64,000 nt of DNA from Candidatus Latescibacterota bacterium. GTDB lineage: Bacteria > Latescibacterota > UBA2968 > UBA8231. The notes beneath the pieces were generated by a model. It made no database searches, was not told where the DNA came from, and saw only the letters and a program-made list of their open reading frames with translations. Where the stretch lies: the NCBI GenBank assembly GCA_965204725.1, contig OZ242005.1, forward strand, positions 4,960,001-5,024,000, in the 5' to 3' direction. The translations under genes were made by a program, and so were the position numbers. Positions 1-64,000 of the stretch are shown here, piece by piece. Position 1 is the stretch's first letter, and every line of letters starts with the position of its first letter.

Positions 1-277
1 AAGAATAAAATAAGCCAAAAAACGCAATTAATTACGCAATTAGGCGCAATTCATTTTATAAGTATATGTTTATTATAATTTTATGTTCATACATTTGTGC
101 CAGCATTTATTGCTTATACCGCAATAAGTCACAATTCATCTGGCATAAAATACGAGCAGCGGCGCAAGGGCAAGGCGTGGGATAGCTTACTTGTCACTCA
201 TCCTCCTTGCACCGACCCCCCGCGTCGTTAATTTAGCCTGAAAGTGGAATCGTGGATTTCGGAAAGCGAGTTTGAGC

Positions 278-859
278 ATGGTCACTCAACAAAAAATTGC
301 TGAATTCAGCGGCGAAACGGTCCGCAACGTCGCCGGAACATTGATCTGGTTGGCGCGGCCTCCTGAGCAATCGGAAGTACTAAGCAGGAACGGGCTCGCA
401 GACCTGCTCGCGAACGAGGACATAGACAAAGACAAAGTACAAGGCGCAATAAAGCTATTAACCGCTAGCTTTCATAACCGCCACGATGCCGTAGTTGATG
501 TCTGCACCGCCTTTCAGGAGCGACTCCAGAAAGCGGTTGAAGATTTTCCTTTAGGCAGCGAAATGGACCCTGACGACATCGCGGTCCCTGAATTGGAGAA
601 AAGCGAGGAACACTTCCGCAAGGAAAGGGAAGAACTGCGCGATATTCGGGCCGCCTTGCAGCGGACAGGGGGCGCAAAAGCATACGGTGCTGAGGTATTC
701 GCAGCATTGGGACGCTTGGACGAGCTGTTTGAATACCTCGTTGCGTCGTTCCAAGAGCTTCGCTGGACTATAATGATCCACGACGGGGCACTCGCTCCAA
801 GCACAGGCGGAACATGCGTCAGCGGAGCAGAATTTATGGCGTCAATGGAAAACTCATAG
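278..859 (+). CDS. Hypothetical helical protein, possibly antitoxin-like
   Basis: About 193-aa ORF (ATG 278), lower GC than neighbours; followed 3 nt later by a short ORF; no recognisable catalytic motif. Confidence 0.6.
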   Translation: MVTQQKIAEFSGETVRNVAGTLIWLARPPEQSEVLSRNGLADLLANEDIDKDKVQGAIKLLTASFHNRHDAVVDVCTAFQERLQKAVEDFPLGSEMDPDDIAVPELEKSEEHFRKEREELRDIRAALQRTGGAKAYGAEVFAALGRLDELFEYLVASFQELRWTIMIHDGALAPSTGGTCVSGAEFMASMENS

Positions 860-979
860 GCCATGCCCCCACGACAGGTGCGAATTACCGGGTTTGAAAC
901 GCCGAGTCGCAAGTTTGCTAAGTCGCCGCGGTTGCATTTTTGCCGGGGCGTGTAGATTGTATAGGTAGAGGATAAACGG

Positions 980-1603
980 ATGATACAGCGCGGATACATA
1001 CTCCTCCACCTCGTCTGGATCGGCTTGCTGCTGGCGAGCGGTGCCGAGGCGGTGCGCATCCAAGACGCCGTGCCCGAGGAGGCGCCAAAGCGGCCGCACG
1101 ACGGCTACTATGCTGCGGTAGGCTTGGGTTTTATCAACTTGGATCATCGCGGCGCGGGGGTGCGCGTTCCCTTGGGGTTTAGGGCGGTGTTCAACCGCTT
1201 GCGCCTCATCTGCTCGGTCAATGTGCTCGATGTGAGCTTCCACGAAGGGGACGACTACGACCCGCGTTACACCCGGCCTTTTCCCTCCTCCACGGCCTGC
1301 TTCGATTCGCGGACCGGCTACCGCGTGGCGGCCTACCGCTGCTCGGGCGGCACGGATTGGCTCCGCTCGCTCAGTGCGGATCTGGCCTATATCGTCCTCG
1401 ACGAAGTGTGGATTGCCGGCCGACCGGGCAAGCTGTTCGCCGGGTTGGGCTATCGGCACCTAGATCCAGCGACGGCGTACGGAACCTTGGGGTTGTTTTT
1501 CGATGCTCCGGGCCAGACCGTCGGCAGTTTCAAGGTCCTAGTCGGCCGGGGCTATGTCACTTTGGGCCTGCTGTGGGGCTTTGATTTGCGCCGCGTCTTT
1601 TAG
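980..1603 (+). CDS. Hypothetical exported/outer-membrane protein
   Basis: RBS-like GAGGA, hydrophobic signal peptide (…ASGAEA), beta-strand-like C-terminus ending in F. Confidence 0.6.
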   Translation: MIQRGYILLHLVWIGLLLASGAEAVRIQDAVPEEAPKRPHDGYYAAVGLGFINLDHRGAGVRVPLGFRAVFNRLRLICSVNVLDVSFHEGDDYDPRYTRPFPSSTACFDSRTGYRVAAYRCSGGTDWLRSLSADLAYIVLDEVWIAGRPGKLFAGLGYRHLDPATAYGTLGLFFDAPGQTVGSFKVLVGRGYVTLGLLWGFDLRRVF

Positions 1604-1610
1604 AGGGCTT

Positions 1611-4160
1611 ATGACCGCTTGGGCCCTTTGCGCCGCCTTGGCGCTCGCGCCTGTGGGGGCAGCCGCGCAAACGCTACCCGCCGAAGTGCATCCGGGCCTG
1701 CTCTTTTCCGCCGCAGACATTCCCCTGCTCAAAGAGCGCGTCAAGCGCGAACCCTATGCCACGTGGTGGCAGACCGTGTTGCAGCGGGCGCGAACCGCCC
1801 CGGCGACCTTTGCCGACGAGCGCGCCGAGGTCCGCTACGCCAAGTCCCTCGCCTTTGCTTGGCTGATGACCGACAAGGCCGCGTTTGCCGAGCGCGCGTT
1901 GGCAGTGATGCAGGGGGTGGCGTTCCCACCGCGAGGAGGAGATTTGGGCGAACCGCACAACGAGGGCGAGGTCGTGGCCCAGTACGCCGTGGCGTACGAC
2001 ATCCTGCACCCTTATGCTGAGGCCAACGACCCACAGGCTCTGCAAGCGATGCGATCCATCCTCGGGGAGGAAGCCGACCGCCTGTGGAAGGGCATTGTGA
2101 TTGGCAGGGTGGGACTGGGGCTGTTCCCGGTCAAAATCCGCTTGCACGAGACCCCGCATCTCGACAACTGGCACATCCGGGCGTACAGCGGCCTCGGGCT
2201 AGCGGCCTTGGCCTTGAGCGAGTATAACAACGGCGAAGGTACGCCGCAGGAATGGGCTGACCGCGCCTTTGAGATGGTCACCAGCAGCCTCGATTTCCAA
2301 ATTGAAGAACGGGACGGGGGATACGCGGAGGGGCCGTTCTACAGCCGCTACGCCGCGGATGTCTATCTGCCCTACTTGTTCGCGCTCAAGAACCGCACCG
2401 GCTTGGACCTGTTTGCCGATCCCAAGATCGAGAAGATGCACGATTGGTCCCTGAACCTGCGGTTGCCCAATGGCCAGCGACCCAACATCGACGACGGCCA
2501 CCTAGACGATTTCTACGGTCATTACCTAGCGGCTGTGCAAGCCAACGGCGGGGTCCATCGCTGGGATTGGGAGAACAACGAGCGCGGCCTGTACGTGCGC
2601 CAATTTGCCGAGATGGACGCCATCGCCCTGTACGACGACAGCGTGCCCGCGCAAGAGCCGACGCACGGCCCGTCGGTTTTTATGCCGGGGGCTGGAGACG
2701 CCGTCTTCCGCAGCGACTGGTCGGCCGCAGCCACCTACATGCTCTTGCGCGGCGAAAACGGTCCGGCCCGCGAGCACGGCTTCTCACACGAACACCCCGA
2801 CGGGACCAGCTTTGTGCTCTACGCCGCCGGCGAGATGCTGGCCTTGGACGCGGGGTATATCAATTTTGACAACCACGACAAGGTCAACAAAGGCCGTGAT
2901 CACAACGTAGTGCTGATTGATGGCAATGGGCCGCCGCGCCGGATCTTGCCCGTGTTGGAGACCGTCGGCGACCGCAACGACGCCTTTATCGAGGCATTCT
3001 TCACGAGTACCGCTGGCGACTACGCGGAAGTCCGCACGGCCTACCGAGGGGTTGAGCTGAGGCGGCGCGTCTTTTTTGCCGACCACCGCTACTTCCTCGT
3101 AGCCGACGAAATCGACGACCCGGGCCGGCGCCACGCCTACGAATGGCGGCTGCACGGCAACGGCGGCGGCACCAGCGGCGGCGCATATACCCGTGCGGGC
3201 AACTTGGCGCGTTGGACGCGGGCAAAGGCCGAGTTGCTGGCGTTTTTGCCCGACCGGGCCGGCCGAGTCGCGCTCGAGAGCGAGGCGATCCACTCCTTTG
3301 CTTATCGCCAAGAGCAGACCCACGCGGTGTTGCGGGTGCAGCAAGAGGGCGTCAACGGGCGGTATCTAGCGGTGCTGTATCCGCGGGCGATTGGGGAGGC
3401 CGAGCCGGCGTTTGCGACCGCATCCGCGCAAGGGGCCGAGGCGGCCGTAGTAGCGTTGGCCGGGGTGCGAGACCTAGCGTGGCTCCGCAACGGCAATGCG
3501 TCCGAGGCCGCTGTATCCGGCCCGGACGCCCGCTTGGTCAGCGACGCCCGCTTAGGCTATGTCCGCTATGTCGATGGGCAACTCGCCCGCTTTGCAGCCC
3601 AAGACGCGACCTACCTTTTGGCCGACGGAGAGACGGTCTTCCGCGCCAGCGAGGTGATAGACGTGAGCATGGAGCGAGACACCCTTACGGGCTTCGTGCG
3701 CGGCCCCAGCGCGGGCTATCAGCTAAAAATGCCCCATGCTGGAAACGAGTGGACCGCGGCTCGCTTCCTCGGCGGCGCGTGGCAAGGCACAGCCGTAGAA
3801 GGCGACCTGCTCGTGCTGGAGCTAGCCGGCGAGGGGACGCTCGCGCTGCGGTCGGACCTGCACGTCGAAGCGCGCAAGGGGCCGCGGCCGCGGCCCGATC
3901 GCTACGCCTTGCATCCAAACGCACCCAACCCGTTCAATCCGACGACCAAAATCCGCTTTGACTTGCCCACTTTGAGCGCGGTACAACTAACGGTGTACAA
4001 TGTCTTGGGGCAGGAAGTCGAGCGGCTGGTGGAAGGGCCGATGCGGTCGGGGCGGCACGAGGTGGAGTGGGACGCGGCCGGCCACCGAAGCGGCCTCTAC
4101 TTCTACGCGCTCAAAGCCGGTTCCTACCGCGCACAGCGCAAGATGATTCTGCTGCGCTGA
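1611..4160 (+). CDS. Secreted heparinase II/III-like polysaccharide lyase with T9SS/FlgD-like C-terminal sorting domain
   Basis: Signal peptide, HPGLLF, GGYAEGPFYS, HEHPD…SF…DAGY, HNVVLIDG motifs; C-terminal NAPNPFNPTTKIRF…VYNVLGQEV…SGLYFY…KMILLR. Confidence 0.8.
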   Translation: MTAWALCAALALAPVGAAAQTLPAEVHPGLLFSAADIPLLKERVKREPYATWWQTVLQRARTAPATFADERAEVRYAKSLAFAWLMTDKAAFAERALAVMQGVAFPPRGGDLGEPHNEGEVVAQYAVAYDILHPYAEANDPQALQAMRSILGEEADRLWKGIVIGRVGLGLFPVKIRLHETPHLDNWHIRAYSGLGLAALALSEYNNGEGTPQEWADRAFEMVTSSLDFQIEERDGGYAEGPFYSRYAADVYLPYLFALKNRTGLDLFADPKIEKMHDWSLNLRLPNGQRPNIDDGHLDDFYGHYLAAVQANGGVHRWDWENNERGLYVRQFAEMDAIALYDDSVPAQEPTHGPSVFMPGAGDAVFRSDWSAAATYMLLRGENGPAREHGFSHEHPDGTSFVLYAAGEMLALDAGYINFDNHDKVNKGRDHNVVLIDGNGPPRRILPVLETVGDRNDAFIEAFFTSTAGDYAEVRTAYRGVELRRRVFFADHRYFLVADEIDDPGRRHAYEWRLHGNGGGTSGGAYTRAGNLARWTRAKAELLAFLPDRAGRVALESEAIHSFAYRQEQTHAVLRVQQEGVNGRYLAVLYPRAIGEAEPAFATASAQGAEAAVVALAGVRDLAWLRNGNASEAAVSGPDARLVSDARLGYVRYVDGQLARFAAQDATYLLADGETVFRASEVIDVSMERDTLTGFVRGPSAGYQLKMPHAGNEWTAARFLGGAWQGTAVEGDLLVLELAGEGTLALRSDLHVEARKGPRPRPDRYALHPNAPNPFNPTTKIRFDLPTLSAVQLTVYNVLGQEVERLVEGPMRSGRHEVEWDAAGHRSGLYFYALKAGSYRAQRKMILLR

Positions 4161-4287
4161 CTACTTCTACTTAGACATGGGATTCCTTTTGGCGTGGTGA
4201 GTTGGATTTGTCCCGATTGCGGCCAGCCTCTATCTTTTTTGCGATGTTAAGGCCGTTGTCAGCGATGTCAACACAGGAGATTTTGCT

Positions 4288-4581
4288 ATGAAATCGGCAC
4301 TTGAACTGGCCATGGAAAAGGCCGACGAGGCAGTCGGGGGCGCAGAGGGGATTAAGCTGACAGACGAGCAGAAAGAGGCCATAGACCAAGTGCGCAAGCA
4401 GTACGAGGCCAAGTGGGCCGAGCAAGAAATCGCGCTCAAGGGGCAGCTAGAGCAGGCCCCGAGCGCAGACCCGCAGGCCCTCGGCGAAGCGCGACGCCAA
4501 GTGCAGGATCAAATGAGCAAAATTCGCAACCAACTCTTTGCCGAGCGCGACGCCAAGATCGAGGCGATTCGCAACCAGTAG
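4288..4581 (+). CDS. Small coiled-coil hypothetical protein
   Basis: AGGAG RBS, 97-aa charged helical ORF (MKSALELAMEK), 12 nt upstream of next gene. Confidence 0.75.
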   Translation: MKSALELAMEKADEAVGGAEGIKLTDEQKEAIDQVRKQYEAKWAEQEIALKGQLEQAPSADPQALGEARRQVQDQMSKIRNQLFAERDAKIEAIRNQ

Positions 4582-4593
4582 GGTGCGACAACT

Positions 4594-6273
4594 ATGCAGC
4601 CGAACTACGAAGTCGATATGAGATTGAATGTCCCAACGCGCATGCGGGACGGCGTCGATCTTTCTTCCGACCTCTATTTGCCGAGGGCATCGGGTACGTT
4701 CCCCACCGTGTTGATGCGGACGCCGTACGACAACAACGCGCCGCCCATGATCGAGAAGGCCATGCGGCTCGCCAATAGCGGCTATGCCTGCGTCATCCAA
4801 GACGTGCGGGGGCGCTGGGACTCCGATGGCGTTCACTACGCGCTGTTCGACCACGGCCCAGACGGTTTTGATACGCAGGAATGGATTGGTCAGCAGGAGT
4901 GGAGCAACGGCAAAATCGGCATGGCCGGCGGCTCGTACCTCGGCTGGGTGCAGTGGCAGAGCGCGCCGCACCGCAGCCAGTCCCTGACGTGCATGGCACC
5001 AAGGGTCATGTGCGGCGATTTGTACTCGGGTCTAATTCACCCCGGCGGGGCGTTCCAGCTCAACGTCGCCCTGACGTGGGGGATGCGGACCAATGGCCGG
5101 ACCGCTCAGAGCATCGAGTACCACAACTGGACGGAGGCCTTTCGCTCTATCCCGCTCATCGACATGGACCAACAGGCTGGCCGGACGCTGCGGTTTTGGC
5201 GGGATTGGGTAACGCACACTGAATACGATTCCTACTGGGACTCGGTCAACGTCGAAAACAAGTGGGGCGAAATCGCCGCTCCCGCGCTGATAATGGGAGG
5301 CTGGTACGACCTCTACTCCCACAACACCTTTATCAACTTCAATGGTCTAAGGCTACACGGGCGGACCCCCGAAGCGAGGCAAAGCCAACTCATCGTCGGT
5401 CCTTGGCCCCACGCGCTCAGTGTTTCTACCAAGACCGGCGACATCGACTTTGGCGCGAACTCGCTGTACGACTTGGAGGCGTTGGAGTTGCGTTGGTTTG
5501 ATTATTGGCTGAAGGGCCGCGACAACGGCATCGCTGGCGAGGCCCCGCTGCGGCTGTTCATAATGGGCGTCAATGAATGGCGCGACGAGTGCGAATGGCC
5601 GCTGGCTAGGACCGACTGGCAAAAGTGGTATCTACACTCGTCCGGCAACGCCAACACGCTGTTGGGCGATGGACAGCTATCGCCGGCTGAGCCGGGCGAC
5701 GAGCCGGCCGATCACTTCGCGTACGATCCCGATTTTCCCGTGCAGACCGTGGGCGGAAACAACTGTTGCTCGCCCCACATTGTGCCTTGGGGGCCATACG
5801 ACCAGCGCGGTGTGGAGATGAGAGCCGACGTGCTGTGTTACACCAGCGAGCCTTTGGCCGCCGACCTCGAAGTGACGGGGCCGATCAAGGTGGTTCTATA
5901 CGCAGCTACCGACGGACTAGATACCGACTGGACCGCCAAGCTAGTGGATGTGTCAGTTAGCGGGTACGCCAAGAACCTCTGCGATGGCATCGTCCGGGCG
6001 CGCTATCGCGAGGGCTTCGCCGCGCCCAAGTTGCTCCAGCCGAACCAAACGTACCAGTATGAGATTGATCTCGCCGTCACCGGCAATGTCTTCAAGAAGG
6101 GGCACCGCATCAGAATCGAAGTGTCCTCCTCTAATTTTCCGCGCTTCGACCGAAACCACAACACCGGCAACGAACTCGGCACGGACACGGCCATGCGAAG
6201 GGCGCAGCAGGCGGTGCAACACTCCCGGACGCATCCGTCGCACGTGCTTTTGCCAGTGATTCCGCCCCCGTAG
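4594..6273 (+). CDS. CocE/NonD family hydrolase (peptidase S15)
   Basis: RTPY, QDVRGRWDSDG, nucleophile GGSYLG, GGWYD, GPWPH, C-terminal SSSNFPRFDRN. Confidence 0.92.
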   Translation: MQPNYEVDMRLNVPTRMRDGVDLSSDLYLPRASGTFPTVLMRTPYDNNAPPMIEKAMRLANSGYACVIQDVRGRWDSDGVHYALFDHGPDGFDTQEWIGQQEWSNGKIGMAGGSYLGWVQWQSAPHRSQSLTCMAPRVMCGDLYSGLIHPGGAFQLNVALTWGMRTNGRTAQSIEYHNWTEAFRSIPLIDMDQQAGRTLRFWRDWVTHTEYDSYWDSVNVENKWGEIAAPALIMGGWYDLYSHNTFINFNGLRLHGRTPEARQSQLIVGPWPHALSVSTKTGDIDFGANSLYDLEALELRWFDYWLKGRDNGIAGEAPLRLFIMGVNEWRDECEWPLARTDWQKWYLHSSGNANTLLGDGQLSPAEPGDEPADHFAYDPDFPVQTVGGNNCCSPHIVPWGPYDQRGVEMRADVLCYTSEPLAADLEVTGPIKVVLYAATDGLDTDWTAKLVDVSVSGYAKNLCDGIVRARYREGFAAPKLLQPNQTYQYEIDLAVTGNVFKKGHRIRIEVSSSNFPRFDRNHNTGNELGTDTAMRRAQQAVQHSRTHPSHVLLPVIPPP

Positions 6274-6313
6274 TGCGCCCTTCGCCGCCGTTATCGCCCG
6301 TAGCCTGAGTGAA

Positions 6314-6342
6314 TTGACAGTGCAAATAGTAGGGCCTACTAT
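6314..6342 (+). promoter_or_regulatory. Sigma70-type promoter with overlapping palindrome upstream of gltA
   Basis: TTGACA (6314-6319), 17 nt, TACTAT (6337-6342); ATAGTAGG-G-CCTACTAT inverted repeat at 6326-6342. Confidence 0.7.
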
Positions 6343-6420
6343 CTGATAAAAACAGCTCGGTCTCGTTTGCGGCGCGGCTTTGCGCCCCGGACGACCGGGG
6401 TACACGAAGGAGAACAGGAC

Positions 6421-7704
6421 ATGGCGGAAACTGCCCGCTTGCAGGCTGGGGATCAGGTCGCCGAACTGCCCATCGTCGTTGGCAGCGAGGGCGAAAAGGC
6501 AATCGACATTGCCAAATTGCGCGCCGAGACCGGGTATATCGCCCTAGACCCCGGCTACGGCAATACGGGTTCTTGCCAGAGCGATATCACCTTTATCGAC
6601 GGCGATGAGGGCATCTTGCGGTACCGGGGCTATGCCATTGAGGACTTGGCCGAGCACAGCCGCTTCATCGAGGTCGCTTATTTGCTGATCTGGGGCGAGT
6701 TGCCCAATGCCGCGCAGCTAGACGAGTTCAGTGCGCTGCTGACCAAGCACCAGATGCTGCGCGAGGAGCTAAAGCAACACTTCAGCCTCTTTCCACCCAA
6801 CTCCCCGCCGATGGCCGTATTGTCCTCGGTGCTCAATGCCTTGAGCTGCTACTACCCCGAGCTGTTGGAAATTCAGGACGAGGAGACCTTCATCGAAGCG
6901 TCTGCCCGCATCATGTCCAAGGTCCGCACCATTGCCGCCTATTCCCACCGCCAGCAGTTGGGGCACCACATCGAGTACCCGCACCCCAAGAAGCGGTACG
7001 CAGAGAATTTCCTGCACATGATGTTCAGCCAGCCGTACAACGAGTTTGAGGCAGACCCAGTGCTGATCGACGCGCTGGATTTGATTTTCCTCCTCCACGC
7101 CGACCACGAGCAGAATTGCAGCACCTCTACGGTGCGGATGGTCGGCAGCAGCGAGGCCAACCTCTTCGCCTCGGTGGCCGCGGGCGTCTCCGCCCTGTGG
7201 GGGCCGCTGCACGGCGGGGCGAATGTGGCGGTAGTCAATATGCTAGAAAAAATCCGCGACGAAGACGTCTCGGTCGGCGACTACGTCGCTCAGGTCAAGG
7301 ACAAGAAGGCCGGGATCCGCTTGATGGGGTTCGGGCATCGGGTGTACAAGAATTTTGACCCGCGCGCCAAGATCATCAAAAGGAGCTGCGAGAAAGTACT
7401 GGACAAGCTCCAAGTCAACGACCGCTTGCTCGACATAGCCAAAGAGCTGGAAGCCGTAGCACTGGGGGACGAGTACTTCATCCAACGCAAGCTCTATCCC
7501 AACGTAGATTTCTACAGCGGCGTCATTCTCCGCGCCCTCGGCATTCCCAAGGAGATGTTCACCGTGATCTTTGCCATCGGCCGCATGCCGGGATGGATCG
7601 CGCATTGGTACGAGGAGAGCAAGGCCACCAAAATCAGCCGTCCGCGCCAAGTGTACACTGGCTCGGTGCAGCGGAGCTATCGGCCCCTCGCCGAGCGGCC
7701 CTGA
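6421..7704 (+). CDS. gltA: Citrate synthase (type II)
   Basis: DPGYGNT, GILRYRGY, LHADHEQNCST, GPLHGGAN, LMGFGHRVYKNFDPRA, YPNVDFYSG; AGGA RBS before ATG 6421. Confidence 0.97.
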   Translation: MAETARLQAGDQVAELPIVVGSEGEKAIDIAKLRAETGYIALDPGYGNTGSCQSDITFIDGDEGILRYRGYAIEDLAEHSRFIEVAYLLIWGELPNAAQLDEFSALLTKHQMLREELKQHFSLFPPNSPPMAVLSSVLNALSCYYPELLEIQDEETFIEASARIMSKVRTIAAYSHRQQLGHHIEYPHPKKRYAENFLHMMFSQPYNEFEADPVLIDALDLIFLLHADHEQNCSTSTVRMVGSSEANLFASVAAGVSALWGPLHGGANVAVVNMLEKIRDEDVSVGDYVAQVKDKKAGIRLMGFGHRVYKNFDPRAKIIKRSCEKVLDKLQVNDRLLDIAKELEAVALGDEYFIQRKLYPNVDFYSGVILRALGIPKEMFTVIFAIGRMPGWIAHWYEESKATKISRPRQVYTGSVQRSYRPLAERP

Positions 7705-7752
7705 GCGCGGGCCAGCAATTAAATTTGTCTAAAGTTGAGAAAGGATTAGGGG

Positions 7753-8043
7753 ATGCAGCCCAGAATCAGTATGCGCCACGGCAAGATCTCAGAAGAAACC
7801 AAAGCGCACATTGCCAGTTCTTGTACCAAACTCGAAAACTACTTCGACCGCATCGTGGATTGCGAAGTCATCCTCGACAAGGAAAAGCGCGACAACAAGG
7901 TGGAAATTATCCTCAAGGTGCCGAACCGCACGTTTGCGGCCACCGGAGCGGCGGACAATCTGTACAAGGCCCTCGCCGAAGCCGAGTCCAAGATCGAAAG
8001 CCAGCTTAAAAAACACCACGACAAGCTGGTGTCCCACCACTGA
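7753..8043 (+). CDS. hpf: Ribosome hibernation promoting factor / RaiA family
   Basis: 96 aa, KLENYFDRIVDCEVIL…DNLYKAL…KIESQLKKHHDK S30AE pattern. Confidence 0.85.
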   Translation: MQPRISMRHGKISEETKAHIASSCTKLENYFDRIVDCEVILDKEKRDNKVEIILKVPNRTFAATGAADNLYKALAEAESKIESQLKKHHDKLVSHH

Positions 8044-8046
8044 TAA

Positions 8047-9195
8047 ATGATCGTTGGTATCGCACGAGAGACCTTCGCCGGTGAACATCGGGTCGCCTTG
8101 GTCCCGGAGGCTGTATCCGGGCTATCGGCCTGCAACGCAGACACCCTAATAGAGCCGGGTGCGGGCGTCGCGGCCGGCTATGCCGATGGGACCTATGCCG
8201 ACCGCGGCGCGGAGATCGCCGCCGATCGCGACGAGGTGTTTGCCCGCGCCGATGTGGTGCTACAGGTGCGTACCCTCGGCGCGAACCCGGAGGCCGGCCG
8301 CGCTGACTTGGCCCGAATTCGCGCCGGTCAAGTCCTCATCGGGGCCGCGGATCCGCTGACTGCTGGCCCGCAATTGTCTGCGCTGGCCGCTGCCGGAGCG
8401 ACCCTATTCGCCGTGGAACTGATTCCGCGCATTACCCGCGCCCAGAGCATGGACGTGCTCTCGTCTATGGCCACGATCGCCGGCTACAAAGCGGTGCTTT
8501 TGGCCGCTGCGGCCCTGCCGCGCATGTTTCCGCTGTTGATGACGGCTGCTGGCACGTTGACCCCAGCCCGAGTGCTGGTCGTAGGTGCTGGGGTCGCCGG
8601 CCTTCAGGCCATTGCCACTGCCCGCCGCCTAGGAGCGGTCCTGCGGGCATACGATGTGCGCCCAGCGGTCAAAGAACAGGTCGAGAGCCTCGGGGCCGAA
8701 TTCGTAGAGCTGGACATCGACGCGGGCGACTCCGAAGACGCGGGCGGGTACGCGCGGGCACAGGACGAGGTGTTCTACCGCCGCCAGCGCGAGGAGTTGG
8801 CCAAAGTCGCTGGCCAAAGCGACGTGATCATCACCACGGCCGCCATACCGGGCCAACCAGCCCCGCTGTTGATTACGGCCGCGGCTGTGCAGAACATGAC
8901 TCCGGGATCGGTCATCGTCGATTTGGTCGCTGAGCGCGGGGGCAACTGCGAGTTGACGCGCCTTGGCGAAACGGTCGTAGAGGACGGAGTACACATCATG
9001 GGGCCGCCCAATCTACCGGCGACCGTGCCGCACCACGCTAGCCAGATGTACTCGCACAATATAGCGACCTTCTTCCGGCACTTGGCCGGCGAGGGGGCGT
9101 TGCGATTCGACATGGAAGACGAGATCACGCGCGAGACCTTGGTCGTGCGCGATGGCCAAATAGTCCATCCGCGCATCCGCAAAGGAGCCTTATAG
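8047..9195 (+). CDS. pntA: NAD(P) transhydrogenase alpha subunit, domain I
   Basis: EHRVALVP, PRITRAQSMDVLSS, GAGVAGLQAIATA, DAGGYA. Confidence 0.95.
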   Translation: MIVGIARETFAGEHRVALVPEAVSGLSACNADTLIEPGAGVAAGYADGTYADRGAEIAADRDEVFARADVVLQVRTLGANPEAGRADLARIRAGQVLIGAADPLTAGPQLSALAAAGATLFAVELIPRITRAQSMDVLSSMATIAGYKAVLLAAAALPRMFPLLMTAAGTLTPARVLVVGAGVAGLQAIATARRLGAVLRAYDVRPAVKEQVESLGAEFVELDIDAGDSEDAGGYARAQDEVFYRRQREELAKVAGQSDVIITTAAIPGQPAPLLITAAAVQNMTPGSVIVDLVAERGGNCELTRLGETVVEDGVHIMGPPNLPATVPHHASQMYSHNIATFFRHLAGEGALRFDMEDEITRETLVVRDGQIVHPRIRKGAL

Positions 9196-9476
9196 TGGAT
9201 GTCCTAGTCGCCGCGCTGACGGTGTTTGCCCTAGCCGTCTTCGTCGGCTTTGAAATCATCACCAAAATTCCGCCGACCCTGCACACGCCGCTGATGTCTG
9301 GCTCCAACGCCATCTCCGGCATCACCCTGATCGGCGCCCTGCTCTCGGCCGGTTCCGAGCACTCGGCCTTGGCGACCTATTTGGGGTTGGCCGCTGTCGT
9401 CTGCGCCACGATCAACGTAGTCGGTGGGTTCATGGTGACGCACCGCATGTTGGGGATGTTTAGGAGGCGGGACTAG
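9195..9476 (+). CDS. pntA: NAD(P) transhydrogenase alpha subunit part 2 (membrane)
   Basis: PPTLHTPLMSGSNAISG, INVVGGFMVTHRML. Confidence 0.93.
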   Translation: MDVLVAALTVFALAVFVGFEIITKIPPTLHTPLMSGSNAISGITLIGALLSAGSEHSALATYLGLAAVVCATINVVGGFMVTHRMLGMFRRRD

Positions 9477-9479
9477 CGC

Positions 9480-10853
9480 ATGAGCGCGACCCTGATCAAC
9501 TTCGCCTACCTAATCGCCTCCGTCCTCTTCATCTTCGGCCTCAAGGGGCTGACGCACCCGCGCACGGCCGTCCGCGGCAACTTGCTCGGGGCCTTGGGGA
9601 TGTTGCTGGCCATCGTCGCCACCCTGTTGGACCAGCGGATTCTCTCCGGCGAATACATTGTGCTCGGCGCGGTAGTAGGCGCGCTGGTTGGCATGGTCCT
9701 CGCGGTAAAAATTCCCCTGACCTCCATGCCCGAGTTGGTCGCGGTTTTTAACGGCTTGGGCGGCGGCGCCTCCGCGTTGGTGGCTGGTGCGGCGCTGATT
9801 GAGGCGCAGGACCCTTCCCACCAATTCGCGGCCGCCACGGCCGCCTCTGGGATCATCGGCGCGGTGACCTTCTGGGGTAGTATCGTGGCCTTCCTCAAGC
9901 TGATGGAACTGTTCAAAGGCTTGATCCGGTTTCCCGGCCAGCAGTTTGGCAATGGAGTGCTGGCCCTCGGCAGCGCGGGCTTGGGGGCTTGGCTGGTGCT
10001 GGGCGAGTTGGACGCCTTCTGGGCCATGATCTGCGTGGCCTCGCTGTTGGGCGTGTTGCTCGTGGTGCCTATAGGCGGGGCCGATATGCCGGTGGTGATT
10101 GCCTTGCTCAATTCGTGCTCGGGGCTGGCCGCGGCCGCTACCGGCTTTGTGCTCGACAACAACGTGCTGATTATCGCGGGGTCGCTGGTGGGGGCCTCGG
10201 GACTGATCTTGACGCAAATCATGTGCCGGGCCATGAACCGCTCGCTGGGCAATGTATTCTTAGGTGGCGTTGGGGCCGAGGTCGCAAGCGGAACCAGCGA
10301 CGACGAGGTCTATGCCGGCAAGATCAAATCCACCTCGGCCGAGGAAGTCGCGTTGCTGTTTGACACGGCCCGGCGCGTGGTGGTCGTCCCCGGCTACGGC
10401 ATGGCTGTGGCCCAAGCACAACACGCCGTGCGAGACTTGGCCAATTTGCTCGAAGAGCGCGGCGTTGAAGTCGCGTACGCGATTCATCCGGTGGCGGGTC
10501 GGATGCCGGGCCACATGAACGTACTGTTGGCCGAAGCCGAAGTGCCCTACGACAAGTTGGTGGAGATGGATCGGATCAACCCGACTTTCCAGCAGACCGA
10601 TGTGGCGCTCGTCATCGGCGCCAACGATGTGGTCAATCCCCTCGCCCGCGCTGCGGATTCCGGGCCGATTGCCGGAATGCCCATCCTCGACGTGGATAGT
10701 GCGCGCACGGTGGTCGTGATTAAGCGGAGCCTGAGCCCGGGGTTTGCCGGGCTGCCCAACCCGCTTTTTGCCGCAGAAAACGCGCTGATGTTTTTCGGCA
10801 GCGCCCGAGAGGCCGTGCTCGATTTGGTGGCCGCGGTAAAGGAGAGCGGATAG
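9480..10853 (+). CDS. pntB: NAD(P) transhydrogenase beta subunit
   Basis: IGGADMPVVI, PGYGMAVAQAQH, IHPVAGRMPGHMNVLLAEA, GANDVVNP. Confidence 0.96.
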   Translation: MSATLINFAYLIASVLFIFGLKGLTHPRTAVRGNLLGALGMLLAIVATLLDQRILSGEYIVLGAVVGALVGMVLAVKIPLTSMPELVAVFNGLGGGASALVAGAALIEAQDPSHQFAAATAASGIIGAVTFWGSIVAFLKLMELFKGLIRFPGQQFGNGVLALGSAGLGAWLVLGELDAFWAMICVASLLGVLLVVPIGGADMPVVIALLNSCSGLAAAATGFVLDNNVLIIAGSLVGASGLILTQIMCRAMNRSLGNVFLGGVGAEVASGTSDDEVYAGKIKSTSAEEVALLFDTARRVVVVPGYGMAVAQAQHAVRDLANLLEERGVEVAYAIHPVAGRMPGHMNVLLAEAEVPYDKLVEMDRINPTFQQTDVALVIGANDVVNPLARAADSGPIAGMPILDVDSARTVVVIKRSLSPGFAGLPNPLFAAENALMFFGSAREAVLDLVAAVKESG

Positions 10854-10890
10854 AGGCCGAAGAAACCCATGCGTATAAGGAAAAATTAAA

Positions 10891-15474
<4,584 letters not shown>

Positions 15475-15499
15475 AGGGTATTGAACAGGAAAGAAATCA

Positions 15500-16993
15500 A
15501 TGGGTAAACCTACCGGATTCATCGAATTTGTACGCGAGTTACCGCAAGACCGCGACCCGTTAGAGCGCGTCGCGGACTGGGACGAGTTCCACGAGCATTT
15601 TCCCGACGGACGCCTGCGCGAGCAGGGGGCGCGCTGTATGGACTGCGGCATTCCCTTTTGCCACTTGGGCGACGTTGTCAGTCCGGGCGACAAAGGCTCT
15701 GGCTGCCCGATCAACAACTTAATCCCCGAATGGAATGACTTGGTCTATCGCGGGTTGTGGCGGGAGGCGCTGGAGCGGCTGCACAAGACCAACAACTTCC
15801 CGGAGTTTACGGGCCGAGTCTGCCCGGCCCCCTGCGAGGGAGCCTGCGTGGTGGGGATCAACGCCCCGCCGGTGACGATCAAGAGCGTGGAGTGCGCCAT
15901 TGTCGATAAGGGTTTTGAGATGGGCTGGGTTGTGCCCGAGCCGCCCGACAAGCGCACCGGCAAGAAAGTCGCCATCGTTGGCTCCGGCCCCGCGGGCTTG
16001 GCCTGCGCGGCCCAACTCAATCGCGCCGGCCATTGGGTGACCGTGTACGAGCGGGCGGATCGCATCGGCGGCCTGCTGATGTACGGAATACCCAACATGA
16101 AGCTCGACAAGCAAAAGGTGGTGCAGCGCCGGGTTGACCTGATGGAGGCCGAGGGCGTCAAATTCGTCACCCGCACCGAAATTGGCGTGGATCTCCCGGC
16201 GACCCAGCTCGTGGCAGAAAACGACGCGCTAGTGCTCTGCGGCGGGGCTACCAAGCCCAACGATCTGCCGATTGAGGGGCGAGACCTGAAGGGCATCTAC
16301 TTTGCGATGGACTTTTTGCACGCCAACACCAAGAGCCTGCTCGACTCCAATCACGCGGACGGGCACTACATCTCGGCCGAGGACAAGCACGTCATCGTCA
16401 TCGGCGGCGGCGATACCGGCACCGACTGCGTCGGCACGTCCATGCGCCACCGCTGCAAGACGCTCTCGCAATTTGAGATCATGCCTCGGCCCCCGGACGA
16501 GCGTACGCCCAACAACCCTTGGCCGCAGTGGCCCAACGTCTATAAACTCGACTACGGTCAGGAGGAGGCCAAAGCTCGCTTCGGCGACGACCCGCGCACG
16601 TATCTGATTATGACCCAGCGGTTCGTCGGCGACAGCGAGGGCCACGTCAAGGAGCTACACACGGTCAATATCGAGTGGGATCAGGATGAAAACGGTCGCT
16701 TCACGCCCGTGCCGATCGAGGGCACGGAGAAGGTCTGGCCGGCCGATTTGGTGCTCTTGGCGATGGGGTTCCGCGGGCCAGAGGACGCGCCGCTCGAACA
16801 GCTAGGCGTCGAGCGCGACGAGCACTCCAACGCCCAGGCCGAGCACGAGAAATACGCCACCAGCGTCGAGGGGGTTTTCGCCGCTGGCGACATGCGGCGC
16901 GGCCAGAGCTTGGTCGTGTGGGCGATCAACGAGGGGCGGGGGGCCGCCCGCGAGGTGGACCGCTATTTGATGGGTAGCACGCAGCTACCCTGA
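15500..16993 (+). CDS. gltD: Glutamate synthase small subunit
   Basis: [51 protein letters not shown]. Confidence 0.97.
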
Positions 16994-17075
16994 GCGGCGG
17001 CAGATCGGACGAAAACCCTCACTTCATTGGAAGATTGCTATGACGACAACGGAGCGAATCATCAGAGGTATCAAC

Positions 17076-18566
17076 ATGCGCTCTTTACCGCCTCTTTTCA
17101 GATCTCTTGCCTTTCTCTTTCTCAGCTACGATGTCGGGATCGCGGATGCAAGGACCGGACCGGATTTCGCCGAGGCTTTCCCCGACCCGGCGGTGCTCAT
17201 TACGACCGCTGACATCGAGGAAACGCGGAAGTTGCTCCACACGGTGCAGCTCCCGGAGACAGACGCACACCACGATGCGCTGCTGAAGGCACTCGACGAT
17301 GTAGAAGCCATAGACAGTGAGCATCTCGTGCTGCTGACGGAAGCGGTCGCCATTCCGCCCCGGCTAACGGATGGCGCGATCAAGTCGATCAAGTCGATCA
17401 TCAAGGCCGTGATCGACGGCCGGGAGATCGTATATAGCCGAGGAAAAGGCGAGTTCTCGCACGTCATTGACGATCTTCTCCTCGCTGGGGCAAAGAAACT
17501 GAGTGATGTCGGCCCTCAGAGCTTCGGCCGCCTCGTAGCCGCTGCACAGACGCCGGAGACCATCGTCGCGCTGAGTGACATCCTGCTGGAGCGATCGGAC
17601 TCCGGGTCCACGAGCGACCTAGCGGCGATTCTCCAAGCGATCCCTTGGGACGGTACTCGCACGGAACTCTGCGTCGAGGTTCTGATTCCCCGCGGCCGCC
17701 TCAAGGGCGAGCGCGCCGATATTGCAATCGAGTCGATGAGTTTCGACTCAGGCCGCACGGCCCTGATCGGTGCCTTTTACCAATCACTCGACGATTTGGA
17801 CGCCGAGACCCTCCTGCGGCACGTGCGCTTGCAGAGCTTTGACAGCGGTAGGACTGATGTGGCCGAGGAAGGCGTCGCCGTGATTGACCGTATAGATGGT
17901 TCGTTGGCGGTGGCGTTGGTGCAGACAAACTCGTACGATTCGGGTCGGGAGGCCATGCTCAAGGCGTTGCTGCCGAAGCTAGACCTGCGCAACGCGGATG
18001 AGATGCTCGCATTGGTGCGGACGAACTCGTACGACTCGGGCCGGTTGGCCATGTTCAAGGCGTTGCTGCCGAAGCTGGATCGCATAGATGGTTCGTTGGC
18101 GGTGGCATTGGTGCGAATAAACTCGCACGATTCGGGTCGGAAGGCCATGCTCAAGGCATTGCTGCCGAAGCTAGACCTGCGCAACGCGGATGAGATGCTC
18201 GCATTAGTGCGGACGAACTCGTACGATTCGGGTCGGTTGGCCATGCTCAAAGTCGCGGTCGCGCTCGAATCGAAATTCCCGGCCGTGAGTGCCGACGATC
18301 TCGTCTCCTACGCCCAAGTCGGCAGCTTTGATAGTGGCCGGAACGAGATGCTGAGGGTTGTCGCGCCGCACTTCAAAGACGGGTTCACGAAGCAAAGTGC
18401 GTCGCGGTTGCTCAGGGTGTTCTCGTTTGATAGTGGCCGTTTGGATGCGGTCGAGTTGTTCCGGGAGGATCTGCAGAAGTTGTCCGAGCGAGATCGCCGC
18501 GACATTCTGCGCCAATTTTCGCGGGCATCGAGCCGCGAGGAAGCGGATGAATTGCTGCTCCAGTAG
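17076..18566 (+). CDS. Secreted repeat protein with S(F/Y)DSGR repeats (DUF4476-like)
   Basis: Signal-like N-terminus after ATG 17076 (alternative start 17040); eight S[FYH]DSGR motifs at about 32-36 aa spacing. Confidence 0.7.
   Translation: MRSLPPLFRSLAFLFLSYDVGIADARTGPDFAEAFPDPAVLITTADIEETRKLLHTVQLPETDAHHDALLKALDDVEAIDSEHLVLLTEAVAIPPRLTDGAIKSIKSIIKAVIDGREIVYSRGKGEFSHVIDDLLLAGAKKLSDVGPQSFGRLVAAAQTPETIVALSDILLERSDSGSTSDLAAILQAIPWDGTRTELCVEVLIPRGRLKGERADIAIESMSFDSGRTALIGAFYQSLDDLDAETLLRHVRLQSFDSGRTDVAEEGVAVIDRIDGSLAVALVQTNSYDSGREAMLKALLPKLDLRNADEMLALVRTNSYDSGRLAMFKALLPKLDRIDGSLAVALVRINSHDSGRKAMLKALLPKLDLRNADEMLALVRTNSYDSGRLAMLKVAVALESKFPAVSADDLVSYAQVGSFDSGRNEMLRVVAPHFKDGFTKQSASRLLRVFSFDSGRLDAVELFREDLQKLSERDRRDILRQFSRASSREEADELLLQ
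17892..18250 (+). repeat. Intragenic tandem duplication, 192-nt period
   Basis: ATAGATGGTTCGTTGGCGGTGGC at 17892 and 18084; the downstream sequence stays nearly identical. Confidence 0.9.
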
Positions 18567-18613
18567 CCCTGCTCGCGCCGTTTGCTAACCGACACCAGAC
18601 ACCAGCCTCCCAA

Positions 18614-18640
18614 GGATCGAGGGCGGAACGCCCTCGATCC
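18614..18640. repeat. REP-like palindrome, copy 1
   Basis: GGATCGAGGGCG-GAA-CGCCCTCGATCC perfect 12-bp stem; related to 43848-43894. Confidence 0.8.
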
Positions 18641-18855
18641 CAGACGCAACGGCAACTTGCAGGCGGGTGGGTGGTGTATAGCAGTCCTAAATGACTCAAA
18701 AGCATGGAATGTTGATCGGCGCGGTCTTTTTTGTCGATAGTTAGTGGACATAGGCAATTAGTCCGCTGATGAGATTAACCCTAAAATTGGTCGGGCTTGT
18801 TAATAAAGTGCCCATTTATCGGCCCGCAAAAACGCTCATCGCACAGGTAAAAATC

Positions 18856-19905
18856 ATGGAAAAACCCAATGTCGTCGTCATCGGCTATGGCTTTGCTGGC
18901 CGCTGCTTTCACGCCTATCTCGTGGGGCTGGCCAGCGGTCTGAACCTCTACGGCATCGCCACCAGCCGGCCGCAAGCGCGCGAGCAGATTCAGCGCGACT
19001 TGGGGATAAAGACCTTCCGCCACTTCGACGAAGTGCTAGCCGACCCAGCCGTCGATCTAGTCGTCCTCGCCACGCCCAACGACCTCCACGCCCCCCACGC
19101 AATCCAAGCACTCGCCGCCGGCAAACACGTCGTCACCGACAAGCCCATGTGTCTAAGCATGGCCGAGGCCGACCGAATGATCGCCGCCAGCCAAGCGCAC
19201 GACCGCTTGCTCAGCGTCTTTCACAACCGCCGCTGGGATGGCGATTTCCTCGCGGTTAAAGACGCGCTAGCCCAAGGGCTGCTCGGCGATCCTTTTTTGC
19301 TGGAGTTGTTCTGGGGGAAGTACGGCCCCCCGCGCGGCTGGCGCAGCATAGCGCGGCACGGCGGCGGTAAATTCTTCGATTTAGGCGCGCATCTGGTCGA
19401 TCAAGCTCTCCAGCTTATTGACGCGCCCCTCACAAAGGTGTACGCCACCTTCCACGCCGGCGACCCGCTCAGCATCGACGTCGAGTCCCACGCGCTGGCC
19501 GTGCTCCACTTTGCCAACGGCGTCGAAGCGCGTGTGGAGACCTCGTCGCTGGCGCACAAAGCCAAACCGCGCTGGTATGTGCTGGGCACGGAAGGCGCGC
19601 TGGTCAAAGAGGGCGTTGACCCGCAGGAAAAGGCCATGATCGCCGGCGATATAGACGCGGCCGAGGAAGCACCCGAGCACTACGCCCGCCTCTATCGGCC
19701 CGTGGCGGGGCGACCGGCAGAAACCATCATTGAGACCGCGCCCGGTCGCTGGCGTTCCTACTACGAAAACATCGCCGACGCGCTCGCCGGCCGCGCCGGG
19801 CTGGCCGTCACCGCCCAGAGCGTGCGGCAGACCATGGTCGCCATGGAGGCCGCCCGGCTCTCCGCCGCCCAGCAGCGGCCCGTAGCGCCGGAGGAAGTCG
19901 GGTGA
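18856..19905 (+). CDS. Gfo/Idh/MocA family oxidoreductase
   Basis: IGYGFAG, ATPNDLH, GKHVVTDKP, FHNRRWDGDF, DLGAHLVD. Confidence 0.93.
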   Translation: MEKPNVVVIGYGFAGRCFHAYLVGLASGLNLYGIATSRPQAREQIQRDLGIKTFRHFDEVLADPAVDLVVLATPNDLHAPHAIQALAAGKHVVTDKPMCLSMAEADRMIAASQAHDRLLSVFHNRRWDGDFLAVKDALAQGLLGDPFLLELFWGKYGPPRGWRSIARHGGGKFFDLGAHLVDQALQLIDAPLTKVYATFHAGDPLSIDVESHALAVLHFANGVEARVETSSLAHKAKPRWYVLGTEGALVKEGVDPQEKAMIAGDIDAAEEAPEHYARLYRPVAGRPAETIIETAPGRWRSYYENIADALAGRAGLAVTAQSVRQTMVAMEAARLSAAQQRPVAPEEVG

Positions 19906-20492
19906 AGCTCCAGCCGGGTAACTACGGCAAGGAGACCAGCTTTGCGGTCCGCACATTCGACGCTGCGATCCCCCTCGACGAATACGCGCGCCTGCCCAAA
20001 CACCCGCTCTATCTGGTGCTCGACAATTTGCGGAGTGCCTTCAATGTCGGCTCGATTTTCCGCACGGCCGACGCGGGCCGTCTCAGCGGCATCTACACCT
20101 GTGGCTACACGGCCCACCCGCCTCACCCCAAGCTCGACAAGACGGCATTGGGCACCCTCTCGTACATAGAGACCCGCCACTTCGCCACCACGCTCCAAGC
20201 CATTGAGCACTTGCACGCTCGTCGAGTGCCGGTTTGGGCGCTGGAGACCACATCGCAAAGCCGCCTCTACACCGAGCTAGACTATCCGCGCCCCTTGGCC
20301 CTCATCGTGGGCAACGAAGCCCTCGGCGTGAGCGGTGCCGCCCTCGAGCGGTGCGACGAGTTGGTCGAGATTCCCATGTACGGCTACAAAAACAGCCTCA
20401 ATGTCGCCGCGGCCAGTGCCGTCCTCGTCTTTGAGGTTCTGCGCCAATGGCAGGCCGTCGGCCCCACCTGCCAGCCCACCGCCCATGCCTGA
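19902..20492 (+). CDS. SpoU/TrmH family RNA methyltransferase
   Basis: LDNLRSAFNVGSIFRT, GNEALGV, IPMYGYKNSLNVA SPOUT motifs. Confidence 0.92.
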   Translation: MKLQPGNYGKETSFAVRTFDAAIPLDEYARLPKHPLYLVLDNLRSAFNVGSIFRTADAGRLSGIYTCGYTAHPPHPKLDKTALGTLSYIETRHFATTLQAIEHLHARRVPVWALETTSQSRLYTELDYPRPLALIVGNEALGVSGAALERCDELVEIPMYGYKNSLNVAAASAVLVFEVLRQWQAVGPTCQPTAHA

Positions 20493-22317
20493 AGCCTCCC
20501 CGAAGACTCGGGGGCCAGCCGCCCGCTTGATCCGCGACTGGCTCGGCTTTGAGTTCGTCTCCCGCATCTATCTCTACAGCGCGCTCATCGGCCTGATTTC
20601 TGGCTTGGGGGCCGTGTTGTTTACCTACGGCCTCGCGCTGGCCAAGTTCCTGCTCGTCGAGAAGTTGGCTGGCTACCGCCAGAGCCATCCCCACAACAAG
20701 GTGCCATTTGACTTCTCCTTTTTCGACGCGCCCACGTACGGCGAGTTTTTGTGGCTGCTGCTGTTGCTGCCGGCACTGGGGGGCCTGCTCAGCGGCTACC
20801 TGACGCACCGCTTCGCGCCCGAAGCGCAAGGCGCGGGCACCGACGCCATGATCGACGCCTTCCACAACCAGCGCGGGCACATTCGCCCTATCGTCGCTCC
20901 GGTCAAGGCCCTAGCGACCATCATCACGCTCGCCTCCGGGGGGGCTGCCGGTCAACAAGGTCCGTTGGTGCATATTGGCGCGGGCTTAGGCTCTTGGGTC
21001 GGCGACAAACTCAAGCTCTCGGTTGCCCAGCGGCGAATTTTGTTGCTGGCGGGCACGGCCGGCGGGCTAGGCGCGATTTTCCGCGCCCCCCTCGGTGCTG
21101 CGATCGCCAGCGTGGAAGTACTCTACCGCGAAGACTTTGAAAGCGACGCGCTCATCCCCTGCGTCATCAGCTCCTTCGTGGCCTACGCTCTCTACATAGC
21201 CGTTTTTGGCTTCTCGCATATTTTCGCCCTGCCCGACCTGCTGTTCACCGATGTGCGCGAGTTGGTCTTTTATCTAGTACTGGGGTTTTTCTGCGCCGTG
21301 GTCGGCATTTTTTACGTCAAGGCCCTGCGCCTGGCGCGCACCCTCTTCGACCGCCTGCCCGTACCCCGCTACTGGACCGTCTGCGGCGGCGGCTTGCTGG
21401 TGGGACTGGTGGCCTGGGTGGATCCGCAAGTGCTGGGCGATGGGTTTGGCGTCATCCAGCAAGGGCTCGACGGCGAACTCGGCATCCGCGCCTTCCTAGT
21501 GCTCGCCCTGCTCAAGATCCTTGCCTCTAGCTGCACGGTCTCCAGCGGCGGCTCGGGCGGGGTCTTTGGTCCTTCGCTCTTCATCGGCGGGATGCTCGGC
21601 GGCACGGTGGGCCTGCTGAGCCAGCAGTACTTTCCCCACATCGTCCACCAACCGGCAGCTTATATCGTGGTGGGCATGGCCTCGTTCTTCGGGGCGGTGG
21701 CCAATACGCCGCTAGCGGCCCTGATTCTCATCATCGAAATGAGTGGCTCCTACCACCTGCTGCCGCCGCTGATGGTCGTCAGTGCCCTCGCGCTGATTTT
21801 CGCGCGCAACGTTTCCATCTACCAAAACCAAGTCCAAAACAAGTTCCACTCTCCGGCTCATATCAAAGACTTAACCGTCAATGTGCTGCACAATCTCCAA
21901 GTCCGCGGCGTATTTCCGCGCCTCAAAAACACCTCCGAGGCCATCGTCAGCAATCGGCTTTCCTACTTTTCCCTGAGCACCTTGAGCAAGAAACTCGGCC
22001 ACCTGCACTTTGTCGTCACCGACGACCGCGGCGGCTTGCGCGGCATGATCAGCCTTGAAGACCTCGACCTGCCCGACGACGAGATGCTGCGCAACCTAGT
22101 CCTTATTGAGGACATGGTCGTCGATGACGTCCGGCCCATAGACGCGGAGGACAACCTGCACGAGGCCCTGCAAAAATTGCTCGATTCTGGCTACGACAAG
22201 CTGCCCGTGGTGCAAACCACAGACGAGGGGGAAGGCGCGTTTTGGGGGTATCTGATGTACTCAGATTTGATGCGAGTGTACCACGAGGAGGTCATTCGGT
22301 TGGAGGATCAAGATTGA
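20485..22317 (+). CDS. CLC family chloride channel/transporter with CBS domains
   Basis: GAGTD, GQQGP, GAIFRAPLG, GGSGGVFGP, SIY, C-terminal CBS pair; ATG 20485. Confidence 0.92.
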   Translation: MPEASPKTRGPAARLIRDWLGFEFVSRIYLYSALIGLISGLGAVLFTYGLALAKFLLVEKLAGYRQSHPHNKVPFDFSFFDAPTYGEFLWLLLLLPALGGLLSGYLTHRFAPEAQGAGTDAMIDAFHNQRGHIRPIVAPVKALATIITLASGGAAGQQGPLVHIGAGLGSWVGDKLKLSVAQRRILLLAGTAGGLGAIFRAPLGAAIASVEVLYREDFESDALIPCVISSFVAYALYIAVFGFSHIFALPDLLFTDVRELVFYLVLGFFCAVVGIFYVKALRLARTLFDRLPVPRYWTVCGGGLLVGLVAWVDPQVLGDGFGVIQQGLDGELGIRAFLVLALLKILASSCTVSSGGSGGVFGPSLFIGGMLGGTVGLLSQQYFPHIVHQPAAYIVVGMASFFGAVANTPLAALILIIEMSGSYHLLPPLMVVSALALIFARNVSIYQNQVQNKFHSPAHIKDLTVNVLHNLQVRGVFPRLKNTSEAIVSNRLSYFSLSTLSKKLGHLHFVVTDDRGGLRGMISLEDLDLPDDEMLRNLVLIEDMVVDDVRPIDAEDNLHEALQKLLDSGYDKLPVVQTTDEGEGAFWGYLMYSDLMRVYHEEVIRLEDQD

Positions 22318-23515
22318 GGGCCTCGCTCGCGCCCGCTCGGTAGGGCGCGTGTAGATAGGCCTGCGCCCGTTGGTGGCTGTCCGCGTGGTCGGGCAAGCGT
22401 CGCACCCGCTGGTAGCGAAGAATTGCCTCCTCGCGGCGGCCCGCTAGATCGTGTATTTGACCGAGCAACAGGTTGGCCAGCACGGCAAAAGCTAGGTCCC
22501 GCTCGCGCTCGGAACCGGCCGCGAGGCTGTCGGTCGCCGCGAGGTGGTCGGCGGCTTGGGGATAGCGCCGCCCGAAATAGGCGTATTTGCCCAAGTAGTA
22601 ACGCGCCTCCAAGCGACCGTGGCGGTGATAGCCGGTCTGGCCGGCCAAGCCGCGCCGCACGTATTCTTCGTACAAAGCCACCCCCGACCGCCAGCGGCCC
22701 AGTTCGACCATGAGCCGGGCGGAGTAGCGATGGAAAATCGCGTTGTCGGGATAGCGGGCGTAGAGTTCCTCAAAATAGGACAGGGCCCTGCGGTTGTCCT
22801 CTTCAAAAATTCGGTAGATCTGGCCTAGGAAATAAGCGGCCTCGACGCGAGCGTAGGCCCCCTCGCGGGCGACTTCTTTGAGTTGCTGAAGACCGAGCAA
22901 GCGATCGCCATCGGGCAAAAAGGCCATAATCGGACGGAGAATCCGGTGGCGTTGGGGCATGACCTCGGCGAAGTAGTGATACAGGCCCTGCCCAAAGAGG
23001 ATGTCCTTGTTCGTCGGCTCGAGCTGACGGCTCTTCTTGAGGAGGGGCAGACAGCGCAATCCGTCGTGCGCCGACCGGACGTACTGCTTGCGGTCGCCGC
23101 GCAGGCGGCCCCGGAAACCGATGGCCCCGCCTTTGAAGAGAATCGCGTCGAAATCCATCGGGTCTTTTTTTAGACGCCGGTCGCAGACCTCAATGCACTG
23201 CTGGAGCCGGTCGTAGAACTCTGCGTCGTGGGTTTTGTCGGCTAGGTCTATGAGGATCCGCCACCAAGAGACCATCGTGCGAAAGAAGTAGCCGAGGGGG
23301 TTGTCCGGCTCGGCTGCGACGATGGCCTGAAAGTGGCGCTCGGCCTCCTCAAAGCGCAGATTGTAAATCAGATCGATACCCTGCTGGATGCGCGCATCAA
23401 AGCCGCGCATCGTGTAGGCATCCTCGCTCCAAGCGGGCAAGGCCAGTGCCCAGCAGAGCAAAACCGCGCTTATGAGATGGAGTACATTCAAGGGACAAAC
23501 CTCGGCGCTCAACAT
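22292..23515 (-). CDS. Exported TPR-like protein
   Basis: Signal peptide, helical repeats (AEPDNPLGYF, AAYFLGQIY, YPDN). Confidence 0.75.
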   Translation of the reverse strand: MLSAEVCPLNVLHLISAVLLCWALALPAWSEDAYTMRGFDARIQQGIDLIYNLRFEEAERHFQAIVAAEPDNPLGYFFRTMVSWWRILIDLADKTHDAEFYDRLQQCIEVCDRRLKKDPMDFDAILFKGGAIGFRGRLRGDRKQYVRSAHDGLRCLPLLKKSRQLEPTNKDILFGQGLYHYFAEVMPQRHRILRPIMAFLPDGDRLLGLQQLKEVAREGAYARVEAAYFLGQIYRIFEEDNRRALSYFEELYARYPDNAIFHRYSARLMVELGRWRSGVALYEEYVRRGLAGQTGYHRHGRLEARYYLGKYAYFGRRYPQAADHLAATDSLAAGSERERDLAFAVLANLLLGQIHDLAGRREEAILRYQRVRRLPDHADSHQRAQAYLHAPYRAGASEALNLDPPTE

Positions 23516-23548
23516 TAAAACAAATCAACAGTAGGGCAAAAACGAACT

Positions 23549-24928
23549 ATGGCAACTGTGCAATGCGACATCGCGGTCATCGGCGGGGGCTCGGCCGGGT
23601 ACGCTGCGGCGCGCACGGCCCATGCGGCCGGCGCGCAGGTCGCGGTTATCGACCAAGGTCCTTGGGGGGGGCTGTGCATTCTGCGCGGCTGTATGCCGAG
23701 CAAGGCGGTCCTGCGCTCGGCCGAAATAGCCTCGTACCTAAGACGCGCCCCCGAGTTCGGCTTAGCACCGGTGCAAGTCCGCGTTGATTTAGCGGCCATC
23801 GTTGAGCGCAAGGCGCGGCTGGTCGCCGACTTTGCCGCCTATCGCCGCGAGCAACTCAGCGACGGCCGCTTCGCGCTCTACCAAGCGCGTGCCCGCTTCC
23901 TCTCGCCCCAGACGCTCCAAGCCGGTGACGACATCATTGAAGCCAGGCATTTTATTATTGCCACCGGCTCTACGCCCCACCGCGTCCCGGTCCCGGGGCT
24001 GGCCCACGTGGGCTACCTCACCAGCGACGAGGCCCTCGATCTGGGCCAGCAGCCCGAGAGCCTCCTCGTCCTCGGCGGCGGCCCCATTGCCGTCGAGCTG
24101 GCCCAGTTCTTTCAGCGCATTGGCACCGAGGTAACGCTCATCCAGCGCAGCGACCACATTCTCTCGGCCAGCGACGAGGACTTGGCGCGGCCAGTTGAAG
24201 CGCGCTTCCGTGCGGAGGGAATGGCGGTGTACACCGGCACTCAACTGCGCCAATTCACCGAGCAAAACGGGCGTAAGGTTGCGCATTTTTCCCAAGGCGG
24301 CGCGGAAAAAACGGCCTCTGCGGCCCTCGTCCTCCAAGCCCTCGGCCGCCGGCCGCACATCGACGGGTTGGGGCTAGAGCGAGCCGGCGTTGAGGTCGCC
24401 CGCGGGTGCATTGTCGTTGATGCGGCCATGCGCACCAGCCAGCCTCACATCTACGCGGTCGGCGACGTCAACGGCGAGCACGAGGTCGTTCACATCGCCA
24501 TTGAGCAAGGCGAGATCGCCGCGTACAATGCCACGCACCCAGACCGCCCCGAGCACCGCTTCGACGACCGCCTCAACGCGCTGGTCGTGTTTACCGATCC
24601 ACAGGTGGCCAGCGTCGGCCTCAGCGAGCGGGATTGCCGCGCTGCGGGCCGGCCCTATTTGGTCGCCCGCTATCCTTTTGACGACCACGGCAAGTCCCTG
24701 ACGATGGGCGAGACCTGTGGTCACGCAAAAATTCTCTGCGACCCGCGCTCGGGCGAAGTGCTCGGCGGTCACATTGTCGGCCCGGAGGCCGGCGAGCTGA
24801 TCCACGAGTTGATCGCGGTGATGTACTTTCGCGGTACGGTGCAGGATTTGGCTAAAATCCCCCATTACCACCCGACCTTGGCGGAGATTCTCACCTATCC
24901 GGCGGAAGAATTGGCAGAGCAGTTGTAG
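23549..24928 (+). CDS. Dihydrolipoamide dehydrogenase-like flavin disulfide oxidoreductase
   Basis: IGGGSAG, GGLCILRGCMPSK redox disulfide, ATGS, YAVGD, HPTLAE. Confidence 0.9.
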   Translation: MATVQCDIAVIGGGSAGYAAARTAHAAGAQVAVIDQGPWGGLCILRGCMPSKAVLRSAEIASYLRRAPEFGLAPVQVRVDLAAIVERKARLVADFAAYRREQLSDGRFALYQARARFLSPQTLQAGDDIIEARHFIIATGSTPHRVPVPGLAHVGYLTSDEALDLGQQPESLLVLGGGPIAVELAQFFQRIGTEVTLIQRSDHILSASDEDLARPVEARFRAEGMAVYTGTQLRQFTEQNGRKVAHFSQGGAEKTASAALVLQALGRRPHIDGLGLERAGVEVARGCIVVDAAMRTSQPHIYAVGDVNGEHEVVHIAIEQGEIAAYNATHPDRPEHRFDDRLNALVVFTDPQVASVGLSERDCRAAGRPYLVARYPFDDHGKSLTMGETCGHAKILCDPRSGEVLGGHIVGPEAGELIHELIAVMYFRGTVQDLAKIPHYHPTLAEILTYPAEELAEQL

Positions 24929-24981
24929 CTAGGGCTCCCACGATGGACGGCCCTACATTAGACCCGAACTTAGGAGATTTC

Positions 24982-26532
24982 ATGTCCACATCGCACGATG
25001 TCGTCATTGCCGGGGCTGGAGCAGCGGGTGCGGTTCTCGCGGCGCGGCTCAGCGAGGATCGGAGTCGGTCGGTCTTGCTGCTGGAGGCCGGGCCGGATTT
25101 CGCTACGGTTGCAGACTTGCCCGAGGAGATTCGCTACGCTTATGGGCGCGATCGCAATCTCTGGGATCGCGCCTTTGGCTTGGGCACCCAATTTGGCTGG
25201 GGCTACCGCGCCCGGGCCACGGACCTGCACCCCGACTTCTTTGTGCCCCGCGGCAAAATCGTCGGCGGGTCGAGTGCGGTCAACGCGCAGATTTTTCTGC
25301 GCGGAGTGCCCGAAGACTACGACTCGTGGGCCGCGGCGGGCAACGACCTGTGGAGCCACGACGCCCTGTTGCCCTTTTTGTGCCGCCTCGAAGCCGACCC
25401 CGACTACGGCGACGCCCCGTACCACGGGGCCGACGGCCCCATTCGCGCTCGGCGGTTCAAAGATCACGAGCTCAACCCCGAGCACCGCGCCTTCTACGAG
25501 GCCGCGCTCGCCGCTGGCTACCCGGACTGCCCCGATCACAACGACCCTGCTTCCACCGGCGTCGGCCCCTTGCCCCTCAACAATGCCGAGGGCATCCGCT
25601 GGAGTTCTAACATCGGCTACCTCAACCCGGCTCGCGGTCGCCCCAATCTCACCATTCAAGCCAACACCCAAGTCCAGCGCGTGCTCTTTACCGGCCCGTG
25701 CGCTACCGGCCTACTCGTCGAGCGCGACGGTGCCCTCTCCGCGGTCCACGGCCGAGAAATCGTACTGTGCGGTGGGGCCATTGGCTCGCCGCACCTGCTC
25801 TTGCTGTCGGGCGTCGGGCCAGCCGCGCACTTGGAGGCCATGGGCGTTGACGTGGTGTGCGACCTCCCCGGCGTCGGGCAGAATCTGCGCGACCATCCGC
25901 AAGTAAGCGCGACCTTGCGGGCCAAGGACGAGTATCTCGGCGACGGCACGGAGCCGCGGCTGCAAGTGGGCCTGCGCTATACCGCCACCAGATCGGACTG
26001 GCGCAACGACATGTTCATTATCCCGAACTCCTTTGCCACGACCGAGGGCGACTCCAAACCCTTGGGCTTTTACTTGGTCGGCTGCATCTACTTGGCTGAG
26101 GGACAGGGCGAACTCAAACTGGCTTCCACCGACCCGCACGTGCAGCCCATGCTCGATTACAACTACTTGGCCGCGGCTTCAGACCGCGCCCGCCTGCGCG
26201 AATCCATTCACATCATCCTTGACCTGCTCAAGCACGACGCGCTCAACGCGCTCGTCGCCGAGCGCATCGGCCCAACCGACGCCGAACTCGAAACCGACGA
26301 TGCCCTTGACGAGTGGATGCGGCGCGAAGTGACTACCAGCCACCACGTCTCCTCGACTTGCAAGATGGGACCGGCGAGCGACTCCATGGCCGTCGTCAAT
26401 CAGTACGGCGAGGTTCACGGCCTCAAAAACCTGCGCGTGGCCGACGCGGCTATTATGCCCGACTGCGTACGCGCCAACACCAACATTACTTCCATGGCCA
26501 TCGGCGAGCGCATCGCCGATCTCATGCGCTGA
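24982..26532 (+). CDS. GMC oxidoreductase (choline dehydrogenase-like)
   Basis: GAGAAG, LLEAG, RGKIVGGSSAVNA, GVGQNLRDH, HHVSSTCKMG, ANTN. Confidence 0.92.
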   Translation: MSTSHDVVIAGAGAAGAVLAARLSEDRSRSVLLLEAGPDFATVADLPEEIRYAYGRDRNLWDRAFGLGTQFGWGYRARATDLHPDFFVPRGKIVGGSSAVNAQIFLRGVPEDYDSWAAAGNDLWSHDALLPFLCRLEADPDYGDAPYHGADGPIRARRFKDHELNPEHRAFYEAALAAGYPDCPDHNDPASTGVGPLPLNNAEGIRWSSNIGYLNPARGRPNLTIQANTQVQRVLFTGPCATGLLVERDGALSAVHGREIVLCGGAIGSPHLLLLSGVGPAAHLEAMGVDVVCDLPGVGQNLRDHPQVSATLRAKDEYLGDGTEPRLQVGLRYTATRSDWRNDMFIIPNSFATTEGDSKPLGFYLVGCIYLAEGQGELKLASTDPHVQPMLDYNYLAAASDRARLRESIHIILDLLKHDALNALVAERIGPTDAELETDDALDEWMRREVTTSHHVSSTCKMGPASDSMAVVNQYGEVHGLKNLRVADAAIMPDCVRANTNITSMAIGERIADLMR

Positions 26533-26563
26533 AAGCAAACGAAAACGGATACGGAGAGATACC

Positions 26564-27391
26564 ATGAAAATCAGCTTTACGACGTTGGGCTGTCCAGATT
26601 GGGACTTGGACACGATTTGCCGCCGAGGCCGCGAATACGGCTACGATGGCGTCGATTTCCGCGGGTTGCAGGAGACGATGGACATTACCCGATTGCCGGC
26701 GTTCACCAGCGGAGCGGCCCAGACCCGACGCCAGCTAGCAGACGCTGGCATGGAGGTCTCGGGGATTAGCTCCAGCATCCGGGTCTGTGTGCCGGAGAAG
26801 CTAAAGGAGAACGTAGAGGAAGCGCGGCGCTCGATCCCAGTGGCCAAGGCGTTGGGCTGTGGAGCGATCCGGGTTTTTGGCGGCGGTGACTCCCAGACTT
26901 ATGCCAAGGAGGAGCTGGCCGACATCGGGCGGGCGACGATGGAACAGATCCTAGCATTGGATGGGGCCTGCGAACTCAAGTGGCTTTTTGAAACCCACGA
27001 TGAGTGGATCAAGGCGGTGGAGTGCAAGCTGCTGCTCGACCGCATTCCCAACGCGGCTTTCGGCGTACTCTGGGACATGGGCCACACGGCACGTGTCGGG
27101 GAGGAGTCGCCGGAGCAGACCTATCAGGCGGTGGGGCCGCGCATAAGCTATACCCACGTCAAGGACGCGGTCTATGATCCCGAGCACACCGCGGCGATGA
27201 GGGACGGTTGGCACTATGTGCCGCCGGGCGCGGGCCAGTTGCCCTTAGCCGAGGCCATAGCCCTGCTCAAGGGGCACGGGTACGATGGCTGGATCATGTT
27301 TGAGCACGAGAAGCGCTGGCATCCCGAACTAGAGGCTCCCGAGGACATATTCCCGATTTTTTCGGCTTGGGCGAGGCCGTTGCTCGGTTAG
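26564..27391 (+). CDS. Sugar phosphate isomerase/epimerase (AP endonuclease 2 TIM barrel)
   Basis: FTTLGCPDW, ETHD, WDMGH, HVKD, FEHEKRWHP. Confidence 0.88.
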   Translation: MKISFTTLGCPDWDLDTICRRGREYGYDGVDFRGLQETMDITRLPAFTSGAAQTRRQLADAGMEVSGISSSIRVCVPEKLKENVEEARRSIPVAKALGCGAIRVFGGGDSQTYAKEELADIGRATMEQILALDGACELKWLFETHDEWIKAVECKLLLDRIPNAAFGVLWDMGHTARVGEESPEQTYQAVGPRISYTHVKDAVYDPEHTAAMRDGWHYVPPGAGQLPLAEAIALLKGHGYDGWIMFEHEKRWHPELEAPEDIFPIFSAWARPLLG

Positions 27392-27394
27392 CTG

Positions 27395-28708
27395 ATGATG
27401 CAGCTACACTATCCCAAGGTCGCCCTGCACGTCCCGTCCCTGCTCTTGCCGCGAGCCGATATTCCCCTCGAAACGTGGTCGGTCATTGCCTGCGATCAGT
27501 ACACCTCCCAGCCCGAATACTGGGAGAAGGTGCAGGGGATTGTCGGAGCCAATCCTTCGACGCTCCAGCTAATTTTTCCCGAAGCCGACCTCAAGTCGGT
27601 TTGCCGCGCACAGACCATCGCCGGCATTAACCAGCGGATGCAGGAGTATCTCAGCAGTGGCGTACTGGTAGAGCAGCCGCCCGGTTTCATGCTGGTGGAG
27701 CGGGAGGTGGGACGTGCGGTGCCGCGCAAGGGACTGGTCGTCGCCTTGGACTTGGAGCAGTACGACTACCGCGACGGAGCACAAAAGCTGATTCGCCCGA
27801 CCGAGGGCACGGACCAGAGCCGACTGCCTCCGAGAATCCAAGTGCGGGAGAAGGCGTTGCTGGAAACGCCGCACATCCTCGTGCTGATTGACGACCCGCA
27901 GCAGACGGTGATTGAGCCGCTGGGCGAAGAAGATCTGAAGCCGGCCTACGATGTCGAGCTGATGCTAGGCGGCGGTCGCCTTAGAGGCTGGCGTATTGAC
28001 GATGGGACGCTAATTGACCAGATCGCCGGGCGCATCGACCGCCTCGCGTGTGGTACGCCGCCGCTGATCTACGCGCTGGGCGACGGCAACCACTCCTTCG
28101 CCACCGCGTACGCTGTCTGGGAGCGTCTCAAGGCGGAGGCCGGGGACGAGGATCGGATAATGAATCACCCGGCGCGCTACGCTTTGGTCGAACTGGTCAA
28201 TATCCACGACGAGGGGCTGGAGTTCGCGCCGATCCATCGGATGGTTTTCGGGGTAGATGCGGCCGATCTTTTGCGGTCCATGGAGACCTACTGCACACAG
28301 TGGGGATTTAGCCATCGGACCTTTGCCAATCGGGACGAGTGGGAGGCGGCCTGTCGCGCAGCGGCCCTCGGCCCGGGACACCACATTCCCTATATAAGCA
28401 GGACCGAGCGCGGCCTGTTGGGCATTGCCAACGCTAGCTTCCAACTCGAAGTAGCGTCCCTACAGGTCTTTTTGGACCGCTATCTCGAGGCGCATCCCCG
28501 CGCTCGCCTCGACTACATCCACGGCGAGGATGCGCTAGAGAAGTTGGCTGTGGGGCCGGACCGCATCGGCTTCTTGCTGCCGGCCATGGACAAGCGCGAC
28601 TTGTTCGAGACGATCGTCGCCGACGGGGCCACGCCGCGCAAGACATTTTCGCTGGGCGAGGCCGCAGAGAAGCGCTACTACTTGGAGTGTCGGCGGCTAG
28701 GGTGGTGA
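27395..28708 (+). CDS. DUF1015 family protein
   Basis: WSVIACDQYTSQPEYW, RPTEGT, GDGNHS, PIHR, PRKTFS. Confidence 0.88.
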   Translation: MMQLHYPKVALHVPSLLLPRADIPLETWSVIACDQYTSQPEYWEKVQGIVGANPSTLQLIFPEADLKSVCRAQTIAGINQRMQEYLSSGVLVEQPPGFMLVEREVGRAVPRKGLVVALDLEQYDYRDGAQKLIRPTEGTDQSRLPPRIQVREKALLETPHILVLIDDPQQTVIEPLGEEDLKPAYDVELMLGGGRLRGWRIDDGTLIDQIAGRIDRLACGTPPLIYALGDGNHSFATAYAVWERLKAEAGDEDRIMNHPARYALVELVNIHDEGLEFAPIHRMVFGVDAADLLRSMETYCTQWGFSHRTFANRDEWEAACRAAALGPGHHIPYISRTERGLLGIANASFQLEVASLQVFLDRYLEAHPRARLDYIHGEDALEKLAVGPDRIGFLLPAMDKRDLFETIVADGATPRKTFSLGEAAEKRYYLECRRLGW

Positions 28709-28718
28709 GCGTTTGGGC

Positions 28719-29594
28719 CTATTCTGAGTAGTCGTATTTCCGGTTGCGGCTGATGTAGTCGATCGGTCCATCGACAAATTCCGCCACCGTCTCCAACGCA
28801 CTACCTGCAAACAGGTCTTCTGTCCCTTTGGGAAACAAGAGCGACTTCCTCGTGTGCCACCAGCGCACCCAGTGGATCATGGCGATCATTGGGCGGGGCT
28901 GGTCCGTGAGGTTGGGCATGCCGCGATGCCAGAGACGCATGTCGCGGATTAGCACACTGCCGACGGGTACGCTCGGCTGTAGAGGCTTGCACTCGGCGCG
29001 GCGGCGTTCTTCGATTGCGGGCGGCAGCTTGATGTCGCCGTCGTCAAGGACACGGGTGGGGTCGTTGATGGCGCGGGTGGTGTCTAGGTGAGTGCCGGGC
29101 CACAGTTCGGTGCTGCCGTTTGCCGGCGTGGCATCGACGACCGGCACATTGACGACAATGCCATAGGCCGGCGTCGCCACTTTGAGGTTGGGCCAAAGCT
29201 GACCCGCGTCAACGTGGAGGGGCTGCGGGGTGGTATTGGGCAAGCAGGTGTTGCCGCTGTAGAAGGCGTTTTTGACGCCCGCGCCGAGTACGGCCTGCGT
29301 TACTTCGACGACGAGGTCGTTGACTAGCACGTCGCGGAAGAGGTACGGCGGAAAGGGCGGCGGATCCTGCTGTAGGTGGCCGTTGTTGAACTGATAGGGG
29401 ACGTCGGAGAGGGCGAGGATCTGTTCGACATCGGCGAGCATGCGCTCGCGCAACATTTCGATATGTGCGGGATCAATGGCGCGGTGCAGGACGACGAAGC
29501 CATCGTCGTGCAGGGCGGCAACGGCCTGTTGCAGGTGCTCCGGTTTTAGCCGGCGGGTGCCGTGTTCGGCCGCGCTCAGTTCCAACTCAACCAT
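28719..29594 (-). CDS. PhyH-family 2OG-Fe(II) dioxygenase
   Basis: DGFVVL, LHVD, NGSTELWPGTH, RLWHRG. Confidence 0.9.
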   Translation of the reverse strand: MVELELSAAEHGTRRLKPEHLQQAVAALHDDGFVVLHRAIDPAHIEMLRERMLADVEQILALSDVPYQFNNGHLQQDPPPFPPYLFRDVLVNDLVVEVTQAVLGAGVKNAFYSGNTCLPNTTPQPLHVDAGQLWPNLKVATPAYGIVVNVPVVDATPANGSTELWPGTHLDTTRAINDPTRVLDDGDIKLPPAIEERRRAECKPLQPSVPVGSVLIRDMRLWHRGMPNLTDQPRPMIAMIHWVRWWHTRKSLLFPKGTEDLFAGSALETVAEFVDGPIDYISRNRKYDYSE

Positions 29595-29599
29595 GGCGT

Positions 29600-30589
29600 T
29601 CAGGCGCAGGTTGGGTCTTCAAGCGGCCAGCGATTGAAGGAAGGCAAGTTTTGGCCCGTCAGTTTTTCGCGGGCGTCGTACCACGATTGCGCCCAAGCCG
29701 CTGGGTCGCGCAGTTCGCTTGCGGGGTCTTTGCGGCTGCGGGCGACAAACCCGGGAAAGAGCGGCCGGCCGCTGGGCTGGCCGGTGGGATTGTAGCGGAG
29801 GTCAAAGCTGATTCGCACCTGCTCGCTGACGTTGGGCAACGACGAATGGCAAGTCCGCCGGTGCATGAAGAGCACATCGCCGCGCTTTAACTCGGCGGTG
29901 ACGATGCGGTTGAGAGCGAGGTCTTGGTCGCGGATAAAGTGGCCGACGCCCTTGAGTGAGCAGTGGTGCAACAGCCCGTCGCGGTGGCTGCCGGCGACGA
30001 CTTCGATACAGCCGTGCTCGCGCAAGGCGTTGGTCAGCGGCACCCACACGGTGAGCATGTCGGTCTCGTCGGCCTCGGGCAGAACCACGCCGTTGTCTTG
30101 ATGCCAAGGCGTGGCACCAACGGCAAAGCCCGCGATGCGGCCGTGGTGGTCCTTGGGGATGCCGGGCAAGTACTGCTCGGGCGGTTTGATGCGGATGTGC
30201 TGGACGGGGTTGGAGTAGATTTCCGGGCCGATGAGGTTTTCGATGATGTCGAGGAGCTTTTCGTTGCGCAGCATCGCAAAGGTGGCGGGGCCAACCGCGA
30301 TGGGCGAATCCGCGCAGATGCCGCCTTGAGGCAGCGAGATGTCGAAGTGCTGGGCGTAAATTTGGCCGGTTTCGTTGTATATCTGGCAGAGGCGCTCGTC
30401 AAAGCCGAGGTCGGCGTAGGTGGAGGTCAGTTGACCTGCGGCGAAAAGCTCGTTGGCGAGGCGGTCAAGGACTTCGTCGTATTCGGCCAAGACGGGGTCG
30501 ATGTCGGCGGCGGGGTCGAGGAGGTCTTCGACGAGAACGAAGCCGCGCTCGCGGTAGTGGTCGAGTTGGGACGGAGTTAATTGGGACAT
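29600..30589 (-). CDS. PhyH-family 2OG-Fe(II) dioxygenase
   Basis: RGFVLV, PWHQD, TVWVPL, GSH, GDVLFMH…HSS, RISFDLRY. Confidence 0.9.
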   Translation of the reverse strand: MSQLTPSQLDHYRERGFVLVEDLLDPAADIDPVLAEYDEVLDRLANELFAAGQLTSTYADLGFDERLCQIYNETGQIYAQHFDISLPQGGICADSPIAVGPATFAMLRNEKLLDIIENLIGPEIYSNPVQHIRIKPPEQYLPGIPKDHHGRIAGFAVGATPWHQDNGVVLPEADETDMLTVWVPLTNALREHGCIEVVAGSHRDGLLHHCSLKGVGHFIRDQDLALNRIVTAELKRGDVLFMHRRTCHSSLPNVSEQVRISFDLRYNPTGQPSGRPLFPGFVARSRKDPASELRDPAAWAQSWYDAREKLTGQNLPSFNRWPLEDPTCA

Positions 30590-30721
30590 GGCCGGCCTCT
30601 CCTACTGACCGTTTCTCCTTGATAGATTGCTCTATTATTGGTCTATTAGGGACAGTCGAAAGTACAACAAAAACATCTTGAGAGTCAAGAAACGATCCTT
30701 CACTCTAGATTGGAGTCGAGC

Positions 30722-31954
30722 ATGAAACTCAACCGCGACGAATTTCTGGAAACGGGCTACCTCATCGTCAAGGAAGCCGTGCCCCGCGACAAACTCGAAC
30801 GCGTCCGGCAGGCGTACGAGACGCTCGTCAACCGCCAACGCGAAAATTGGCAGGCCGAGCGCACGGAAAGTGATCCACCCGGGGGCGTCTGGGAGACCGC
30901 GCCGCAGCCTCGCCTGCAACTTTCAAGGCCGCCACTCGTCCATCAGATTGACCCAGAGACCGCGCCAGCGGTGGAGGTCTGGCTCGAGGAGAACATCCAC
31001 GGCGTCAGCACCGAGCTCCTCAAGATAGCGGACGGAGCCGTCACCGAAATGATGATGATGTGCAATCCCGTCCGCGATCACGGCCCGGCAAAATGGCACC
31101 GCGATCTCCACCCCATCGACACGGCGCCGCTCCAAGGCTATATCGACGACATCCTCGAAGGCGGCCCGCGGTACGTCCAATGGAACATCCCGCTCTACGA
31201 AGATAGCGTCCTGTGGGTGATACCGGGCAGCCATCTGCGGCTGAACACGCCCGAAGAAAACGAAGCGATGTTGGCCGATCCCCGCCGCCCGTTGCCCCAT
31301 GGCGTCCAGACGCACCTCGAAGCCGGGGATGGCGTCGTCTATATCCTCCCGATTCTCCATTGGGGCAGCAACTACAGCCCCAAAATGCGGCGAACCGTTC
31401 ACGGTGGCTTCTCGACCTATACTTCAATAGACGAGCTCTCGTTTACCGACCATCTCTCCGCGGACGCCCAAGCGGCGTTCACGCGCTGGAACGACCGCAG
31501 TGAGAAGATGAAGCAGCACACGGAATCGGCTCTGCGGGCCGTTGTCGCCGGCGATGGTGCCGCATACCTGAGTGCCCTAGACGGCCTCCACCCAGAGCGG
31601 GCCGAGAAAGGCCGAATGCTGTCAACGGTCTTCCTCTGCAAGGCCGCTCTTGCGATTCGCCTGCAAAAGGCCCCTCCGCTTGGTGGAGTTGCCGAAGATC
31701 TCCAAAATCGCGTTCTCGGGAAGCACCCCATCACGCTCAACTGGGGGCCGAAATTCGCCGATCGCTTCACCCCGGATGAGGCGCGCTTGCTTTGGGATCG
31801 CTTCAGTCCGCTCGAGGCCCTGCTCCAAGCGGATGAAGAACACTTTGTGCCGGGCTTCCAAGCCACCCCCATGAAGCACTACTTCAACGAAATGCCGGCG
31901 GGCTACGGTACGGCCGACTTCATCGCTAGTTGGCAGGCCGTGAGCCGACCGTAG
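30722..31954 (+). CDS. PhyH-family dioxygenase with C-terminal extension
   Basis: GYLIV, WHRD, IPGSH, AGDG…LHWG. Confidence 0.85.
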   Translation: MKLNRDEFLETGYLIVKEAVPRDKLERVRQAYETLVNRQRENWQAERTESDPPGGVWETAPQPRLQLSRPPLVHQIDPETAPAVEVWLEENIHGVSTELLKIADGAVTEMMMMCNPVRDHGPAKWHRDLHPIDTAPLQGYIDDILEGGPRYVQWNIPLYEDSVLWVIPGSHLRLNTPEENEAMLADPRRPLPHGVQTHLEAGDGVVYILPILHWGSNYSPKMRRTVHGGFSTYTSIDELSFTDHLSADAQAAFTRWNDRSEKMKQHTESALRAVVAGDGAAYLSALDGLHPERAEKGRMLSTVFLCKAALAIRLQKAPPLGGVAEDLQNRVLGKHPITLNWGPKFADRFTPDEARLLWDRFSPLEALLQADEEHFVPGFQATPMKHYFNEMPAGYGTADFIASWQAVSRP

Positions 31955-31994
31955 TTTCGCCGACAACAGCTATATCAACTATGGAGAGACGAAA

Positions 31995-33014
31995 ATGAGC
32001 CGACTCAGCATCGGCGTTGCCGGGCTTGGCCACGGCAGAACCTTGCTCGGTGCCAACCAGCCAGAAAACAGCACTTTGCCGATCCGCGTCACCGCCCTGT
32101 GCGACACGCGGCCGGACCAGCTCGAAACACTGGGCCGCGAATTTGGCATCACCGCCCTGACCTCTGATTTTGACGAACTAGTTGCGCGCTGCGACCTCGA
32201 CATCATCGGCATCTACACGCCCGGGCCCCTCCACGCCGAGCAAATCCTGACCGCGCTCGACGCGGGCAAGCACGTGATGGTCACCAAGTCGATGGTGTAC
32301 ACGATGGAAGAGGTTGAACAGGTTGTGAAAGCCGTTGACAGAGCCGGCAAAGTGCTGCTCGTCACGCAGAGTCTGCGCGGCCGGTATGATTTCATCGAAG
32401 CGAAGCGCGCCTGCGATGCTGGAGAAATCGGCGAACTCTTCATGGCCGAGGCCCACTACATCCACGACCTCCGGCCGGTTTATGACTATTCGCCTTGGCG
32501 AGTCGAGATGCCGCAAGACCTGATCTTGGGCGGTGCCTGCCACCCAATTGACCTTCTGCGCTGGTTCATGGGTGACATTGACGAGGTCCACTGTTACGGG
32601 CTACGCAGCGGCGTCGCCCCGGAGTATCCTCAAGAGGACAACTTCGTCATCAACGTGAAGTTTACCTCTGGGAAGATCGGGCGCATCGCGAACTTCCTCG
32701 GCGTCGTACACCCGCCTGACACCCCGACGAATAGCCTGACCGTTTACGGGACCCGTGGCACCATTCTCAACGGAGTAAAGAGCCTCGATCCAACCGGCGA
32801 TCTGCCTGCGCGCAAGATCGCCGCCGAATTTTCATCCATGCGGGGCCACGCTAGCGAGATGGTCGTCATGATGCAGCACATGGCCGATTGCGTCCTGAAC
32901 GGCACAAAGCCTTGGGTTGGCGTCCGCGAGGGGGCTAGGGTGGTCGCCACAGGGCTTGCGTGTTGGGCCTCCCTGCGATCGGGGAGGCCGGAGAGCGTGC
33001 GGAACGATTTCTGA
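31995..33014 (+). CDS. Gfo/Idh/MocA family oxidoreductase
   Basis: GVAGLGHG, TPGPLH, GKHVMVTK, GACHPIDL. Confidence 0.88.
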   Translation: MSRLSIGVAGLGHGRTLLGANQPENSTLPIRVTALCDTRPDQLETLGREFGITALTSDFDELVARCDLDIIGIYTPGPLHAEQILTALDAGKHVMVTKSMVYTMEEVEQVVKAVDRAGKVLLVTQSLRGRYDFIEAKRACDAGEIGELFMAEAHYIHDLRPVYDYSPWRVEMPQDLILGGACHPIDLLRWFMGDIDEVHCYGLRSGVAPEYPQEDNFVINVKFTSGKIGRIANFLGVVHPPDTPTNSLTVYGTRGTILNGVKSLDPTGDLPARKIAAEFSSMRGHASEMVVMMQHMADCVLNGTKPWVGVREGARVVATGLACWASLRSGRPESVRNDF

Positions 33015-33020
33015 TCCCGC

Positions 33021-33821
33021 CTACTCGGGGGTGAAATCGTTAGGGTTGAGGGCGTACCAGTACACCGTACCGTTGTCGATCAGCGGCTGGATTTCGCGGA
33101 CGTTGCGGACGCTGGCAATGGCGGCGTGGGCTGAATGCCCGGTGAGCCGGGTGAGTATGGCGGCGTTGCGCTGGGCACGGCTCGTATCGCGTTGGTCAGC
33201 GGTGTAGGAAGCCTCGACCGCGATATAGTGGATAGCACCCGCTGAGTCCGTGACCTCAATGACCAGATCGGCGCGAAAAAAGCTGCGCCGGTCGTTTTGG
33301 GGAATGTCGGCGGTCTCGGCCGGCTTGCGTTGGAAGATCAATTGGCCGAGGTCCAGCCTTGTCAGGAGCCCCTTAAACTGGAATCCCATGCCGTCGCTGA
33401 TCTCTAGGAAGTGTACCCCGACCACATATCGGGCTACTTTGCCGCGCAGTTCGCCAATAGAAGTCTCCATTCGCTGGTTGAACTGCCGCTGCTCCTTATT
33501 AAACTGGCGCTGCTCCTCAAGCTTCTTGTCGATGCTGTCGAAACGCCGATTCACCCGCTCATTAAACTGCCGCTGCTCCTCGTTAAACTGGTGCTGCTCC
33601 TCAAGCTTCTTGTCGATGCTGTCGAAACGCCGATTCACCCGCTCATTAAACTGCCGCTGATCGGCAATAAAGCTCTCGACGCGAGTTTCGAACTTGGCAA
33701 GCCGCTCGGGTAGCTGAATCAGATCGTCGCTGAGAACGTGGCGGCGGACCGCTTGGCGGAATTCGTCGTTTTCGTTCAGCAGGTGGATCAGATCGTCGGT
33801 TGTGTGGATGACGGTCATCAT
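33021..33821 (-). CDS. Coiled-coil repeat protein with C-terminal PD-(D/E)XK-like domain
   Basis: EQRQFN heptads; C-terminal ADLVI…YIAVEASYTADQRDTSRA. Confidence 0.7.
   Translation of the reverse strand: MMTVIHTTDDLIHLLNENDEFRQAVRRHVLSDDLIQLPERLAKFETRVESFIADQRQFNERVNRRFDSIDKKLEEQHQFNEEQRQFNERVNRRFDSIDKKLEEQRQFNKEQRQFNQRMETSIGELRGKVARYVVGVHFLEISDGMGFQFKGLLTRLDLGQLIFQRKPAETADIPQNDRRSFFRADLVIEVTDSAGAIHYIAVEASYTADQRDTSRAQRNAAILTRLTGHSAHAAIASVRNVREIQPLIDNGTVYWYALNPNDFTPE
33481..33658 (-). repeat. Intragenic tandem repeat, 84-nt period (21-nt subunits)
   Basis: AACTGCCGCTGCTCC at 33481 and 33565; QRQFNERVNRRFDSIDKKLEE occurs twice. Confidence 0.9.
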
Positions 33822-33947
33822 GGTCTCCAAGGCGTGGGCTGCTCATGCCCTCGTTGCCTACATCTTAAAATCTCGAAATCGTCTGTGCGTTTGTCAACGA
33901 AACCGGAATGCACGGCCAACGGCGGGAACCTCCAGCGCGGGCCTTAT

Positions 33948-34613
33948 TTACCCTTCAAAAGCGAGTACGCGCAGCGGGATGGCGTCGGTAGCGGCGGCCG
34001 GCAGCGGCTGGGCGAAAAGGTAAACGCGCGGTTGTCGCAGGTCGCCCAAGCGGTCTAGGCTCTCGATGAGGGGAATGCCGTGTGCGAAGAGTAGGTGATG
34101 ATTGGGCAGGCTGCGGTCGCCCGGAATGTCTAAACCGGGGGAGTCGATGCCGACCAGCTTGACGCCGGCCTCGACGAGCCAGCGCAAGGCCGCGGTCGAA
34201 GGGTACGGTGGATAGGCTCCTGCGGTCGCCCGTTGATCCCAATCAAAGCGCAAGAGGGCGATGTCCCCCGGGCGGACGCCTCCACCCGGGTCGGCGGCCC
34301 GTTGGAATTGCGCTGGCGAAAGCGGCTCGCCCAGCGGCGCATTGCGAAAGTCGAAGACGATGGCCTCGCCGAAAAAGCACTCGACATCGAGATCGGCGAT
34401 GGCCGGGCCGCCTTGGACGGCGTGTAAAGGCCCCTCGACATGGGTGCCGGCGTGACCGCCCATTTCGAGGCTGGTGGTGATGTACCAGCGGTCGGTCGGC
34501 GGGTCGTCAACGGGAACGCGCTCCGTGCGGTAGTGGATGAGGCGACCTTCCGACGGAGCGATGATCCGCGAAAGATCGACCATGCGGCTGTAAGCAAACG
34601 AGGGGACCTTCAC
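33948..34613 (-). CDS. Cyclase family (kynurenine formamidase-like) metal hydrolase
   Basis: HAGTHVEGPLH, VGIDSP, HHLL…IPLIE. Confidence 0.88.
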   Translation of the reverse strand: MKVPSFAYSRMVDLSRIIAPSEGRLIHYRTERVPVDDPPTDRWYITTSLEMGGHAGTHVEGPLHAVQGGPAIADLDVECFFGEAIVFDFRNAPLGEPLSPAQFQRAADPGGGVRPGDIALLRFDWDQRATAGAYPPYPSTAALRWLVEAGVKLVGIDSPGLDIPGDRSLPNHHLLFAHGIPLIESLDRLGDLRQPRVYLFAQPLPAAATDAIPLRVLAFEG

Positions 34614-35389
34614 GCGATGGCCCGCTTGAGGGCGATGGCGGTCTCGCGGTCGTCGGGGTATGCGGGCAGCGCCCCGCTCAGCGTTACGCGCCCGTCGTAG
34701 CCGGATGCGCGCAAAGTATGCAGAAAGAGCGCGTGGTCGGCCGGCGTGGTCTGCGGCCGGCCGCGCCCCGGCTCGGCAATGTGGGCGTGGATCAGATGCG
34801 GCCCGGCTTCTTTGAGCGCGTCGAAGGATTCGCCGTTGAGCTTAATATGGAAGAAGTCGGCCATCAGCTTGGCGTGGGAACGGTTGACATCCGCTATGAA
34901 CTCGGTCGCTTCGGAGACGGTATTGAGCAGGTTGGCGTCGTCGCGGTTGTACGGCTCGAGCGCGACCTTGACGCCCCTCGGCTCGCCGAGGTCCGCGCAC
35001 AGGTGCAAGAAGTCGGCGACCTGTTGGCGCGCTCTGTTGCGGTCAAACCCGTCGGGCACCCAGCGCGAACCACCGCTCCCATAGCCGATGACCTCAACCC
35101 CGGCCCGCTGCATGCGGTCGAAGACCTGCGTCACAAAAGTACGCAGCCGGTCCAAGCTCACGTCGGGACCGACGACCATCCGCCCGCGCCCCTGCGGATC
35201 GGCAATAAAGCCGCACATCGTCTTCATCTGCAACGGGTGCTTTGCCAAAAGCGCTAGACACGTGCGCTCGGTCTGGGGATCGTCGGCATCGACGCCGAGC
35301 AGACCGGGAAAGCCTTCGAGATAGTCAAAGTCCCAGTCGGCAGACTCTTCAAGCTCGCGAAAATTGGTGACTAAGAGGCCGATCTGCAC
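34610..35389 (-). CDS. Sugar phosphate isomerase/epimerase family
   Basis: GSGGSR, ALEPYN, ADFFH, HAHIAEP; probable GTG at 35389. Confidence 0.85.
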   Translation of the reverse strand: MQIGLLVTNFRELEESADWDFDYLEGFPGLLGVDADDPQTERTCLALLAKHPLQMKTMCGFIADPQGRGRMVVGPDVSLDRLRTFVTQVFDRMQRAGVEVIGYGSGGSRWVPDGFDRNRARQQVADFLHLCADLGEPRGVKVALEPYNRDDANLLNTVSEATEFIADVNRSHAKLMADFFHIKLNGESFDALKEAGPHLIHAHIAEPGRGRPQTTPADHALFLHTLRASGYDGRVTLSGALPAYPDDRETAIALKRAIA

Positions 35390-35391
35390 GA

Positions 35392-36480
35392 TTATTGGTC
35401 TCTGATCCAGCTCATGCCCTCGCCGCGCACCAGAAAGGAACGCTCGTCCCAAGGGCCGGGCCGGGTGACGGGCATCCGGCCCTCCTCAACGGCGACGTCG
35501 AGCGGGTTGTCTCGGGTTTGCAGCGGCAGAACCACGCGCTCGTGCAGCCGAGCCGACTCATAGACGCCCATCATGATCTCGGTGGCGGCCTTGCCGTGCT
35601 CGGCCTTGCCATAGTAATCGTCGAAATGGCCCTCGATCCAGCGGCAAATTCCATAAGCTTGATGGACGAAGGCATTGCCGTAGCCGCTGGCCTTATCGTC
35701 GGGCGCGAAGTCCTGCCAGCCGTCGGAACGGGCCGTCATATAGCGCAGGCTGTTGTCGCTGACGACCATCATGCCGTCTTCGCCGTAGATGGTAGCACCC
35801 ACCTGATAAATATCGTTCATCTCGTTTTCGATCACGCCCTTGACCCCTTCGGGATAGCCGATGATTCCCACGCAGCGGTCTTCGACCCGGTGCCCGAAGA
35901 CGAAGTGGTCCGTGTGGCGCTCAACCGCGCCCATGACCCACTCGGCCTGCGGGTCGCCGAGGGCGTAGAGCTGGAAGTCGATACAGTGGGTGCCGGTGTT
36001 CATCATCCCGGCTTTGACCGCCGACCACAGCCGTTGCGGTTTGCCGAGGGCTCCGTCGGCGATCATTCGCCGCGCCTCGCGCCAAGAAGAGTAAAAGCGG
36101 CGCTGGTGGCCGATGGCTAGCTTGACGTGGTTGCGCTCTGCGGCGATGACCATGGCCTCGGCCTCGCCCAAGGAGACGGCCATGGGCTTTTCGCAGAGTA
36201 CGGCTTTGGGCCGGTGGGAGCAGGCGGCGATGGACATTTCCGCATGCTGGGGATCCCAAGAGCAGACGCTGACGATGTCGAGGTTTTCCTCGTCGAGCAT
36301 CTCCCGGTAGTCGAGGTACTGTTTTGCGACGGCGAAATCCGCGGCGTAGCTGGCCAAGGCCTCGGGGTGCGAGTCGGCACAGGCGACGATTTCCGTGTGC
36401 TCGCACTCGGCCCAACCGCGACCGTGCTCGCGGGCAATGCGGCCCGAGGCGATGACGCCAACGCGGTATTTGGCAGGCAC
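35392..36480 (-). CDS. Gfo/Idh/MocA family oxidoreductase
   Basis: LCEKPMA, GHQRRF, GTHCID. Confidence 0.9.
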   Translation of the reverse strand: MPAKYRVGVIASGRIAREHGRGWAECEHTEIVACADSHPEALASYAADFAVAKQYLDYREMLDEENLDIVSVCSWDPQHAEMSIAACSHRPKAVLCEKPMAVSLGEAEAMVIAAERNHVKLAIGHQRRFYSSWREARRMIADGALGKPQRLWSAVKAGMMNTGTHCIDFQLYALGDPQAEWVMGAVERHTDHFVFGHRVEDRCVGIIGYPEGVKGVIENEMNDIYQVGATIYGEDGMMVVSDNSLRYMTARSDGWQDFAPDDKASGYGNAFVHQAYGICRWIEGHFDDYYGKAEHGKAATEIMMGVYESARLHERVVLPLQTRDNPLDVAVEEGRMPVTRPGPWDERSFLVRGEGMSWIRDQ

Positions 36481-36482
36481 GG

Positions 36483-37397
36483 CTACTTGGCGTCGCCTAG
36501 GTGCATCAGCGGCAGCGGTGCCGGGCTGGTGCCATCGATAAAATAGACCTTGGCGGCCGGGTCTTTAGAGATGGCTTCGAGAGACTTGAGCGCTTGGAGC
36601 TTGACGTAGTTGGGGTTGCGGCCGATGGCCTCGTTGATCTTGGTGATTTCGTAGGCTTGGGCGTCGGCGAGCAGGCGGCGCTTTTCGGCTTCGGCTTCGG
36701 CCGCGTCCTTTTCGGCTTTGGCAAGGGCGACCTTCTGCTTCTGCTCAGTGGTGAAGCGCTCCAGCTCGGCCTTTTGCTTTTCGACTTCCTGCTCGCGCTC
36801 TTTTTTGGCCTCAATGGCCTTGGTGATAAAGGGCGGCAGCGAGATGTCGCGGATCAACACGGCCTCTACATCAACCCCTTTGGGCAGGAGGTAATCCTTC
36901 AGCCCTTCGAGCAGGGCTATCTGCAACGTGGACTGGGTCGCTTCCAAAAAGAAGTCCTCGGCGCGCTTGATGGTCTTGCCTTGCTCGCGGATTAGCGAGC
37001 GCAACTTGGGCACGATGTGGACGGCGCGCACGTTTTCAATGCCGCCCGTCTCTTGTAAGATGCGCGGCGCGTCGGCGGACACGAGGCGGTACTGGACGCT
37101 GACGTCGATCTTGGTCTGCAGCTGGTCTTGGCTGGGGACGTTGGAGGTTTCGGAATGCGTCTTTTGGCGCACGTCGAAGAGGTGCCATTCGTAGAGGGGG
37201 TTGGTCGGGATGTGCAGGCCCTCGGAGAACGACTTGGACTGGACTTCGCCGAAGAGGGTCGCGACGCCCACGTGACCAGCCGGGACGCTTTGGTAGAAGC
37301 GCGGGCTGATGAGGAATAGGACGAAGATGGCGGCGATGATGCCGAGGATAGACTTAGGTAGCTGGATCATGCGAGGCCTCCTTAGGGGCTGGGACAT
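36483..37397 (-). CDS. SPFH/prohibitin family membrane protein
   Basis: TM helix, VPAGHVGV…FGEV…EGLH, DVSVQY, AIEAK, AEA coiled coil. Confidence 0.9.
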   Translation of the reverse strand: MSQPLRRPRMIQLPKSILGIIAAIFVLFLISPRFYQSVPAGHVGVATLFGEVQSKSFSEGLHIPTNPLYEWHLFDVRQKTHSETSNVPSQDQLQTKIDVSVQYRLVSADAPRILQETGGIENVRAVHIVPKLRSLIREQGKTIKRAEDFFLEATQSTLQIALLEGLKDYLLPKGVDVEAVLIRDISLPPFITKAIEAKKEREQEVEKQKAELERFTTEQKQKVALAKAEKDAAEAEAEKRRLLADAQAYEITKINEAIGRNPNYVKLQALKSLEAISKDPAAKVYFIDGTSPAPLPLMHLGDAK

Positions 37398-37596
37398 TCT
37401 TCCTGCCTTTGATTGGGATTGGGAAATTGATCACCTAGAAAGTAAATCCTCGGCCTGAAAATGTCCATTAAGGCCCCCAAACCCAAGCGGCGGCCCAGCG
37501 TCTTGAGTGGGGGCCGTGTAGGTTTGTGCCCATGCAGGATTCGATCTACTATACGGCGATACAGTTCGGAATCGAAGGACGAGAAAGGAGCAGCAG

Positions 37597-39060
37597 ATGC
37601 GCGTAGCAATCGGCGGCATTTCCCACGAGAGCAGTACCTTCACCAACGTAGCCACCACGTTGGACAGTTTCCGGGAGCGCAGCTATCTCCACGGAGCGGA
37701 AATTGTCGAGCGTTTTACCGGGGTCAATACGCCCATCGGCGGCTTTATCGAAGGGGCCGAGGCGCACGGCTTTGCAGTCGTGCCGACGATTTTGGCCGAA
37801 GCCCATCCCAGTGCTCCGACGCCTCGTCCTATTTTCAATAGGCTCGTAGGCGAGTTGCTCAACGGCATTGAGGCGGCGGGTGCGATCGACGGGGTTTTAT
37901 TGGAATTGCACGGGGCCATGGTGGCCGAGGGCATTGACGACGCCGACGGGCATATCCTAGCGGCCGTGCGCCGGTTGGTAGGCCCGGATATGCCCATTGT
38001 CGGGCAACTGGACATCCACTCCAATGTCTCTCGCGGCATGATCGAAGCCGCCGATGTCCTGATTGGGCGGGAGACCTATCCAGAGGTCGATATGGCGCCG
38101 AGGGGCCGCGAGTGCGCCGATGTGCTCGTGCGTATAGTGCGGGAGGGCCTGCGGCCGACCATGGCCTTGCACCAACTGCCCCTAGTCTGGGGCATGAACC
38201 AAGTGACGGCCCATCCGCCCATGCGCCAAGCCATCGAATACCTGCACCAGATTGAGGCGCGTCCCGGCGTCGTCTGCGGCTCCATAGCCACTTGCTTCCC
38301 ATTGGCCGACATTCCCGATATGGGTGCCTCCGTGTACGTGACCACCGACAACGACCCCGTCCTAGCCCAATCCTGCGCCGACGAGTTGGCCGCTTGGATC
38401 TGGGAGCGTCGGGCCGATTGGCAGGCGGCCATGCCCGCTACCGCAGAAGCACTGCAAGAGGCCGACAGGACGGGGCGTTACCCGGTGGTTTTGGCCGACC
38501 GCAACGACAATACCGGCGGCGGGTCGCCCGGCGACAGCACGGGACTGTTGCGGGCTTTTTTGGCGGCTGACCTGCAAGACGCCTGCGTCCTGTACATCGT
38601 CGATCCCGAAGCGATCGCCGCTTGCCACGAGGCGGGCGTTGGCGCGGTGCTCAATTTAGAGGTGGGCGGCAAGTCGTCCCCATTGCAAGGCGAGCCGTGC
38701 TCCATGCGGGCCGAGGTGGTGGCCTTGACCGACGGCCCCTTTCGCTACGACGGGCCTATGTACGCCGGCCTAGACGGCAACATGGGCCTTTCGTCCCACA
38801 TCCGCGCGGGCGGGGTACACGTGCTGTTGGTGAACAAGCGCGAGCAACCGTTTTGCACGGCGTTTTCCCGCACCTTGGGTTTGGACCCTAGGCAGATGCG
38901 CTATGTCGGCGTCAAGTCTGCGGCCCACTTCCGCGCTGGTTTTGAGCCGTGGGCTGGCCAGATTCAGGTGGTTTCCGAGCCGTCGGTCCACGCGCCGGCC
39001 GAGGGCAAGCTGGCCTTTAAGCGGCTGGGCCGCAAACTCTACCCCTTTGACGACATTTAG
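37597..39060 (+). CDS. M81 family metallopeptidase (MlrC-like)
   Basis: HESSTF, LHGAMV, LDIHSN, TYPEVD, DNTGGG, KSAAHFRA. Confidence 0.92.
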   Translation: MRVAIGGISHESSTFTNVATTLDSFRERSYLHGAEIVERFTGVNTPIGGFIEGAEAHGFAVVPTILAEAHPSAPTPRPIFNRLVGELLNGIEAAGAIDGVLLELHGAMVAEGIDDADGHILAAVRRLVGPDMPIVGQLDIHSNVSRGMIEAADVLIGRETYPEVDMAPRGRECADVLVRIVREGLRPTMALHQLPLVWGMNQVTAHPPMRQAIEYLHQIEARPGVVCGSIATCFPLADIPDMGASVYVTTDNDPVLAQSCADELAAWIWERRADWQAAMPATAEALQEADRTGRYPVVLADRNDNTGGGSPGDSTGLLRAFLAADLQDACVLYIVDPEAIAACHEAGVGAVLNLEVGGKSSPLQGEPCSMRAEVVALTDGPFRYDGPMYAGLDGNMGLSSHIRAGGVHVLLVNKREQPFCTAFSRTLGLDPRQMRYVGVKSAAHFRAGFEPWAGQIQVVSEPSVHAPAEGKLAFKRLGRKLYPFDDI

Positions 39061-39165
39061 CGATTTAGGCACTTGGGCTGCGGTGCAGGTGGAGCTCGCC
39101 CAGCACCGGCCCCACTTGGTCGCTTGGATGGAAGTGCCCCGGTGACGTCCAACCCATGTCCTAAG

Positions 39166-39741
39166 CTACGGGTAGGCGACCGGCCAATTCAGTTGCGCTA
39201 GGATCCGCTGCCAGCGTTCCTTGACGTCTTGACCGTCAGTCCAAGGTACGAACCCCAACTTCAGGTAGGATTTGAGTGCTGCCAATCTGAAGTCTTCGGT
39301 GTGGAGATGGATGAGACGGTACCCGGCATCGACAAATCGCCTCACCACCTGCGCCGAGACTGCCATTCCCAATCCGCGACCGGAGTGATCTGGGTCGGCG
39401 ACCAGCCATCCGAGTTCGCCCCAGAATGGATAAGTGCCCTTGTAGTTGTGCAGTGCCATAGCAGAGGCAACGATCACACCGCTCGCCTCGTGCAGCACCA
39501 TGAACCAGCCGTCTGGAAGAATCCGGTTCAGCGAGTACGAGAGCCGCTCGTCGTTCCATCCCTCCCAGCCGACCAGTTCCATCAACTGGTAAAAGCGAGA
39601 CTCATCGCCCGGCCGATAGGTGCGAATCGCGTAGCCGGTTGCCAGAGACCGCTCCGGCAGCGCATGGAGCCGAGACTCCGGCCACACCATGCGTAATTGC
39701 TTCACGTCGTTAGAATGCACTTGGTTGTCCTTTCTTCCCAC
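39166..39741 (-). CDS. GNAT family acetyltransferase
   Basis: ADPDHSGRGLG motif A, ALKSYLKLGF. Confidence 0.85.
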   Translation of the reverse strand: MGRKDNQVHSNDVKQLRMVWPESRLHALPERSLATGYAIRTYRPGDESRFYQLMELVGWEGWNDERLSYSLNRILPDGWFMVLHEASGVIVASAMALHNYKGTYPFWGELGWLVADPDHSGRGLGMAVSAQVVRRFVDAGYRLIHLHTEDFRLAALKSYLKLGFVPWTDGQDVKERWQRILAQLNWPVAYP

Positions 39742-39837
39742 CGCGATCTGTACGTATAGGCGAAATAGCGGAGATGCTCAAGCCCTTGAGAGTTCCGAGG
39801 TTGACACGATCACCTTACGGCTCGTTTCTACAAGCCC

Positions 39838-41217
39838 ATGCTTCTGACGATTTCGACGACGCATCAACCCGCTACGAGCTTGGGCTATCTCCTGCACAAG
39901 CACCCAAGCCGCGCCCAAGCCTTTGAGTTGCCCTTTGGGACTGCGCACGTCTTCTATCCCGAAGCCTCGCCTGAGCGATGCACGGCCGCGTTGCTCCTCG
40001 ACGTCGATCCAACCGCACTCAAGCGGCGCGCGGCGTCCTCCGACTTTGCGCTGGCGTCTTATGTCAACGACCGCCCCTACGCGGCTTCCTCTTTTATCAG
40101 CGTAGCCATTGCCCGAGTGTTTACCTCGGCCTTGAACGGACAGTGCCGCGAACGGGCCGAGCTCGTAGAAAAGGCCCTGCCGCTGCGAGTGAGCGTTAGT
40201 GCCCTGCCCTGCCGGGGGGGCGAGGGCTTGCTGCGCGGCCTCTTTGAGCCGTTGGGCTATGCGGTGGAGGCTAGGGATTCCTTGCTCGACGAGCATTTTC
40301 CAGAATGGGGCAAAAGCCCCTATTACGAGGTCGAGCTACAGTGCGTCCGGCCATTAAAAGAAGTGCTGGCGCATCTATACGTGCTAATACCGGTGCTCGA
40401 CGACGGGAAGCACTACTACGTGAGCGAGGAGGAGATCGACAAGTTGATGAGGCGAGGCGGGCAGTGGCTGGCTGGCCACCCCCTGCGCGATGTCGTTGTC
40501 GAGCGCTACCTAAAGCACCAGCGAGGGCTCAAGCAGGCCGCGCTGTCGCGGCTTTTGGCCGAAGAAGTCGGGGAGGCCGAAAACCACGCCGGCGAAGAGG
40601 CTCTCGAAGTGGAGTTGAGCCTGAACCAGCAGCGGTTGGCCGCCGTGGTTGAGGAGTTCAAGGCGAGCGGTGCCCGGCGGGTGCTGGACCTCGGCTGTGG
40701 AGAGGGGCGACTGCTCGCGCTGCTGGCGGCGGAAGCGCAGTTTGCCGAAGTGGCGGGCATGGATGTATCGCCGCAAGCCCTAGCGCGTGCTCGTCAGCGG
40801 CTAGCAAGGCTGCCACGCGGCGAACAGGTCGCGGTTTTCCAAGGGTCGCTGACCTATCGCGACGCTCGGTTGAGCGGGTACGACGCCGCAGCACTGGTGG
40901 AGGTCGTCGAGCATTTGGATCCGCCCCAGTTGCGGGCCGGCGAGCGGGCCGTGTTCGAGTTCGCCCGGCCGGATACGGTCGTGATAACCACCCCCAACGC
41001 CGAATACAATGCCCATTGGGCCGCGCTGCCGGCCGGCGCCTTCCGCCATCCCGATCACCGCTTTGAGTGGCGGCGGGCGGAATTGGGGGCGTGGGCAGAG
41101 CAGGTGGGCAAACGCTATGGATATGCCGTGCGCGTCGCGCCCGTTGGCCCAGAGGACCCGGAGCTAGGCGCACCAACGCAGATGGCGATTTTCTCTGCGG
41201 AGGCCCGAAGTGGCTGA
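39838..41217 (+). CDS. hen1: 3'-terminal RNA ribose 2'-O-methyltransferase Hen1
   Basis: MLLTISTT…LGYLLHKHP, YVNDRPY, LDLGCGEG, EVVEHL, RHPDHRFEW. Confidence 0.95.
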   Translation: MLLTISTTHQPATSLGYLLHKHPSRAQAFELPFGTAHVFYPEASPERCTAALLLDVDPTALKRRAASSDFALASYVNDRPYAASSFISVAIARVFTSALNGQCRERAELVEKALPLRVSVSALPCRGGEGLLRGLFEPLGYAVEARDSLLDEHFPEWGKSPYYEVELQCVRPLKEVLAHLYVLIPVLDDGKHYYVSEEEIDKLMRRGGQWLAGHPLRDVVVERYLKHQRGLKQAALSRLLAEEVGEAENHAGEEALEVELSLNQQRLAAVVEEFKASGARRVLDLGCGEGRLLALLAAEAQFAEVAGMDVSPQALARARQRLARLPRGEQVAVFQGSLTYRDARLSGYDAAALVEVVEHLDPPQLRAGERAVFEFARPDTVVITTPNAEYNAHWAALPAGAFRHPDHRFEWRRAELGAWAEQVGKRYGYAVRVAPVGPEDPELGAPTQMAIFSAEARSG

Positions 41218-43735
41218 CGAGAAAATCCGCCTCTCCATACCCGACCTCTCGCTGGTCGTGCTAATCGGCGTCTCTAGCGCGGGCAAATCGACCTTTGCCC
41301 GCGCGCACTTCCCCCCGACCCAAGTGCTTTCCGCAGACTTTTTTCGCGGGCTGGTCTCAGACGACGAAAACAGCCTAGAGGCCACAGACGATGCGTTCGC
41401 CGCCCTGCACTTTGTCGCCGCCCGCCGCTTGGCGCGGGGCCTTTTGACCGTGATCGATGCGACCAACGTCCAGCCCGAGGCGCGCAAGCCGCTGGTAGAA
41501 CTGGCCAAGCGCTATCACGCCCAGCCGGTGGCCATCGTCTTCGACCTCCCCCGAGCACTCTGCGAGGAGCGTGCGGCCGAGCGCACAGACCGCGACCTGC
41601 CCCCCCACGTGATCCCGCGGCAACACCGCCAGTTGCGCCGCGGCCTCAAGGGCCTCAAGCGCGAGGGCTTTCGCCGCTCCTTTGCCCTGCGCTCGCCCGC
41701 AGACGTGGCGCGGGCCGAAGTGGTGCGGGAGAAGCTGTGGCCCGACCGCCGCGAGGAGCGCGGTCCGTTTGACATCATCGGCGATGTACACGGATGCTAC
41801 GCCGAGCTCAGAGCGTTGCTCGCCCGGCTGGGGTATCGCATCTCAGGGGAAAAGGTCGAGCCGCCGCCGGGGCGCAAGGCCGTCTTTGTCGGCGATTTGG
41901 TGGACCGAGGGCCTAATGCCCCCGGCGTCCTCGCGCTGGTCATGCGCATGGTAGCGTCGGGCGCAGCCCTGTGCGTCCCGGGCAACCACGATGCGCGTTT
42001 GGTCCGGGCCTTGCAAGGCCGAAAGGTCCAACGCACTCACGGCCTCGAAGAGACGCTGGCCCAACTCGCCGGCGAGCCGCCTGAGTTCAAGAAAAAAGTC
42101 GAGGCTTTTCTCGGCGGCCTAGTCAGCCACTATGTCCTCGACCAAGGGGCGCTGGTGGTCGCGCACGCCGGCATGAAGGAGGAGATGGCCGGTCGCGCCT
42201 CTGGGGCCGTGCGCTCCTTTGCCCTGTACGGGGACGCGACGGGCGAGCAGGACGAATTTGGTCTGCCGGTGCGCCGCGACTGGGCGGCCGAATATCGGGG
42301 CCGCGCCCGCGTCGTCTATGGACACACCCCGGTGGCGCGGCCGGAGTGGGTCAACAACGCGATCAACATCGACACCGGCTGTGTCTTTGGCGGCGAGCTA
42401 ACGGCGCTGCGCTATCCCGAGCTGGAGCTCGTATCCGTCCCGTCCGAAGCCCAGTACGCCGACCCGGTCCGCCCCTTGGCGGCGCAACAGACCCGCGACG
42501 ATGTGCTTGACTTAGCGGATGTAGCCGGAGGCCAGCGCGTGGAGACGCGGTTGATGGGCCGAGTTACCATCCATGCGGAGCGGGCGGCTGCGGCCCTAGA
42601 AGTGATGAGCCGCTTTGCCGTTGATCCCCGGTGGTTGGTCTATCTGCCGCCAACGATGGCCCCGCCCCAAACCAGTGCCCGCCCCGACTTGCTCGAACAC
42701 CCGGACGAGGTCTTGGCGTACTATCGCCGCAGCGGTGTGCGCGAGCTCGTGTGCGAGGAGAAGCAGATGGGGTCGCGGGCCGTGCTGGTCGTCTGCCGCA
42801 ACCCGGCGGCCGCGCAGCGGTGCTTTGGCATAGAGGACGGCCGCGCCGGCATCTGCTACACGCGCACGGGCCGCCGCTTCTTTGCGGACGCGGGTTTGGA
42901 AGCAAAGCTCTTGGACCACGTGCGCCGGGCCTTTGAGCGCAGCGAGCTGTGGAGTGCGCTGGCGACGGACTGGGCCATACTCGACGCCGAGATCATGCCT
43001 TGGTCGGCCAAGGCGCAACCGCTGCTCAAAGATCAGTACGCAGCCGTAGGCGCGGCCGCGCGGATGTCGCTGGCAGCGGCCGTGAGTGCGCTGGAGCAGG
43101 CGGCCGAGCGGGGCATGGCCGTAGGCGATCTATTGAGCCGGTGCCGCGCCCGGGCCGAATCCGTGGCCCACTACGCCGCGGCCTATCGCCCTTATTGTTG
43201 GCCCGTGCGCTCGCTCGAAGATCTCAAATTGGCTCCCTTTCATCTCTTGGCCACGGAGGGGCAAGTCCACGTCAACCAAACCCATGCATGGCACTTGGAG
43301 ACCTTGGACCAGCTCTGCGCGGCCGGGCCGGGTTTGCTGAGTGCGATAGATCGCCGGCGCGTGGTTTTAGACGATGGGCACAGCAGCAGCGAAGCCATCC
43401 GGTGGTGGGAGGAACGAACCGCCAGCGGCAGCGAGGGATTCGTCGCCAAGCCCTTGGACTTCGTTTGCACCGACGGGCGCGGCCTCGTCCAGCCGGCGCT
43501 CAAGTGCCGGGGCCGTGCGTACCTGCGGCTGATCTACGGCCCTGAGTACGCGGAGTGCCTAGAGCTTTTGCGCCACCGCAACCTCAAGGGCAAGCACGCA
43601 TTGGCATTGCGGGAATTCGCGCTGGGGGTGGAGGGCTTGGAGCGGTTTGTCGCCGGGCAGCCCTTGCGTCGAGTCCACGAATGCGTCTTTGGGGTCTTGG
43701 CGTTGGAAAGTGAGCCGGTTGATCCGCGGCTGTGA
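41210..43735 (+). CDS. pnkp: Polynucleotide kinase-phosphatase-ligase Pnkp
   Basis: GVSSAGKST kinase, GDVHG/GDLVDRG/GNHD phosphatase, CEEKQMGSR ligase motif I, C-terminal ESEPVDPRL. Confidence 0.95.
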   Translation: MADEKIRLSIPDLSLVVLIGVSSAGKSTFARAHFPPTQVLSADFFRGLVSDDENSLEATDDAFAALHFVAARRLARGLLTVIDATNVQPEARKPLVELAKRYHAQPVAIVFDLPRALCEERAAERTDRDLPPHVIPRQHRQLRRGLKGLKREGFRRSFALRSPADVARAEVVREKLWPDRREERGPFDIIGDVHGCYAELRALLARLGYRISGEKVEPPPGRKAVFVGDLVDRGPNAPGVLALVMRMVASGAALCVPGNHDARLVRALQGRKVQRTHGLEETLAQLAGEPPEFKKKVEAFLGGLVSHYVLDQGALVVAHAGMKEEMAGRASGAVRSFALYGDATGEQDEFGLPVRRDWAAEYRGRARVVYGHTPVARPEWVNNAINIDTGCVFGGELTALRYPELELVSVPSEAQYADPVRPLAAQQTRDDVLDLADVAGGQRVETRLMGRVTIHAERAAAALEVMSRFAVDPRWLVYLPPTMAPPQTSARPDLLEHPDEVLAYYRRSGVRELVCEEKQMGSRAVLVVCRNPAAAQRCFGIEDGRAGICYTRTGRRFFADAGLEAKLLDHVRRAFERSELWSALATDWAILDAEIMPWSAKAQPLLKDQYAAVGAAARMSLAAAVSALEQAAERGMAVGDLLSRCRARAESVAHYAAAYRPYCWPVRSLEDLKLAPFHLLATEGQVHVNQTHAWHLETLDQLCAAGPGLLSAIDRRRVVLDDGHSSSEAIRWWEERTASGSEGFVAKPLDFVCTDGRGLVQPALKCRGRAYLRLIYGPEYAECLELLRHRNLKGKHALALREFALGVEGLERFVAGQPLRRVHECVFGVLALESEPVDPRL

Positions 43736-43847
43736 CTGGCCCAAAACCACCCGATTGGCCCGGCTGTAACCATCGCCCAACCAGCAACTTGACGCTCTGG
43801 GGATGCCTCATACCTTACTACACGACACCAGCCGCTATCCTTACCAA

Positions 43848-43894
43848 GGATCGAGGGCATCTTGCCCTCGTCGAGGGCGGGACGCCCTCGATCC
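43848..43894. repeat. REP-like double palindrome, copy 2
   Basis: GGATCGAGGGCATCTTGCCCTCG-TCGAGGGCGGGACGCCCTCGATCC. Confidence 0.8.
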
Positions 43895-43968
43895 CGGATT
43901 CATCGGGAGCACCAGAAAATGCGGACGTAAAGCAGGTGTCGTGTACTCACCTCGCCGGAGGGCATAAC

Positions 43969-44538
43969 GTGCTTACCATTACCCAAGCAGCAGAAGAGAA
44001 AATTGCCAACCTAGTCGCCGAGAGCGAAAAGCCCGTCAAGGGCTTGCGTATCGGCGCCCGCCTCGATCCCGCCAAGCAGGTTGACTACAAGCTAGCCTTC
44101 ATATCCGACCAGCAGATAGGCGGCGACGATCAGGTCGTTCACTTCGCGGGCTTTGACGTGTACATAGACCCCGAAAGCGCCGATCTGTTGGCGGAGGCCA
44201 AGGTGGATTACGTCGATGGCCTCATGGGTTCGGGGTTCAAAATTGAGCGGCCCCGCAAGATGCCCGCGCACCTGAGCGGCCCGGTGGCCGAGGCCGTCCA
44301 TCGCGTCATCGAAACGCAAATCAACCCGGGCGTGGCCGCGCACGGGGGCGTGGTGACCTTGGTGGACATCAAGGGCAACACGGTCTTCGTGCAGATGGGT
44401 GGGGGCTGTCAGGGCTGTGGCCAAGCGGATGTGACGCTCAAACAGGGCATCATTCGCATGATCAAGGAAGCGGTGCCCGAGGTGGAAGCCGTAGTCGATG
44501 CGACGGACCACGCCTCGGGCGAAAACCCTTACTATTAG
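43969..44538 (+). CDS. nfuA: Fe-S cluster carrier NfuA-like
   Basis: GGAGG RBS then GTG; degenerate A-type domain plus Nfu domain INPGVAAHGG, GGCQGC, DATDHASGENPYY. Confidence 0.88.
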   Translation: MLTITQAAEEKIANLVAESEKPVKGLRIGARLDPAKQVDYKLAFISDQQIGGDDQVVHFAGFDVYIDPESADLLAEAKVDYVDGLMGSGFKIERPRKMPAHLSGPVAEAVHRVIETQINPGVAAHGGVVTLVDIKGNTVFVQMGGGCQGCGQADVTLKQGIIRMIKEAVPEVEAVVDATDHASGENPYY

Positions 44539-44555
44539 GCCCGAGGAGAGGCTCT

Positions 44556-45359
44556 ATGGCAACGGCGTTGCCGCTGGTGGCGCGGCCCCATCTCGAGGGC
44601 TACGTGCAGGCGATGAAGGAAGACGGGTACGCCTATTTTCCCGCAGTGCTCAACGAGCGCGAGATCGCCGATTTGCGCCGAGCCATGGACGAGTTGACCG
44701 CGCTGGAGGAAAGCTACGACCGCCACACCGACCCGGCCACGCACGGCTTCCTCAACAAGAGCATCAACAACGCGTTCAACCGCGCACCCATCTTCGCCCA
44801 GTACTTGGACCGGCCCGAAATCATCGACCTAGTTGAAGCGATACACGGCGACGATTGCCACTGCATCGGCATGACGGCTTGGCTGACCGGCCCGGGCCGC
44901 CCGGACCAAACCCTACACGCCGACTGGCAGCCGCTGACCCTGCCCGAAGAAGTCATGGCCGACCCAGCGGTAGAGATTCCAATTTTTATCACCACCGCCC
45001 ATTACTATCTCGACGATCTGACCGAGGAGTTGGGGCCGACTCACTTTGTGCCGGGCAGTCACCGCGCAGGTCGGCGGCCCCGCGCCAGCGAGACCGGCTT
45101 TAAGGGCGTTGAGGAGCAGAGCATCTTGTGCAAGGCCGGCGACTGCGTGTTGTTCCGCTGCGAGGTTTGGCATCGGGGCACGGCGAATAAGAGCAACCAG
45201 ACGCGCTATCTGCTCCAAGTACACTACGCCCAGCGCATTATCACCCAGAAGTACCCCCCCTATCTAAACAAATTTCAATTCGACGCGACCCTGTTGGCGC
45301 AGGCCACGCCCCGGCAGCGGCGGCTTTTGGGCGACCACGTACCGAGCAACTACGACTAA
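44556..45359 (+). CDS. PhyH-family 2OG-Fe(II) dioxygenase
   Basis: DGYAYF, LHAD, GPTHFVPGSH, AGD…WHRG. Confidence 0.9.
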   Translation: MATALPLVARPHLEGYVQAMKEDGYAYFPAVLNEREIADLRRAMDELTALEESYDRHTDPATHGFLNKSINNAFNRAPIFAQYLDRPEIIDLVEAIHGDDCHCIGMTAWLTGPGRPDQTLHADWQPLTLPEEVMADPAVEIPIFITTAHYYLDDLTEELGPTHFVPGSHRAGRRPRASETGFKGVEEQSILCKAGDCVLFRCEVWHRGTANKSNQTRYLLQVHYAQRIITQKYPPYLNKFQFDATLLAQATPRQRRLLGDHVPSNYD

Positions 45360-45363
45360 ATGA

Positions 45364-45753
45364 ATGGATGAACGGTGCGCTATGTCCGATTCCCCCATAT
45401 CCGTCCTGCTCGTTGAGGACAACCCCATTCACGCTCGCCTGTTACAGGGCTTGCTAAAACCGGAATTTGCCGTAGAAGCGGTCGATCACTTAGCGGCCGG
45501 CTTGGCGCGGCTAGCGGCCGGCGGCATCGACGCGATCCTCCTCGACCTAGTACTGCCCGACAGCCAAGAGCTAGCCACCTTCGAGCGCGTCAAAGCAACC
45601 GTCCCGCATATTCCCGTCCTAGTCCTGACCGGCCTCGATGACGAAGTGCTCGCCGAAGAGGCCGTAGCGGCCGGTGCCCGCGATTACCTAATCAAAACGC
45701 AGATCAACGGCGAGAGCTTGGCGCGGTCTATTCGGGCGGCCATAGCGGGTTAG
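45364..45753 (+). CDS. Single-domain response regulator
   Basis: [23 protein letters not shown] (start may be 45382). Confidence 0.9.
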
Positions 45754-45754
45754 C

Positions 45755-48643
45755 ATGGGGGGCGATCCTCGCTTCCTGCGTTGGACCTGCTGGCTGGCGC
45801 GCTTGGCCGCCTGCGCGACCGTGCTCTCGGGCGCGCTCGTGCTGTGGGGCTGGAACGCCGACGACGAATACCTCAAGAGCTTCATGCACATCAGTTGGGT
45901 GGCGACGCACCCCCTCGTGGCGGTGGAGTTTATCTTGGCCGGTACAGCCCTTTTGTTGTTGCAGGCCGAGCCGTTGAGCCGCTGGCGGCGGGATGCGGGT
46001 ATGGTGCTGGGAGCGATCGTAGTGCTGATCGCCGTGCTCAAGTTAATCGGCTACCAGTACAACTGGGAACGCGGCGTCGATACCTACCTGTTTTATTTCA
46101 AGCTGGGCGTCTCGCGGATGTCGCCCAATGCGGCTTTTTCCTTTTTGCTGATCGGCTTGGCTTTGGTGCTGATGGACGTGCGTGTGCGGGGCCATGCCTA
46201 TCTGCCGCAGCTCTGCATCCTCGCGGCGACGGTCGTCGGACTTTTGTCGATGAGCAGCTACTTCCACAATGTGCTGCTGCTCTACGGGGTAGCCGGGTTC
46301 GTTCCGGTCGTCCCGGACACGGCGACCGAATTCCTCATCCTCTGCTCTGGCCTGCTATGCGCTCGCCCGCACCGCGAGCCAATCGCCACCATAATCAGCA
46401 CTACGGAGGGCGGCTCAGTGGCTCGCCGCCTCTTGCCGGCCGCCTTTGCCATCCCCCTCGTGTTCGACTGGATTCGCACCCAAGGAGAGGGCGTCTATGG
46501 GTACGAGTTTGGCCTCTCGCTCTTTACGCTGCTCAACATTTTGGCCTTTGCCCTGCTAATATGGTGGAATGCTGCGTCCCTGTCGCGGGTTGATGCGGAA
46601 AGGCGACGCTCAGAAGAGCAGCTACAAGAGCAATACCGCCTAACCGCGGCGACCGCGCACTCCGAGCACGAGGCTCTGCTCGCCCTCGAAGAGTCGCAGG
46701 AGGCCCTGCGCGACGCCAAGGAGCAGGCCGAAGCGGCCAACCAAGCCAAGAGCGCGTTCTTGGCCAATATGAGCCACGAGATTCGCACCCCAATGAACGG
46801 CATCATCGGCATGACCGAGCTCTTGGGGCGCACCCAACTCGAATCTCAGCAGCGCAGTTACCTGACCTTGATGCAGCGGTCGGCCGAGGCCCTGCTGTCC
46901 CTGCTCAACGACATCCTCGACTTCTCCAGAGTTGAAGCAGGCCGCTTAGTCTTGGAGCGAATAGGGTTCGGCCTGCGCGACGAGGTGGGCAACGCCGTGC
47001 AGACGCTGGCCATGTCTGCGGCGAGCAAAAACATAGAGCTGACGTGCCATATCCCCGCCGATGTGCCCGACCGCTTGGTCGGCGACCCGCGCCGCTTGCG
47101 CCAAGTGGTCATCAACTTGGTGGGCAATGCCGTCAAGTTTACAGAGGAGGGCGAAGTGGAAGTGGGTATGGCCGTGGAAGAGGCTTGGCCGGACGCCGTG
47201 TGCCTGCGCCTGTGGGTGCGCGACACCGGGATAGGCATCGCACCGGAGAAACAAGCGCGGATATTCGATTCGTTCAGCCAAGTCGATAGCTCGACCTCGC
47301 GGCGTTTTGGCGGCTCCGGCTTGGGCTTGGCCATTTCGCAGCAGCTAATCGAACTGATGGGGGGCCGTATATGGGTCGAGAGCGAGGAGGGCCAAGGCAG
47401 CACCTTTTACTGTACGGTCCGCTTGGGGCTGGGGACGCCGGAGACCGAGCGCGCCGATCAGGTCGCGCTGGAGGGGCTAAGGGTGTTAGTCGCCGACGAT
47501 CATGCGACCAATCGGCGGATCCTCGAAGAGATCCTGAAAAGCTGGGCGATGGAGGTCGAGCTCGTGGAGAGCGGCTCGGCTGCGATCTCGGCCTTGGAGT
47601 CGGCTGAGCGACCCTTTGACTTGGTGCTGATGGACTTGATGATGCCGGGGATGGACGGCCTAGAAACGGTGGCGAGGATGCGCGAGAACCCAGCGTTTGC
47701 CCAAGTGCCGGTGCTGCTGCTTTCCTCGGCCGACCGAGCCGAGTACAGCGCACGGGCGAGTTCCTTGGGCATTGCCCGCAGCCTCATCAAGCCGGTCAAG
47801 CAATCCGACCTGCTAGAGGCCATCGGCGCGGCCCTCGAAGCCGCTCCTCCTCGTGCGCCAAGGCGCGATGAAGTGCCCGAGGACGAGCCGGTAGCGGTCG
47901 CGAGCCTTCGCATCCTCTTGGCCGAGGATGGAGTGATCAACCAGCAGGTGGCCGTGCGGCTGTTGGAGGAGCGCGGCCACTCCGTTGAGGTCGTGAACAA
48001 TGGTCGCACGGCCGTGGAGCAGGTGGAGGCCGAGCCGTTTGACGTGGTGCTGATGGATGTGCAAATGCCGGACATGGACGGCCTAGAGGCCACGGCCGCC
48101 ATTCGCCGCGCCGAGACCCTGACCGGCGAGCACATCCCCATCGTCGCGATGACCGCCCACGCCATGCAAGGCGACCGCGACCGCTTCTTGGCCGCGGGCA
48201 TGGACGGTTACGTCGCCAAGCCCGTGCGGCCGCACGAGCTGTACGCGGCCGTAGAGGAATTCGGTCCCCATGCTGAGGCCGGACTGCTCGCGCCGGCAGA
48301 TGTGCCCTTTGCGTGGGACGCTGCACTCGAAAGCGTCGGTGGCGACGAGGCCATGCTGCGCGAGCTCGCGGAGATGTTTTTTGCCGAGTGCCCCAAGCTG
48401 ATGCAGCAAATCCGAGAGCACATCGCCGGCGCGGACGGCCCCGAGTTGCGGCGAGCCGCGCATACGCTCAAGGGGTCGGCGCACGTTTTCGGGGCTGAAG
48501 AAGCGGCCGAGGCCGCGCATCGGCTGGAGGAAATCGGGCGCGAGGAAGCGTTTGCCGACGCGGCGAAGGCACTGGCGTTGCTGGAGGACGAAGTGGCGCG
48601 GTTGCTGCCGGCTCTGCAGAAGCGGATTGCGACTGGTGCTTAA
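45755..48643 (+). CDS. Membrane hybrid sensor histidine kinase (HisKA-HATPase-2xREC-Hpt)
   Basis: Multiple TM helices, [33 protein letters not shown], two D..MP receivers, AHTLKG. Confidence 0.95.
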
Positions 48644-48664
48644 CGACGCAGGAGAAAGCAGACG

Positions 48665-48700
48665 ATGGAACGAGTGTACATCACGCAATTTGTAGGCTAA
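48665..48700 (+). pseudogene. Duplicated 5' end of the DUF2007 gene (11-aa leader MERVYITQFVG)
   Basis: ATGGAACGAGTGTACATCACGCAA vs ATGGAGCGAGTGTACACCACCCAA at 49367 (21/24 identical), with AGGAG RBS. Confidence 0.75.
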
Positions 48701-48702
48701 AT

Positions 48703-49326
48703 ATGTCTATCTCAAAAAGAGCACAGAGAACGCTAGTGACATTTGAAAACGGGGTCTTCCGTATTGGTGTTAAAGAAAGTTTACATCTGTATATTCTTGG
48801 TCCGCGCTCGGCAGGTAAATCTGCACTGAGCGAATATATTAGCAAAAAGCTAGGGATTAAATGTTACGACATGGATAGCGAGCTTGAAAAGAAACTGCGG
48901 GTCGATGGCGGCGGTGGATTAAGCAATGCAATCAAGCTGAAAGCATGGCAAAAAATTAGCATGGCACTACAGGAATCGCTGTGTGATCTACTAGCACTCG
49001 ACTTTTCTTATATCGCATCGATTCCTACTGGTATCTTTGCCTACGAGCAATCGGCTCTACTGCTGGAAAGAGTTGTGATCCTAGGCATATTGCCCGGAAA
49101 GACCGAAGAAGAAACACTAGAGCTCCTTATAGAGCGCGAAAGAGAAAGGATTCACTTTCGGGAAAGAGTAAAGGAGAATTCTCAAGACGAACAGGGAGTA
49201 GTGAGAGAGTACCGGCGCGGATTGTCGAAAGCCATCACTCTTACACAAATTCAATCAGATGCCTGCTACTTTTATGGAAATGAGACTCCCGGTACGATAG
49301 TGCGAAAATGCTTTGGTATTCCATAA
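48703..49326 (+). CDS. Shikimate-kinase-like P-loop kinase (low GC)
   Basis: GPRSAGKS Walker A followed by YDMD; visibly AT-richer than flanks. Confidence 0.7.
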   Translation: MSISKRAQRTLVTFENGVFRIGVKESLHLYILGPRSAGKSALSEYISKKLGIKCYDMDSELEKKLRVDGGGGLSNAIKLKAWQKISMALQESLCDLLALDFSYIASIPTGIFAYEQSALLLERVVILGILPGKTEEETLELLIERERERIHFRERVKENSQDEQGVVREYRRGLSKAITLTQIQSDACYFYGNETPGTIVRKCFGIP

Positions 49327-49366
49327 TTTACCATGGACCACAAACTTACTAACGGAGGAGTAACTA

Positions 49367-49696
49367 ATGGAGCGAGTGTACACCACCCAAGACTTGGCCT
49401 TGCTCAGTCACCTCAAAAACGCGCTGGCCGCGCAGGGCATTGAATGCGTTTTGCGCGGTCAGCATTTGCTCGGCGGCGTGGGCGAATTGCCCCCGATAGA
49501 GTGCTGGCCGGAGTTGTGGGTCTTGGACGACCAACAGGCCGCAGCCGCAAAGTCGCACATCGAAACGCTGTTTGCGACGGCTGCGAAAGACGAGGAACCG
49601 TGGCCCTGCGCCGCGTGTGGGGAGGAGTGTCCGGGGGCGTTTACGGATTGTTGGAGTTGTGGGGTGGCGCGGGCCGAAAAGAGCGGAACGCCCTGA
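49367..49696 (+). CDS. DUF2007 family protein with C-terminal zinc ribbon
   Basis: L..QGIEC…GELPP..CWPELWV; WPCAACGE…FTDCWSCG. Confidence 0.85.
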   Translation: MERVYTTQDLALLSHLKNALAAQGIECVLRGQHLLGGVGELPPIECWPELWVLDDQQAAAAKSHIETLFATAAKDEEPWPCAACGEECPGAFTDCWSCGVARAEKSGTP

Positions 49697-49755
49697 TCGC
49701 TGACGCCTTTTCTTTTTCCGAGGAACTAAACCCGGAGTTTTGGGACCACTTCTCA

Positions 49756-50684
49756 GAGGCTGTCTGAAAACTCCATTTTCTATTTGATTCTTTTGAGTAA
49801 CAGGTGGATCATAGCAATCTGGATCAAGGCTTCGCTATGGCGGGTCAACACCTCATAATCTCGGGCATGACGGCGCGAGTTCATCACCCATGCCAAGGTA
49901 CGCTCGACGACCCAACGGCGTTTGAGTACGGTAAATCCGGGGCCTTGTTTGGCGACGACTTCCAAGTCAATCTTGTGCGTCTTTTTTAGGTTGGCCACCC
50001 ATGTTCGGATCGCCTCGCCTCGATAGCCGCCATCGCCCCACAGTTTGCGTAACCGGGCTACGCCGGACGTCCCCAAGCGGGTCAACACCTGCTGCAAGCC
50101 GTCTCGATCGGATACATCGGCGGCGGTGACCACCACCTGTCGAAGCAAGCCTGAGGCGTCGACCAGCAGATGCCGTTTTCGGCCTTGAACCTTCTTGCCC
50201 GCGTCGTAACCGGTTGTTTTACCATGGGTTGCCGTTTTGATGGTCTGACTATCGATACAGCCCGCCGAGGGCGTGGCCGGCCGGCCGTTGCGGCGGCGTT
50301 CCTGCTGGGTGAGCCGTTCCAACACCCGCGGCCAGACCCCGTGCCGGCTCCAGCGACGGAAGTAATCATACACCGTTTTCCACGGGCCAAAACAAGCCGG
50401 TAACAACGCCCAAGGACACCCCGTCTTGTTCAGATACAAAAGCCCGTTGACGATCGGACGCCGATCCCGCGGCGGCCGACCCGGACCGTTGGGGCGCCAC
50501 CGCGGAGCCGGCAGCAACGGTTCGATCTGCTGCCATTGCACATCGGTTACATCGGTTGCATATTGGCCACTGGGCGTACTCATCATACGAGCCTTTCTGT
50601 TCAGATTTTGTGGTGAAACCTGAATATGGCCTGATGAGTACGCCGATTCAAATACGACTACATAATGGGTTTTCAGACAGCCTC
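49756..50684 (-). mobile_element. IS5-family (IS1031-like) insertion sequence
   Basis: Terminal IRs GAGGCTGTCTGAAAAC / GTTTTCAGACAGCCTC enclosing a transposase; flanks TCA / TAA. Confidence 0.92.
49780..50586 (-). CDS. IS5 family transposase
   Basis: YATDVTDVQW, GCPWALLP, IDSQT, GRKRH, GDGGY, RWVVERT. Confidence 0.93.
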   Translation of the reverse strand: MMSTPSGQYATDVTDVQWQQIEPLLPAPRWRPNGPGRPPRDRRPIVNGLLYLNKTGCPWALLPACFGPWKTVYDYFRRWSRHGVWPRVLERLTQQERRRNGRPATPSAGCIDSQTIKTATHGKTTGYDAGKKVQGRKRHLLVDASGLLRQVVVTAADVSDRDGLQQVLTRLGTSGVARLRKLWGDGGYRGEAIRTWVANLKKTHKIDLEVVAKQGPGFTVLKRRWVVERTLAWVMNSRRHARDYEVLTRHSEALIQIAMIHLLLKRIK

Positions 50685-50784
50685 TAACAACAATCACTTG
50701 TAGGAGATGCACCGCGTTCTCCGATAAGATGGCGTCAGTATTGCTGAATTTTTACTCTTGCTAATTCGGGCGAGGAGACCGGCT

Positions 50785-50889
50785 ATGCGTTTTTTTAACA
50801 CGACAGGGCCAGTGGTAGCGGCCGATCACTACTGCATTCCACCGTTGGATCGGCTCAATCTCAATAAAGAGGTTGCGATAAAGACATGA
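50785..50889 (+). pseudogene. N-terminal fragment of an AAA-type ATPase gene
   Basis: GAGGAG RBS then MRFFNTTGPVVAADHYCIPPLDRL, recalled as the N-terminus of a common ATPase family; stops after 34 aa. Confidence 0.65.
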
Positions 50890-51395
50890 CGAGATTGGTG
50901 ATTGCGTACCTGCTAAAAGGGAAGGCAGCGAATACAGTTAATGGTTTACGCCAAAAATATGACGTTAAGACTGCCACAGCGATAGCTGGACATCTGACAA
51001 TAGCTGGGCCTTGTAACACGGAAACTCCTCTCTCTCAAATACAAGGCGTAGTGGCCCGTCTTGCTGCTACACTACAACCGATCACACTTACGATCAGTGG
51101 AGTGGAAACATTTCTGCCGATCTCGGCAACATGCTATCTAGGGATAAATCCCAAAGAACCTCTCAAGGCCCTCCATGATGCTCTTGTATCGCAATTAAAC
51201 TGGATGGAAACCTATCCATACCATCCTCACGTGACCATCACTGAGTATCTTACACGTGCAAGAACGGAAGAAGCCGCAGATCAACTTCAAAACTTAAACA
51301 TTTACGAAACCGATACGCTAGATTCTTTAACATTACTCAAGAAGGATTTTAGAGGTACATGGTGCGAGATTGATAAGGAAGCGAGACAGATATGA
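50886..51395 (+). CDS. 2H phosphoesterase (2'-5' RNA ligase/YjcG-like), low GC
   Basis: Two HxT motifs: GHLTI and PHVTI. Confidence 0.85.
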   Translation: MTRLVIAYLLKGKAANTVNGLRQKYDVKTATAIAGHLTIAGPCNTETPLSQIQGVVARLAATLQPITLTISGVETFLPISATCYLGINPKEPLKALHDALVSQLNWMETYPYHPHVTITEYLTRARTEEAADQLQNLNIYETDTLDSLTLLKKDFRGTWCEIDKEARQI

Positions 51396-51614
51396 ACGCA
51401 ACTACCCAAGTGCTTGGCCACGACGATCCGGGTCATGCGAGGGCGCGGGGAGCCATGGTGGAGCGGATGATGGATTGGTATGGAAAGTCGGAGCGTTGTG
51501 TATTTACTTGGATGGGCGCGTATATTTTAGAGAAAAGACGCGCAGATAGCCGGATGCGCTTGCGGAAAATCAAACTCAAAAGAAAACAATCTGTGCCAGC
51601 GAAAGGAGTACACT

Positions 51615-51986
51615 GTGAACATACACGTGGGTAATTTGGCAAAGACTACTAAAAAAGAGGCACTGGTCCAGCTTTTCCAGTCGTACGGGAAGGTCGTGAC
51701 CGCGACCATCGCCCGGGACAAGAAAAGCGGTGCCTCGCGCGGCTTCGGCTACGTGGAGATGGCGACCCGGCACGAGGGCGAAGAGGCCATTGCCCATCTC
51801 AACGACAAGGAGTTTGAAGGGCAGAAGCTGCATCTCAGCGAGGCGCATGAGCGCAAGGAGAAGGCCGGGCGCGGGTCGGGCAAGGGCGACAACCGATTTG
51901 ACTCGCAGCGCAGCAGTTTTTTCTCCCCTCGCGGCGGCCAGCGCAACGCGGGCAACATGCGGCGCAGTGGACGACGGGGTTCCTAG
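51615..51986 (+). CDS. RRM RNA-binding protein with Arg/Gly-rich tail
   Basis: AAGGAG RBS, RNP2 IHVGNL, RNP1 RGFGYVEM. Confidence 0.92.
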   Translation: MNIHVGNLAKTTKKEALVQLFQSYGKVVTATIARDKKSGASRGFGYVEMATRHEGEEAIAHLNDKEFEGQKLHLSEAHERKEKAGRGSGKGDNRFDSQRSSFFSPRGGQRNAGNMRRSGRRGS

Positions 51987-51988
51987 TG

Positions 51989-52579
51989 CTAGCACACCAG
52001 CGCGAGCAGCTCGGCGTGGCTTTGGACGCGGAAGTCGGCTTCGGCAGTCCAGAGGTCCTGACCAGCAGCGTCGTAATAGAGGGTGGTGACCCCGGCGCGG
52101 CGACCAGCTTCGAGGTCGTAGCGGAAGTCGCCGACCATCACGGCGGTTGCTGGCGCAGCACCCCAAGCGGCGAGCAGCTTGCGGATGCCATCGGGGTCGG
52201 GCTTGGGAGCGGCTTCGTCGCGGCCTAAGACGTGGGCGGGGTCAAAGAATTTGGCGAGGTCGCAGACAGCCAGCGTCTGCAAAGCATTGGCGTGGCTGTT
52301 GCGGGTGAGGATGCCGAGCCGGGCACTGCGCTCGACCAGTGAGGTCAGCAGCGCGTGGGCACCGGGTAGGGGGCGGGCGTGGAGCGCGTATTCGCGTTCG
52401 ATCTCGGCAAGGCGGCGTCTGAGCACGGTCGCTTCGGCGGTGGGGCGGGTGCTGATCGCGGCGAGGATATCTTGGTCCAAAGGCAGGCCCAACTGCTGGC
52501 GCATAGCGTTGAAGTCAATGGCACTGTCGGCGAGGGTGTTGTCGAGATCGAAAATCCAGTGGGTGAAGTTCACGAGCAT
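51989..52579 (-). CDS. HAD family hydrolase
   Basis: FDLDNTL, LTRN, KPDPDG, MVGD. Confidence 0.9.
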   Translation of the reverse strand: MLVNFTHWIFDLDNTLADSAIDFNAMRQQLGLPLDQDILAAISTRPTAEATVLRRRLAEIEREYALHARPLPGAHALLTSLVERSARLGILTRNSHANALQTLAVCDLAKFFDPAHVLGRDEAAPKPDPDGIRKLLAAWGAAPATAVMVGDFRYDLEAGRRAGVTTLYYDAAGQDLWTAEADFRVQSHAELLALVC

Positions 52580-52677
52580 TTTCTGCAAGTTTTGTGTCGT
52601 TTTGGCGAGATTTGGTGAAAGGGGCTACTTTGCCAGCACTTCGCTAAAGATTCGTTGTTTTGGGGCCTTGTGTTTTT

Positions 52678-52704
52678 CTGGATTCCCGCGTTCGCGGGAA
52701 TGAC
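52678..52704. repeat. GTCATTCCCG-type extragenic palindrome
   Basis: CTGGATTCCCGCG-TT-CGCGGGAATGAC; partial GGAATGAC again at 52730. Confidence 0.75.
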
Positions 52705-52740
52705 GATTAGTGGGCACGACGGTTGTGTTGGAATGACGGG

Positions 52741-53745
52741 TTACAGCGTCCCGCGCTCGGCAAAAGGAGTCCAGCCTCGGCCGGGTTTGTGGACGGGGGT
52801 GCGCTCGTAGCGGGTGCGGATTTCCTTGAATTCGGCGATGTTGGTGACTTCGCGCTCTGGGTTTTGCATGTCTTTGATGACAAAATCTCCTTCTGTAGGT
52901 AAGCAGGCCATGGTGACTGGGTCGCGTTCCGGGCGAAAGTCTTTGGGGTCTTCGTCAATGTTGTTGGGGACCTCGGCGTCTTGGTAGCGCAGATCGACGC
53001 TCCAGCGCACGACGTCGGTGTTGTTCTCAAAGGAGGCGTGGGGGGTGAGGTTGGTCATAAAGAGCACCGATCCGGCGCGCATTGGGCAGGCCACAGGCTC
53101 GGGGGTCGGCAAGTCTTCGCCGGCGATTTCGAGATACCCGCCTTGCCCGCCGGTGTAGTGGCGATAGACGCCGCTACGGTGCGCTCTGGGGATGACGTAC
53201 AGGCAGCCGTTTTCAATGGTCGCATCGACGAGGGGAATCCAACAGGTCACGATCAAGCTCTGGTCGCAGTGAGGCATGAAATACCCCGAATCTTGGTGCC
53301 ACGGCACGGCCCCGCGCGAGTAGCCGGGGGCCTTGGGGCGGATGCGATATACGGACGAGCCAATGATGTTGGGGCCGACGAGGCTTTCGATACAGGACAC
53401 GAGCGGCGGGTGGCGCAAAAACCCGAGAATGGCCTGTTCTTTGAAGCCGCCGCCACCGCGCCCCATGATCGCTTGCGTCACGCGCTCGCCGACTGCGACG
53501 TTGGCTTTGAAGAGGGTACCGAGGCGGGTTGCAAAGGGTTCGGCGGCAAAGGTTTCCGCGCCGAGCAGCCCTTCTTCTTGCAGGGCGGCACACGTCTGGT
53601 CAATGACGGCGGTGAGGCCGTCCTTGAGAGGTTGCAGATCGGCTGGGGCGTAGAGGTCTTCCTTGACTACGTAGCCGAGGTCGTGGAATTGCTGGCGTTT
53701 GGCAGGGGTTAGGCCCATGACATGCTCCGGGAGAAAGGTCGCCAA
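52741..53745 (-). CDS. PhyH-family 2OG-Fe(II) dioxygenase
   Basis: GYVV, PWHQD, TCWIPL…ENGC, TPHAS, RWSVDLRY. Confidence 0.9.
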   Translation of the reverse strand: MATFLPEHVMGLTPAKRQQFHDLGYVVKEDLYAPADLQPLKDGLTAVIDQTCAALQEEGLLGAETFAAEPFATRLGTLFKANVAVGERVTQAIMGRGGGGFKEQAILGFLRHPPLVSCIESLVGPNIIGSSVYRIRPKAPGYSRGAVPWHQDSGYFMPHCDQSLIVTCWIPLVDATIENGCLYVIPRAHRSGVYRHYTGGQGGYLEIAGEDLPTPEPVACPMRAGSVLFMTNLTPHASFENNTDVVRWSVDLRYQDAEVPNNIDEDPKDFRPERDPVTMACLPTEGDFVIKDMQNPEREVTNIAEFKEIRTRYERTPVHKPGRGWTPFAERGTL

Positions 53746-53766
53746 AGGGTATCCCCCCGGTCCGTT

Positions 53767-54969
53767 CTAGTCAATGGCATCCCTCAGCAGTATGCTTCTC
53801 GCGGCCTCAGTCTCAGACGCGAACATAAGCGCTGCGGCACTATCCGCCCGCCCGGCGGCCGCTGCTTGCTGGCGAAGCTGGTATAGCGCGATGGGCAGCC
53901 GCAGGTCTGCTGCGCTATACGAAAAAGTCCTTCCGGCTTGCTTTTTGCGGTAGCTCTGTATCGCTTCGAGATAGCGATAGCCGAACTCCGCGGTCGGCTC
54001 GATTATGGTGCCCTCGCCGTAATCGTTCCAAGTGACAATCTGGATCAGCGACGCGCTTTCCCCAGCGCGTTCTAGCGTCTCGGCAAAAACCGCGCCCTCT
54101 TGGTCGTCGAGATAACCATAGCTTTCGCGCACACCAGCCTCTGAGTAGATGTCGTGGAACTTGGGAAACGCCGTGCCAATGCCGCCCTTTTCGTAGAGCT
54201 GGCTCAGGTAAGCGCGCCAAGCGGCCGGAGGCACGACGCGGCCGTCGTGTACTGGCGGCCAGCCGAATACCCCGTCGGCTCCTTCTTGGAGCGAGTTCAG
54301 GGTGTAGAAGTACGGAGGTTGCGGCAAGCCCGAAAACAGCTCCTTCCACGACGCCCCCTTGAAGTACTGCGGACCGAATACGAGAAGCAGGGGGCGGCCC
54401 GCGATCTTGGCGTATTCGTCGGCGACGAACCAGTGGTCCTGCATCCAGCGCAAGACATCTTGGCCGTGGCTAAGGGCTTGGCTCTCGCGGAGAACCCCAT
54501 CGTTGACGAGGTGCTTTACCGTTTGGTCTTCGTAACATATTGCAAAGCTCAATCCGGCCTTCTTGATATATGCGATTAGGTGGTTTGTGTTGCGGTGGAT
54601 CGCGGCGTAATCGCGGTGATCTTCGATGCCGTACCAGTCGATGATCGCGCCGTCGATACCTGCGAACTTCATAAGCAGGACGTGACATTCCAAGACGTGG
54701 GGGTCGTTTGAATCATACGGCCCGATCAATGGGTAGTAATGAGAGGCTATTTCGCGGCGACCGTCGTCGGTGATGGTGTTGGGATCAAAGTGATTCATCG
54801 TCCAGTGCCAACCCCACTCGCCGCTGGCCGGTTTCGCCGCATACCAAGGCATGTAGTGAACCATTATTTGGGGGCTTACCGTAGATAGCGGCTGAATGCC
54901 CGGGCTGACGAGGCTTTCGACGCAGGACAGGGACACACAGCACAGGGCGATGGGCAGGAGGCGTTTCAT
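53767..54969 (-). CDS. GH99/GH71-like glycoside hydrolase, putative lipoprotein
   Basis: Lipobox-like SLSC, HYMPWY, YYPLIGPYDS, AGIDG..IDWY, TWNDYGEGTIIEP. Confidence 0.82.
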   Translation of the reverse strand: MKRLLPIALCCVSLSCVESLVSPGIQPLSTVSPQIMVHYMPWYAAKPASGEWGWHWTMNHFDPNTITDDGRREIASHYYPLIGPYDSNDPHVLECHVLLMKFAGIDGAIIDWYGIEDHRDYAAIHRNTNHLIAYIKKAGLSFAICYEDQTVKHLVNDGVLRESQALSHGQDVLRWMQDHWFVADEYAKIAGRPLLLVFGPQYFKGASWKELFSGLPQPPYFYTLNSLQEGADGVFGWPPVHDGRVVPPAAWRAYLSQLYEKGGIGTAFPKFHDIYSEAGVRESYGYLDDQEGAVFAETLERAGESASLIQIVTWNDYGEGTIIEPTAEFGYRYLEAIQSYRKKQAGRTFSYSAADLRLPIALYQLRQQAAAAGRADSAAALMFASETEAARSILLRDAID

Positions 54970-55045
54970 TATCAAGGGTTTGGGAGCGGTCTAAAAACCC
55001 ACCTTGGGGCGTGTTGAACAAGCCGTAGAGACGGTCGCCGTCATT

Positions 55046-55243
55046 ATGTATGTTGCGTATTCCTTTCGGATTGGCCACTCTGAAAGGCAAGCGTGAGGGG
55101 CGCGTCGTCCGTCATTGGGTGAGCCGGCACGTCCGTGTCGCCGGCACCGTGCGGGAGTAAGACAGCCCTCACGCTTGGTTGTCGCTCCGAACCGATATAA
55201 GGGCACAAGGCCCGTATTACCAAGTGTAGAGGACAGCACCATG
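55046..55243 (+). ncRNA. Orphan IS110-family left end, candidate bridge RNA
   Basis: TGTATG end, 5' hairpin 55062-55087, 12-bp stem 55088-55099/55166-55177 with large internal loop, second loop ending GTATTACCAAG, then AGAGGA RBS and ATG 55241. Confidence 0.65.
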
Positions 55244-55248
55244 ATAAC

Positions 55249-55538
55249 TATAATGGTGCTAGTAGTTGACCGTGGCCTAGGTAGTTCCTACGCTGAGGTG
55301 TCCCCGTAAAACATGGAGCGAGCGGATGGTCCTTGAGACGGTCTTTTCCATGCTCACCCGAATCAGCCGATTTAAGCAGCAGACCCATCGAGCCTGGGCG
55401 TATTTCACCGCTCATCTCAGCTTGGCCATGGCCGCCTTCAATCTGCTGGCGCAGTGGCAGGGAGTACAGCCGGATAAAAACGGATGCGTCGCGTTGTCTA
55501 TCGCGGAGTTCGGATTATAAAACACTAGCACCATTGGT
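55249..55538 (+). mobile_element. Internally deleted IS982-like element (MITE-sized remnant)
   Basis: IRs AATGGTGCTAGT / ACTAGCACCATT; transposase C-terminal fragment 55326-55520 (ETVFSML…AAFNLL…LSIAEFGL). Confidence 0.65.
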
Positions 55539-55544
55539 TATATC

Positions 55545-56732
55545 ATGCCTTGGTACAGACCCTCTCTACTCCTGCTGGCGATTGCCGGCTGTGGACAAGC
55601 ACCCGAGCCAACCCCCGAAGTACAGGGCGACCGCTCGATGCGCGCTGGCTACTACGGAGAAGCGGCCGGCCACTACCTGCACGCCGTTGACCAGCACACC
55701 AAATCGCCGGTGCTCTACCGCAAGCTAGCCGAGGCGCATGCGAAAAACGAGGACCTGTCGTCCGCTGTCCGCGCATACGAGCAGGCCATTGCCCTCGCGC
55801 CGAGCCACGCCAAGACGCGGACCGAATTGGCCATTCTGTTTACGCGCCTCAATCGCTACGAGGACGCCTTCGCCTTGCTCGAACAGACGGTGCGCGAGCA
55901 GCCCGAGCGCGCCCGGGCGAACATGGTGCTGGGGTTGCTGCACGCCCGCGAGGGACGCTACCCAGCCGCGATTGCCGCCTATCAGCGCGCCCTTGCCGCC
56001 GTGCCCAACTACGGGGAGGCGTGGTTCAACCTCGGCGAAGCCTATCTCAAGCAAAACGACTACGCGGCCGCCGAGCAAGCCTTTGGCCGCGCCGTGGCCG
56101 CCGATACGACCTCGGCCCGATTTCGCAATGGCTTGGGGCGCAGCTTGTACCTCCGGAGAGACTACGCCGCGGCCGCGGCCGAATGTAGCCGCGCCGTGCG
56201 GCTAGACTCGCTTTTTGCCCGAGCACACTTCAACCTCGGCAACGCCTTGCTGCGCTCCGGGCAGCAGGACGAGGGACGACGCCATCTAGCGCTCTACAAA
56301 CGGCTCGAAGAAGAGGAAGATCGGATCGCCATGCTAAAAAACACCCTAGCAACGCACCCCGACGCCGCCGGGGCTTACCACGACTTGGCCGTTGTGTACG
56401 GGCAGCGCGGCCAATACCAAGAAGCGCGCCTCCGCTATCTCCAAGCCCTCGACCGCGACCCTGCTTTCGCGCCCGCTCACCACAACCTCGGCAACATCCA
56501 CTTCCGCCGGGGGGCCATCGCGGCGGCCGAGCAGCGGTTTCGCCAAGCCTTGCAGGCCGATTCCACGTATGTCCTCTCGCACTTGGGATTGGGCAATGTC
56601 TATATGCTGCGCAAGCAATACGAGCGCGCCATGGCCTCCTTCCGCCGGGGCCTGCGCCACCAGCCCAACCACCCCAAGCTCCGCCGCAATCTCGCCGCGG
56701 CCGAGCAAATCGCCGCGCAGGTTGGCCGATGA
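55545..56732 (+). CDS. TPR repeat lipoprotein
   Basis: IAGC lipobox, many TPR units (AWFNLG, AHFNLG, AHHNLG). Confidence 0.9.
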   Translation: MPWYRPSLLLLAIAGCGQAPEPTPEVQGDRSMRAGYYGEAAGHYLHAVDQHTKSPVLYRKLAEAHAKNEDLSSAVRAYEQAIALAPSHAKTRTELAILFTRLNRYEDAFALLEQTVREQPERARANMVLGLLHAREGRYPAAIAAYQRALAAVPNYGEAWFNLGEAYLKQNDYAAAEQAFGRAVAADTTSARFRNGLGRSLYLRRDYAAAAAECSRAVRLDSLFARAHFNLGNALLRSGQQDEGRRHLALYKRLEEEEDRIAMLKNTLATHPDAAGAYHDLAVVYGQRGQYQEARLRYLQALDRDPAFAPAHHNLGNIHFRRGAIAAAEQRFRQALQADSTYVLSHLGLGNVYMLRKQYERAMASFRRGLRHQPNHPKLRRNLAAAEQIAAQVGR

Positions 56733-58369
56733 TGCCGCGCACCTTGCCGCTGTGGGCTAGCGTAGTATGCGCCGCCGTCGCCGCGGCCGGGCCGGCCCCG
56801 CAATTTGTGGAGATCACCGCGGAAGCGGGCCTAGATTTTCGCTATGTCAACGGGGCTAGCGGCCACAAGTACATGGTGGAAGCTGTCGGCTCGGGCGCGG
56901 CCTTTTTCGATGGCGACGGCGACGGGTGGCTCGACCTGTACATCGTCAATGGCGCCCCCCTGCCCGGGTATCGCGGCCCGGCCCGGCCCAACGCGCACTA
57001 TCGCAACCAACGAGACGGAACCTTTGCCGATGTCACGACCGCGGCGGGTACGGGCGACGCCGGCTTCGGCATGGGCGCGGCCGTCGGCGACTACGACAAC
57101 GACGGCCATGCGGATCTATATGTGACCAATTACGGAGCGAATGTGTTGTACCGGAACGAAGGGGCCGGCGTTTTCGCCGACGTCACGGCTGAGACTGCGG
57201 TCGGAGATTTAGGGTGGGGAACGCATGCGGCTTTTGTCGATTACGACCGCGATGGCGATTTGGATCTATACGCGGCCAATTACATGGAATTCGACCCGGC
57301 CCACAACGAGGAGTGTTTTGCCGGCACGGCGCGCATTTACTGCGGCCCCAATACGTACCCTGGGCAGGCGGGTGTGCTCTACCGCAACGACGGGGGTAGC
57401 CGCTTTGCCGACGTGACCGCTTCCGCCGGCCTGCGCCTCGATTCGGGGCGGCAGCTCGCCGCGGTATTCGGCGATTTTGACAACGACGGCGACTCCGATT
57501 TGTTCGTCGCCAACGACAAGCGACCCAACTTTCTCTTCCGCAACAACGGGGATGGAACCTTTAGCGAAAACGGCGCGGAGGCCGGGGTGGCGTACAACGA
57601 AGAAGGGTTGGCCGAGTCGGCCATGGGGGCCGATTGGGGCGACTACGACAACGACGGGTTCCTCGACATTATTGTCGCGACCTTTCAGTGGCTGCCCAAC
57701 ACGCTCTACCGCAACGAGGGCGATGGATTTTTCACCGATGTCACGTTTGCGGCCAACCTCGGCGTACCCAGCGTGCCGTATTTAGGCATGACGTCCGCCT
57801 TTCTCGACTACGACAACGACGGGTTCCTCGATGTGTTCGTCAGCAATGGGCACCTCGACGAGAATGTGGAAGAATACGACCCAGCCACCACGTATCCCCA
57901 GCGCAACCAACTCTTCCGCAACCGGGGCGACGGCTCGTTTGCCGAAGTGACTGAGCTAAGCGGCCCGGGGCTGTTGGTCGAGCGCGTCAGCCACGGCGCG
58001 GTGTTTGGCGACTGCGACAACGATGGCGACGTAGATATATTCGTCTCGGACTCGGCCGCCCCGCATTGCACTCTGCTGCGCAACGACGGCGGCAATGCCA
58101 ACCACTTTCTGACGATTGAGGCCATTGGCACCGCGAGCAATCGCGATGGCTTGGGCGCGCGCGTCCGCGCCGTGGCCGGCGACTTGGTACAGACGCGGGA
58201 AATCCGCCGCAGCTACGGCTACATGGGCTCCAACGATGTGCGCCTGACCCTTGGCTTGGGCCACCGCCCGCAGGTAGATACGCTGCAAGTCCATTGGCCC
58301 AGCGGCGCGGTGCAAACGCTGGTGGGCGTAAAGGCCGATCAGCACCTCGTGGTGCGGGAGGCTCGTTGA
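56729..58369 (+). CDS. CRTAC1/ASPIC-UnbV family FG-GAP repeat protein
   Basis: Repeated DYDNDG..D motifs; C-terminal NRDGLGARV…GLG…VHWPSG. Confidence 0.92.
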   Translation: MMPRTLPLWASVVCAAVAAAGPAPQFVEITAEAGLDFRYVNGASGHKYMVEAVGSGAAFFDGDGDGWLDLYIVNGAPLPGYRGPARPNAHYRNQRDGTFADVTTAAGTGDAGFGMGAAVGDYDNDGHADLYVTNYGANVLYRNEGAGVFADVTAETAVGDLGWGTHAAFVDYDRDGDLDLYAANYMEFDPAHNEECFAGTARIYCGPNTYPGQAGVLYRNDGGSRFADVTASAGLRLDSGRQLAAVFGDFDNDGDSDLFVANDKRPNFLFRNNGDGTFSENGAEAGVAYNEEGLAESAMGADWGDYDNDGFLDIIVATFQWLPNTLYRNEGDGFFTDVTFAANLGVPSVPYLGMTSAFLDYDNDGFLDVFVSNGHLDENVEEYDPATTYPQRNQLFRNRGDGSFAEVTELSGPGLLVERVSHGAVFGDCDNDGDVDIFVSDSAAPHCTLLRNDGGNANHFLTIEAIGTASNRDGLGARVRAVAGDLVQTREIRRSYGYMGSNDVRLTLGLGHRPQVDTLQVHWPSGAVQTLVGVKADQHLVVREAR

Positions 58370-58384
58370 GGAGGTTGGGGCGTT

Positions 58385-58413
58385 TTGACGCTAGCGGACT
58401 GTTGGGCGATAAT
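58385..58413 (+). promoter_or_regulatory. Putative sigma70 promoter for the two-gene cassette
   Basis: TTGACG, 17 nt, GATAAT. Confidence 0.55.
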
Positions 58414-58461
58414 TTGGGCCTGATAAGCGGTCGCACTACGGACAAAAAAAGGAAAAAGGCC

Positions 58462-58758
58462 ATGCACTTCATAGTATCGTGGGATATAAATGCCGAAGGC
58501 GAGGAGTGGGATGTGCTCAACGCTCAGCTAAAAGAGTGCATAGAAAACTATTCTTGGGCGCGCCCACTTAGCACTTTTTACGTCGTTAGAGTATCTGCTC
58601 CGCAAGAATGGCAAGAAATTACGAAAGACCTGATAAAAGTAGCCGAGGGTTCTCCAATTAGGATACATCTCGTCATTGGCCCTTTAATGTCTGGAGGTCA
58701 ATACGATGGCTATCTTCCCAAAGACTTTTGGCCAGAACTAGAAAAGAGAATAGCCTAA
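58462..58758 (+). CDS. Small Cas2/VapD-like ferredoxin-fold protein (low GC)
   Basis: 98 aa; FIVSWDI first strand with Asp, W…LSTFYVV, G.L…W tail; fold call is inference. Confidence 0.6.
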   Translation: MHFIVSWDINAEGEEWDVLNAQLKECIENYSWARPLSTFYVVRVSAPQEWQEITKDLIKVAEGSPIRIHLVIGPLMSGGQYDGYLPKDFWPELEKRIA

Positions 58759-59093
58759 TGGGAGAACCCGCAAAGCACGTTGAGGCTGACTTCGACTCGC
58801 CTACGCCACTTGCCAGAACAACCGTAGTGGTTTCCGTGCCGCAGACCCTTGAAATAGAGTTGGTGGACTCGTCTGTCCTCAAGGACTATGAGATTTGGTC
58901 TATTCAATCTGCTACACTTCTCAGTATCCTCGTAGGCATCGCCATGGCAATGATACAATCTGGCAGGTCTTCTGCATTGGACGTTTTTGGCTTCGTATTC
59001 CTCGTTTGGTTTGGGTTCAGTTTGGCATACGCCATTAAGAAGCGAAACCAATTGAAGCGCAATGTGACAAGCATACCGTTTGTCCCCAAGTAG
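58758..59093 (+). CDS. Two-transmembrane-helix hypothetical protein (low GC)
   Basis: 111 aa, TAATG overlap with the previous stop, two hydrophobic segments then KKR. Confidence 0.7.
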   Translation: MGEPAKHVEADFDSPTPLARTTVVVSVPQTLEIELVDSSVLKDYEIWSIQSATLLSILVGIAMAMIQSGRSSALDVFGFVFLVWFGFSLAYAIKKRNQLKRNVTSIPFVPK

Positions 59094-59149
59094 CACCTTA
59101 TGGTGCGGGAGGCTCGTTAATTTGGGCCTGAGCAGTGGAATAGTCGCAA

Positions 59150-61525
59150 ATGACAGGCGCAGTCATCTTGGGTGTGCAGAAGCGGACCTTCCGCGATCAG
59201 GACCCGGTCAACATCGCAGCGTCCGAGCGCGTCGGCCATCTCCACGATGCACTGGCGGCCTCCGGCTACACCGGCCACGACCTCCAGCAGTTCCTCGTCC
59301 GCATGGTCTTTTGCTTCTTTGCCGACGACACCGGCATCTTTGAGCCGCGCGACATTTTCCTCGACTTGTTGGAAAACCGGACGCGGGACGACGGCTCCGA
59401 CCTCGGCGGTTGGCTGGCGCAGCTATTTCAAGTCCTCAATACCCCGGACGACTGCCGCTCCAAGAACCTCGACGACGACTTCGCTCGCTTTCCCTACGTC
59501 AACGGCGACTTGTTCCGCGATCCCCTGCTCATTCCCTCGTTCAACCCCGACATGCGCCAGCGGCTGATTGACGCTTGTAGCTTCAATTGGTCCGACATTT
59601 CCCCGGCGATTTTTGGCTCGCTCTTTCAGGCGGTGATGGACAAAGACCAGCGCCGCGCTCAAGGTGCTCATTACACCACGGAAAAGAACATACTCAAGGT
59701 CATTGAGCCGCTTTTTCTCGACGAACTGCGCGGCGAGTTTCGCCGTCTGCAAGCTCGCCGCGACAGCCGCCGCATTCCCGAATTGATCGCCTTTCAGCAG
59801 CGGCTCGGCCAGTTGCGCTTTTTTGATCCGGCGTGTGGGTGCGGCAACTTTCTCATCATCGCCTACCGCGAATTGCGGGCCTTGGAAATCGAGATGCTCA
59901 AGGAGATTCGGCCGTACCGCCAGATCGATGCTTTTGCGGCGTTGTTATCGGCGGTCGATGTCGATCAGTTCTACGGCATTGAGTTGGGGGAGTTTCCGGC
60001 GCACATTGCCGAGGTCGCCTTGTGGATGATGGATCACATTATGAACAACCGGCTGAGTTTGGAGTTCGGCCAAACGTACACGCGCATTCCGCTGGCGAAG
60101 TCGCCGCACATTCGGCACGGCGACGCGCTGGAGATCGACTGGGGGGAAGTGTTGCCGCCAGCGGAGTGTTCCTACGTTTTGGGCAATCCGCCGTTTGTGG
60201 GGGCGAAATTCCAATCAACCGAACAGCGCGAACAGGTGCGGCGCATCGCCGCGCTGGGCAAGAGCGGCGGCACTCTCGACTATGTTACCGCGTGGTTTAT
60301 CAAGGCTGGCGAATACGCCAAGCAGGGCACCGTGCCCATCGGCTTTGTCGCGACCAATTCCATCACGCAGGGCGAACAGGTGGCGCAACTGTGGCCAATT
60401 TTGTTCGACCGTTGCGCGTTGGAAATCGCCTTTGCCCATCGCACGTTTGCATGGGGGTCGGACGCTCGCGGCATGGCGCATGTTCACGTCGTCATCGTCG
60501 GGTTGGCCAAGCGCAGCAACGTGCCAAAGGCGAAACGGCTGTTTTCCTACGACGACCCCAAAGGCGAGCCGAGCGAGAGCCAACACGCGGCCCTGTCGCC
60601 CTATCTATTCGACGCGGGGGGACTGGCCGACCCGCGCATTGTCGTAAAGGAAGCGGCCCAGCCTCTGAACGAATTGCCTAAGATGATTATGGGATCCCAG
60701 CCTATTGAGGGGGGATACTACATTTTTAACGCTGACCAACGCGCCGCCTTTTTGGACGAAGAACCGGGGGCCGAGCCGTATCTGCGGCCCTTTGTGGGGA
60801 GTCGCGAGTTTTTGCAGGGCGGCGAACGCTGGATACTGCGCTTAGCCGAGGTGCCGCCGCAAGTGCTCAGGACGCTGCCCAAAGTCCGCGAGCGCATCGC
60901 CGCTGTCCGCGCCTATCGGTTGGCGAGCAAGAGAAAATCGACCCGCGAACTCGCCGCGACGCCGATGCTCTACCAAGCTAACATCGTGCCGGACGCGCCG
61001 TTTCTGGTGGTGCCAGAAGTCAGTTCCGAGCGGCGGGATTACATCCCGATTGCATGGCTGGAGCCGCCGGTGATTCCGAGCAACAAGGTACGCATCCTGC
61101 CCAACGCCGAGCTTTGGCAGTTTGGCCTCCTTACATCTACAATGCACATGGCGTGGGTCAGAATTATCGGTGGGCGGTTGGAGAGCCGTTATTCCTACGG
61201 CATCGGCGTCATCTACAACACCTTCCCCCTGCCGCCCGTGCCCGCGAATCGCCTGCAACGCCTCGCGCCTTACGCCGACGCCATCCTCGCCGCCCGCGCC
61301 GCCCATCCCGACGCCACCCTGTCCGACCTCTACGACCCCGACCTCATGCCCGCCGACCTCCGCAAAGCACACCAAGCCCTCGACCGCGCCGTCGATAGGC
61401 TCTACCGCCGCACCGCCTTCCCCACCGACCGCGAGCGCGTCGAACACCTACTCGGCCTGTACGAAAAAATGCTGGTGCCGCTGACGGCCAAGCCCAAGCG
61501 GAGACGACGGCGATCACAGGGCTGA
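59150..61525 (+). CDS. MmeI/YeeA-like type IIL DNA adenine methyltransferase lacking the N-terminal nuclease region
   Basis: FCFFADDTGIF, GAHYT, FDPACGCGNF, GNPPF, SSERRDYIP, YNTFP, LYDPDLMP. Confidence 0.88.
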   Translation: MTGAVILGVQKRTFRDQDPVNIAASERVGHLHDALAASGYTGHDLQQFLVRMVFCFFADDTGIFEPRDIFLDLLENRTRDDGSDLGGWLAQLFQVLNTPDDCRSKNLDDDFARFPYVNGDLFRDPLLIPSFNPDMRQRLIDACSFNWSDISPAIFGSLFQAVMDKDQRRAQGAHYTTEKNILKVIEPLFLDELRGEFRRLQARRDSRRIPELIAFQQRLGQLRFFDPACGCGNFLIIAYRELRALEIEMLKEIRPYRQIDAFAALLSAVDVDQFYGIELGEFPAHIAEVALWMMDHIMNNRLSLEFGQTYTRIPLAKSPHIRHGDALEIDWGEVLPPAECSYVLGNPPFVGAKFQSTEQREQVRRIAALGKSGGTLDYVTAWFIKAGEYAKQGTVPIGFVATNSITQGEQVAQLWPILFDRCALEIAFAHRTFAWGSDARGMAHVHVVIVGLAKRSNVPKAKRLFSYDDPKGEPSESQHAALSPYLFDAGGLADPRIVVKEAAQPLNELPKMIMGSQPIEGGYYIFNADQRAAFLDEEPGAEPYLRPFVGSREFLQGGERWILRLAEVPPQVLRTLPKVRERIAAVRAYRLASKRKSTRELAATPMLYQANIVPDAPFLVVPEVSSERRDYIPIAWLEPPVIPSNKVRILPNAELWQFGLLTSTMHMAWVRIIGGRLESRYSYGIGVIYNTFPLPPVPANRLQRLAPYADAILAARAAHPDATLSDLYDPDLMPADLRKAHQALDRAVDRLYRRTAFPTDRERVEHLLGLYEKMLVPLTAKPKRRRRRSQG

Positions 61526-61590
61526 GACTATATTAGGGTTATATCCGATGCCTGATGAATGTCATACAATACTTTCACTGAAAGGGCTAT

Positions 61591-62694
61591 ATGATGGCTG
61601 AACAACGCGACAGCACTACCGAGGAAATCGAGGGTCTTGGCAATAAGGAAGACTCGGCGTGGACAGACTATCCAATAGACACGTTACTGATCCGAAACGA
61701 GAGTCGTACCGTCTTTGATGTTTTGCGAAGAATTAACCAGAACAACTACATCATGGACCCGGAGTTCCAACGAGATTTTATCTGGCCGGAAGATACGCAG
61801 AGCAAACTCATTGAGTCCGTGCTGATGCGCATTCCTCTGCCAGTTTTCTATTTAGCAGAGGACGACCAAGGGCGAATGGTGGTTGTAGATGGATTGCAGC
61901 GCCTTTCGACGTTCAAGCGTTTTGTCGATGACAAGTTGTGCTTGTCGCTTCCGGGTCAAGATAAACTACACAAAAAGCGGTTCACCGACCTATCGCCCAA
62001 GCTCCAAAATCGCATTGAAGATTGCAACTTGATCTTCTACATCATTGACGCCAAAGTCCCGGATCGGGCTCGATTAGACATATTTGAGCGCGTGAATAGC
62101 GGGGAACCTCTCTCCCGACAGCAGATGCGCAACAGCTTGTACATGGGCAAGGCGACCCGTTTTCTCAAGGATGAATCGCGTACCGATATTTTTTCAGATG
62201 CGACAGGACGCAGCCTAAACAAAGATACGATGCGCGATCGCGAATTTGTCAACCGATTTTGCGCCTTCCAACTTCTCTCTCTTGATGAATACAAGGGAAA
62301 TATGGACGATTTTTTAGCACAAGTACTGAGAAAGATGAACAATCTAGAGCCGGAAGACCTATCGCGCTTATCGGCGGAATTTCGGAGAGGTCTCGCAAAC
62401 AATCACAAAGTCTTCGGCATCCATGCTTTCAGAAAACACAGCCGGGGACAGGAAAAACGAGGAGTCCTCAATGCTTCGCTTTGGGATGTGATGTCCACTG
62501 GGTTGTCGCGTTACCCAGAAAAATTGGTTGATGCCCATACAGAGGTCCTCAAGAGTAAGTTTTATACCCAGATGAATGACGAAGAGTTTGTACTATCTAT
62601 CACTCGAGGACCAAGTGATGTGCGAAAAGTTCGGCATCGGTTTCGCGTTGCCGACGCGATGTTCAAGGAGGTGCTCGGTGCTCACACAACTTGA
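61591..62694 (+). CDS. DUF262 (GmrS/ParB-like) protein
   Basis: PEFQRDFIW, LIES, VVDGLQR, IFERVNSG. Confidence 0.9.
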   Translation: MMAEQRDSTTEEIEGLGNKEDSAWTDYPIDTLLIRNESRTVFDVLRRINQNNYIMDPEFQRDFIWPEDTQSKLIESVLMRIPLPVFYLAEDDQGRMVVVDGLQRLSTFKRFVDDKLCLSLPGQDKLHKKRFTDLSPKLQNRIEDCNLIFYIIDAKVPDRARLDIFERVNSGEPLSRQQMRNSLYMGKATRFLKDESRTDIFSDATGRSLNKDTMRDREFVNRFCAFQLLSLDEYKGNMDDFLAQVLRKMNNLEPEDLSRLSAEFRRGLANNHKVFGIHAFRKHSRGQEKRGVLNASLWDVMSTGLSRYPEKLVDAHTEVLKSKFYTQMNDEEFVLSITRGPSDVRKVRHRFRVADAMFKEVLGAHTT

Positions 62695-62905
62695 TTTGCG
62701 GCATTTTAAGTGCTTTGAGCTACTTCACCTCCCGTTGTGCCCGCTGACGTTATTGGCGGGGACCAATGCCTCGGGGAAATCCTCGGCACTTCAGGCCCTT
62801 GTCTTGCTACATCAGATAATGCGCGAACACGAATGGTCACTTCGCCTCATGCTTAACGGCGAGTCCGTTCAACTGGGTACTGTATCCGATGTCGTGGATA
62901 AAGTA
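62678..62905 (+). pseudogene. ABC/AAA-type ATPase (DUF3696-like), truncated by IS insertion
   Basis: GTG overlapping the DUF262 end; LRHFKCF…LTLLAGTNASGKSS..QAL; coding sense ends at the IS end. Confidence 0.82.
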
Positions 62906-64000
62906 TATAGCGATCCGAAATGACTTGAAAGATTTAGGTCTGCTTTTTATTTTGTCGTCTGGTTTTCTATCGTCCTCTTTTTTCGGCGTGTTTTGGTATG
63001 GATTCGGATTCGTCCTTAGCCGCGTTTATCGCCAGCAACCCCGACGCCCATGAACTCAAACGTGCGTTAGCGGTTCAGATGACCTTGTTGGGCTTCAAAC
63101 AACGTAGGATTCAAGCGGTTCTCGGCGTTCAGTCGGGTTTCATCAGTACGTGGAAAAAGCGCTATGTATCCGAGGGGGTCGCCTGCTTTCGTTTGGGCTA
63201 TAAAGGCTCGCAACCCTATTTGTCGGCCGATCAGCGCGCCCAACTCACAGTGGTTGGCGAGCCAATCGCAGCCTTCGGTGGCGTCGTTAGCCTCCTATAT
63301 CCAAAGGCCGTTTGGCGTGGTCTTTCGCTCCTCGCAGAGTTATTACGATCTGCTTTCGCAGGCGGGCTATCGTTGGAAAAAGACCCAAGCTCGTTCGCCC
63401 AAAGCCGACCCCCAAGCGGGGATCGCACGGCGCGCCGAGATAAAAAAAACTAGCCGCGCATAAGGAGGACCTCCAAGCGGGTCGTCTCCGTGCCTTTTTT
63501 GTCGACGAGTCGCACCTACACTGGGGCGATGCCTGTGGGTATGCTTGGGGACGGTCGGGTCAACGGCGTACGGTGTGCATTGAAAATGAACGGCAACGGC
63601 AAACCTATTATGGGGCCTTGGATGGGGTTAAGGGCCCCTTCCTCATGCAAAGCTACCCGAAGGCGAATTCACAGCATACGGTGGACTTTATACGCTATAT
63701 ACAACAGCGTCGTCCCGGTCCGCAGGTGTTGATCTTTTGGGATGGGGCGTCCTACCATTATCAACAGGCCATGCGGGCTTTTCTCAAAACAATCCAAGCA
63801 CACCGACCGACCGATGAATGGAAGGTACGCTGTATGCGATTAGCCCCTTATACACCACAAGAAAATCCCATCGAAGATATTTGGTTAAAAGGGAAAACCT
63901 TTGTGCGTACTCATGCGTTGTGGACCACAAGCTTTGAACAGATCAAAGACCTATTTGTCGAGGGCATTCGACAGAAAAAATACTTCCATTTTCCTAAGTT
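62906..64000 (+). mobile_element. IS630-family element with frameshifted transposase, runs off the window
   Basis: TA-TATAGCGATCC end; HTH ORF from 62998; A8 slippery run near 63442; downstream frame FVDESH…WDGASYH…PQENPIEDIW. Confidence 0.9.

Follow-up and report, generated by a model that had tools for sequence, protein, structure and literature searches.

Among mobile elements of the IS110 family, ISPpu10 of Pseudomonas putida is reportedly one that targets REPs. The closest described system for the locus presented here is IS621 which, according to the accessible parts of two reports, carries its bridge RNA in the left end, upstream of the recombinase gene, as a 5' hairpin followed by two modules with internal loops (PMC11208160, PMC11208158). 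In the first internal loop, the 5' side represents the left target plus the core, while the 3' side is complementary to the core plus the right target (PMC11208160). The second internal loop relates to the donor in a similar manner, its 5' side matching the final part of the right end plus the core, and its 3' side being complementary to the core and the first bases of the left end (PMC11208160, PMC11208158). The two bases that come after the core-binding bases establish a handshake with positions 6-7 of the non-cognate DNA, and this pairing follows the exchange of the top strands, which are cut just after the core (PMC11208158). The -35 and -10 hexamers of IS621 are split between its right and left ends (PMC11208160), its donor core is CT and its target is a REP-type repeat.

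A second point of comparison is ISPpu9 of P. putida. As far as the accessible text describes it, ISPpu9 inserts at a fixed place in REPs, is found in several copies per genome, and is accompanied by unlinked "orphan" copies of its small-RNA gene, ssr9, and by MITE-like derivatives (PMC12288879). The same text places ssr9 3' of the transposase gene, with end-like boxes on both sides, and reports that the ssr9 RNA forms circles and is not needed for ISPpu9 transposition (PMC12288879).

Here, we analysed a locus in a stretch of 64,000 nucleotides (the window), positions C1:4960001-5024000 of a Candidatus Latescibacterota genome referred to as G000. Each of the IS621 traits listed above recurs in the predicted element: the RNA in the left end, the 5' hairpin and two modules, the handshake dinucleotides after the core-binding bases, the CT donor core, the REP-type target and the apparently split hexamers. 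Unlike IS621, the Latescibacterota element has a target core (TT) that differs from the donor core (CT), it resides in a Candidatus Latescibacterota host, and its copy in the window has neither a recombinase gene nor a right end. We conclude that the element is, in all features tested, an IS621-type system, hence of a known kind in a little-studied phylum. Several copies per genome, the fixed place in REP-like repeats and the orphan RNA gene are shared with ISPpu9, as described in PMC12288879. On the other hand, the ssr9 orphans are portrayed there as two-ended mobile modules, whereas the window orphan would be a one-ended truncation of the guide-RNA gene itself. Relics of the latter type are absent from the accessible text of PMC12288879, and related titles and abstract openings do not suggest them.

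The window copy itself is an ordinary truncated insertion sequence. The raw sequence of an uncultured Latescibacterota lineage suffices to read all guide parts of a putative bridge RNA (four guides, two handshakes, the core and a split promoter), and the roughly 100 empty target repeats of its genome allow this readout to be checked. The value of the locus lies in a corrected target rule for the element family, in guides that appear to act naturally in trans (in the genome G026), and in the testable question of whether one-ended bridge-RNA relics stay active.

Full copies of the element and the left end in the window

A DNA search of the genome with 55040-55243 returned six places, namely the window, three longer copies (L002, L003 and L004) with 91-92% identity over ~200 nt to the window left end, and two ~41-nt matches (L005 and L006) lying within copies of another small repeat. 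A first-pass annotation of this DNA had proposed an IS110-type bridge RNA without its recombinase, and a BLASTN search for copies followed by a DEDD gene bore this out: all three longer copies in the same genome run into an ORF with DEDD_Tnp_IS110 and Transposase_20 domains (3.3e-22 and 7.3e-16 in L003). The 317-aa form of the L003 ORF, counted from its ATG, scores 206.9 bits on NF033542, "IS110 family RNA-guided transposase", for which the cut-off is 140. Across the whole element, L002 and L003 share 96.7% identity, but L002 is frameshifted into ORFs of 288 and 125 aa, while L004 carries two internal deletions. These three copies account for every DEDD_Tnp_IS110 (PF01548) match genome-wide, L003 being the intact one, and the recombinase is indeed missing from the window copy, as there is no such match in the window.

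When the three longer copies are aligned, homology begins on the left between CGTCATT and TGTATG. The right edge was first placed at ..GCGGGAATCCAGT, but a scan of the genome revealed that CGTCATTCCCGCG.A.GCGGGAATCCAG is a REP-like repeat of its own. Therefore, the element proper ends at ..ACAGATA-CT and extends from TGTATG.. to ..ACAGATA-CT over ~1.19 kb.

Judged by its 91-92% identity to three recombinase-bearing copies and by a covariance-model match given below, window 55047-55243 (+ strand) is the non-coding left end, or putative bridge-RNA gene, of an IS110-family insertion sequence. It stops ~35 nt 5' of the position that the recombinase start codon occupies in the full copies. The letters ATG are present at 55241-43, where a ribosome-binding site and start codon had been read, yet no gene starts there; the supposed binding site, GAGG, belongs to the donor-binding module, where it forms the 3' arm of the basal stem, and in full copies the recombinase ATG lies ~35 nt downstream, behind AGGAGG. 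At the left junction the window has an extra A (55046, + strand; CGTCATT-A-TGTATG), which is not found at the CGTCATT-TGTATG junction of L002, L003, L005, L006 and most relatives; L004 reads CGTCATT-TGATG.

A -10-like hexamer, TATGTT, is found at 55049-55054 (+ strand), as read from the left-end and right-end sequences. TTGACC occurs in the right end of the full copies and would come to lie 17 nt from TATGTT only in the joined, excised circle. Following the IS621 promoter, we propose at the level of motifs that the two hexamers may form a promoter split across the circle junction; the window copy, with its right end absent, has no -35 partner. A promoter scan of 54900-55620 scored no + strand promoter. 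Its single promoter-like site, on the - strand, belongs to the GH99-like gene, and the single terminator-like hairpin in the same interval (55030-42) is the target repeat; both counts are within shuffle expectation.

Fold and relatives of the RNA

The hairpins, the stems and the repeated 8-mer reported by the first-pass annotation are all present, each where it had been placed. By analogy with IS621, the RNA would start near 55061 and measure ~175 nt, with a 5' hairpin ahead of one module for binding the target and another for binding the donor. In the 5' stem-loop (55062-55087, + strand), CCTTTCGGA (55062-70) faces TCTGAAAGG (55079-87) in 9 pairs, one of them G-T. The putative target-binding module (55088-55177, + strand) consists of a 12-bp basal stem of CAAGCGTGAGGG (55088-99) and CCCTCACGCTTG (55166-77), an internal loop and an inner stem-loop (55118-55148) closed by GCCGGC (55123-28) on GCCGGC (55140-45). 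The third, putative donor-binding module (55185-55231, + strand) reads ACCGATATA, a GGGC/GCCC hairpin (55201-04 / 55210-13) and GTATTACCAAG; it has a basal stem of CTCC (55185-88) and AGAG (55228-31), where the A at 55228 breaks one pair, with the left donor guide, the hairpin, the right donor guide and a handshake dinucleotide following in that order.

The RNA module of the window copy is remarkably intact, with all stems kept, and its 12-bp stem is perfect where the three longer copies of this genome have mismatches. [quoted passage not shown] Taken on their own, these observations speak against a relic.

Folded as a single sequence, the region gave z-scores of -2.47 (+ strand) and -3.12 (- strand), which are only mildly unusual. 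We discarded single-sequence folding energy as proof of an RNA or of its strand, the z-scores being weak and not telling the strand. Rfam 15 returned no match, either in the whole window at gathering score or in 54900-55650 at E up to 10, a null that cannot decide either way. Because single-sequence folding is weak and Rfam has no match, the case for a bridge RNA rests on comparison.

We therefore rely on 13 aligned left ends from 5 genomes, for which RNAalifold returned the three-module fold; the set omits the copies at contig ends in G031, which are nearly identical, as well as the scars L013, L026 and L029. After removal of the RNAalifold pairs inside the target loop, the 35 retained pairs form in 93.1% of cells, against 42.5-56.9% with the partners slid, and both-side changes affect 11 pairs, against 0-4 with the partners slid, a comparison that favours the structure in so far as it was derived from the same alignment. 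In helix 1, the 5' stem-loop, 3 of 7 pairs have changed on both sides and 91.1% of cells pair; compensatory changes occur in 8 of 20 pairs of helices 2-4, in the target-binding module. On comparative grounds, the predicted three-module structure is real.

A covariance model (R1) was built from 10 copies with a recombinase start after the left end, the window copy being excluded from training. In this check, which the first-pass annotation had proposed, the model recognises the window copy: it scores 55047-55235 at 186.8 bits (E 1.8e-45). This match, together with the homologous copies directly upstream of IS110 recombinase genes, upholds the assignment as an IS110-type bridge RNA. A second match to R1, at window 20682-20854 (- strand; 16.1 bits, E 0.0085), lies inside a 660-aa ORF and was taken as chance.

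Among the 75 other genomes of the family, 6 carry homologous left ends, and these all belong to the same genus (6 of 30). The same recombinase gene comes after the left ends of the relatives wherever the sequence is complete, and the left ends that run into it are L002, L003, L004, G049, G033, G053b/d and G026a-c. In metagenome scans the window-type pattern was found in 0 stretches and no parent element with a window-type left end was seen, while the family-shared pattern returned one short contig, L078, in which a recombinase gene comes after a more distant IS110 left end.

Target repeat and guide segments

The DNA to the left of the element (54989-55045, + strand) is the left half of a REP-like repeat, in a context that we call type B, and represents the predicted insertion target; the same flank is found in many empty copies. 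In these, the flank ..ccaccttggg..gttgaacaagccgtagag..ccgtcatt runs on into cccgcg.a.gcgggaatccag, and loose ends of contigs at 54985/54989 coincide with the repeat boundary. The last 8 nt of the flank, CCGTCATT (55038-45), correspond to the left target plus the TT core. We found the empty site CGTCATTCCCGC 95 times in the genome, compared with once for a reversed control, and 43 of the 95 copies contain the full CCGTCATT; GCGGGAA.CCAG has 154 occurrences. One empty repeat lies inside the window, near 52704 (- strand). The empty site thus reads CGTCA-TT-CCCGC, while occupied sites read CGTCA-TT-TGTATG on the left and, in the full copies, ACAGATA-CT-CCCGC on the right. CGTCATT stands directly 5' of 6/6 copies in this genome.

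The first-pass annotation had noticed that one side of the large loop repeats the insertion flank, and this holds: the putative left target guide CCGTCATT (55109-55116, + strand), on the 5' side of the loop, is identical 8/8 to the flank at 55038-45 and has the top-strand sense of the left target plus core. An 8-nt identity between loop and flank arose in 0.22% of 20,000 left-end shuffles.

On the 3' side of the loop, that reading has to be corrected. The right target guide had been given as GGAGTAA (55154-60), which is 3 nt off register; the segment that would bind the right target and the core is GCGGGAG (55151-57), the reverse complement of CTCCCGC in the right junction ..ACAGATA-CT-CCCGC of all full copies. 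Together with the handshake UA (55158-59), which can pair with the TA that closes the right end of the element, the right target guide GCGGG and the core-binding AG form a stretch (55151-55159, + strand) that is invariant in 13/13 left ends. GGAGTAA is made up of two bases binding the right target, two binding the core, the handshake UA and one further A. Since it spans all three kinds of segment, TACTCC is the right junction after insertion and not the target; it consists of the last two bases of the element, the core and the start of the repeat. The empty site forecast from the shifted register, CCGTCATTAC or ...TTACTCC, gives way to CGTCATTCCCGC, with its 95 copies. Patterns of the earlier type, CGTCAT..CTCC, gave 63 scattered, unrelated matches and were dropped after the empty REP sites had been seen.

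In the donor-binding module, the window has the left donor guide ACCGATAT (55191-98), the right donor guide TACCAAG (55218-24) and the handshake UG (55225-26), which can pair with the CA that closes the left target. In G049 and G033, the left donor guide ACAGATAC agrees with the right end at 8/8 positions, with one mismatch in the G000 copies. In the full copies the right donor guide is TACAAG, the reverse complement of CTTGTA, that is, of the CT core followed by the initial 4 nt of the left end. In 20,000 shuffles of the left end, the four guide words never co-occurred for G049 and did so at a frequency of 5e-5 for L003.

Based on these assignments, we propose that the donor-binding module would recognise the joined ends of the excised circle, ..ACAGATA-CT-TGTATG.., while the target would be the REP-like hairpin repeat CGTCA-TT-CCCGCGAAAGCGGGAA. 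The recombinase would cut after the core and swap the top strands, giving CGTCA-TT-TGTATG on the left and ACAGATA-CT-CCCGC on the right, as in the full copies. The target core TT at the left junction and the donor core CT at the right one fit top-strand cleavage after the core, and as the two cores differ, the right target guide has a G-T wobble where it meets the first base of the core.

In the genome G026, guides of two types (CGTCATT and CGTGGAT) coexist with flanks of two types (cgtcatt and ggtggat). One of its three full copies (L018) is matched in cis; two of the three (L012 and L022) are swapped, and the truncated L026 is a near-match. These swapped pairs of guide and flank imply that the predicted bridge RNAs of this IS110 family act naturally in trans. 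G026 contains 14 occurrences of the sequence GGTGGATTCCCGC, and G000 contains 4.

Truncation and fate of the window copy

Homology to the IS110 copies ends at 55243, and an internally deleted IS982-like remnant begins at 55244 (55244-55541, + strand; blastn against the genome and alignment with two full copies). From a full length of ~890 bp, the remnant retains ~55 nt on the left and the final ~245 nt, and its ends are inverted. A 261-aa ORF in the full copy L036 matches PF13612 at 33.4 bits (cut-off 27) and the IS982 model NF033520 at 63.5 bits, below its cut-off of 130. A 64-aa ORF in the remnant (55326-55520, + strand) aligns with the end of this ORF, has no family match of its own, and represents the C-terminal fragment of the IS982-like transposase.

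The remnant abuts the ATG of a gene for a TPR lipoprotein (55545-56732, + strand; 395 aa; Pfam TPR families), which has orthologues of 82-91% identity in 26 genomes of the genus. At the 21 TPR loci whose upstream 320 nt were inspected, ..ggtctatactttttNN stands directly before the ATG and a divergent Tat-signal aminotransferase-like gene lies upstream. The window gene has neither ggtctatactttttNN nor the Tat-signal neighbour, its ancestral upstream region being replaced by the IS remnant. In G000 the ancestral neighbour is 111 kb away, at C1:4904178, and inverted. Therefore, the locus is a rearrangement breakpoint, i.e. a break in synteny. Loss through one simple inversion was considered and rejected, as undoing the C1:4904178 inversion does not rebuild the IS110 copy. 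A blastn search of 25 loci did not place a GH99-like gene within 1.5 kb of the TPR orthologues, and blastn of the full element against the genome detected neither an orphan right end nor a stray piece of recombinase at any other place. The window copy also lacks the right half of the target repeat.

The window copy is hence no complete autonomous IS110 element, with no recombinase gene, no right end and no PF01548 match in the window, and because the right end is absent it cannot be excised or moved. We propose the following history. The element would have inserted into a REP-like repeat beside the GH99-like gene; an IS982-like element may then have landed just before the recombinase start codon; and a rearrangement or deletion at the IS982-like element could finally have taken away the right end and the right half of the repeat along with the recombinase gene.

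What is left of the element in the window is very probably a truncated IS110 leftover, a non-autonomous relic at an early stage of decay. The other 12 sequences share 93 columns without variation, and at these the window copy has 4 private changes, three of which fall in the donor-binding module. The four are 55165 C>G, then 55198 C>T in the left donor guide, the additional C at 55220 in the right donor guide, and 55228 G>A in the basal stem. By the same count, nine copies score 0-2, eight of them with a recombinase start after the left end and the ninth being L004, with its internally deleted gene. G053c and G053a, both seen cut short, score 4 and 8, and G026c scores 5.

A retained orphan is the main alternative, and we regard it as rather improbable. 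According to it, the RNA would be transcribed from a promoter in the flank and loaded by the intact recombinase of L003, and would guide insertion, excision or REP-to-REP rearrangement in trans. The fully preserved fold and target guides are in keeping with this, and so are the presence of an intact recombinase in the genome, the trans action implied by the swapped pairs of G026 in the same IS110 family, and the finding, in the accessible text of PMC11208160, that a bridge RNA supplied in trans works for IS621. However, the window RNA, if made, would bear the same target guides as the three longer copies and would specify nothing new. Furthermore, the three private changes in the donor-binding module hit both donor guides and a basal pair, and mismatches in the donor guide lower the activity of IS621, as far as the same text describes it (PMC11208160). 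The -35 half of the circle-junction promoter is missing too, and no + strand promoter was scored.

Conservation of the locus has to be weighed in the same context. The arrangement of REP, left end and IS982 remnant is also found in contigs of 4 runs from 4 studies, which would suit a retained orphan. The runs listed for this sequence include no RNA run. X1, X2 and X4 show 0 differences across the junctions, and X1 may be the source sample. X5, which is the most diverged of the runs, has a single difference in the 325 nt of 55007-55331 (55228 A>G, restoring the stem), whereas its flanking pieces have 7/355, 8/352 and 24/878, i.e. 39 in 1585 nt (2.5%). About 8 differences would be expected in 55007-55331, with a Poisson probability of ~0.003 for this one contig comparison. 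The low divergence of X5 hints at constraint or at recent exchange, and as a point in favour of retention it comes from a single contig comparison. If the alternative were true, a one-ended relic would keep steering recombination at ~100 REP sites after losing its own mobility, and REP-to-REP inversions like the 111-kb one at the window locus would be a possible effect.

It is far less probable that the copy is a MITE-like miniature mobilised in trans by the recombinase. The genome does contain very short derivatives (L005 and L006, inside another small repeat); however, an IS110 element can move only if both of its ends are there to make up the donor junction, and the window copy, which lacks the right one, is a single-copy variant that differs by 8-9% from all other copies. 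We give even less credit to a cis-regulatory, riboswitch-like 5' UTR of the TPR lipoprotein gene, since, although the element is structured, on the same strand and upstream of the gene at 55545, it has no Rfam match at E up to 10, is absent from 21/21 of the inspected 320-nt regions upstream of TPR orthologues, is separated from the gene by a 298-bp IS remnant, and in every other copy precedes an IS110 recombinase gene or is an IS scar.

Besides the truncated IS110 leftover in the window, which we favour as a relic, other shortened copies occur among the relatives. In the scars L013 and L029, the left end breaks off precisely at the CGTCATT/GGTCATT that encodes the guide, and the right half of the repeat follows directly. 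According to the accessible part of a preprint, IS621 recombines at sites matching half of the bridge RNA (bioRxiv 10.64898/2026.08.31.748434), and by analogy such half-match recombination would explain both scars. The window copy differs from these in that it breaks at the IS982-like element.

Scars of the IS110 left end

Two genomes compared with the one carrying the window harbor diverged left ends reduced to scars, at L013 (G038:C1:1612790) and L029 (G053:C13:1172881). In both, the left-end sequence breaks off precisely at the guide-coding ..GTCATT, after which the repeat sequence CCCGCG..GCGGGAATCCAG takes over, and the guide-coding DNA at the break mimics the left target. These scars look like deletions running from the guide-coding DNA to the right junction. 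The right junction shows no homology that could account for slippage. The pattern fits the action of the recombinase on an internal, half-matching site.

We found two mini scars in the window's own genome, L005 (G000:C1:3366070) and L006 (G000:C1:1854870), in which the left end is reduced to its initial ~34 nt and joined to the repeat at ..GGCCA-CT-CCCGC. Both lie within copies of a small repeat of ~150-190 bp with inverted ends (tatagc.gtcctaaatgactcgaaagcatggaatgttgatcgg..), whose 14-mer GGAATGTTGATCGG occurs 19 times in this genome. The mini scar seems to have been duplicated together with its host small repeat.

Genome-wide, the REP-like hairpin repeat (CGTCATTCCCGCG.A.GCGGGAATCCAG) numbers about 95-157 copies, one of them in the window at 52704 on the minus strand. 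It occurs in at least three flank contexts, and a longer variant carries an inserted ..AAGAACGTCACCCCGTGCCCCGACACGGG.. hairpin.

Guides, flanks and element ends

Comparison of four loci in genome G026 (L012, L018, L022 and L026) revealed two variants of the left target guide, CGTCATT and CGTGGAT/CGTGGTT. Flanks also come in two types, cgtcatt and ggtggat; at L012 and L022, the copy's own guide disagrees with its own flank. The sequence GGTGGATTCCCGC is found 14 times in G026 versus 4 times in the genome carrying the window. A more distant IS110 left end, followed by a recombinase gene, was found on a metagenome contig of 1306 nt (L078), with left target guide and flank unchanged (ggtcatt|tgtatc) but a target loop that differs on its 3' side (..CUCGCAGUAAGA..).

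In the longer copies L003 and L002, TTGACC lies close to the right end, and the left end carries TATGTT at nt 3-8. In the joined circle, and nowhere else, the two would form a sigma-70-type promoter, with 17-nt spacing, and its predicted start coincides with the foot of the 5' hairpin.

A weak match to the bridge-RNA model at window 20682-20854 on the minus strand (16.1 bits, E 0.0085) falls inside a 660-aa channel-like ORF, and we judged this candidate second bridge RNA to be a chance match.

The IS982-like remnant upstream of the TPR gene

An internally deleted remnant of an IS982-like element occupies window 55244-55541. The full element (~890 bp; L036, G000:C1:4385-5280) encodes a 261-aa DDE transposase, and several full or partial copies exist in this genome, one inside another at C1:3824407-3825397. 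Synteny breaks at window 55541-55547: the conserved upstream region of the TPR gene and its divergent Tat-signal aminotransferase-like neighbor are found inverted and 111 kb away (G000:C1:4904100-4904180), where they adjoin a further REP copy and the end of a small repeat. With its start now 3 nt past the remnant, the TPR gene must have a new promoter.
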